Source of the DNA: Hyphochytrium catenoides
Lineage: Eukaryota > Protista > Hyphochytriomycota
NCBI GenBank assembly: GCA_900088475.1
Contig: FLMG01003815.1
Span: 1-64,000 of the forward strand
DNA length: 64,000 bases
Direction of reading: 5' to 3'
Numbering within the stretch: the stretch's first letter is position 1; every line of letters begins with the position of its first letter. Under the pieces are notes generated by a model. The model did no database searches and was not told the origin of the DNA. It saw nothing but the letters and a program-made list of their open reading frames with translations. A program made the position numbers and the translations under genes. Positions 1 to 64,000 of the stretch are shown here, piece after piece.

Positions 1-755
1 GTTTGTCCCTCGGCAGGGAGGAATCTTACTCTCATCCTCCGCCGCCGCCATCACCGCCTTCTCCTTATTTGTACCAAGTTTTCACCGTTCTGCCGGCATC
101 ACCGGTCCAGCAATCTGACTGCCACCTTCTTTGCACTGCTCTTCCTGCTGCCCTCTTCCCCCGCTGTGCGTGCCCGGCTGTCTAGGTCTTCCGACTACTC
201 CTCTGTCCTTATTTTCACAATCACTCTGCCTCTTTTGCCCCTTTCCTCATTTATCCCTCTCTCGGTGTGCATTTCTCTTTTTTCTTCATCCTCTTCTCTC
301 GGGCTCTCGAACTCCTTTCTTCCCTCTCTTCTCCTTTACCTCTTCACTTCTCCATCTGTGGTTGGTTTGGCTCCCCGTAACCTCACCCACAATACCAAGG
401 AGTGATTCTTTTTTCCCGCAGGCCAGAGATTGTTATCCATCTTACCTTAGTCCAATGCTCGTCTTCCTTCTTGGGGCTTCTTTTGCACCAAGTTTAGGAG
501 AGGAGCAAACCCGGCCAATTAAATAGCCCCTGACGGACAAGGTAGCTTACATCCGGTACCTCTAGTAGAATGAGCTGCTCACGAGACGGAGGGGCATCCT
601 GCATCAGTAGGTAGTGACAGCCTGAAGGTCCTCTAATGGATGTCTACCACGCGAACCAGCTGGACAATAAGACATTAGCAGGAGAAGCGCATTAGAGACA
701 CCATTGACCAGAGCATTCCAAACGCCTCCTTCTGGTACCGGCGTTATAACATCAT

Positions 756-3700
756 ATGCAGCGCGGTATGTCTGCTCCACCACCTAGAGATCACCCACAA
801 GCAGTTGGCACCTCCGAACTAAGGGATCAGCTCGTGCTTGTGCGAGGGCCTGTAGCTGTTGAAAGTGTAGCAGCTAAGCAGGAGGCCACTGTGAACAGGA
901 GGCCATCACGAGGGAGAGATCAGAAGAGACACTCAATCCATCAGGATCCAGTGTCCGACTCTCTCGCTGCATTGGTAAACGATGATGCCATAAAGCGGTA
1001 CTCTGGAGAACTGAACCTCAAGAAAGTAGGCACCCCTCCAGCACGAAGCCAAAGTCCTGGCGTTTTAGAAGCAAACAGGACGACGTCGGGTACTCGAGAC
1101 ACCTCTAGCCTTCCTGCTATGAAAACTATGCAATCACTCCATAAGGCTCAAGCCTACCTTGGTAGTTNNNNNNNNNNNNNNNNNNNNNNNNNNNNNNNNN
1201 NNNNNNNNNNNNNNNNNTCCGCTCATCCATAAGATGCGTCAACTCGAGATCAGGGCCAGCTTGCAGACTAGGGCGACTCTAAGTCTGGAGAAAGAAAAGG
1301 TAATATTCAAGACAGGGCCATCAACGCACGATTAAAATACAGATGGTGTCTCATTGATGGTTTATGACCCCATTCTAGGTTTCCCTAGTCAAGGAATGTC
1401 ACGCCAAGGGCAAGCAGCTGGAGAAGCTTCAATCTCAAGTCCAGCTTCTGCAGGAAAGGAATACACTCCTTGAGAGTGAAGTCCACAGAAAGGAAGAGAT
1501 GATCCACCGTCAACGAACTTCCCTTAATCAGTTATGCGCAAGGTACTCCGGCTTGCAGCATTTACTGGCTAGCGAAGGAAGTCAAACCCATACCAAGACC
1601 AATGGTGAGCGAGTGACTAGAGCTGGAGACACCTATTTAGCCTGTTAAATGCCTATACATTCTTGTCTTGGACAGGAACTGCACCCAACCAAGCCTCTCA
1701 AACGGCCGGGGGATCCTCAGACCGACTATGCAGATCACTACTTAGTGCGGCTATTAGGGAGAAGGAAGAGCTTGAGCAACAGCTACAGTCCCTCCAACGA
1801 GAATTTGAAGATGAGCGTCGGCGAGAAAAGCACCGAACGCTTGCCAGAGGCGCCTTCCCGCTCACCCATGGTAACAATCCTGGGGCACCGGTGGGACCTA
1901 GTGTCTTGGCAGACTCGGCCAACACCGGACCCGGAGATGGACATTTGAGCTTCTCGGCGTTGGTGGATCTGTACTCAGACGATGTTACAAAGAGACTATC
2001 GTTATCGACCAACTCAGAATTTCAGGGCATTGATGAGCTCTGTAAGGTAATCTGGAATAGTGTGAAGCCCGATAACAAGCTTTTGCTGTCTACTGCGCTC
2101 TTCACGGGTATGAAGAAAATTATAGAGACCGGTACGTATCAGCTACCATAGTCTTACAAACAATGCCGCTACTACCGTCACTAGCTGACTCTCTCTGGCA
2201 CTACATAATATATGGCTGGCCTGTGCTAAAGCAGGTTCCTTACTGCTGAAGGCCACAACCTTGGCCAGATGGGCTTCTATCTTGAAGGCCGCTGTGGGAG
2301 AGTGCATAAAGTGTCGGGAAGTTCTAATATTGATGGTTGATGTGGAGAAAGGCGTCTTGTCGACTTTTATTAATGAGGAGCACCTGGGGCAGGAGCCAGA
2401 GGAAGTCTCTCAACACCCTATTGAGGTTGGACTTGCTGGTTATGCAGTCACCACCAAGAGCTTATTCAAAACACCACAAGCGGAAGCAGAGCCCCGATTC
2501 CAGAGAACCGTGGATGGCGGAAAGCAAGAGCAGGTTTGTCGTGCCTCTGTGACATATCTCTTAAGGCATCGTCTGATAGAGTAAGTTAGGTTGGCGCTTT
2601 GATGAATGCGCCAGTGCTGAATTCAGAGGGCAAGGTTATGGCCGTTATTCAAGTGTTAAATAGTGTTGATGAAGGCTCATCTATGGACTTCAACCAAGTG
2701 GACGAGTTAGCTCTACTTCTACTTGCAAAGACTGCCGTAGGAAGCCTTCACAACATCCTCAACCTCACAGCAATTCGCAACCTGCACAAAATGTTTCAAG
2801 CGCTAGCCGAAGGTCCTTTCAAGGCATCTCAACAGCTTGCCATTGGTGTCAGCAAGCCACCTGAGCTAGATGATGTGGTGGATAGCTTGGAGCGAGACTG
2901 GTGTTCTCTCAGCGGCGCCAGAAGAGTGAGAATCTTTGTAGTGGATCACAAAAGGGTTTGGTACCTCGCTGAAGACCTTGACCACGAAATCAGGACAGTC
3001 AAAAGACGCTTCTACGTGGATGGTGGCGTGGGACTGTGCGGTACGTACCCATCGGTATAGATGCATCGCCATTGGTTTGCTTGCTCTCGTCCCAAGGTAA
3101 ATCTAACACTGTCGCTCTTGCTACAATGGTTATTCTGCTGAATAGCAACAATGTTTGCTATGCGGCAGACGCTATATATCGAGGATGTTGCGTGCTGTCA
3201 ATTATACAATGACCTCGTAGATTTGCCGATAGAGACAAAGCACCCGACCCTGATTTGCATACCGGTGTTAGATGCAGCAGGCAGCGTCATTTCAATTATC
3301 CAGGTAGGTCGCCTCAACCTTATCACTAGCTGGTGTAAGTTACTGCTGTCCAACTGATGACTTCACTTACGCTTTAGAGCCAAGTCCCGCACGTCATTGA
3401 TACACTTTCTCACGGATTGACGCGAGCTCAGAGCACCCAGAAAGAGAATATTCAAAGCAGCAGTATCAGCCAACTTAATGACAGTGATGTCAGGAAAACA
3501 TTCTATGAACTAGCTGCTGCGCATATCGCGCAAATTTTAGCCTCATTTGGTCACATAGGGAAGGCCCATCGAGCATCCCTGGATGCCCGAGCGTTAGAAG
3601 GGGCCTATGCACTCGCTGCCGCCAAGGTCGGACCCATGTCTATCTCCCCTATCGCGTTTTACGTCTGCTCACAATGTCTCTTTCAGATTGGATCGAAAGC

Positions 3701-4538
3701 GGAAACGCCCTTGGGAGGCGAAGTTGTCAAAGGCGCTAGGAAGAAGAGAAGCATGGCTGACAATTCAAGAGTTCATCAAAAAGGTAAGAGACGCTTTCTC
3801 TTTAGCGAGTGTGACCGGAAAACCTCCGTCTCTCTGTAGTTTTAATCCTTTTGCTTTTGCACGCACTAAAAACAGTTTGTTGTAGGGTCTGATGCTCAAG
3901 GGAAGCCTGACGCAGTCAACGAGCCATCGCGAGGGGCTTCTCTAGCAGAAGGGAGATCCTCCTTGACTGCCACTTCGCCTGGCCTGAAGTCCAATTACCG
4001 GGAAGAGAACAAGGAGAGCATTGAACTTACACCACCTAAGAGTCCTCTTCTAGCGTTTCCTGACGCTCACTCCTTAACCTTACCACCTGTTCAAGTGAGC
4101 TCATTAGAGGCAGCTTCTGGTGCAAACCCCGCAGCATCTGACATCCAGGCATTGACGATTGCCCAACCTGACGGGACACACGCAGCTTTAGAGCAGGCAC
4201 GAATTGATTCAGCAAGCGCCAACCCAGCGCTATCATCAAAAGGTCTAGGTTCTCCTGAAGCTGGTATTGGAAAGCCACCCCCCGTTATATTGGCACTAAG
4301 TGCAGGGAATACAGCGGTCACCGATGTTCAGAGGACTGCCAGAAGACCATCTTCTGCGACAATTGAAGCTCCAAAGGAGGAGTTTGTCACGCCAAGGAGG
4401 CAAAGTATCCGGACTGTATCCTCAAGCTTGAAGAGCCCTCGCTTTCTTGATGTGCATCCGGCAGCATCAGAAACAGTGTTCCCCACTAAAAGCCCTGAGC
4501 CTGCTACCTCAGAGTTGGAGAGCAATAGTGCTATTTGA
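756..4538 (+). CDS. Multi-exon coiled-coil + tandem GAF-domain protein (spans an assembly gap; 5' end uncertain)
   Basis: Spliced exons give a coiled coil (MRQLEIRASLQTRATLSLEKEK|VSLVKECHAKGKQLEKLQSQVQLLQERNTLLESEV). GAF-A reads GLAGYAVTTKSLFKTPQAEAEPRFQRTVD...NAPVLNSEGKVMAVIQVLNS..FNQVDE. GAF-B reads TLYIEDVACCQLYNDLVDL..TLICIPVLDAAGSVISIIQ. A Ser/Pro-rich tail ends at 4538. Confidence 0.7.
1168..1217. other. Assembly gap (50 N)
   Basis: Run of n characters. Confidence 1.
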
Positions 4539-5364
4539 GGCTCGCCAACCTCCTGCTTACAAATCTACAACTCTTATGGAGAAACACAAGTGATGACCCG
4601 TAAGCCAGTGGGCGTTCATATTCCTGGGTGGTTCTCTTCATTTAAGTCTCAAATCGAAGTTGCTATGGATAGAAAGAGCCAGGAACAAGTCAGGAAGTTC
4701 TCTTTGACTCAGAAGGGCCATGAGGGTCAATGCTTAGCAGACTCGTACAGCTACTGTGGAGAAACTAGATGCACACTGCACTTCCAGCTCCTAGAGTCGC
4801 TAAGCAACTCTGCTATCTTGTAACATAAAGGGTTGACAGTTAACCCAGTCAATCAGCTGTGAACGGTTGTCTCCTGATTCCAGAGCGGGCGTCAGCCTTG
4901 GCGTCAGCTGTTGACGGCGCGAGGCGGAGTGACAAGTGGAAAAGCGAGGAAGGAGAAGCATCCTTCTGTGGAGTGATGATGGCCTTGCCTTCTTGGTGAT
5001 CTTTACTCCCCTCACAAACACATCAGAATCCGTCCCATCGAGTATAGGGACTTCATCTATCGTAAATGACGACACTATGAACGCTGGTTATTCGGAATAA
5101 AAACAAATGTTAGCCGTTGCTGGCCAGGGGCGACTGCAACGGACAGAAAGATCCTCTATCTGACAACGAAGCACTTGAAGCTTGTAAGAGGAAGGCGCAG
5201 TCGGAAGATCGCCATCAGACTTGTGAGTACCTCATCAGGGAGCTTGTTCAGATCTGTAAGCTGAGGAGGCGGCAAGAACAGAGGCTCAGTTGCCGCTCGG
5301 TGGCTCCTTGTGACCCATTTTGAGTTGTCTCCCAGTATATGTCAGACGTTTGTATACTACCAGC

Positions 5365-7509
5365 ATGACCAGGGCTACCGTGAAGACCCCACTTCTGCAG
5401 GATGGGAAGCCTGAGCACCGTAAAGGATCGCCAACTTTCATGCAGGAGGCGCAGTTGGAGGCAGAACTTCATGGAGTCAAGCCGTATAATAGTACTCTGG
5501 CGACCGCGATATGCCTGAACTACATAATTGGCACCGGATGCTTTGGCCTTCCTTATGCTTTTACCCAGGCAGGCTTGGTGCTTACCTCTAGCGTCCTCCT
5601 GATTGGAGGACTCTTTGCAACCCTAGCAATGAATTATACCCTGGAGTTCATGTCCAGAGCTGAGGGTGAGGATCTTGTCACATTGGCTCACGGATATTTC
5701 TGCATTGCTATGGCCTCGTATGACGTCTCACTGGCTGTCATCATGGGTTTCTCCTTAGTACCAGCCTGGCTCACAGCATGCTGAACCCTTTGTCCGCCGT
5801 ATGCCACTTCCACAGGGGTGACCTCATACAGACCGGGAGAGCCCCCTCAGCATAGGATAGGGTACCGGAAGCTTGACTTTAGCAAAATTGGGGAGTTGTT
5901 CCAAGGAGCAAAGGGTCGGATTCTGATTCAGTTTATGATCACGTGGTAGGCCTTATCTTATTACCCTGTCCTCCCCGCTTCCTCCGCCACCACACGTTGA
6001 CTCCTGCCCAAGCTATGCCATTGGGACCCTTTGGTCATACGCTTCTGTCTTTTCTTCTTCCATGTCGTCCCTATACTTCTCCTACGTAATGAAGGAGCAT
6101 TGCGACGTGCAAGACCAGCCATCGACTGCGTGCCTCGCCTCCTACTACGTTTCGATGGCCATTTATGCAACCATTGTCATCACCTTGGCTCTCATGGATG
6201 TCGGCGAGCAGGTAAGGTCTACCAACTATGACTATATTGTCTCAACACTCTGACCAGGTGACGAGAGAGATTTGAACGGATGTCAGATGCTTTTGGTGGT
6301 GTCAATGCCTCCTTATCGAAGTCCTCCAGTGCAGTCTATGAAGGGGCCATCGGCACTTGTCAATGAAATCACTATCTAAAGGACTCCAATGTACTTCCAG
6401 GCCTGGATCCAAACCTTTCTAGCTTCTTATCGAGTCGTGGCCTTCGGGATCATGTTGTGCACACTAGCAGTCAAGCTCATTGTCGATGGGTGGCAACAAA
6501 CTGAGATGCGGGCAAACCAGATAGGAGCGGTGGACCTCACGAACTTTGCTGCTGGTCAGAAGCTCATTCCTGTATAAGATAATTGGGTCATTCTAACGCT
6601 GGCGCTTTGTCTCCTTCCAGGATTTGGGCCTTGCCTGCTAGCTATCAACTGTCACTATAATATGCCGGACGCTTTACAGCCTCTGAAGGTTCCTGGTCTC
6701 TTTGTGTCGGAAACTACTACAATATGGTGCTTATGCTCTGTTACCTAGGACAAAAGCAAGGCGAGGCAGGTGACCTTCACTGCCTTGCTCTTATCTTGTG
6801 GCTTGTACCTCTCATTTGGTCTAATGGATGCATTGGCATTCGACAAGGTAGCGTGATTCTACCACCTAGACAGGTTCAATTATTCTAACCTCGTCTTCTA
6901 CAATCCTCACTCACGGTTAGGTAAATCCCTTGGCTTCTCTCAACTGGAGTAACTACACAGGATGCGGCAATGGATGGTCTGTTTGCTCTTCATATCCTGG
7001 CGTGCTAGCGATCACGATCCAGCTGCTAGTCCTGCTGTTCCCAGTCATTAACGTAACCTCATCGTACCCTTTGGTGTGTGTGACGGTGGGGGACAACCTG
7101 ATGATGTTAGCGCCACAATCTCTAGTTAGACGGCTGGGGAAGCCCCAGCTCAAAACCATATTTAGACTTATTGCCACAATCCCTCCGCTAGTGCTGGCAA
7201 CTGGTACGTCCTATGGTCTGCACATCCGTTGAACACTTCAATCTGGCTAAAAAGTATTCCATACCAGCTTTCAAGAAGTTGGACACCATCTTCACAATTG
7301 CTGGGCTCTTCGGATTCTTCCTCGGCCTAATCATCCCCGCGTACTTGCAAATTGCCAGCGTTAACTTTTGCATGACTCGCTGGGGTTCCCCCCAAGGGGC
7401 TCTGACGCCTTATACTGTAAGGCACTTCAGTGACTTGAGGTTGGCTTGGTTGTTCCTTTCGTTGGGCATTGTAGCTCTTTTTGTTGCAGTCGGCACTCTT
7501 AGAGTATAA
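5365..7509 (+). CDS. Aa_trans family amino-acid transporter, TMEM104/SLC38-like (multi-exon)
   Basis: AICLNYIIGTGCFGLPYAFTQAG TM1 signature, YAIGTLWSYASVFSSS, LLFPVINVTSSYPLVCVTVGDNL and FRLIATIPPLVLA, with many hydrophobic helices. GT-AG introns keep frame. Stop TAA at 7507-7509. Confidence 0.88.
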
Positions 7510-7702
7510 TTTTGTCAACTCTCCGGGGATATTATCGGATCGCCGATCGCTCATGTGCTGACCGTAGTCGCTGAGCCGAAAGGAGCTCCACCTAGGTCTA
7601 TTTAGCAAAGAATCTGCTCTCAACATTCTGCACGCTCTAATCACGATGCATCATCTGGGAACGGACTCCGCATTACAGCCGAGCGCCTGGTCCTTAGTTC
7701 AA

Positions 7703-10302
7703 TCAGCTTTTGGAATGCCGTGCCGCGGTCCACGCTATTATGCTGAACGAGGGAACGACTCAGCACGTGCTCGTTGTTAGTTTACGGAAGGGGATTACCT
7801 CTTAACGTTCGTGAGAGCCAACTTGATCGCCTTTGTCCACTTTTCCTCGTTTTTGAGATAACGAATAGAAAGGCCGCCTACCCGATGACCCTCAATCTGT
7901 CACGGATAATTTACATCACTTCCACGATCGTTGTGCAAGGATATTCAGGGAGGAGGCGGTTAGTACCTTCCACGGCAACTTGAACGTTTTGTCCAGGGTC
8001 TCAATGTGTATGACTAGCTCATTCATACATTGCACCCACGCAACCATTCCAAGGTTATATCGACTCTCGACAAAGTTATCAGTGGCAGAACCATGGCTGA
8101 GAGGTTAGAAATAACAAGACAATTAGATTAACGCAATGCGATAAAGTGCGCCCACAACTTCACTGGCTTACAGGTCGTATTGCATTTGGGGAGGGATCAG
8201 TCGTTGAATCTTTGAGCAGTTGCCCACAGGGATAATTTTGTGCCTGAGGAAGCAGGGTTAGTGTCTCCCAATCGTGATAAAAAGAGAGTGAGTGAGGTTG
8301 ACGTAGGAGGTCGGTGGTGGCAACAGAGCCAAGACACTTACGTACTGAGTGTGTAGCCTATCATTGAGGCTATACTGGTCAAACAGAGTGCACATTGGCC
8401 CCATGCTGCGTTGATCTCGTGCCAATCAACCTACATTGAATGTCAGATCCACATCTGGTTAATAACCCACGTTCTCTACTCTGGCTTGCTATTTGTGGAT
8501 TTTTGCTACACCCTGTGTCAGGGCTCGACAAATTCTGCTCCAAATTCTCCGGTGCATTATGATCATCTTCCATTCTCTCAAGCACTACAGCTCGTACAAA
8601 GTCTTAGACTACCTGCACAGACGGTAAACGCCCCAGCCGGAAGGTATTGATCACTGCAACAGGTCCATCATCCACAATACAGAAGACGTCGTCCAGCACG
8701 TTTAGACCCTGGAATCGGCGATTCTACGTAGAATAACGTCACTCTCACTGAAAGCAGCCAAAAGCAGGAAACGGGAGAGCCCTATGGCGTAGGCCAACAG
8801 CTGATATATCGGTGATGTGGAGAGAAGAATGTACACTGTTGAAGCCAAGGTGGGAGGGCGATGGGAAGCAATTCGCCGCTAACCTGTGAGTGCATCCCAG
8901 CTATTCTAAATAGTGCACTATCTCGATCATCCGCAAAGTCCTGAAGACGCAAGGTGTACGCCGCGACCTCCTGCCAGAAGCTGCCTTCTCGTTAGTTTCA
9001 ATTTGTTAATTGAGCGCACAAGGGCAGAGCGAACCAAATCAGACGGCAGCACTTAGGGAGCAGTACTAAGAAAGGTCAGGCCTTAGTGGTATGACAGGGC
9101 AGTCGGCTTGCCAGAGGGTACATACACGTTTTCTTCATCGTCAAGCCCTGCTTCCTCCTTCGAGAGTTCCAGGAGCTCATCATTAAGCGCTTGTCTCTCC
9201 TCTTCCATCATTGCAAGATTCCTCCGAAGGGTGATCATCTCAGCCTCGTACTATGAAGAAGGCAGTGCCGGTGACAGAATAAGTACAGGGCATATGGGAG
9301 GACTTAGAAATAGAGGTTGTTATTAGCAAGGGTCAAAGAGTGTGAGAGCGACATAAAAAGTAGAAAGCGATTAACACTCACAGTGCGAATGTCTTCATGC
9401 ATACTTCTAATGTCTGCTGCTGTTTGGCTATGTGCGTTTAGCGCCGTAATAAGGCCCATGAACGATCTCTTCTCTTCTCTTGTACGCTCCAGTTCACTAT
9501 AGCATGTTAGAGAGAGACCCTTAAACATAGAAAAGCCCACGTTCGCTTCGTTGTCACTCCCCTGTCCTTTGCTTATTCTCTTCCTATAGTGCAAGGCGTA
9601 ATATGCGTGCAACTAGAATACAATCGCCGCAGAGCTCAGGTGACTAGAGTGTCCTTACTTGTCGCATTCCAGGGTAATCGTCCCATGGCAGTCTCGACAG
9701 ACGGGCTGAGGAGCGGGCGAGCCGGAACTGCGAAAGAGGAAGCGTTGAGATCGGGAAAGATATACAACTCACAGGCATGAGAGATCGCAAAAGAATAGGT
9801 TCACTACTGCTTAAGGAAAAGATGTTGTGGTCGATGCCATGTACCTTAGAGCTTTTCTTCTTGTGGCGATATTAACATTCTCACTCACTCCATGGGTGAT
9901 TGTGACTAGACTTGCTGCCATATTCTGCGCATATTGCTGCTTGCTTAATGACTGCATCTGACCTGGGTGATTACCAATGAAGCTGCTGGTGCCAGCATGT
10001 AGACTACGAGGCGGCAGGAAGACGTAGGACTCTTCCATGCCCGCAGCGGTAAAGCCTGTGGTCGTCCATTAGTGACACCAGTGATACGATGCACCACGCC
10101 TACTTCAAAACACTCCCCCTTTGTGTTTAATACTTGTGCTCTTGACCCTCTGATGACATAAGAGCAATATGATCTTACTTTGATGTGCTTCAAACTTCAA
10201 TGAGGGAGCATCATCAGAACTCGCAGTCATCGCCACAGATCTGGCACAGCTGATGCAAGGAAGAGTGACCTGCATACTTCCAGCAGCAGTATTGACCTGC
10301 AT
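7703..10302 (-). CDS. ATG6: Beclin-1 / ATG6 / Vps30 (class III PI3K complex subunit), about 11 exons
   Basis: Hand-spliced minus-strand exons: MQVTLPCISC; MEESYVFLPP; QPVCRDC; coiled coil YEAEMITLRRNLAMMEEERQALNDE; FWQEVAAY; LNVLDDVFCIVDDGPVAVINTFRLGRLPSVQ|VDWHEINAAWGQCALCL; HKIIPVGNCSKI; EEKWTKAIKLALTNVKSIIAW. These are hallmark Beclin BARA/ECD motifs. Start ATG is at 10275 or 10302. Confidence 0.92.
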
Positions 10303-10319
10303 ACTTCCAACAGCAGTAT
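10266..10319. repeat. 27-bp tandem duplication (1 mismatch) covering the ATG6 start region
   Basis: tgacctgcatacttccagcagcagtat / tgacctgcatacttccaacagcagtat. Confidence 0.95.
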
Positions 10320-11762
10320 TGTTGATCAATACTGGCCAAGGTATGCTTTGGTCTGCCAAGCGCCACCTTCTGGCTCTGGCAATCCGATACTATATGTACA
10401 TCTTCCGAGAGCGTTCTGCTCTTTCTGCGTTGACACTATAAGGAAGCTGGATGACTACTTCGTTGAGCAAGCATCTTTCACAGAGTAGAGGGGGACGTGG
10501 CTTTCCCACCTTACCGGTTGAAAGACTCTATCTCTGTGTCTCTATCCAGTTCCGTCGTCTTCTTTTGAAGTCAACCGATGATGAGACTGATGCAGAAAGA
10601 AGGCAGAAGCTTCCACATCAGGGCTGGAAGGCTGCTTATTCCCTTTGACTGCACACTTCCGATGCGAGCGGAAAGTGCTGGCAAAGTGCATGAAACAAAA
10701 GGGCACTAGATTATGTGTGACGGGCTTCTCTAGTAACTGATGCGACTGATCCAAGAACTTTGGTCCGGAATGATATTGTCTTGTCTTGTTCTCATCACTC
10801 TTTGAGGAGATGTCGTTCTATGCCACTTGCTTTCGATTGCCCAATGCCAAAAGATGCGACTGACCTTCACAGCTGGATCAGAATCAAAGCGTCTAGAGCT
10901 ATTGCATGCTTGAGACCTGGGGAATCTACGCCCCTTTGGATGACAGCAGCTGGAAGAGAGATCTGAGATAAGGCGCCCCGGGCGGAGCAACATTCGCAAG
11001 TGATTAGCTGCGTGTCGGGTCTATACCTCCAACTTCATACAAGGAGCTTACAGATCTAGGGTAGCAGATATCGCTAAGACACATGGGAGAAAGCATTAAG
11101 GGTTGGCCAGCTGAAGAGGGCTTAGACTTTGGAACAGAGAATCGCATCGCTCTCTTATTCGCTGCCTCGTGGCATTTTAGAAGCAGAGCTCTGACACAGA
11201 AGCTCAGCAACAGCAAAGAGGTCAGAGGTCATTCAGGGCTATCAGGGACTATGCGATGGACCTAATTATACTCTTACTTCCAGGCTGATGAAGACTTTCC
11301 CTTGGCCTTAAGACGGCGTCTGCGCCTAGTAAACCTGGAGCTCAATGACGACGACGCAAGTCAAGGTGGTTCCTGGCAGAAAGTTCAACGGCGGTAGTAT
11401 CACACTGAGCCTCTTTCATTGTAGCAGTGAACCAGCAAATGACGGTACAGTGCATCACCGAGAGAAACCCAGAAAGGTAAGGGTTTCGAAGTTAACGTTC
11501 GCCACCTGGGAGCTCCGACTCATTGTGGCTGTACGGCAGGAGAGCTCTATTACTGCGTCGCTGCATGGTCAATAAGCTGCCTACACTTGTCGTCCTTGAC
11601 CGCTCAGGTCTGGTATCCACGGAGAAAGAAGCTAGGACATGGGCAGAGGTACTTTAGGCAATAGAGCGAGGCATGTCCTCTTGGACCTCTAACTTGTATA
11701 TTGTGTAGAGCAATGCTCTCCCTCAATGGCTACTCTGTCTCATTGGCACCACCGAAGGTGAG

Positions 11763-13806
11763 ATGGCGCAGCTTTTAGCGGTCGCCGGTCACTCTGCCTG
11801 GCCAATTTTACTGACCAGCTCTTCGACAGCGGATCCCTTCTCTGGCTCCCAACTCTCTGACCAAGATGCCGAAAAGCTTTCAAAAGAGGCAGTCGAGGCG
11901 TACAACGAAGGAAATTTCCAGCAAGCAGCGCTAGCCTACACAGAGGTGCTGGGCCACAGGCCACAGGACCCTGACACAAACTACAACCTTGGTGTTCTGC
12001 TCCATACGTTAGGTTAGCGGCTGAAGCAGCTGCTATGCTCACATCTTCCTAATCATCTCCCTATTTCTTCTCTTACGTGAATTCCTCTCTTACATTAAGC
12101 TTGCGTGCTTATTGCTTCCTACTGGCCTGTTCGTGTGTTCAGGGCAGTCCTATTGCCCATTTCGCTTCACTGTCATAAAAAGAGTTGCTTATGCATCGCC
12201 TCTCCTGACATTCCTGGACTCCTCTCACGTATCCTCCACGGCACCTTTCCAGGACTTAGTCGGTTGGCTGTGCGGTACATCATACGTGTGGTTGAGCAAA
12301 CTCCTGATGACGCCACAGCACACTCGGTGCTAAAGTAAGTCCAAAGTTATCTACCGCATTGGTGTCTCCTTCGCTGTTGTCTGCCGTTTGCACCGAGTCA
12401 CTCTGTCTCTTTTGTTTGTTAAACTATACAAACACCTCTGGTGAGCTCACCTTTTGACGTCCACCTGATAACTTCTTTCGATATTTGCATTGCTGGTGAA
12501 CAGGAGTGTGCTCTATCCGCTTGAGCCTGGCCTTGTCGTGGAAGAGCTGAGAGACTTAGTGAAGAGGCAACCAACCAACAAACGGGCGCTTCACGCTCTC
12601 GGAAGCTTAACAGGGCAAGCCACTAGCGTTGACCCTGATTATGTTAAACAGGCAAGTTCTGCTCTTCGACACATATACAGGTTACTAGAGAGATTGATAT
12701 GGCTGGTGCTCACCACAGGTCTTCGATGGACTCTCTGATGTGTTTGAGGAGAAGCTAGTTCAGCACTTAGGCTACAGGGTAAGAGAAGCATCTGTTGGGC
12801 TTCCCATTTTCAGAGCTCATAGTCTCGTTGCTGTGCAGGTGCCCTGGGACCTGTATGAGGAAATAAAGAAGCTGCGTCCCTCTGGCCATTATGACATTAT
12901 TGATCTTGGATGCGGTACCGGACTCTGTGGTAGTCTCTTTCGGCCTATGGCTCGCTCGCTTCTTGGGGTATGACTGTCATGGGGCAAAGCAAAAGCCCTG
13001 TCGTAGCTGACTTACCTAGCGTGGTACAGGTCGACCTATCACCCAAGATGATAGAGAAGGCCAAAGAGGGAGGTTTCTATGACGAGTTACGAGGTCAGCC
13101 GCACTATATATGGCTGCCGCTCTCCTTCGATTAGACCAGACACCAGATTTTTACTGTCTGTTGCATAGTTCAAGGCACTTTGTTGGTTCCTGATGCCTTT
13201 GATCTTGAGACAAGTATTCTCGTATCGTTTGCTGGCTTCTTACCCTCCCTTTTCTTTCATTTCTGCTCCTACACTAGTTGAAGATATCAATCATACGTTG
13301 ACGAAGCAATCGAACCAGTCCGTCGACATTATCCTAGCAGCAGATGTCTGGATCTACCTTGGGAGCTTACGCCCTATGTTTGAACTCTGTTACAAAGTGC
13401 TAAAGCCAGGAGGGCTGCTTGGATTCTCTGTCGAGGCCCAAACGGGACAAACTGAGGACTTCAGGGTGCGGAGGCTCATTTTGCCACTTGCGGATTTCCG
13501 CCGTCTCTTTTTGCCCTCCTTCCAGCCCTATTTCCCACTGTTTCTTCTATCTACCCTCAGTGTCCTCGGCTCAGCTGTGTTAATTCCGGTTCCTTCTCGC
13601 TGTCAGTACAATGTCTAATCAGTAACACTTCTGTCTCTGCTGGTCTTCAGATTCTTCCGAGCGGGAGATTCAGCCATTCCGCAAAATACATCCATGACCT
13701 CATTGCTACCCATGGCTTCCAGGAGGTAGTAGAGCAAAGTATTGTGGTCAGAAAAGAGTCAACAACGGCTCTCCCGGGCCTTCTATTTATCATAAGGAAA
13801 ATCTAG
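11763..13806 (+). CDS. TPR-containing class I SAM-dependent methyltransferase (COG4976-like); true 5' end probably further upstream
   Basis: TPR: EAYNEGNFQQAALAYTEVLGHRPQDPDTNYNLGVLLHTLG. Then YVKQ|VFDGLSDVFEEKLVQHLGYR|VP, motif I DLGCGTGLCG, GVDLSPKMIEKA, DIILAADVWIYLG, LKPGGLLGFSVE and ILPSGRFSHS. Stop TAG at 13804-13806. Confidence 0.85.
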
Positions 13807-14089
13807 TCGCGTTTACTCAGCTTCTTTTGCTCCATCACATGGGAGAAAGTGTGATTCTAAAGCCATACCCAAAAGAGGCCCTCCGCCATTAAGCATTTCT
13901 TTTGCGAGTCAGATTCTTTGTTCGAAGGGAAGGCTGCTAGCTAGCAGTAAATCTCATCCAAGCCTATGGTAGTTTGCATTCTGCATCTATATTTTCATCA
14001 TCTTTCTGATCTTACTTTGTCGGTTTAGGCAGTATACAATCAAGAAATCGGAAAGACTCGAAAGACAAAGGGCTGCAGTGTTCAAAGCT

Positions 14090-15872
14090 TTATTTCTTGG
14101 TGATGGGCTTCACCACCGGAACAGAAGGGGCTGGAGGAGGAGGCGGACGGGCAGGGACGCTCTCGTTGTACTTTAGAATCCAGGCGGCAGCCTCAACGAT
14201 GCTGTCGCAAATATAGGTGGGCTTTATGTCTGATGAAGAGATGTATTAGTCTTTTATCTACGGAGACCAATACTTCTGTAAGCTTGACTTGCCTTTGTTT
14301 GTCTCATCCACAGGACGGAATTTTCCTGTCCTAACTAGGATACCCTTCATTCCCATGAGCAGCGCTCCCTCCACGTCTTGCTTGAGATCTGCATACAGTG
14401 ACGAGAATTATGACGAATCAGAAACCCGAAGCTTGCACATGCTGTCGTCCACCTACCATCACCAATCATGACTGCGCTCTTGGGTGCACAGTTTCTGAAA
14501 AGACAGGTTGAGATCAAGCTTGGGTTAGTAGGGATTGTGATGAAGGTTTATGATAAGATAAGGCCTCACAGGTCATTCAATGCGGTCTGGAAGAAGGCGG
14601 GCTCTGGTTTCCTACACAATTAGCTGTGAGCAGGGGTTGCCGCTCCAACTTATGTCATGCACCTTGGTGGAGACGATGGAGCGATGACTGAGCGCCTAGA
14701 CATCCAACTCTTGCACCAAGTAGTGCTGCCATGACATTAATCGGCGAACGGGGAAGCAAAGGCAATAGAGAGAAAGAAAACTCCAGTTTATTGACGAACC
14801 CGGCTACAATCGCCTCCTTGTCGGTTGCGAACTCTAAGCCCGCCACGAAAGCTCCGGGTCCTAGGTATAGGCCATCCTTCTCGGCATAGTAGCGAGCCTT
14901 GTGGATGGCAATTAACTGCCCACCGCTGAGAAGGAGGCGGAATGCTTGATTTAACTAGGGAAAGGCTTTTTTAGAGTCGAATGCTGGCGCCCAACTAGAG
15001 AGCGCTATCCTGCTAAGGAGACTGTGGTCCAGATTTTCCGGGGAGTTCAGTAGTCCCCCGGCCCATACCTCCTCTTCTTTGGTTTTCTGTGCTCTTCTCA
15101 GAGTTTTGCATCGCCACTTTCGATCCTTCCACAACCCAACTTCCCGTCCTAAACCTCTAGCCAAAGAAGGCAGTAGTACCTTTTCGTAGTGGAATTCCTG
15201 CTGCGCTAGCCCTATCACGACGGCGTTAGGGTTCTCCGTGCTGATGCCCTTGAAGTCCTCCTCCAAGTCTTTGTCTATCAGATACATGGGCCGCAACTTG
15301 CGGGTTTCCAGGATCCGGCGGGCTGCGAAAGGGGAGCTGTAGACCATTTCCTCCTTGATAAAGTCAAAACCTATGGAATTGAGATGCCGAACCTTGCAGC
15401 GAGGGTCAGCAGTTTCCGAAAGTTATTGTCAGCAAGAAAAATAAGCGAATGAGGAAGGGTGGAGGTGAGCAACAGAACGAGGAAAGTGCGGACCGAATAG
15501 GGTCTCAGGATGACCGCTAAAGGCTGTCCGTTCACTATCCAGTTCAATGGCCAGTACCTCACCTACCAAGGACTTCCTAGACATCTTGGTTGTGTTGGTC
15601 ACTGCAGCGTAGAAGGTGATCAAGGGTTATCAGCCGGAGCCCATTCTAATGGCGACTATCGGAATTATCCCTTACCATAGCGAACCTGGAGCCCACTACT
15701 CTCTAGTCTTTTCAGTGCTTCAGCCGCTCCAACTATCGCGCTATCACCAACATGAATTGTGCCTGCGGTACTCCTTAGCTTTTCATTGATGGGCACGCTC
15801 TACCGTAAACCTACCGCTGAGGTCAACTAGGACGGCCTTTACTCTAGACTGAACAGCTGAAAGGGCAGCCAT
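14090..15872 (-). CDS. HDHD2: HAD-superfamily IIA hydrolase, HDHD2/LHPP-like (multi-exon)
   Basis: [20 protein letters not shown]|[67 protein letters not shown]. Confidence 0.9.
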
Positions 15873-16693
15873 CACTGCCGCTGCATGCACTCCCAGCGCG
15901 GCTACTATCTACTCTGTGGAGAGAGTGTATTTGCAACAGCCAAGTGGACTTTCCTGCGACAGGGCGAGCGTTGATAGGGTGGGAGGGGTTGAGAAGCGAC
16001 CGAGCCAGCTCTTGCTATTATCTGCTTATTCACTCCTCGAACTCATGGTAGGCAGCGATTCCTTAGACGCGTGGTCACAACGGAAAGGTGGTCAATGCCC
16101 GCTCTCTCTAGGCCGGCGAGTCTTCTATCCAAGAGGCTGGCAGTCAAACGAGAAGACCAAGAGCAAGTGACTTCCTTCCGAACAACAAACAAAAATTGAT
16201 CTTGTGCGGCGCTTGAAGCAGCTGTGGAAGATTATTTGAGAGATACTTACAGACACGGCTCCGAGGGGATCTCTGTAGGCTTGCCCAAAAATGATAACCA
16301 CCAGCTCTGGGGGATGTCTGGAGCATTGCTCTTGTAGACATCAAAAGTAGTAGTACCGTGTCCTAAGCCCTCGTATCCGAATATAAGGACATGATAATAG
16401 TGCCGCCGATGCGAAGCAGCGTGATGTTGGTGTTATTGGTGGAGACCGAGGGTCTGAGAGTGCTCCTTTCTGAAGCTTTCTGAAGCTTTCGGCAGCAACT
16501 CAGCTTCAGTTTGAGTCGCTCTCAGGTCACGTGTCAAGAGCTTAGCCTCGCTTCTTCTCCATCTGTGCATCACTCCGCCGGGGCTTCCTCGTTGTTGAGT
16601 CACTTATAAGAACTCGGCTTCACGCGTCCAGACCAGTGAGCTGCGCGGACCCTAGTTTCTAGAGGGAGGAGGAGTGAACGCACGCTGGCAAGC

Positions 16694-19600
16694 ATGGCAA
16701 GGGCTACGAAGAACATAGGAGCGGCAAAGAAGCTGAATGGGAAGAAGAAGATGGAAGAGAGCTCTTCCCAGCAGCCAGAGAAGGCAGATAAGGAGCTTGC
16801 TAGCGACGAGATTGATGAGGCAGCAAACAGCGAAGAAGAGGAGGTGTCACAGAATGGCGACGTGAGCGCCGACAAGGGAGACGGAGAAGACAGTGCCGCA
16901 GAGGAGGATGCCTCAAGTGGAGATGATGACGGAGAAGACGATTCAGAAGATGACAGCGATGACTTTGAGGATCAAGGCTCATCATCTGATGAAGAGGATG
17001 GAGACACTGCCGACGGGGATGAAAGTGAGGAGGAAGACGAAACTGCAAGGCTAGCGCAGGCAGAGATACAACGCCGACGCAAGCTCAACTTTGAGAGAGA
17101 AAAGATGCTGCAGAGCATGAAGAAAGATGGCTCCTTAGATAAAGCAAAGATGCTGCACGTGGACGATCTGTCCTCCGATGACGAGGCTCCTCACAACACG
17201 ATCGGTAACGTGCCGCTGCGGTGGTATGACGAATATGACCACATTGGCTACGACGTGTCTGGCAAGAAGATTGTGAAGAAGGCACAGACCGGAGGAGACA
17301 CTATTGATGCCGTCATTGCTGCTCGAGATGACCCGAACTTTAGGTCAGGAAGGGATAGCAAACTTCCTTTTTACCAGCTCTTACCGCTGCGAAGTGCTAA
17401 CGCGCGATCTGGAAGGGCATTATCTAAGTCTAACCTGGCTCTGTTTCTTTCTATTCTTCTTTCCTACTCAGGCGCACTGTCTATGACGCGTATAATGACC
17501 GGGAAGTCGTCCTCTCTAATCGGGACCTGGAGATTATTCGTCGCATCCAGAGTGGGAGCTTCGCACATCCTGAGTTCGATGCCCACCCGGTAAGGCTCGA
17601 TATTTAAGAGAGGAACAAGCCCACTAGCTCAATTTGCGCTTGACCTTCCTCCCCTTCTTTCTTTCTTCAGTCAGACATCCTCTTTCCATCCTTGGACTTA
17701 CGACTAACACTGGTCTGGCTGCATCTCTCTTCGTGTGCAACGTAATCCAGGAATATGTCGATTATTACACTTCAAAGGTAGAGCAGCACCCACTGAGCAA
17801 TGCGCCAGAACCCAAACGACGATTTCTGCCATCTAAATGGGAGGTAAGTTTTGGTCACTGGTCCAACATATGGAGGTGTTAGTGACATGACGGTCGCTCT
17901 GCTCGGCGTAGGCCATGCGTATTGCGAAGATTGCTAAGGCAATTGAGGAGGGCCGTATAAAGCTAGGTAGCACCCTTTCCTTTGCGATTGGCCCTGTAAA
18001 CATGCCTCCCCCCATCTATAGCTGTCCAGTGCTTGCCAGCAATATGTGCAGCTCTAGCACTTTTTAATGGTGCTTACTCGCTCTCCTTGGACGACTGAAT
18101 AGATAAAGACCAGGACAAGAAGCCAGAGGTCTACATGCTCTGGAAGGCTGATGATGAACCAGACATGAGGCGCGGACCTGTCCATATCCCTGCCCCGAAA
18201 ATGGCTCTACCAGGTAGGCTGCCTAAACGGAAGCGGCACACAGGGGATACAAGAAGACTATCAATAGTTATTGACCTCTTCTCTCTGTCCAGGACATGCT
18301 GAGTCATATAACCCGCCGGAAGAATACCTCCTCACAGAGGAAGAGCAAAAAGCATGGTGAGGGCGGATGTTTGTGTGTTCAGATAGGGCAATGCATAAGC
18401 TGACACTGTAAGCAGGGAAGAGATGGACCCAGAAGACCGGGAACTCAACTTTATCCCCAGAAAGTTCAAATCCTTCAGAGAAGTATGCGGCTATGAAGGT
18501 TTCGTCAAAGAGAGATTCGAGCGCTGTCTTGATCTGTAAGTCCCTGATCTGTAGATGCGTCTAAGATGCTTGGAAACCTCACAAACCCTTACTGCTGTCG
18601 CTTCTCCGCAGATATCTCTGTCCGCGATCCATGAAGAGGAAATTGAATATCGATCCAGAATCTTTGGTGCCGCAGTTGCCGAAACCTCGAGACCTAAGGC
18701 CTTTCCCTACTACTCTTGGCATTATTTATTCAGGGCATACCGGCAGAGTTCGTTCCATCTCAGTTTGTCCAGATGGGCAGTATCTCGTTTCAGGCTCAGA
18801 TGATCAGACGTCAGTTGCTCTCGTTTAGATCTATAAGGCTTGGTGACCGATGCTTACTTTCCCACCCACCTCTTCCTCCTCTTCCTTTGTCCTTCGCTCC
18901 AGCGTTAGGATCTGGGAAATTGACACTGGCAGATTGCTTCAGACATGGCATGTGGACGCTGTCGTACACCAAGTGGCGTGGAATCCTAATCCGGACCATC
19001 AAGTCGTCGCTGTTGCCGCAGGGTCAAGGTATGAGCAGTGATTTGTCCTTCACGTCTTACACCCACCTGGTTACGATGCCGCATTGGCCCGACGGTTGGG
19101 TTGCGACTTCTTGGGCAGGTAGTTGACTTTACGTCTTGCCTTGCGACAGGGTTCTTTTGCTAGCCACTGGCACTGGGAGTGGCGACCAGACAGATGTTAC
19201 AAACGCGTTACTCGGCGGACTTGGTGACCATGAGGCTGAAGAGGTACGAGACTACTGACTGCCTTGTCCATCCAAGCGCCCCAACCTTTTGACAAGGATG
19301 ACACAGGCTAGCGGCGAGAACGGAGAGACAAGCCAGGAAGAGAAGTCTGTACGATGGGCGACTTTAGGTCAAAAGAATGCCATCAAGAAGGAGAGTCATG
19401 GCGCTGCGGTCTGGTGGGCCTCTCGTCCGGGTTCTGGAGCCAGGTTGGAGCTTGTTCATGCCGCTGAGGTCAAGATGGTCACATGGCATCGGAAAGGCGA
19501 CTACTTGGCCTCTTGCTCCCCAAGCTCAAGCAGCATGGGAGTTTATATCCATCAGATTTCAAAACGTAAGACGCAGATTCCCTTTCGCAAGAACTATGGT

Positions 19601-20517
19601 CAGGTGCAGAGCGTTTCCTTTCACCCGTCCAAGCCCTTCTTCTTCTTGGTCACGCAGAGGAACGTTAGAATCTACAATCTGGTCAAGCAAGCTTTGGTAT
19701 GTCGGCTCCCACAGGCCCCCTCGATACGACCCTCTTTCTTTTCCTTATAACAGATCGCTCTTTTAATGTTTACTTGTGGACTCTCTTCCCTCTTTATTGC
19801 GCAAGTGGTAGTGTCTGCACGTGACAATCATGTATCAACTCCCCTCTACCACTGGTCACATTTGTCAGGCTATTGTTCATCAGCTCTCATATACTCTTCT
19901 TTACAGACGAAAAAGCTAAACTCAGGAGCTAAGTGGATCTCAAGCCTTGCTGTCCATCCATCTGGAGACCATCTCATTGTAGGCAGCTACGACCGGCGTG
20001 TCTGTTGGTTTGACCTGGATCTGTCGTCTCTGCCTTTCAAGACCTTAAAATATCATGAGAAGGCGGTCCGTTCTGTGGCCTATCATCCCCACTATCCTCT
20101 AATGGCGTCGGCCTCGGACGACGGGACTGTCCACATTTTCCACGCCATGGTCTATTCGTAAGTCCTCTCCCAATTTTGAAAGTTAGGCCTCTCTCAGTGA
20201 CAGGGGCACTGCCCTGTAGGGATCTGTTGAAGAATCCGCTGATTGTGCCCCTGAAGATATTAAGAGGGCACGACGTCACGGGAGGCGTAGGCGTGATGTG
20301 TGTTGCCTTTCATCCCACCCAGGTTAGCACCTCTATACACCTTCTCCCTTTCCAGTCTCTACTCTTCTTCCCCACGTACCTTCTGCCTTTGTCGCTTTCG
20401 GGTCGATTCTGTAACCGCATTCGTGAGCCATTTTCTTTAACTGTCCTTTTACCTCAGCCTTGGGTCATCAGTGGCGGCGCCGATGGGAGCATACGCTTGT
20501 TCCAGAATATTCACTAG
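16694..20517 (+). CDS. BOP1: Ribosome biogenesis protein BOP1/Erb1 (BOP1NT + WD40), multi-exon
   Basis: Acidic N-terminus, [79 protein letters not shown], and WD40 repeats ending [12 protein letters not shown]...[19 protein letters not shown]. Confidence 0.97.
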
Positions 20518-21131
20518 CGGGAGCGGGATCACGCACAATGTACCATAGAGTTGAGGGCTATCTATGCAAGAGCTTGCCGATGTGGTGCTGACTGCAAGGC
20601 GGGAAGCCGCTTCTGATAGCTATAGCTTCGATAAAGGCTCCATACGGCTTATAAAAAGGCTGGAAAACTTCTATTTCTATTACGCTGTTATCCCTCTCCA
20701 CAGACTCCTAGCACAGCAGCGTCTACTGGGAGGTTCAACTAAAGTCAATGTACGCCCTAGAGGAGTTCCCCGTTTGTCTGTTTCTCATTCGCCGCTGAAA
20801 AGGCGCTAATAGTCCCTGAAGCCAACCTAGAACAAACACCCTTGAGTCTCTCCTCCCGCTTACTTGATATATCCCTCTCCTCCTCAAGAAGGAACCCTTT
20901 GGCAACAAGAAACAGCACATGGACAAAATGCTGAAGCTAACCGAAAGCTGGTAGTTGTATCAAGTTCAGGTTGTTCGCTCTGCCAGCGATAATTAATTAG
21001 AGAATAAGGGTACAGAGGGAACAGGAGAATGGCAGGCAGAGCACTACGCCTAAAAGAACACGAGGACACCGCAGAGACAGATCAAAGAACGATTAAGGAG
21101 AGGATACGGAGCTCTAGAATGGAGGAAATGC

Positions 21132-23140
21132 TCAGTAGAACTCGCCCACATCCTTTGAAGTCTGGGATTTCTTTTTGTAAAGCCGTCCAATTGTGCCAGA
21201 GTATAGCGACACAGGGGCTGAGTAGATTGCTCCTGCCGCCCATGCCGCGTAGGACTTTTTGGCCTTCTTGGTAGCGTCGTTCTTACTGGTTTCCTGTTCA
21301 GGTGCGTTATTGGATGGTGACTGGTTCTCTTTGGGCTTCATTGCCGCTAGATCCTCTGCCTCGTAAATGGTTCCTGCCTGAGGTTCACCGCTTTCATCTA
21401 GTAGGGAGATGGTGTTCGCGCCCTCACTCTTTTGCTTTGTCTTGGAACCGTAGAAGACCATGGTTGGATGGGGTAACGACTAATGCGCCGCGTCTCTGTA
21501 TGTAGATCGATGATTGATGTGGAGATCCAAACGGCCTTGAAACCGCTGCAAACGACGGCAAGTATTTTTCTCTTCCAAAGCTCGCCAAGTCTTTCAGTCA
21601 ATGCTGTCCTCGTAGATGGAGCTGAGACCGAAGTAGTCGATAAAAGTTCAAGGAGCTTCACCTTTACAGCAGAGAAGAAGAAGTCACAATCAAACCGCGA
21701 GTTTGGCAATGGTGGTTTTTTTTAGACTAAGCAGTCTCTGGGAAGAGCTCTGTCTGACCTCTGGGAGTCTGCGGGAATTGCAGTTCTGTGCCCTTCTCCA
21801 GCTCGACAAGGGTTTGCTGGATCAGAGGTCGGACAAGTCAAAGGGACGGGCTTGGTGTTCAGCCTCATGACGCAGCATTGAGAGGCTTTCTCTGCCTCCG
21901 CTCCCGCTCGCCTGTTTGCTGCTTCGCCTTGTGATGATGGATCTTCTTCTTCTCTGTGTCGTCTCATATCTCTTCTCGGTCTGACTCTCCCGATCAGGGT
22001 TGTTTCTTAGGACTTTGTTTCTGATATATCTTCTGTCTGGTTCTGGAGGGGGTTTGTGTTAGTAGGGGTAGATCCTCCTGTAGCTGGCTTGACTTCTCCG
22101 ACTCTCTCTCTCCACTCCTCTCTGTCTCTCGCACTGGCCTTTCCTTTTCCCGTTCTGTCTCATGGTGTATAGAGGACTTATTCTATGTCTCGCTCTCTCT
22201 CTGTCTCTCTCCTCCTCCCTTGGTACTACAACTGGAGGGAAGGGGGCCAGTGAGGGAGTGACTCTTCCACTCACACTCTCCTTGAATAAAAGCAAAAGGG
22301 CAAAGGAGGCCAGCCATTTTGAAGGATTCATGAAATGAAACATTCAGAATAGGTTTCCCGGTGAGTTTGCTGGAAGGTAATCCTTGAGTCTCCACTGATA
22401 GAACTAGATAAACTAATACACAAAATGGGCCAGGTCAGGAGCGCCTACGAATAACATTGTGTTTTTTTTGTTTCATTGTGAAAGTTACGCCGAGGTTCTT
22501 TCCGCATCAGATTGTTCTTACAGATGACAGGAGGGAATGTCCTGAGGGGCTAACCCGCAAACGTCGTATTTAATCTCAATTAGGCTAGTTCATTATAACC
22601 TCAGTAGTCCTCTCAAAGAGCTGTTTCAATAAATCCTTTTGTACGCCCTCCTGCTCTCTACCTATTGTCGTATTTCGGTCCAGTCGCCATAGAGAGCCGC
22701 CGCAAACTAGAACTGTCTCAAGTCTTCCCAGGCTTGTTTCCTGTCTTTTTGAGTGCAGAATATACAGCGTTGGAAGGGAAGGAGGGCGAGAGAGACGATG
22801 GAGGTTCTGTCTCGTCTGAGGCACGGCTATTACTGCTTTCAGGCCCTTTCCTTTGGACATCAGCAAGTGGTTCTTCAGATAGGGAGACAGGGTCCTGAGT
22901 TCGCCATAGAGTTCCAAGATTGGCCGGCGGCCCGTAATGATGAGGCTGCCTGTAGAGAAGTGATAGAAGCTGATGAGGGGACTCGTGGTCATTAGCAATG
23001 GGCAATAGGGATGCTGAAGCCGCGGCAAAGCGAGTAGTAGAACAGCTGGTAGAACTCGAGCACTAGAAGCTTCCTGTTGAGAGTGTGGGCAGAGTTTAGG
23101 ATGCAAGCAGTCTGTTGAGAGTGTTGGCAGAGTTTATCCT
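21132..23140 (-). pseudogene. Probable decayed or fragmented coding sequence(s), including a signal-peptide-like start
   Basis: Short minus-strand ORFs broken by stops and frameshifts (MNPSKWLASFALLLLFKESVSG...; TFIDYFGLSSIYEDSID*KTWRAL...; MVFYGSKTKQKSEGANT...). No consistent splice model and no recognisable family. Confidence 0.3.
23074..23136. repeat. 25-bp direct repeat, 38-bp period
   Basis: ctgttgagagtgtgggcagagttta (23074) / ctgttgagagtgttggcagagttta (23112). Confidence 0.9.
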
Positions 23141-23889
23141 ATAACAAAAGGAGTGCAGGTAGCTCAATGAGGAGTGATGGTCGCTCTGTTGAGGTTGCTA
23201 CGAGTACAAGTAGCTCTTTCCTGGCATCATCTGTGAGGAAGTGAGAAAGGAGGTATGCAGAGATGATGGGATAATAGTACTGGTAGGTTGAAGCTTTTAC
23301 CGTCGATATGCTCCATCAGTTCTACCATTTCTCAAAAGGCAACGGTTGTGATTAGTGACAGCTAGCTAAGAAATAACCGACAAAATAGCACTCTTCTTGT
23401 GGCTCTCTGCTGGAGGTATGTGAATCTTCACTCTCTTCCCCTCAGGCCTTTCTTTCAGCAAAGTGGCTGCTCCTAGGCAGCACAGCTGTGACTACAGTCG
23501 CTGCCGGAATAGCGCCTTCCTTTGTTATCTTAGTAAGAAGATTGATCAGGAGGCAAAGCAGATAATAACAATTGTTGAACCAGGCAGTGTCATCTTAGGT
23601 TAAGCCTTAGCTAGAGCTAATAATAAGTGTCGGCGCTGTCGAAAGTAGTTGCAGCTCCTTTTGCTCGTCGACGATCAGTCCTGGTGAAGTCAATCCATAG
23701 GCTGGACAGCCAGGATCCCAAGACTTTCCTTCCAAGGTTTGGAATAGCAAAAGGTGTATCTGTTATTGGCTCCTGTCATTATCCCCAGACTTGGCGCCCA
23801 AATGGTAAAGCAATGTGGACCGGTGGGCCAAACTACGCGTTTTCGACAGAATCTAGAAGGGTAGGGCTAAATGCCAAGACCTTCACCCA

Positions 23890-26955
<3,066 letters not shown>

Positions 26956-28054
26956 CTAGTACGCTCACGAGAAGAACAATGACTAATGGAGCCTGATCTC
27001 CTTGATGAACCACTGGACAAGAAAGAGACAAGTAAATCGACGTACAACGGCGCCCAGCGGAGCAATAGTAGAAGATGGGAGAGGCGTAAGACCCGATAAG
27101 CTCTACCGTCGCTGCGGATGAGGCAGTCAATCGCTCCCTTCTTAGCTCTGCGCCATCCACCGACCACGAACCACATCTTCTCTTCTTCTCTGTTAGATTA
27201 CCTTTATGCACTGAAAGAAGGCTGACACAATCAACAAAAATGCTTTGTATATTGACGCTCATGTGTCAAAATGAAGTGATCCTCCGCCTGTTCTTCCAGT
27301 TCTTCCTCTGTACCAAGCAGTCCCAAACTTGACAAATGGTAGTTTGATGCCTCGATACTTGACAGGATGTCAATTCACGGCTGTTTGTGGACTGAAGAGA
27401 CAGTCTTTCAGAAGACTTGTAAGAAGAAGTCAGGTGAACAGCTCCGTGGACCTTGTGTAATGATGGCGGTTAGCGGTCTCTGCCGCTGTTAGCGTGCTTT
27501 CAAACTTCAAAAAGAGGACAGAGACTCTTATTATTATTATTGGGTGATCCGCTTTCTCCTGCAACCACACCTTTATCGAGCTCTTCTCTGTAGCGATCTC
27601 TTGAGATCTGTGGAAGGCGCAGTCTTCTTCTTCAATGCTCCACCTTCCATATTGCGGCCTGAAAGTCTACTACAGATATCCCAAGGACCTAAGATACTCT
27701 GTCAGACCACACTGTCCTTCCTTCTACCAACGGCCATCCGTTATGCCAGTGGCTCTGTAGAGAGTAAGCATTAAGTAGAATCCATAAAGAACTGCCAGAC
27801 TACTGCGCCTCTTGCGGGCAGTGCACACAACTTGCTGGCATAGTGTTAGGCGAACTGTAACACAACTCGGCGACCCTGCGATTTTAGCTTCTACCGATAC
27901 CACAAGGCGGGGCTCTAATCCGGGGTGGGGATAATGACAACAGAGAGTAGCAATCCGGTAAGCGTCCTCTTCATGACCCCAAGGAAGCAATTCCGCATTT
28001 CCAAACTCCAAGCCTTACCGTCCCTATATTATCTCCACAACTCTATAGGAGGAG

Positions 28055-28789
28055 ATGAGTGCCAGTGGTGACGGGCGGGATGTCTTGGTCTCCACCCAAG
28101 CAACTCAGCCCATGCTCTCCTCTATCCCCATTCGCAAAGCACCATCACACAAGGCTGACAAGGAAAACAGCAACCCTAATAATCTCGTACTGATGCCTTC
28201 GAAGCTTCCTTCACTCCTAAAGCGGCCCTTGGCTCGAAGTGCTTTTGTCACCTCAGCTGCCTCGCTAGACGACTCAGACCACCTTTTACAAGAGCATTCA
28301 GCTGACGCAGACGGAGTTGAAGCAAATGCCTATTCACAAACGGAAGAGGCTGAGAGCTCGGAGGAAACCTTATTAGCGCTGACTGATGAAGATCTACAAG
28401 CAGGAGATAGCCAAGATGCTGCCCTTCAGAGTTCTGTGGATGGCTCTGTATATGAAAATGCCAAGCTAAAGCTGCGGCTCGATTACTTATCAAGGGAGCG
28501 GGATTTCCTCTTTCAGAGGCTCCAAGATATAGAACAAGCTGTTCTAGGTTTCAGGTCGGAATTCCCAGCAGAGGGGGACTGGAGGCATGCCTTGTGCGAA
28601 GATGTGCTCCAAATTCTGTATGTAGTCGATGATGAGCCTAGCAATCAGGATGATAGTGGCCTACCGCAAGAGTTAGTTGAGGAAGATCAAGCTGACGAAG
28701 ACGAGTCAACTCAGGACCCGTCTCAGTCATGGCCAGAAGCAATAGTGCAGGGGGAGTTGCCAGAGCTGCCTGACGATACTATCCTCTAG
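28055..28789 (+). CDS. EB1 C-terminal (EBH) domain protein lacking the calponin-homology domain; intronless
   Basis: ENAKLKLRLDYLSRERDFLFQRLQDIEQ...LCEDVLQILYVVDDE matches the EB1 consensus LKLTVEDLEKERDFYFGKLRNIE...IVDILYATDE. Acidic tail. The disordered N-terminus contains SSIP, SKLP and DKEN. Confidence 0.78.
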   Translation: MSASGDGRDVLVSTQATQPMLSSIPIRKAPSHKADKENSNPNNLVLMPSKLPSLLKRPLARSAFVTSAASLDDSDHLLQEHSADADGVEANAYSQTEEAESSEETLLALTDEDLQAGDSQDAALQSSVDGSVYENAKLKLRLDYLSRERDFLFQRLQDIEQAVLGFRSEFPAEGDWRHALCEDVLQILYVVDDEPSNQDDSGLPQELVEEDQADEDESTQDPSQSWPEAIVQGELPELPDDTIL

Positions 28790-29482
28790 CCTGAATCAAC
28801 CTTGCCCCCCAAAGCGGGGCAAGCCACCTCTTACTCAACTCTGCCTGTGCGTTGCCCGTCATAAGACGCTCGTATGTATGATGCTCCTACTATCTCATTG
28901 CTGTGCTGCCGACACCGGCCATGGGTCGTGGATCCAGGTACTTGCCCCTTGGTGTCCACACTTTACGGGAGTAGATCTTCCAGAGTTCCGTGACCTTTGG
29001 ATATGTAACCTCACCATATCACGCTCTCCCAAGAAAGTCGTGATTAGTCATTGCTACTTGCTTTGTCGTTGTAAAGTCCAGCAATGCGGGTCGGACACGA
29101 CCCATAAATAGCGCATTATTGGATTCTGATCAGTCAAAGATTGGAGGTGATGGATTCTGTCACTTTCTTTTTGCCTCTTCACTTCGTCTCCATGGGCTTT
29201 CCTCCTCCTGTTTGGCCTTCTTCCTGGATGGGGCCAAGACCTTCTGTCATCAGACTCGCCACTACTTGCCCGTCTGCCTGTGTATGATGTGCCGGTAGGC
29301 TAGGCCTCATGGAGTAAGGAGCGGCTGTAAGTGATCTTGCATGGGCACGTGAGCCCGGAAGGCAATAGGAACCGCGAAGTCTACCTTCATAGAGTGGCTG
29401 ACTAGAACTGCTTCTGACGTAGCAGCTCGGGCCCACATATTGATTGCAAGAGCTGTCAAGGGTGCATGCTGGAGTTCAGTCA

Positions 29483-32400
29483 ATGAGGTACCACACTTTG
29501 AAGTTGTCTTCTCTGCAATGTGGGCTCTGTGGCTGTTACTCATATGTTCTGCTTGGAGTCTTAGGAGTCTTACCTTTCCTCCTCTGGCCTTTTCAGCAAG
29601 GGCAAAGTCTTCAAGTTTGGAGGCTCCTCCGTGGGCTCTCCCTCGCGGATGGAGCAGGTCTTGGCGCTCATCCGAAGCTCACAGGTACGCTGTCATTGAG
29701 AATGCTTTCTAGCGGCGCTCGCCATTTAAGGAGCATTTGCACAATTAGGATGAGGTTCTGGGCGTCGTGGTGTCTGCGATGGGCGATACCACGGACTACC
29801 TACTGGCTGCATCTGAGTCGGCTTGGCAGGGAGATTTGGAAGGTAGCTTTGAGTGGGTTGATAAGCTTGAAGCTAACGCCGTCAGGAATGTCTGCGACTG
29901 CAATGGTAAGAGGAAAGGGCTAATCAGACGTTGAAGAGGTGGTAGGGAATCTTCAGTCGGCATATTTCCGGTCTATGAAAGATCTACTCAGACCGAGTAG
30001 GCGAGCAGAACGGCAGTAAGAAAGTTGGCAGGCCGGATGGCAGATGAGACAGATAGAAGAAGGGGACCATATCTCATGCGAGCTAAGATCCGTCACAGTG
30101 GCTCGTCCGCTGGAGAGGCAAGAAAGCGAAACCAGAGTCAAGCAGTTCTTCCAACCCCTTCGAGAAATTTTGCGCGGCATCTTCTACCTGAGGGAGCAGA
30201 CAGCTCAGGCCCTGGATAAGGTGATGGCTTTTGGAGAAAGGCTAAGCGCGAGCCTAATAGCGGTAAGGGGTAGGAAACCAGTGCGACCCTGGAATGGATG
30301 CCCGGACAGTGTTATTTATCATAGAACGCGGGTGCCTGACCTCTGTCTGTCTCGGTCGTCATGTCCTTTCGTCGCGTTCCTTCATTGGCATCCCCAGGTT
30401 TGACGTTCCACACAGACCTAACCCGCTTTGGTAGGAACTGCTATCGGCCAATGGCGTCCCTGCGGTGTACGTGGATGCTCAAGAATGGGTCACAACTGAC
30501 GAGACATTCGGGTCTGAACTTCTTGTTCTCTTCCGGATTTCTCCTTTTTCAAAGAGTACCGTCTTAGCTCCGTCTCAGTCTAGCTTGCTTCCACTCCGCT
30601 GTTTAGCTGATTCTACCTCCGCCCTCGCACAGCCGGGCGGATGTAGATTTTCCTACTTCAAGGATGAAGCTGCTCCAACTTGCAAGCTCTTGGGAGGGGA
30701 GGATTCCAATCATTACTGGCTTCATAGGCAGATCAAAGGGTGGAAAGACTACGACACTGGGGAGAAATGGCTCAGATTACACTGCTACACTGGTAGCAGC
30801 TTCTTTGCAGGTTCGAGGGGAGGCTTCTAGCTGCGTCGACACCCGCTTAGTTCTTTCCCTCTTCCTCTTCCTTTAAACTAGGCGTCAATGGTAGTCATCA
30901 ACACCGATATTTCAGGAGTGATGACGGCAGACCCTGGTATCGTGGACAATGTACTCCCAGGTATCTATTGGGATGACTTTAAAATCTAGGTGGTAGCTAA
31001 ACGGGCCGCGCACTTGCTGAGTAGTCCAGGAGCTAACCTACAAGGAGGCAGTGGAGCTTGCTATCTATGGTACAGGAATTTTTCATGCTCGAACCATGTT
31101 GCCACTGATAGACTCTGGTAAGCTTGCGATGGCTCTTGTGGCCCTTGCCTCTGACCTACACCTACTAGGCTCCGGTGGCGCCCATCTTTTGCCAAGCTTG
31201 CTTTCCCATGCCAGCCTCCGCGTCGTTGCCCTATTTCAGTTGCCCACTGCTTAGCGTTTTCCGGTCTCTTTCTGTAACATCTGTCAATCATCCGCCAATG
31301 CAGGCATCCCTATGTTGATAAGAAACACGATGAACCCTGAAGGGCCGGGCACCCTCATCGTTTACGAGGTCTCTAGTGCTGACAGAGTCACGTGCATAAC
31401 GTCGCTTGAGAATCTTGCGATGTTTGAGGTATCGTCCAAGCGACAGCTTCGACTTAAATGCCATAATATTCTGACGCGTTCGACTGTGCGCTCGAGCACT
31501 CAGCGACTTTGATAAGATTCTTTCATTGCGGAGTTTCCCGACCCTTGCGCTCACAACTGCCGATTGTCCGTGCTTCCTCTCAGGACAGTCGCCTACTATT
31601 TGCTCTGCTTGTTAATCCGCGGTTGCCCACCCATGCATCACCTGACCCTTTCTCTTGGGCTCTGTCGCCCCTATCGCTGCGATTCGTCATCGGCAGGTCC
31701 GCCCACATGTCTTTCTGGATAACTCTCGCCATCTTCTTGGAGAACTGTCAGGCCGCGTGACACGGTGCCTGGGACAGCGGGGAATCGAGATTTGGTCTGC
31801 CATGACTGCTGCCCACGGTCAGGCCATTTCAGTGGTTGTGTCTGGAGATCCAGAGGTAGGACCGTCTATTCCTCTTCAACTTCAGACTTTGTACACAGCT
31901 TAATATGAGGACAACAATGGCTTCCTTTATGTCGTTCGTCAGTTTCCTCACAGTTTCCTAGTTTGCACTCACCTTCAATTATCTTGTATCCGGATTGACA
32001 ACTTCACTTTTTACTTACACCAGGAGGCGGAGGAGTCTCTGAAGGCAGAGTTTAAGAAGGAAGTGGCAGGCGGAATTTTGGAGGGCATCGTACCGTCTTC
32101 GCCAGTTACTCTACTTTCCGTCGTAGGGGATAACATAAGAGACCGAACGGACGTTTGTGCGCGCTTCTTTGGAGCCCTGAAAATGGTTCGTGTCGTCTGA
32201 GATATGTAAAATGGCTTATCTACGTCCTGTGCCTCTTACTTGCGTGACGCAGACCCCTATTCCCATGGCCTTCTCACCTGTCTAATGTGTGATCTCGTCT
32301 CTCTTTTTTTTCACTAATAATAATCACCGTTAACGAAAGGCTGGAGTACCTGTGCTAGCAGTGTCTCAAGGCCCGAGCTCGAGAACATTATCCTGCGTTA

Positions 32401-35251
32401 TCGCCGCTGAATTTACGAAGGTAGATGGAGTTCGTAAGCTTGCCAGCTAAGACTAGCATATCCCTCACACACTAACGGATTCTGGATGCTAATACTGCCC
32501 TTACTCAACACTAACTTCTTCCTTTGACAATGCATATCTAGCTTGGCGTAAGGGCTGTTCATGATGCCTTTAATCTTTCGCATCAGATCCTGAATGTCGC
32601 TATTCTTGGAGAGACGCCGGTATCTTTTCCGTACAAATGTTTTCTTACTAACTTGTGAGGTCGGTCTGAACTTGCTCGTAAAGACAGCGAAGGAACTGCA
32701 GCGACAGATCCAAGAACAAGAGACCGACCTCTTAAGAGAAGAGCTTGCCCTCATCATTAGCATTGTGGGCTGGTCCACCGCAGAAGGGTTCAGGTACAAA
32801 TTGTCAAACAACATCCAGTCCTCCATTAGCCTTTAGTTGCTCCCCCTAGTATCGCTCTCTAGGTGTAGTTGGGACATTATTACTGGGCACTCCATCTATA
32901 TGTCTTGTTGGATTGGCCGAGGGCCACTATGCGCGAGCGACCATTATAGCCCTGCTTGCCTTAGACACCATTATAGCTCTGCTTGTCTTAGACTGTGTCT
33001 CAAGCGAACTCACCCTTCTTGACTGCAGGCTTCAGGGGAAACTTCACGGTTCGGGTTTAAAGGGCAATAAGTCTGGCCTGCCCTCTGAGGAACAATTAGA
33101 TCAGCTCAAGGTGCTAATAGTCTTTCTGCTCTTCCGTTCTCTGCTTCTCACTTGCCTAGCTGAGGGCAATGTGCGGCTTCGTTTGCGGCACCGAACCCAT
33201 GAAGCCATAGCTGGCGTCCTTTTCGAAACTGTACTGATCCAAGACAAATCTAAGTAACTTCCTACGCTTATATTGCTTAGGAAATGCGAGTTCCCATTTT
33301 AGTCGACACCATTCCAGCGGGGATAGAGGGCCGCGATTCGCTTTATCAGAAGTGCTTTGAGAGGGGTATCAGGGTACGTGTCATGACGATGTATAGTAGG
33401 CAGGAGGCAGGTCAACATATCCTGTTGGGTAATGTCTAATGATCTTATCTCTGGCAGGTCATCTCGACCAACGCAGGAGCAGTAGCGTCCCTCATGCCAT
33501 CACATTCTCCTAGCCTGGTTAGTAAGACTTACCTTTTTTGGCCGGCCTTCCGCGGAATATCCCTTGACGATATCACTAATGCCCCGGTTTGGCTACAGCT
33601 TTCAGAGACGTCTACTAGGCTTGCATTTCTTTGCAACTCGGCTGTCGCAGCCAACCTACCTGTCTTAGATACGTTGGCCTCCTTGCTAAAGACTGGGGAC
33701 AGATTGCTTAAGATAGAGTGCGCCGCTAGCGGGTCATTGGGGTAGGTACCACTAAGCGGATAAGTGGGACAAGTGGAGCTGAGACGCAGAGGAACAATAG
33801 TGGGGCGAAAGGACAGGGGCACTGTACTGGGAACCACCCAATAAGAAAGTAGTTCCTGACAATCAGCTCTCACTGGGCCCTAGATTCATATGCGATCGAC
33901 TTGCTCAAGGCGAGTCATTGTTCAGCGCTGTAAGCAAGGCGCTCTCGATGGTAAGAGCACCTCAATACCAGCTTCTCTTAAGTTGCCATAGTTCGTGCTG
34001 GAAGTGTATCCTTACTTTGGACGCATGATATGGCCATGACCGCTTGTCTCTCCTTCTTTACTAGGGTTATATGGAAGAGGATCCCCGAGATGATCTCTCA
34101 GGATTGGATTCTGCTCGCAAGCTGGTGACTCTTGCCCGCTCCTTGGGTCTACCGCTAAATCTGGAAGATGTACAAGTAAGGGGTCAAATAACTGATTGAC
34201 TTGTCTTTCTATGTTCTATACCCTTGTCTCACCTGCTCAAGGTTAACTGATACTGGTCCTGTGCAGAGGACACCGTTCCTCCCTCAAGCCTTTCTAGACT
34301 CCACTTCTTCACTAGAAGGGCTCTTGGAGGTAAGATGAGTGTTGAGCTTTTCGCCTGCTCGTCTTTCATTGCTAATGTCTCTCTGTCTGCTTTCAACCTT
34401 TGCCGGCTCGAACGGATTTAATATAGGGAATACAGTCCAAAGAAGCCGTGTTGATCAAAAGCTTGGGACAAAGCTGCGGTAAAATCAATCAAACTCAAGC
34501 TTAATTAAGAGGGGACCATGTCATAGGACGATGGGATGATGGGGGAGTGGCGAGGGAGGAGCATGGAAAAAGAGGCAGGAAGGCCAATGCTAATCGAGCA
34601 CGATTGGGTTGCAGGCAATGATAGAACGAGTAAGCTACTGGTGGACACCTAGCCAACTTGCTATTCAGGCGGTCGAGTTCGCTATATCGGCGAGATCTCC
34701 TTAGACGAGCATATAGCGTACACAGCCGGCGGCAGTGAATGCGGAGTCATGAAGCTACTTGGAGTGGCGTCTTTAGCAGTGGCTCCGAAGATTGTTAATG
34801 AGCAGCACCCTGCCTACTCTCTGCATTCAAACGTAAGCCTAAGACCGCAGGGAGACTCAAGAAGCGCTAGTGCACAAATAAGCTAATGTTGCTTCGTAGG
34901 AGATCATGTTTTCGTTCACTACGCAGCGATACAAGGTACGCTTTACGGGTGCTGACATAGTTCAAAATGCAGTCGATAGGGAAGATGTGTTCTGACGAGA
35001 AATGAGGAGTTTCGAAGCAGGAAGAGACCTGCTTCTGAAGGGACAGCAGTATGAGGAGGAGAAGTTAGTGATTCCTCTTTAGCTCCTTCATGGGCGGCTG
35101 GCCTGACATCTTCCAATTCTTGGCGACTAATGGACACCTGTCTTAGCTACCTCTTGTGCTCCACGGAGAGGGCACTGGGGATATGGCCAGTGCTGCAGGA
35201 GCATTCAGGGATATTCTCAAGATCTCTCAAGCACTACATGGTCGCACATAA
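29483..35251 (+). CDS. Bifunctional aspartokinase-homoserine dehydrogenase (AK-ACT-ACT-HSDH), multi-exon; HSDH partly degenerate
   Basis: MS|[72 protein letters not shown] repeats, [28 protein letters not shown] and [25 protein letters not shown]. The start codon is inferred. Confidence 0.9.
32940..32993. repeat. 27-bp tandem duplication (2 mismatches) inside an AK-HSDH intron
   Basis: accattatagccctgcttgccttagac / accattatagctctgcttgtcttagac. Confidence 0.93.
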
Positions 35252-35483
35252 GAGAATAGCCATTCTTCGGCGGGCCTTGGCAGCCCATATTGGGCACCCA
35301 AAGTGCATTGTTTGTAGGGTCCTCCATACTCATTGATTGGCCAAAGGAACAATAATTACTTGCTGCAGATTGAGCATTAGAGGTGGGTAAGCGGTGCGTC
35401 CGTGAGACGACATCGGGCTTATGATTCTATTATTGTGTGTAATGCAAATAGACAGGCGCTGAACTGAACCGCGCTGAAGGTTT

Positions 35484-37487
35484 TTAGATATCTCGATCTT
35501 CTCGCCAGAATGGGTCTTTATAGCCACAGTCACCATAGTTTCCAAGCCCACCCCTCCCATCACTACCTGCAAAGCCGACAAAGCAAGTGCATCGTCCGTT
35601 CTCATGATTGCATATTCCTCGATTTGAGCATGGCGCCATTTCTTTTGTGCCTTCCTGTAACTGTATGATGGACAGCTCCAAGTCTCCGGGAGGACTGGCA
35701 AGAGCAAGAATAGAAGGTAAAGGCCCATGCACGGTCCTGAAGTGGATTGTTATCACATTCGACCCATCAGCAGTACAGGCAGTGCCTCTTGTTGGTGAAA
35801 AGGTAACCGTAACCTTGCCAATACTGGGTAGCAGCTCTAGTTGTGTCTGTACATATAAGGCGCTTGCATCGAAGGGCATAAAGCCCGTCCTATGGTCACG
35901 GAAGGACAACATGAAGCTTCCTTCTGTGCCTGTGCAAGTTATCTGCTGTATTTCATCCACTTGGCCGTCTGTAAGCGGATCATCGCCCATCGGACAGCTT
36001 CTAAGCGAGCAGTCATGGCCCTCCCAACCAGGGTCACACTTGCAGCCCTGAACCTTGTCGAAGTCCCAGGTTTGTGGAGTGTTGGGCGTTGAACCATAAG
36101 TGAAGCCAGCTGTCACTCCGTTGACTTGAGCCGCTTGAGCAAGCAGTTCCATGGTAAGACATTGGCCATGTCCACTGCAAGCTGGTGTGCCGGGGCACTT
36201 CAAGCGCTCGCAGGCACCGCCTTCAAAGTTTGGAGAGCATTGACATTCTCCCGTATCACGATTACACAGCCCCATGTTGGAGCACTCTGCATAGTTATGT
36301 GCATGGTTCTCTGCTACCGGGAGATCAAACCAGGCCTTACCAACCGGGCAGCTCCTCAAGCTGCAGTCACCACCATGCCAGCCAACGGGGCATACGCAGA
36401 CGTGGCTAGGACCCTCAGGGCAGTAGCCACGTCCGCTGCATGGAGGCGAGCCAGGACATGTAACAAAGTTAGACGTTGCGAAGCCACAGTCTCCCCTCTG
36501 ACCGATCTTTCCGTAGCCGTCGCTGGTGTCAAAGTTATCGAAGCACCTGCAGACACCTGTTTGATAGTCACACTTACCCCGCCTTGAGCAAGGCTCATCC
36601 TCTTTCGTTCCCTTCACCACCTCTCGGATCCTAAGCTGCGGTTCCGCCTGTGATGCGCCGTTGACCAGCTTGGAGGTACCCACAAGCAGTGGGAGGTCCC
36701 CAAAGTCCTGAAGAAACTCGATAAAGGACGTCGTTCCCTGTGCAGAGCAGAGTTGTCCATTTGGCGCGTTGATGCTAACACTCACACCATGAAGTGTAGG
36801 CAGAGCGTTTAGTTTTTTCATCAACAACTGCGCAGTATCATCGGCGTTGATGTGCTCAGTCGTCTCCTTTCGGAAGCTTAACATTAAATAACCAGATGTC
36901 GCTTGGCAAAACAACTCCATCCGGTGGTTTGCCTGTCCTGTTGTCAGGGGGTCGTCTCCTGATGGACAGAGGCGGAGGGAACAGTCGTATCCGCCATACC
37001 CCCGGTCGCAAATGCAGCCGTAGATCTTATCACTGTCCCAGTTGGAGCCATACTGATGGACAATCCCGAGGCCCGGATCCTTTTGAGCGGCAGCGTAAGA
37101 GAATGGTTTACAGGCTCCATGGCCGCTGCAGCGATTGGGGCAAGAAAGTCTCTGGCAAGCATCACCTTCGAAGCCTTCATCACATTGGCAGACTCCCGTT
37201 TCTTTGACGCAGCGTCCCCTATTAGAGCACTCTGCGTACCCATGCGCGACATCGATCTCCGTAGCATAGTCAGCCCAGGCTATGCCCTTTGGACAAGTGC
37301 GCAGGGAGCAGTCTGGGGCTCCGTCGTATGTCTCTTCGCACTGGCAAACCAGGTTCGCCTGAGGACATGCTCCATTTCCGGAGCAATCATTCGGGCAAGT
37401 CTCGCTAGCAGCATCAAGTATGTGGGAGAGGATAAGGGTACAGAGAAGAAGGACCCACTGCCCGCACCATCGAGATGAGAGGACCAT
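35484..37487 (-). CDS. Secreted EGF-like (tenascin/teneurin-type) Cys-rich protein, mastigoneme/Sig1-like family; single exon, two tandem modules
   Basis: Likely start MVLSSRWCGQWVLLLCTLILSHILDAA (signal peptide) at 37487. Repeated AECSNRG.C...TG.CQC...FEG.AC.RL.CP, DCSLR.CP.GDDPLT.GQ and GTKE..PCS.RG.C motifs, each present twice. Confidence 0.85.
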   Translation of the reverse strand: MVLSSRWCGQWVLLLCTLILSHILDAASETCPNDCSGNGACPQANLVCQCEETYDGAPDCSLRTCPKGIAWADYATEIDVAHGYAECSNRGRCVKETGVCQCDEGFEGDACQRLSCPNRCSGHGACKPFSYAAAQKDPGLGIVHQYGSNWDSDKIYGCICDRGYGGYDCSLRLCPSGDDPLTTGQANHRMELFCQATSGYLMLSFRKETTEHINADDTAQLLMKKLNALPTLHGVSVSINAPNGQLCSAQGTTSFIEFLQDFGDLPLLVGTSKLVNGASQAEPQLRIREVVKGTKEDEPCSRRGKCDYQTGVCRCFDNFDTSDGYGKIGQRGDCGFATSNFVTCPGSPPCSGRGYCPEGPSHVCVCPVGWHGGDCSLRSCPVGKAWFDLPVAENHAHNYAECSNMGLCNRDTGECQCSPNFEGGACERLKCPGTPACSGHGQCLTMELLAQAAQVNGVTAGFTYGSTPNTPQTWDFDKVQGCKCDPGWEGHDCSLRSCPMGDDPLTDGQVDEIQQITCTGTEGSFMLSFRDHRTGFMPFDASALYVQTQLELLPSIGKVTVTFSPTRGTACTADGSNVITIHFRTVHGPLPSILALASPPGDLELSIIQLQEGTKEMAPCSNRGICNHENGRCTCFVGFAGSDGRGGLGNYGDCGYKDPFWREDRDI

Positions 37488-37940
37488 AGCAATAACGTCG
37501 GGTTTGTAAACGTCTCGTTGCACTGGTAGCAACCAATTCCCGCTCTTGAAAAGCCAGCGACTATGCAGTGCTCTTGACGTAGCAGCACCGTCACAAAGTT
37601 CCCCGCATGCCCAAAGAAGAGCGTAAGTATGAGACAACTCAGCTTCTTTGGCAGCCTCCGCAAGCACTAGCAGGGTCAACAGAAACCCAATGCACCATGC
37701 GTTCTTGTCCTATGACCTCTAGCATCTTTATTATCATGGAGCATATTCATTACCTTTACCGAGGACGCGGCGTTTCACTTGATTCCTCAAGAACTAATTC
37801 TATCGTACGAATTACAATAGCTAGCTTCGGGTATTCTCTGCTAGATGCGGTCGTAATATCATGCAGCTCTGCTGATATGCAGTTCAACCTTGAGTTTCGG
37901 CTCGATATGGTTGTCGTCACGGTTATTCTGGGGGACTCTG

Positions 37941-38186
37941 GTACATGCGCTACTTGTACCGTTTTACACTTGTACGAGTAACAGTAGTATGTGTACTTGC
38001 TTTCCAACTTCCAACTAACAAGTAGTACTTGTACAGTAAATAAACTATCCCCCTCGCCCTTGTACTTGGGTTATTAGTACTTGTCTTCTTCCAAGTACTA
38101 GGAAGTACAGTGATTACTATACAAATGGGAACTGTGTATACTAATTACTCGAGTTCTACAAAAGCTTCTACAGTACTTCTACTTGG
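37941..38186. promoter_or_regulatory. Cluster of GTAC/TACTTG motifs upstream of the EGF gene
   Basis: About 10 GTAC and about 6 TACTTG occurrences in roughly 245 bp (e.g. agtagtacttgtacag, cttgtacttg). A regulatory role is inference only. Confidence 0.35.
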
Positions 38187-39179
38187 TCCGCGGCTTGAAG
38201 TTGCAGAAGAATGGTGTGTCGGGTGTGACTCTGCCTGCTGCTGCTGTGCTGCTGCCATCGACCAGCACCTTTGAATGTCGAGCAGCAGCACATTGGGAAC
38301 GGGGTTCTATAATATTGCGAGAAGTCTGAGAAGTGAAGGGGGCCGGCTCTTCTGCTGATCGGTACGCCGCTTGTTGAGTGCGTGACACTCTGACGCTCCT
38401 TGAGGAAGGTTTTACTCTTGCCAAGGACCTTTTGAAGAACCGCACGAGGAGCCTATTCCCTCCTCGTAATCTTGCTGCTTGAGTGGCAGACACTTCTTAT
38501 TACTATTCCCGGGTTATACATTATGCTGGGCTGCACTGTTGTTAGAGATACTGCTGGTGATGACTTCAGCTTTCTAGTCGCACGCCTCTTCTATCTTTTA
38601 CATGCATGTAGTCATTAAAGCTAAGTGGGAGAGGATATGGTTTTAAGGCAAGTCCGTCGTCGTGGTTGTCTATGACTTAAGAAGCATTTGAGAGGAGGGT
38701 GACCTTTTTTCACCTCAAAAGATATCCTGTTATTAGTCAGTTACGCACCGTGGACTTAACCTCTCGCAGATCTGCGACCACGGACAATGTCTCTTACTCT
38801 AGTCAAGACGATCTGTCAAGGAATAAAGACATGGGATCTGCATCACCTGGCAGTAGCGGCGGCCATCATCGCTACTAGGGCGGTAGTGGCGAAACGTAGT
38901 GCGAGTGCCTACCTACTCCAAGCGGCGGTGGGCAAGCGTCCTTTGATGGTACAATTAGAACAGAGTTACTTTATATTGAAATCATCACTGAGTCCAACAA
39001 CTTTTTCACTTACTGACTATGTCTCCATGACACCCACCAAGTTTGCCTTTCACATCAATCTGCCGAGTGGTGATGGCGCAGTTAATTGTTCGAAATAGTG
39101 AGTCGAAGGCGCAGCTGTTGGCAGGCAAATCTTCAGCAGTCGGCCGCCAAGGTTGACTCACAGTAAACATTAGCGAAGA

Positions 39180-39760
39180 CTGATTAGCCCGAAATGCTCA
39201 CCGCTCACCTTTAGGTTCCAAGTGCGTCTTCGTAGATAGAAATCTGAACAAGGAAGAAGCTTCTGTTGTTCTTAAACTGTGAGGGAACATTTCTTTGACT
39301 TTCAACCTACAATTTTTTGATAGCTTTCTTCTCCTCCTTCATCATACTTAGCTCCTCGATCCAGAGATATGCACTGACTCATCCGTCGTAGTTATAAATA
39401 TGGCATGATGGTCAGATTTATCGTCGTCGTAAGTTCTTCTATCATTATAGTGGTATAAGTAACTCCGCTTATAGACGTTGTGAACAGCCATTTACGGTGC
39501 TTTCTTGTAAGGACACTATTACTGATCCAGGCAGATGCTGTCAGCAGGCTGTTACTACTGTTCATACGAGCACCGGCACCAGCATTCAGCTTGTTGTCGC
39601 ATGGACACTGAATCTCAGAAGTCTGGTACGTAAGATTTTGCTGTTCGAAATTTTTCCAAATTGGCGGTGTCATGTTTCCCTTCTTCTTGATCTCCCTTTT
39701 CAACAATCGTGCGTCATGCTTGTGTGCTTCAACCTTTCAGCGCTGAGGAGCAAATAGTTG
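39180..39760 (-). mobile_element. Possible highly degraded pogo/DDE_1-like transposase relic
   Basis: Frameshifted fragments IYNYD.. followed by DRGAKY resemble the I-Y-N-x-D-E first catalytic motif region of pogo-like transposases. Many stops. Confidence 0.22.
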
Positions 39761-40089
39761 TTGGTCTTTTCCTCACTACCTAGTAGTAGTCTTGGGTTTT
39801 ACTTGCTTGTACTGTTATTCTTCTCTTTACCATGTACGTACACTTATTCATCTACCCTTTTGTGAGAAGCACTTCCCAATCCTAAGTCCTCTGCTTGGAT
39901 CGCATTTTGTTGCAGCCAAGGACCAATCAACTGATCTTTCATAGGAAAGAACGTCATCATTTGGGAAGAAAACAGCACTTGTCATCATGATGTCCTGCTA
40001 GTTCTGCTATGATAAGTGCCGAGCGCTCCTTCAAAATTACCCTCTGTTTCCCTTGCGGCTCTGTCCTTTGTAGTAACTACTACTAATAT

Positions 40090-40395
40090 AAAAGCCCTAG
40101 GAATCCCAACCGCTTGAGCCTACTTAGACTCGCAAGTCTGACACTGCTTTGTATGGCCGAGGTAGTAGGCATCCATGTTTACACATAACCAGTACCTGAA
40201 TATTGCAATGCTTGGGGCAAAGGCTCGAATTTGGTTTTGTCTCTGCGATGGCAATTCTTTTGACTTACGAATGTCTTGAACAGTGACCCGTCGGAACCAG
40301 CGTTCCGCGTGGACCTTTTCCAAACTTGCAAGGCACGAGCCATCCCGTGCAAGGCACGAGCCATACCATTCGCTTTTTTGTTCTATCTGGCACAT
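40090..40395 (-). mobile_element. Possible Ty3/Gypsy integrase zinc-binding relic
   Basis: RYWLCVNMDAYYLGHTKQCQTCESK*AQAVGIPRAL resembles the integrase pattern YWW..M...I..YV..C..CQ..K.....G.L.PL. The region also holds a 21-bp-period duplication at 40327-40364. Confidence 0.3.
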
Positions 40396-41147
40396 GGCCT
40401 AGTGGCCAGGTTAGGTCAAGAAGATAGGACTATACGATGGCGGAGGACAAGAGTCCAAGCTTCATATTAGTAAAAGAAGAAATGACGTCATTATTCATCC
40501 CTCCTGCATATGGTACGTACAAGGGATAGGACTATTCCTACCAAGTCAGGATCGTGCGCTGGTGAGCTGAAGGAGAATGCTCTGGACCGCGGGCAACCTT
40601 AAGGACGTTGTTCAGTCTCAACCATCGCCGGGTTACCTCTTACGTCAGGAGTGCTTGTTGTTTCAGTAGGGGCTAGTAGAAAACGAACAGTTGTTATTGG
40701 GCCTTTTCCACCCACGGAGCTCTATTCTTCTCGCAGCAGTAATCAATGTACCTCACGCAACCCTGGGAGGGGGGGAGATCAAGCGCAGCTGATAAACCCG
40801 GTGGCCGTAGCTCTACTGTGATAGGCAGACGGTGCTATCACTGACCTGATCCAGACCTGACAGTCATGAGTGCGTTTGTCGTTGCCTCACTTCTACCTCT
40901 TCGTAAAAATATGTTGCACTGGTAGCCCCAGACCCAACAGGTTCAGCCCCTCTGATTTTTTAGTAGAAAAGAGCTTTCGCTAGAAGGGTTGTAGCAGAAG
41001 ATGGTTCTCTTTCGGTTTTTTGTTGATTATTAGAGCCATAGCAGTACATGAATCAGTTCACTTGCAAGAAAGCGCTTATCATTTTCACAGTACTCGTACA
41101 GGTAGTATGACGGTTTTCCTATGAGAGGTCGGGTGGGGTCAAAGAGG

Positions 41148-41243
41148 TGATAATGAGTGAATGTAGAACTACGTACATGGCAAAAAAAAGGATTTAGACC
41201 TTGCGTACTGCTGACAATGAGTGAATGTACGTACATGGCAAAG
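41148..41243. repeat. Imperfect direct repeat (~32-38 bp)
   Basis: tgataatgagtgaatgtagaactacgtacatggcaaaa / tgacaatgagtgaatgtacgtacatggcaaag. Confidence 0.8.
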
Positions 41244-42451
41244 AGGAGTAGTAATAAAAGGAAAACATAACATCACCTTGTAAAGTTGGAGGAGAGCCAG
41301 CCTGGCCGCCTCAGTTCTGAAGGGAACAGTACACTAAGCCAACACTGCAACAATAATATGACTGGTGGGTAGGAGGCTAAAACGGTAGTGGGCATACTAT
41401 TATCGTGTTGTGAGCAATCCTTGTGAAAAAGCTCTCATCGCAATATTTATAATAAGCATTTTTGCACTCGTACCCATGCAGGCGTAGAACTGTTACGTAC
41501 CTAATAAAAACTGTAATCGTAGGGGATGCACCATGGGGGAACATAATAGCAACAGTATCGAATGTAGATGATGGAGCAAGACAGACAGCATTTTTGGTGG
41601 ACCAGCATAACCTCGCTTTGAATGCTCCTGCAACTCCTCCTCCTAGACGGTTCGAACTTAGGAAGCACCTGAATATGAGAATGCGAGTCACACGATAGAT
41701 AGTGACACCTCCACTAGGGTTGCTGGTTCTGGCTCTACAATTTATTTTCATTTGGAGAGCGAATAAGCGCCTTTCTCTCAGGTGAGAGATACGGAGCAAG
41801 AGGATGTACGTATCGCGGAACCTTCCAACACCACTTGAAAAAATAGAATTGTAAATGAATAACCATAAGAGACTCTGCGGCAATCCACGTTACACGCAAG
41901 GGTGAAATATTCATCTTGCTCAGGACAGCCAGAAAGGAGTCACGTACGGGTAATTGCTTGCTCTACGTAGGCTAAGTCTCCTAGGGTTAGTTGTCGTCCT
42001 TCAGCCGTCACACGCTTCAAGCACCACGTACCTCGACCTTCATACCTTTGTTGACTGTTCAGGGGAAAAGACTGATGTCAGGAAGTCCACATATTAGGGC
42101 TGGTGCATGCACCATGGTGAAAGCGATGTCGGCAGTTAAATGCTGTTTCTCTCTCTGACTTCTTTCGAGAATCAGAACCGTATGCCTCTTGTACCTCCCT
42201 CTCATTGGACATTAAGTGCTTTCCTCATTGCGCTGGTGCCTGATATTCTAGGACTCTGCTGCTCTAAAATGACGGCCAGTCCTGGTAGCAGGAAAGCCTT
42301 TAGTTTCTCCAATACGCGTACGCTGTTCCGATCCCGTCAAGGTTGTCACTTGACAATTTCCTCAATCCCTCTCAACTAGACCCAGTCCTCTAGTAGGAGT
42401 GCCCGTCCCAAGCGTTACAATAGCCTTACAAGCTTCAACACTTCGTCCAAG

Positions 42452-43375
42452 ATGGTGAACGTCACCCAGACCGCACTTATACTTACTGGCCTGCTTGCCG
42501 CAGGAGTGCAGACGGCAGTTGCGACCGAGAAGATTGACGACTGGAGCAAAGTTAATGTAGTTGTCACCCAGTTTGACGAGGCAAAATGTGCTGAGAGAGG
42601 TGGTAGCTATGACAATAAGAAAGCTGAAGGAGCCAATGTTGAGGGAGGAGCTTGCTACCTAAAGAACGGTGAAGACCTTCTTGCTGTCTTCGGTGTGAAG
42701 GACAGCGAGTTCTCTACCTCCAAAATCAACCTGCAGGAAGTCGACATGCTTGTAAATCACTTCTGGCCAGTGCCAAAGGATGGCAATGCCGCCTCGATCA
42801 CTATCGTGCAAAACGATGACACTACCGGCAAGATTGTCTACAACGTCAAGCTGAAGACGGACTGCAAAATCGAAGGAGAGGAAATCCAAGTGCTCGAGTC
42901 GCTGTCCCAGTGGGATAGCGACAAGGATTTCCCAGCTCTAACGATGCAAGCCACTTTTAAGGACGGTTTCCTTACATTGAATGGCTCTACAAGTGAGATC
43001 AAGGGTAACAAACGCTTCTATCAGTTCAATGCCATCGGTGCGCTGGCCAAGGACAAACTCTGCAAGGAAGCAGCATCTTTCTCTGTGGTTCCTGCTGACA
43101 GTTGGTTCGGGTACAGAGCGAAGCAGTCGGGCAACTGGCGTTTCGGGTTTGGCGAAGACTATAAGTGCAAGGAAGATGACAAGATATGTTCAGCAGCCAT
43201 GCCACGTGATACTGTCTTGTCATCAGTCGGAACATCAAGTGGTGACGCCCCAACCCCTTCAGGCGAAACAAAGGAGACTACCACTTCCACAGCTACAGCT
43301 TCGCCGCCTCTTCTGTGGCTGGCTGGTCTCACCTCTGCGGCGGTTGCGGCTTTGTCTTCTGTGGTCTTTGCTTGA
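42452..43375 (+). CDS. Secreted, probably GPI-anchored surface protein of unknown family; single exon
   Basis: 307-aa clean ORF with signal peptide MVNVTQTALILTGLLAAGVQTAVA and a 6-Cys ectodomain. It has an S/T-rich stalk (TSSGDAPTPSGETKETTTSTATAS) and a terminal hydrophobic tail (PLLWLAGLTSAAVAALSSVVFA) with no cytoplasmic residues. Confidence 0.85.
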   Translation: MVNVTQTALILTGLLAAGVQTAVATEKIDDWSKVNVVVTQFDEAKCAERGGSYDNKKAEGANVEGGACYLKNGEDLLAVFGVKDSEFSTSKINLQEVDMLVNHFWPVPKDGNAASITIVQNDDTTGKIVYNVKLKTDCKIEGEEIQVLESLSQWDSDKDFPALTMQATFKDGFLTLNGSTSEIKGNKRFYQFNAIGALAKDKLCKEAASFSVVPADSWFGYRAKQSGNWRFGFGEDYKCKEDDKICSAAMPRDTVLSSVGTSSGDAPTPSGETKETTTSTATASPPLLWLAGLTSAAVAALSSVVFA

Positions 43376-43884
43376 GAGAGGGAAGTGGAGCTATTTTAGG
43401 ACTCAGACCTCTATCACTCGGTCCTTTTCTACGTAACACCCCTCCACCATCTCCGTCTTTAGGCTACCATACCGCTGCGCTTTCGCACTACCACCACCAC
43501 GTCTGAGCTCGTCCTGCTCTCTTATCCTTTTCCACTTAGCAGCAATATGATGATAGCTGACAGACGATGATACAATAGATTATAACCTATCATAAGTTCA
43601 CATCCTTCACTAACAGTATAAGTCATCCGCTTGTCTTCTTCTACTCCTCCACTCTAACCCTGCGTAGAACTATATTTGCAAAGATGCAAGCCCGTGTTAT
43701 CTCTCTTATGAATGAGTAGTAGTGAGTAGAAGAAGAAAGAAAAGAAAAGAGGTAGAAAGGAAGAAAGCTAAATAACAAGTAAGGCGAACGTAGAAAATTG
43801 GAGAAAATGGTTAGGAGCAAGAGAGAAGTGAAGAAGAAGAAGTGAAGAGCCACGAGCGCAAAGAAGAATTGATTGAACGCTCCG

Positions 43885-44330
43885 GCTACCCGCCAACATG
43901 ATCGTCAACAATAACTTCCCGGTGGTTACCTTTCTCTTTATTATACTGCAAGGTAATAGGGGAAAAGTCAGTGAAGCATGAGGACACCACTTTCTGGCAG
44001 AAGAGGAGGTTCCATGAACTAACTAGGAGGAGGCAGCATACGCTAGAGAATTCCATACTACGCACTTGGCTTATGATGGCGAAAGGAAGTGCAAGTATGA
44101 AGTCCTGACCAGAGGGAGCTGGCGGGTCTATCACCAGGTTTACACCCACGGAAGAGCAATGACATGGTTGTTGAAGCTTCACCTCACATGCACAATCCAA
44201 GAACTTGCGCGCCGTAATAGCGCGTTCGAGAGAGTACTCACCAAAGCATGCAACAACGGAAGTCCAGCCCTGCGACACGAATGTTTTAGAATATGATAGT
44301 GCAGCTGAGTATCCTCATCACGCCTCTTAA
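43885..44330 (+). mobile_element. Degraded pogo/Tc1-mariner (DDE_1) transposase relic
   Basis: PANMIVN...; VV(D)SFTSH with a 1-nt frameshift; PKHATTEVQPCDTNVL (44241-44288) matches the DDE_1 motif P...T..LQP[CL]D..V. In-frame stops. Confidence 0.5.
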
Positions 44331-45040
44331 GGCTTATCATCTGCTGTGAACAAAGCGAGCTAACAGCTTCATCATGTCTCATCCCTCTTCTCGGTCGTTC
44401 GAGCCCTGTCCCTGCATCATTTGCTGATGGGACTTCCCGCCGCATCGCTCGCGTTGTAAAATGCGCGCGCGGCTGTAGAAACCAGGGTAGAATCTGAGGA
44501 GAAGTTAGTCTGCAGGTTGAGATGGAGAAAGATGAATGCGAATACATTTGGAAGCTTATTATATTTTGATAGAGTTCTTTTAATGCCATTTTTTCATGTA
44601 AGAGAATCTACCGGTAAGGGGGGCTAAGTAGAAGAGTAAAAGTTGAAGTCTGTGCGACGTTAACAGGATGATGCATATGAATCTTATTACATTCTACTCC
44701 CAAAGCTTCGTCTCTGCTGGTCTCATCATTTAGTTCTATCCATCACTTCTTGGCCCAGCTGCAGCATTGAAAGGCATCTTTCTGTCTCCCTGAAGTCGAT
44801 CGATAGCACCGAGTAAATCTCCTCACGCGCTCAGAAAGGTCATACGAGCGTCATCAAGGCCTGCCTGTTGTCCAGCAGAGCGCCTTCCTCCGCTCTGACT
44901 GAAGGCGAGACACCCAGGAACTAGGATGCCTTGCGGAGATGAGACATCGCCTGCATATGCTGTCATACTCCAGAAAGAATGAACTCTCCTACTTTCGTAC
45001 CAGCATGGTCGGTATAGCGACATCTTTCTGACGAAGCCAC

Positions 45041-46469
45041 TTGCATGAAGCTCATTTTTTGCGTAAGAGCAGGCAAACCTACATAGATTGTAAACCTTCT
45101 GCGCCTGGATGTGGCACCATTCTCTCGAGCGGATGTCAGTCGATTGACAAGGTCCTTCATGGTGGCTTCCGCTCCGGTAGTATTTATGAGCTTGCAGGTG
45201 AAGCAGGTTCTGGGAAGACACAAATTGCCTTGCAGCTACTACTTCAGGTGCTATTTTATGTCCATAGTTTTGACGCACCGCATACATGGTTCATCCTCGT
45301 ATTTCTCTACATTAGGCCCAGCTCCCGCCAGAGCTCGGTGGTCTTGGCTCCCGTTCTCTCTATATATCTACGGAGGGTGATGCCCCAGTCAGACGCTTGC
45401 ATCAGCTTGCGCAGGACTTTCAGGTGACTTCTGGGAAGCTCTTTGTGCCTCTATGCAAGTGTTGGTATATTAAGACTCCCAGCGGCTTATTTACTTGAAC
45501 TTCCCTCGACAGAATCGGAAAGCTTTGGAAACAAAGTCTAACCAGCACGTTGAGTTAGACCTTGAAAAGATCTACGTCGAGAGCCTGCAGAGTGTAGAGG
45601 AGCTAGTGGACCTGATTAAGAATCGCCTACCGCTCCTGCTGGAGCAACGTTCAGACGTAGCTCTTCTAGTTTTGGACTCTATCGCGGCCTTGTTGAGAAC
45701 AGAAATGCTCTCCACGCCACAGGTGGAGTCTTATACCAATGAACTGTTTGGTCTACACGTCTCAAGTATTGTCTGCGGTTTACCTCCAGAGCATGGCAGC
45801 TAGAGCCAGAGTGATGTTCAAAATTTCGGCCGCATTGAGGTCGCTGAACAAGAAGAGAAGAATATGGTGCATTGTCATCAATCAGGTTGACCTACCGCTA
45901 CCTTGGCATCCCATTGAATCTGATGTTACACCCACGCTCGCTAGGTGACAAGTGTGGTTTCTGAAGATGATTTGTCACCAAGTTGCGGGTCAACGCGGGG
46001 ACGTGTAGTCCCATCCTTAGGATTGGCATGGGCAAGCTGCGTCAATCACAGGTATCATTTTTGCGTTATGAGGAATAAGTCTCTACTTTTAGTGTTGAAT
46101 AACCCGGCAAGGCGCAATATTGCCACTAAACGTTATCTGGTGTTCGTCATCTGCAGGATCGTCATCAAAAGGGCATCGATGCTTGGGACCCCATCGTATG
46201 CTGAGCCTACATTGAAAAATTTGTCGAGAACGACTAGGTGAGAAATCCTCTCCTTCCCTCTGAGAGGCACAAAGGGTCCCTTAAGGTTCATATATGGCAG
46301 TGCTCAGAACGCCAAGGAGAAAGGGCGTGAGATGGAAGCTTTCGAGGCCAACAACAAGACGACAAGCATCTCTGTCCGGGAGATGCAGGTCGCTTTTTCC
46401 TCCTATGTCCCTCTTGGAATAGCAGAGTTTATCATCGCCAAGGACGGCATAAGAGATTATGTTAGATGA
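45041..46469 (+). CDS. XRCC3: RAD51 paralog, XRCC3-like (multi-exon; start uncertain)
   Basis: LSSGCQSIDKVLHGGFRSGSIYELAGEAGSGKTQIALQLLLQ|AQLPPELGGLG (Walker A), LLVLDSIAALLR (Walker B), IVINQV, VPSLGLAWASCVNHR, and C-terminal REMQVAFSSYVPLGIAEFIIAKDGIR. Confidence 0.85.
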
Positions 46470-46580
46470 GTTCCTCTTCTCACCTGACCAAGAACCATAT
46501 TTACTAGATCCAAAGTGTCTTCTAATGGCCATTGCATTATGATGAGGATGATACCATGAGACGTATTCGTAGAGCACTTG

Positions 46581-49500
46581 ATGAGGATGCAGGGACTACG
46601 CTCACAAATGTGGCGGCAGATGCAAAATAGGAAGATGAATGAAGAACCGGCTGCTGACAGCCGAATACAGCAAGAACAGGTCTTTTTTGAACCGAAAACA
46701 GTCACTACCATAAGGTTCCTTCCTTACTTAAATCTTGACCTGGAAAAGGCAACCGGAAATAACAAAGCTGTTACGCAGATTGTTACTTTCTATATGCATC
46801 GATACGAATACGGAAGCACGGAGCTCTTCCTAGACATGAAGATCTCTCTCAATCTCATCTCTCCGTACTCATCACAGCTATATTATCAGGTGAAAGAGCG
46901 CATCTCAGAGTGCATCCGCCTAGTGTTACCCCGTCGCTTCAGCTCATTAGAGAGCTTTCGATGTTCTGTTCAGCTGCCATGTAGGACGAACTGCTTGAAT
47001 GTGTTGATACCCTGCGGCAATGGCTTCTCTTGACTTCAGTGTGTACCGGGACGCCTTCCATCGCTTGTAAGTGGAGTTCTCATATGTATCTCGACTCTTA
47101 GACTCATGAGGCTCGATGCCTGTTACGGTTGTTGTCTAGGTATGAAGAGCACATTAATGATGAGGCTCAGCAGCGCGCACTTTCTAAGCTCGCGGCTGAG
47201 TGTAACCACCTCAACCTCGCGCATTGGCTAACGGATAAACAGCAGGCCAAGCTAGAGTTTTTTTCATACTTCTTATCGCAGCTATCAGATCTTGGAATTG
47301 CAAGTGATGAGATTGGTAGGTTCAGTGCTCTTTGGGGCCGGCCTACAAAGGAGACGGCATACAAGCCACGATCTTCCTCTCTCATACATGGTGCTCATCG
47401 ACACAGACTTCAAGGCGTTAGAAGGTGGGGCTACCAGACAAACTCGCGATAGTTTGCGAAATTGTGAACTTCAGGTCGAAACTAGCGATAAAGGGGAACT
47501 AAGTGGGCAACCGGCAGGTAGGGTGGCAATTAGACCGCTGTCAAGGTGTTGCCTCAAACCTAACTGCCCTTGCCAGACCCTTCCTCAAAGAGGATCCGAG
47601 ATTCTGATGATGGAGAGAGGCAGACTTCAAGTGGCGAGGACTCAGCGACAAAACGCAGACGGACTATTCCGACACGCTATGTTGGTAGGTATATGGCCGA
47701 GCAAGCCCGGGGGTAATGCGGAGAGAAGGAGAGATCAAAGAAATGACGGCATTTCGAAAGCGGAGATCGACCTTACCGGCTTTGCAATGTACTTGTAGAT
47801 GAGTTTCTGCCACTGAAGACTTTAACGCCATCAAAGGTCGACTTGCAGCTAAGTGATTCTGGGCAGAACCCTTTGCCTTCTGCGACATTGGATGTACAGA
47901 GAAGGGCTGACCAGGTTCGTCTTGGTTGGAGCGTTAGCTTTAGGTGCAGAGGTCGACATTTTGGTCCTGCACATTTCTTTTTAGCATTTGTCTCCACGTA
48001 ACTGGAAGCGGAAAATGCTGCTATCCAGTGGCCTACCAATGGAGAATCCACATCAAGGTCGTAACGTTCTCTGCCTCTAGGCAGTTTCTGGCATTCGTCT
48101 TTATCGGGATGTTACTTTCGATTTTCTTCAGCTGACAAGCACGAGAGTTCGTCTCTTGCCGCACCCTTCCTATTCCTATGCCAACTGCTGGCGATGGAGC
48201 ACTTTTAAGTCCTTCTACTTCTCTAGGAGTCACGTCCAACTGCTCAGACAGAGAAGACTTCGCGCTACGGAAAATTCGGCAGACCTACTTCCATAACCGA
48301 ACTCACCCGTAATATTGGTGCTCATAATAAGCAACTTCTCGCAGCAATAAAGCTCTTACATGAGCTTCGAGGAGGTACGGCTTAATGATGTGTCTGAAGA
48401 GTTATAAGTAGACCTAGCAAGACGGTGTCTTGATCTTAGAAAGTTCTTAGCAACAACCGTGAATGCCTTCAGAGCCCTGACTCATCTTCCCACAGTTTCT
48501 TCGGCATTGGTCAACGTAACATTTATTGGGAAGGATGTCGTCTTTATGCGGCAAGAAGATTCCATGCGAGTGCCCCCAAGAAATACGGCTGTGGTCCTCT
48601 TGGTTGCCCGAAGAAGGACAGGAAAGAAGCGTGGTGAGTTTTCCATAGGTTCGTCAGCAGTTTTCGGCCTACTCATGAACCTGTCCACTTTGTCACTTAA
48701 GCAGGCATCGTCCGGGGACGCCTGGAGCTCATACACGTAAGGTTATTCTCTAGAAAAGTACAAGGCGGTAGAAGGATTTTCGTTGGATGTCTTAGCCATC
48801 CCTAATATGTTCGCATGCTCTAATTGCACCGGCACAGGAGAAGTTGCTTAAAGTCACCGATGATATGCCAGAGAGCAACAGAACTAGGAAGTCTGTAACA
48901 AGTGGGGGCCCGCTGCTGCAAAGAAACATCCCGCTTCCAGTGCGAAAGGTTCGCCTGGTATCTCTCTTGAACACTGTTGCCCGTCCACTCAACCTGGGTC
49001 TGTTGTCTTCTGCCCCCTCACTTCCAGCTGTTGAGCGCTTCGAAGCAGAAAGAAGAGAAGGAGAAGACAAAGCGACCGCTAGTCAGGAGTCAGATGAAAT
49101 ATGCTCCAGTTCAACCAAGGAAAGCTCTGCTACTGCGAGAGTTCCCTGTACAGAAGCCATTGGGCGTTCCAGAGTCCCAGTGGGTGGCCTTAGCACCACC
49201 TCCACCAGGTAAGCACAGGAGTCCGTTGCTGTTATACCAAGAGCATCTACGCTTGCTCACCAAGGCAGCTTGTTGGGATAGACTCTCCTTCAAGAAAGTA
49301 CGGCTTTGCTTCTGCTTCTGTCAGCGGAAAAGAGGTACTTGCCTCCAGCTGGCTCGCCAACAAGCGCAGTGGACCTCCGTCAAGAGCAGTTGATCAGAGT
49401 TTCGACCCATCTTTGCCATCCTCAAGCAGCAGCAAGAGCAACGCGGCATTTGCTAGTCAAGAAAAGCATTCAAGAATACCATCTAGCCTTCAGGACCCGC

Positions 49501-49738
49501 ATATGCAGAGTGCTGTGGACACAATTCCATCCTGGGATTCTATTTTCCCGAGCGCACCAATGATAAGCTCCATGGTATATTTGCGAACTCATTGTACGAC
49601 TAGCTTGACCACTTGCTGACGACCTTTCCTCTTACGTGTTGCGACTAGACGGACAGTCAGAGAAGAGCTACGGGCCTTCGAAACTTCACCATTCCGCCAC
49701 CTCCGCCTTTATTTGAGCCAGTTGCTTTCCTGCCTTGA
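46581..49738 (+). CDS. Hypothetical multi-exon protein (ordered N-terminal region, long Ser/Pro-rich disordered C-terminus)
   Basis: Chain of mostly phase-compatible GT-AG exons: VTQIVTFYMHRYEYGSTELFLDMK...; YEEHINDEAQQRALSKLAAECNHLNLAHWL; DPSSKRIRD..ATKRRRT (NLS-like); last exon ...IPPPPPLFEPVAFLP*. The middle exons are not fully resolved, so it may be two genes. Confidence 0.5.
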
Positions 49739-49837
49739 GCTGATATGGTGCTGGGGACAGAGAAAATCCGAGATATTTATAAACAGACTGTGTTAACCAC
49801 AGGGGTTGGCAAGTTATTTATGAAAACAGAGATACCT

Positions 49838-52800
49838 CTAGGACGAGGAAGAGTGAGAGAATGGACTGCCAGTGACCCAAAGGGGAAAGTAGGGATCACT
49901 CAATGGAACCAAGTCGTCTATACATAGGGTAGGCAGGTATCTGGCTGGCTTGTAATTGCAGCCTCCGTGCATTCGATTCGTCAACTCAATATATTGCAGC
50001 CGCTGGAGGCTGGAAGCATCTATTGCCGCGCGGCTGCGTATATCGGCCTAAGTTGATGGCAAGCGTTTGTTAATATACGAAGCGGAAGGAGGGTTTAGGC
50101 AACGTGTTGAGAGTTTAGAGACTGTCGAAACCAAGTGGTTGGAACAGTTGTAGCATAAGCGCCTTGATCGAGAGACACAATCACTCTCCTTGGCACGCTC
50201 TTACCGCTTTTGATCTAAAGCTCTCCGATAGATTAAGAAGAGCAATCTGCGAATAGGATAAACCCTTCTCGTTAGGTTTGGGACAGAATCAAACAATAGA
50301 GCTCTCCTACCTCAAGGTCTTCCTGTGTTGGAGCCTGTGTCTCTGGTCGTCTGAGCTGCTCCAGTATTGGGGCACCTTGCGGATCTTGGTCTTTGCCAGC
50401 ATTAGAGAGCAGCTGAGTATACCTTTGTACCATTATATTGTGCTCTAGCACCGCGCTAGGGCAAATAAGGGGTGATTGAGCGTCCGACGGTGAGAGGTGA
50501 TAGGGGTAGGCAATGATTAGTGACGACAGTAGCTTGAATTGAAGAGAGTTTTGGGTTAAGCGAAGCCTTATCCGTTCCTTACCGATGTAGTTCTTGCCTT
50601 GCCCTGCGGACCAGTTTTATCCGTTCCTCTTCCTGTCGCTCTAACATCTCCCGATCGAATCCGCACCATTTACTACATGTAAAGCACAACGATGCCGCCA
50701 AACATGCGGGTCAGAAACTCGGCGGTTTATAAATTCCTCAGCAGGCAAGATTGGACATGTCGAATGAGTGACTAGTACTTGCCAGCAGGTGCGGGCTCCA
50801 ATCATACCAGAAAAAGCAATGCACGAAAGTACAGGGCATGGTGAGGCGACGCAAAGAAGAACTTACGCTAGATATGGTGCTGCAAGCTCTATACGATCCG
50901 ATGGCGTGAGGCTAGGGCAGTAGCTGACAGCTGTCAGCACCTTTCCTGGCTGACGCTCTGCTACTCCAGGTAGAATTTCCTGCAAGGTAGAGCCACCAGA
51001 CGCTCGCTTAGAATAGCCATGGTTCTCATAAGCTTTCCTATCCCCACTATAACCATTTGGCAGCTTTTCGACAGCTCTCATCCTGAGTCCGCAAACATGT
51101 TTATTACCTCTTTCTGGAGGGCGGCAGTCTTGCCTCTGTGCGTCATCTTCAACCTCAGTCCCTCTGTCGAATTGTTAAAGCGGTAATGTTTTCAAAGTTG
51201 GCTAGCTGAAACAAGAAAGTAACGGTGACAGACTCCTCACCTTCTTGATCACCATGCTTCTTTAGACTTTTTGACTGCGGTTTGGCTTTCTTCTTCCTTT
51301 TTGAGGTTCCTTTGGCAGTTCCCTTAAAAGAGCGCTCCGAGGTGGCCCTAGGTGCTTGCAGCTTGACGTCATCAGGAATTGGAGCAGAAGCACTCGTCGA
51401 GGCGTTGCCCGTAGTTAGCGAACGTTGAGGCACCAGGTCTTTGTTCTCCTCTAAGACTTTGGCACTCCTTAGCTGATCCGGCGAGATGTCCGACGGTCTT
51501 TTGAGGACAGCAGCTGCCGCCTGTGGGGTTGTCAAGTCTGAACTTTCCCGCGCAGTGCAACTGGTATCTCTTGTAGGAGTTTCGCGGAGGGGCTGCAACG
51601 GTGACTTGGCACTTTCACTGGAAGACGTGAAGGGAGATGGACACGAGACCAGCTTTGGTGGTGTCGGTGGCTCATTCTCCTTCCTAGAACTGCAGGCCTG
51701 AAGGAAAGACACTGAGTCGGAAGCCAACGCCTAGCGCACAGGTAAGACAGGACTATACAGAAAAAACAGCTACATCGTCTTCCTACGTTCTCATCCTGAA
51801 TTGGCGGCGCGGAAAACATGCTGTGGGCATCAATACTCTGGGAGGTAACACTCTGAGAGGCTTTCTTTTGTAACCCTCTGTTGCTGTCTCTGTTCTCTAA
51901 GACGTCAGACAGGGCTTCGTCCTTGCAATCTTCTCTTGGTGCCAGCAGCCGAGTTTTTTTCTCCTGGCTCGCCTTCGGAGATGGCCAATCAAAAGAAGCT
52001 TTGACATGCGTCTTCTCTGAAGTAGTCCCGCTATCCCCAATCGTTGCTTTTACCACCTTTGGAGATCTTGCCTTCTTTGTCGTCTTCTTCTCCTTCTTCT
52101 TTCCCTTTTTAGGTTCTTTTTCTTTGAGGGCTATGTACAGGAGCGGCGCTCTTAGTTTGCGTTAGGTTGCTCTTTCAGCATGTAGCATGGGGCACAACGT
52201 AAAGCAAGGCCGGAGGAGGAATGAGAACAGAGGTGCGTTGATTGGACCGCCTACCTGTTTGTTTGTTGTCCAATAATGGGCTGGAGCGACTCTGTAAAGT
52301 TCGGATCTCAAGCTCGCCGGAACCTTTTCCTTCAGCCGCGGTAGCCGTCGCAAGCAACGGGGCGTTTTCTGTCAAAGGAAGGTTATAACGCTGATTCGGT
52401 TCCCTGCCACTCTGTGAAGCGTCGTTCTCGAACACATCTGACCTTTGCTGGAATGGGCCAAGGCGGCAGACACGGCGACTCCCGGGTCTACCTGAGATAT
52501 CAGCTGCAGTGGTCCGTGAATTCCTAGTGCATCCGAGATGGCATGATGGTATACTGCCCCGTCTGAGCAAATTACCAATGAATCCCTACCATCCTGTCGG
52601 GTGATGAGGGAAGTGATTCCAAGAACCAGTCAGCCCCAGACTAGGCGACTTGAGGTGGTCATAAATCGTGGCAGAGGCCAAGAAAGAGGCTGCAGATTGA
52701 GAAAGAGGAAGGGTGCCTTACCGGCGTGCCGCATATGGAGGTTATGGTCTTCATTAGCCTTCGCCGTTTCAATACTGAAGTCGGATTATCTTTCGATGAG

Positions 52801-54906
52801 TCCGGCAGAGGGAGTTCGGTTCGATGGCAACTCAGCTCTATGGGTTTGGGTTGGCTTTAAGTTAGACGTGGTCTCGGTCGTCGTAGCACATCGATGCTTA
52901 AGAAGCGCGCACGTTTACCTGTCTTGTTCACGCCAGTGAGAGTGAGATGGTCTGTGCCACCGTACGCATAGTCGCCCAGGACAGCTTTGGAGTCCTGAGG
53001 GCACATGCAAGTCATTCTCTACTCTTCTTCTAGTATGTGACTGATGGACAGTCAGTATTTTAAAGCTTTTTACCTGTGTGTGGTCCACGTCATACCACGT
53101 TGGGTTGGCACTCTCATCGTCCCCGATGGTCCGAAGGTCCCACACACGAACGCATTGGCCATTCGATTTGCTAATGGCCATCTATTCGAGAGGGCAATGG
53201 GATTAAGTAAGAACGCCATTGATGCTAGAAGCTGGAGTACTAGAAGAGCTACTAGAAGAGACATTATCGAGAAAGAAACCTGAGATGACTTAGAGTTGGT
53301 ATAGGCATAATCGCCAAACATCGCCTACCTTGCCGCCATCTCTAAAGGCAAAGAATTCAACGGTTTGCCTGAAATAGAAGGAGTTTCAGCCATCTCTGAA
53401 GGTTGGACATACACCATAGACAAAGGGAGAACCGACCGAGATCTCTCTCGTATAAAGAAGAGAAGGGCAGAGGAGTACCTAGAGAGAGCTGGAGAAGCGG
53501 AGTAGACTAACTAAAGCCAAATAAAGCCGCAACGAGAATGAGGTAAAAGTTCAGTGAAGACATTGATCAAAAGAGTAAGCCGGAAGGTACCCGTTGGTTG
53601 TCTGATCATAGAGGCATTGCCACTCTGTCTCCCCGCCGTTGATGGCGACTTTCCAGAGATGTATTGTCTTGATGCCCAGCCCACAGAGGAGCCAGTAAAC
53701 GTCAGATTTATCGTTCCCACGACGGTCCTCGTTGGGCACCTTTGTCACGGCACCGAACCCCTATACACAATAAATCATGGTGCTCAGATCAACCATGGTC
53801 GTACTTACTGACAGACAAAGAGCTGCTATACCTTTAGCTTTGCGTCTGACATCGTATGCTGGATGATCGCACGATCTGTATTCGAGCCTAACGAGAGGGT
53901 TGTTAGCTTTCTGTTGCTGCGACATGCACTATCCAGCCAACTGGACATATTGTCGTCTAAATTGAGCACTCTATTCTTCACCCTTTATTTCTTCGTTTAC
54001 TCCTTTGTCCCTGTTACAGAATATTCTGAGTTACCCTTGCGATACTGCCGTAGGTCGAATACTAGCATCTCCGTCGAGCCTTTCTGCACTCCCGCGAAGG
54101 CAAAGTTGCCATCTTCTGGCACTCCAACATTCATGATTAGGTTCGTGTTCAAGCCTTTCGCATGGATCCTTCCCAAGAGGCGGCCAAATTTGTCAGCTTT
54201 CCCGCGATTTACAGGGTCATAGAGCCGGATCTACATACCGGGCGCGCAAACAGAGAGGAAGGAAGCAGCAGGAAGTTCTTAGCATAAAAGCGCGAGGAAG
54301 TAAGCTTATTGAACTTGGGGCGAATGAGAGATAACGGATACTATGGTAGATCAGCTGAGATGGGGCCCATGGGTAGGAGATCAATGAGTGTTGGGGTCTT
54401 ACGGTTCCATCATTGAACCCAGCGATGACGATAGCACCATCTGGAGAGACGGCTAAAGAAGTAACAAGGGCCCTGAGCTCAAATTGGACTGCGACAGCAC
54501 CTCCAGAGCTATTCTTAGAGCGGGAGCTCTTCGCAGGAGAAGGGACCGTCACGATTGTTTTCCCCCCAATTTGTACTAGGAACGAAAGAGAGACTTTTTA
54601 GATGTTGCGCGAGTTCTTGCCCAAGATCAAGAGGGTTATACCTGTGTCGTCTGACCATTCAAACTCATCGGACTCCGCGCCGTGCTCCTGCTCTCCCCTG
54701 GTGACAGCCGACACAGCAGCTGTCTTGTTCTTCTGAGTGGCACTCTGACCATTCTGACTGTCTCCCAACTCCAACCTCCTTTTTGCATCTTCCAGATCAA
54801 TGGCCAATGTACTCTGTTCGACATAGGCTGGGAAGGATGGACCCATTCCCTGGCGGTGAACAGATATTGAGGGTGTGGATGGCGCTCCGCTGCTTCCATC
54901 CTTCAT
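49838..54906 (-). CDS. WD40/beta-propeller-like hypothetical protein with disordered basic middle and helical C-terminus (multi-exon)
   Basis: VTSLAVSPDGAIVIAGFNDGTV, GRIHAKGLNTNLIMNVGVPEDGNFAFAGVQKGSTEMLVFDL, SDAKLKGFGAV, LLCGLGIKTIHLWKV and KSNGQCVRVWDL. C-terminal exons FDREMLERQEEERIKLVRRARQEL. Stop inferred at 49838-49840. Confidence 0.65.
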
Positions 54907-56112
54907 GATTGACCAGTCGTGAAGACTCTTGTTCTCTCCTGCACTAAGCTCGGAAGCGCTTCTCCTAGTCCGGACCGGCCACTTCTAAGAGCTGCAGCGT
55001 AAGGCTTCCAACGCTGGTGCCCACACGTAAGAGGTAACTGCCAGGATGTGACAAGACGTCTGAGGCAGGCTTGATGACGAAGTCCAACAGTTCTCGATCA
55101 TAAGGCCATCATCAACCACCGAAGCGCTTCGTGGAGACCCAGACCTTAACGCCTTTATAAATGCACAGAACTGACGGCACTAAAAAAAAACTGGGGAAAT
55201 TGCCATTTGGTTGAAATTCGAAGTTTGCCGCCAATTCCAGAGCTCCCCCCGGAGATATGCAACCTTTCCAAGCTTTTCTGGGTTGACGATGGCGCCTCAT
55301 CGTCTTCCTGATCTTGCTGGAGGGTTGTTGACGCTGCTGATGGGCCTGCCTTTCATCATTTCCTTATTAGGCAGCTCAAGCTTCACCTGCCTCGCAAACT
55401 CTTCGGAGCACAATCGCCAGGCCTGCTTTCTTGGTTATGTCCTTAGTCCTGCAGCGACCAATGGCCGTCCGTCAAAACGGGGAAGGCCCAAGTCCCTGTG
55501 TACCAGCTTCCCTGTGTCTGCCCCTTGAAACCCATGGCAGACGACAATACAACGAGCTCCGCGTCCTGGACATGAAGTCATAGACTAAGCGTAGTTCAGG
55601 AGTAAATAATAGGGAAAAAGACTCCTTGCGAAGCGAAGTGAAACACCATCATCAAGATGTGACGACAACTCCGTTAGGCGTTAATGACCCATTTCCTTCT
55701 GAATTTCCTGAGTCTGGCCCATAGAATTTACTAAAAAATCCCTGGCGATGAAGCGTCGACGACTTTCGCTCCTCTATTCACTGGAGAACATAGCGCTACT
55801 CACGGCGAAGATGATTGCACAGGCGAAAGAATAAAGATCTCAGGGCAGAGAAGCAGTCCTTGTATGAGACTAAACCATTTTATTAGACTCATTGTGAGAT
55901 ATATAGAGAGGCCACGCACTGCAGACACTGCTCTCATTCCAGGAAAGGTTTTAGGTGTTTGATGCAGGGCATAGAAGGCAGTAGCTGCGGAAGGAGACCA
56001 GCCAAAGAGCGACGCGGGACTGACTTGGGAAGCTATCTTGGCCAACAACCTTTTGGAGCTGGATCTCCCTGCGCTTGAGAAGTCTTGTTCCGATGAGTGT
56101 CGAAAGCGAAGC

Positions 56113-62703
<6,591 letters not shown>

Positions 62704-63743
62704 TCTCAGCCTTAAAGATAACTCTGGCAGGCGCTTTGGCTTTGATTGGTATCCTGTCGCCTTAGAATATCTGCTACCGGCTGCGCAGCAGATGCAGCCG
62801 TGGAGCCTCAATAGCTGCAAGAAGGAATCTGTTCAAGCTCCCGTGACTGTGAAAGGACACAAGCTTACAAGCGGCTGGGAGCTGATGGCTTCTCTTACCT
62901 TCTGTCTAGCACGTTGACTTGCCACCAGCAGTCACCTGTACTCCTGAAGGTTCTTTCCCGAGACCTTCTTAGCCTGAGGGGACGTTATTGCTTCTTGAAA
63001 GATGAGGGCGCGTGCTGCTGCTGATGGGCGAAGGCGGCGCCAGGAGTGAAGACTTTGAAGGTCAAGTAACGAAGCTCAAGGATTTTTGTTGAGCTCTGTG
63101 TCAGTTCACGTGAGGGTCCAGAATGAGAACGGACAGGTTATATTATCGTCCTTGCGATGATTGTTCTAATTCTTTATATATTTGCCCTTACTATTAGGGC
63201 CAAGGTCATCATCACTTGCTTTCTGACCATGAATGGATACTGCCTACAAAGGTCAGGGAAAGAAGAGTGGCAGTTCTTATCACTTTGGGAGGACAGAGAC
63301 ATCTCCCGCAGTTTTAATTCAGACACATAAACTTTTTTCTGGCTTGAGAATATATTGATAAGGAGCTCAAACCCACGTTTGTCCCTCACTCACTCACTCA
63401 AAGGGCATGAGCCAGAGGAAGCGATGAAGAGATTTTATGGCATCCTTTCTGCGACTCGTACGTCCACAGTTGAAGACCCAGAGCTCTGCAGCTTCACTTC
63501 TCTGATGTTCACCCAGACTTAGAGATCAGACGCCTTTGACTTAGAGGCTGAGAGCTTCAATGAGCCGATAATCCTTCTATAGCTCCAAGAGCTTCCGCCT
63601 GCCATGATCGAATGAACGACCAGGTGATGATGTATGGCTGAATGACGCCGTTTCGTGAAGAACCTCCATTCCATAGGATGGACAGCTCCAGCTAGCACAT
63701 CTGTACGCCTAGCTTGTGGCTCAGGGCGAGTCTTTGGTGGGAG

Positions 63744-64000
63744 ATGGGACTTCTTGAAGACTTTCCCGACCATATTCTCATCGCCATTCTGTCCTACCTA
63801 GACCTCAGATGCCGTACCAAGATATCACAAGTGAGACGGAACGTCAGCACGGCCTTATTCTGTTGCTGTGGCCACTAACTTTTTATGCAAAGGTCGACCG
63901 ATTGTTCAAATCCCTGCACGCTATTCTGTCCCAGCAACCATACTGGAGAACCATAACCGTCGTGAGGGAGATTGATGGCCAGGATGATGCGAGGGTGGAG
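63744..64000 (+). CDS. F-box protein, 5' part (runs off the window)
   Basis: MGLLEDFPDHILIAILSYLDLRCRTKISQ|VDRLFKSLHAILSQQPYW matches the F-box consensus L..LP.EIL..ILSYL.....  .S.V.R. The intron has gtgaga...ctaac...aag signals. Confidence 0.7.

Follow-up and report, generated by a model that had tools for sequence, protein, structure and literature searches.

The plus-end network of microtubules has EB proteins as its hub. To our knowledge, all described members of this family pair a CH head with an EB-homology (EBH) tail, and tails devoid of the CH head exist only as laboratory dominant-negatives. Engineered CH-less EB1-C fragments heterodimerize with full-length EBs and are weakly recruited to microtubule tips through them (PMC2686402).

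Residues F216, Y217, and F218 of EB1 have been termed invariant. The substitutions F216A, Y217A, F218A, K220A, I224A, and E225A abolish binding, R222A and E211A alter it, Y217F is the only tolerated substitution, and I224A yields a monomer (PMC2171753). The pocket that accepts the ligand Ile is made up of Tyr217, Phe218, Leu221, Arg222, Ile224, Glu225, Leu246, and Tyr247, and most of the affinity of EB1 for its ligands comes from the C-terminal segment 253-FVIP-256, which folds over the ligand (PMC12695022). Deletion of the EB1 C terminus weakens the binding of 11MACF from 3.5 to 41.5 μM and that of its VLLRK variant from 0.016 to 6.3 μM (PMC12695022).

For the ligands, the SxIP rule of Jiang et al., as quoted in PMC3649978, reads X1-X2-[ST]-X3-[IL]-P-X4-X5-X6. 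X1 to X4 must include K or R at one or more positions, X1 to X6 must be free of D and E, and the motif must lie in a disordered region; according to the same source, SxIP fragments from other proteins that comply with the rule do not always track EB1 in cells. In the engineered MACF ligand PSKIPVLLRK (Kd of 16 nM) and the natural CDK5RAP2 ligand SRLPRILIKR (Kd of 21 nM), a hydrophobic pair followed by basic residues after the motif provides an approximately 100-fold gain in affinity (PMC12695022).

The protein described here, referred to below as the EBH protein, is encoded by an open reading frame (ORF) on contig FLMG01003815.1 of Hyphochytrium catenoides. It appears to carry, on one chain, an EBH domain and a very good copy of the motif bound by EBs, a combination of which no description was found in the literature searched. 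The same literature yielded neither a natural CH-less EBH protein nor a self-complementary member of the EB family, that is, one with an EBH domain and its own ligand motif. Like EB1/EB3, Bim1, and Mal3, this protein combines an EBH-like coiled coil and four-helix-bundle hairpin with an acidic tail. The signatures ERDFxFxKLxxIE and ILY follow one another as they do in those proteins, and it shares with canonical EBs the residues F216, F218, L221, I224, E225, L246, and Y247 (EB1 numbering). Unlike canonical EBs, it lacks the CH domain, the linker homology, the FVIP lock, and the EEY/F motif, contains FLF in place of FYF as well as the replacements R222Q and E211S, has a loop extended by 7 residues, and carries its own SxIP-type motifs. 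Judged from its sequence, with no CH domain, a changed FYF patch, and no EEY/F, it falls short of full membership in the EB (RP/EB, MAPRE) family as defined. It most likely represents a real, lineage-restricted EB-family derivative without the microtubule-binding CH head.

Locus and gene structure

The DNA analyzed was a 64,000-nucleotide stretch of the contig (the window), and the features of the locus are listed in Table 1. The ORF is intact, running from an ATG through 244 sense codons to a TAG, as expected from the sequence-only reading, which had described an intronless 244-aa frame. An in-frame TAG at 28046-28048 is located three codons 5′ of the ATG. At the base composition of the window, about 0.05 stop-free runs of 244 codons would arise by chance per 64 kb. 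The codon-usage log-likelihood is +40 bits in the frame of the ORF, whereas none of the other five frames exceeds −9, and its per-codon score ranks 54th among 909 stop-free segments. This signal comes mainly from two acidic stretches, with almost nothing contributed by aa 1-65 or by the EBH domain, so that codon usage lends only modest support to coding.

On the left, a 1.1-kb divergent promoter region is common to the EBH ORF and the gene for ABCE1 (RNase L inhibitor). The latter gene (24000-26945, − strand) is intron-rich and divergently transcribed from the EBH ORF, with the Pfam ABC_tran domain in a downstream exon. Its first three introns measure 86, 62, and 71 nt, begin with the donors GTAAGG, GTCAGT, and GTAAGT, respectively, and provide a local reference for splice sites. 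On the right, the aspartate kinase gene (approximately 29565-31250, + strand) consists of several short exons, with the AA_kinase match at 30664-30873. Genes in the published H. catenoides genome have a mean of 3.64 introns (PMC5795050), and the neighbors of the EBH ORF are intron-rich, which makes this single-exon ORF somewhat unusual.

Several other frames were noted in the window. A 731-codon open frame at 35484-37679 (− strand), which is exceptionally long for an exon of this genome, contains teneurin-type EGF repeats (EGF_2, with an E value of 2e-23, EGF_TEN, and EGF_Teneurin). A 299-codon exon at 16694-17593 (+ strand) contains the start of the BOP1 N-terminal (NUC169) domain and belongs to a ribosome-biogenesis gene. 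The ORFs at 42452-43375 (+), 3963-4538 (+), 51155-51727 (−), and 22585-23106 (−), of 172 to 307 codons, have no Pfam match at an E value of ≤0.001.

The EBH ORF might be a non-functional relic, i.e., a partial duplicate or an old 5′-truncated EB copy that has kept an open frame while being unexpressed or unselected. Its single exon, compared with the genome mean of PMC5795050, is consistent with such an origin, as is a codon signal that is weak in two of its four segments. The rarity of such a long open frame argues against it, and so do the absence of a poly-A remnant 3′ of the stop codon and the normal divergent-promoter position beside ABCE1. The EBH ORF is probably an expressed, functional gene.

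Table 1. Features of the EBH ORF and its flanks, and residues of the EBH-like domain aligned with those of human EB1
Feature	Coordinates	Strand	Basis
ABCE1 first coding exon, left locus boundary	26883-26945	−	Exon, then GTAAGG
Candidate 8-codon mini-exon MTTESSNP (ATG at 27934)	27934-27957	+	In frame across candidate intron
Candidate intron, 91 nt, GTAAGC...CTATAG	27958-28048	+	Donor/acceptor; size and donor like those of ABCE1 introns
EBH ORF, CH-less EBH-domain protein	28055-28789	+	244 codons plus stop; codon log-likelihood
SSIP, aa 22-25, in the context MLSSIPIRK (aa 20-28)	28118-28129	+	Motif scan
KEN, aa 36-38, in the context DKENSNPN, KENxxxN form	28160-28168	+	Shuffle P of 0.016 (aa 1-117)
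SKLP with flanks, MPSKLPSLLKR, aa 47-57, candidate microtubule-tip localization signal	28193-28225	+	Motif scan
Acidic disordered linker, aa 66-130, 0 K/R, 18 D/E	28250-28444	+	Composition, disorder prediction
EBH-like domain, aa 131-192 (approx.)	28445-28630	+	Pfam, phmmer, language-model features, AlphaFold, fold comparison
Acidic C-terminal tail, aa 193-244, 0 K/R, 19 D/E, without FVIP-like patch or EEY/F	28631-28786	+	Composition, alignment
Aspartate kinase early exon with KFGGSS, right locus boundary	29565-29696	+	AA_kinase match in gene
EB1 E211 replaced by S; K212 by R			HMMER alignment
EB1 E213, R214, D215 identical			HMMER alignment
EB1 F216 aligned with F151; Y217 with L152; F218 with F153			HMMER alignment
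EB1 K220 replaced by R; L221 retained as L; R222 replaced by Q			HMMER alignment
EB1 I224 aligned with I159; E225 with E160			HMMER alignment
EB1 I245, L246, Y247 aligned with I187, L188, Y189			HMMER alignment

Absence of a CH domain

Pfam searches show no CH match in the 244-aa protein, whose N-terminal 117 aa are predicted to be disordered, and none in ten stop-free pieces of the + strand between 26987 and 28068. Short patterns typical of the EB-type CH domain match nowhere in the window in any of the six frames. These results agree with the initial claim that the protein has no CH domain and that no CH-coding exons are seen upstream, at 27.0-28.0 kb.

In favor of an ordinary EB1 with overlooked CH-domain exons, a plausible CTATAG acceptor is found just 5′ of the ATG, with a matching GTAAGC donor 91 nt upstream. 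This acceptor, pointed out in the sequence-only reading, could be real. As a route to a CH exon it fails: only 10 residues are gained, and the candidate splice cannot bring in a CH domain because the frame of the mini-exon is closed by a stop codon at 27916-27918, leaving at most 13 codons. Furthermore, ABCE1 begins on the opposite strand only 1.1 kb upstream, and the searches described above found no CH match in the upstream region and no EB-type CH pattern in the window. A donor-like site at 27764 was rejected, as it is out of frame with every open upstream piece. A missed CH exon is, on this sequence evidence, nearly excluded.

The EBH-like domain

In the EBH-like domain, the extended loop leads from a coiled-coil helix into a short return helix. 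The EB1 C-terminal family of Pfam (PF03271) matches aa 145-189 (28487-28621) with an E value of 1.3e-5 and 25.8 bits over profile positions 1-40 of 41, a score 1.2 bits below the curated gathering cutoff of 27 bits. Of the two Pfam profiles proposed at the outset as a check, EB1 C-terminal and CH, the former is matched just under its cutoff and the latter not at all. In phmmer comparisons with all PDB sequences, EB1, EB3, Mal3, or EB1 chimeras account for 16 of the 17 matches of the whole protein and 19 of the 20 matches of the domain alone, with the best E values from both queries in the range of 0.006 to 0.012. Language-model features of aa 115-205 match an EB1 C-terminal cluster of the ESM Atlas at 0.92, and EB1 clusters make up 24 of 30 matches.

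In the AlphaFold model of aa 110-215, a loop connects a long helix to a short return helix, and the core has pLDDT values of 89 to 97. Among 48,161 PDB chains, the top structural match (VIA) is 4e61_B, the EB1-like motif of Bim1 (Z of 7.4, 82 of 84 residues aligned, 24% identity), although the margin over unrelated helical hairpins is small; human EB1 (9co5_B) is also among the matches (Z of 5.8, 28% identity). Foldseek searches of the PDB with the whole-protein and domain models gave no significant match, the helical hairpin being too simple for a Foldseek search. The signatures RERDFLFQRLQDIE and LQILYVVDDE, on which an EB-homology coiled coil had originally been proposed, are both found in the protein. 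This proposal is supported by the full-profile, sub-cutoff match to PF03271, the EB-dominated PDB matches, the language-model features, and the fold match to Bim1. Based on the sequence and the predicted structure, aa 131-192 very probably represent a true EBH homolog.

Candidate motifs and charge distribution

The disordered segment formed by aa 1-65 contains 9 basic and 4 acidic residues and includes SSIP (aa 22-25), DKENSNP (aa 35-41), and SKLP (aa 49-52), exactly where they had been reported. The nonapeptide MPSKLPSLL (aa 47-55), in a region predicted to be disordered, passes the 9-residue rule in the form quoted in PMC3649978 and is the only SxIP motif in this protein to do so. SSIP fails it because its basic residues are confined to X5 and X6, leaving X1 to X4 without K or R. 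The surroundings of SGLP, at aa 201, are acidic. The sequence PSKLPSLLKR closely resembles both PSKIPVLLRK and SRLPRILIKR, with LL and then KR after the motif. Of the two SxIP-type motifs first proposed, SKLP, which complies with the rule as quoted and is similar to nanomolar ligands, is the stronger candidate, and SSIP is the weaker one.

Shuffling of aa 1-117 produces at least two bare [ST]x[IL]P motifs with a P value of 0.015 and at least one rule-compliant motif with a P value of 0.02 (the window-wide background is 0.07 per 117 aa). For a compliant motif followed by hydrophobic and basic residues, a criterion chosen post hoc, the P value is 0.0007 and the background 0.0025 per 117 aa. SKLP might well bind a canonical EB, with a chance that falls a little short of even.

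The KEN tripeptide is located within the region predicted to be disordered, and its KENxxxN form is the consensus form of the KEN box. It is quite unlikely to be a working degron.

Charge is sharply segregated along the protein. The C-terminal residues, aa 190-244, include 19 D/E and no K/R and end in ...PELPDDTIL, so the EEY/F motif for CAP-Gly partners is absent; the tail had rightly been described as acidic and lacking EEY/F.

Dimerization and the ligand pocket

Residues were mapped through the HMMER alignment to full-length human EB1, with positions in helix A corresponding to the query residue number plus 65. I159 is the counterpart of the dimer-critical I224 of EB1, and the heptad leucines are retained. 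Six of the eight Ile-contacting pocket residues are identical to those of EB1. The family-invariant FYF patch is altered to FLF (F151-L152-F153), and the FVIP segment of EB1 aligns to P-S-(N)-Q-D, so that the "lock" is missing. Judged by these residues, the EBH domain looks like a competent dimerizer with a pocket that is at best weakened. By analogy to the EBH-ΔC construct, this pocket probably binds SxIP ligands only weakly, and it is doubtful that it would bind them with useful affinity.

These features bear on two further explanations. In the first, the protein is a natural dominant-negative: its EBH coiled coil would heterodimerize with a canonical EB, producing one-head dimers of low affinity for microtubule tips and reducing EB activity where the protein is expressed, and its SxIP-like motifs would be incidental. 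The engineered EB1-C and EB1-C-ΔAc provide a precedent, since they leave only 13 to 27% of EBs at the tips and raise the catastrophe rate (PMC2686402), and the dimer-critical Ile and heptad leucines are kept. However, the EBH domain is only about 24 to 28% identical to those of animal and yeast EBs and has a loop 7 residues longer, and even EB1c and EB2c barely heterodimerize in vitro (PMC2686402). The near-optimal context of SKLP would also be left unexplained, and this explanation is considered unlikely.

In the second explanation, the EBH domain takes up SxIP motifs of this same protein, in cis, resulting in autoinhibition, or in trans, forming head-to-tail chains or cross-linked +TIP networks, and the KEN box then directs its clearance at mitotic exit. 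A single chain does contain receptor-like and ligand-like elements, separated by about 100 disordered residues; six of the eight pocket residues are those of EB1, and KENSNPN matches the KENxxxN form. Against this stand the replacements of FYF by FLF, R222 by Q, and E211 by S at positions where Y217A abolishes binding and R222A or E211A alters it (PMC2171753), as well as the absence of the affinity-supplying FVIP segment, whose deletion costs about 10- to 400-fold (PMC12695022). The KEN tripeptide has a probability of about 2% by chance. Self-binding of this kind appears distinctly improbable. A related reading, a multivalent +TIP scaffold or switch in which the EBH receptor and the near-optimal ligand motif would form head-to-tail or cross-linked assemblies at microtubule ends with the protein itself and with a canonical EB, possibly cleared by APC/C via KEN, seems just as improbable. 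The proposal that one chain carries both receptor and ligand gains strength in the ligand half, represented by SKLP, and is weakened in the receptor half by FLF, R222Q, and the lack of FVIP. Because of these same changes in the pocket and the missing lock, binding to a canonical EB is more likely than self-binding or autoinhibition.

Relatives in sequence databases

Word-index protein searches with the whole protein and with aa 125-200 gave no match, and a HMMER scan of 1.84 billion protein representatives found nothing at an E value of ≤0.001. Canonical EBs are not expected in the latter scan, since a 26-bit domain match is below significance at that library size; its result argues against close full-length kin. 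A metagenome locus scan for the EBH protein found none, and an exact-product look-up showed that it is not on record.

Two types of ESM Atlas clusters were inspected. EB1 clusters without a CH annotation, from plants (277 aa) and ascomycetes (256 aa), were rejected as CH-less kin: they have the lengths of ordinary EB1s and are therefore probably canonical, with CH domains below the Pfam threshold. An unnamed 85-aa oomycete cluster of 75 members matches the EBH part at 0.88 in language-model features and may be a distant relative.

The lack of relatives in the word, HMMER (1.84 billion representatives), and metagenome searches would also be consistent with a relic, as would the change of family-invariant positions to FLF and the loss of EEY/F. 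The retention of most dimerization and pocket residues speaks against it. A relic is a serious rival, if an unlikely one, to a functional EB-family derivative.

Possible mode of action and implications

The EBH protein shares with engineered EB1-C and EB3-C (PMC2686402) a CH-less EB C-terminal dimerization domain, which on its own is incapable of microtubule binding. The latter are laboratory truncations, whereas the former is a natural ORF and, unlike them, has an unrelated disordered N-terminal region of 130 residues with candidate tip-localization motifs. Like the SxIP +TIPs MACF2, CLASP, APC, and CDK5RAP2, it contains [ST]x[IL]P in a basic, disordered, acid-free context and a dimerizing coiled coil on the same chain, and its post-motif pairs match those of high-affinity ligands (PMC12695022). 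In contrast to these +TIPs, its dimerizer is the EBH domain itself, the only functional domain of a very small protein. By analogy, its mode of action would be that of an EB1-C fragment to which an SxIP +TIP has been joined.

The best reading, a tentative one, is that of a dimeric CH-less EB derivative that would reach plus ends by presenting its SxLP motif to a canonical EB, with the EBH domain acting mainly as a dimerizer. The EBH domain would form a parallel dimer, and each of the two subunits would contribute one SxLP signal for docking into the EBH pockets of a presumed canonical EB. The protein would then hitchhike to growing microtubule ends and compete there with other SxIP cargo. A second, nonexclusive route might involve heterodimers with a canonical EB that thin EB at the tips, as the engineered EB1-C fragments do.

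The gene appears to be confined to one poorly studied lineage, and its practical value is limited. The EBH protein would provide a compact test case for multivalency and for the "dock-and-lock" step in the control of EB-ligand affinity. If the reading given here is true, evolution has used the head-less EBH trick, of the type known from dominant-negatives, to tune or wire the plus-end network.
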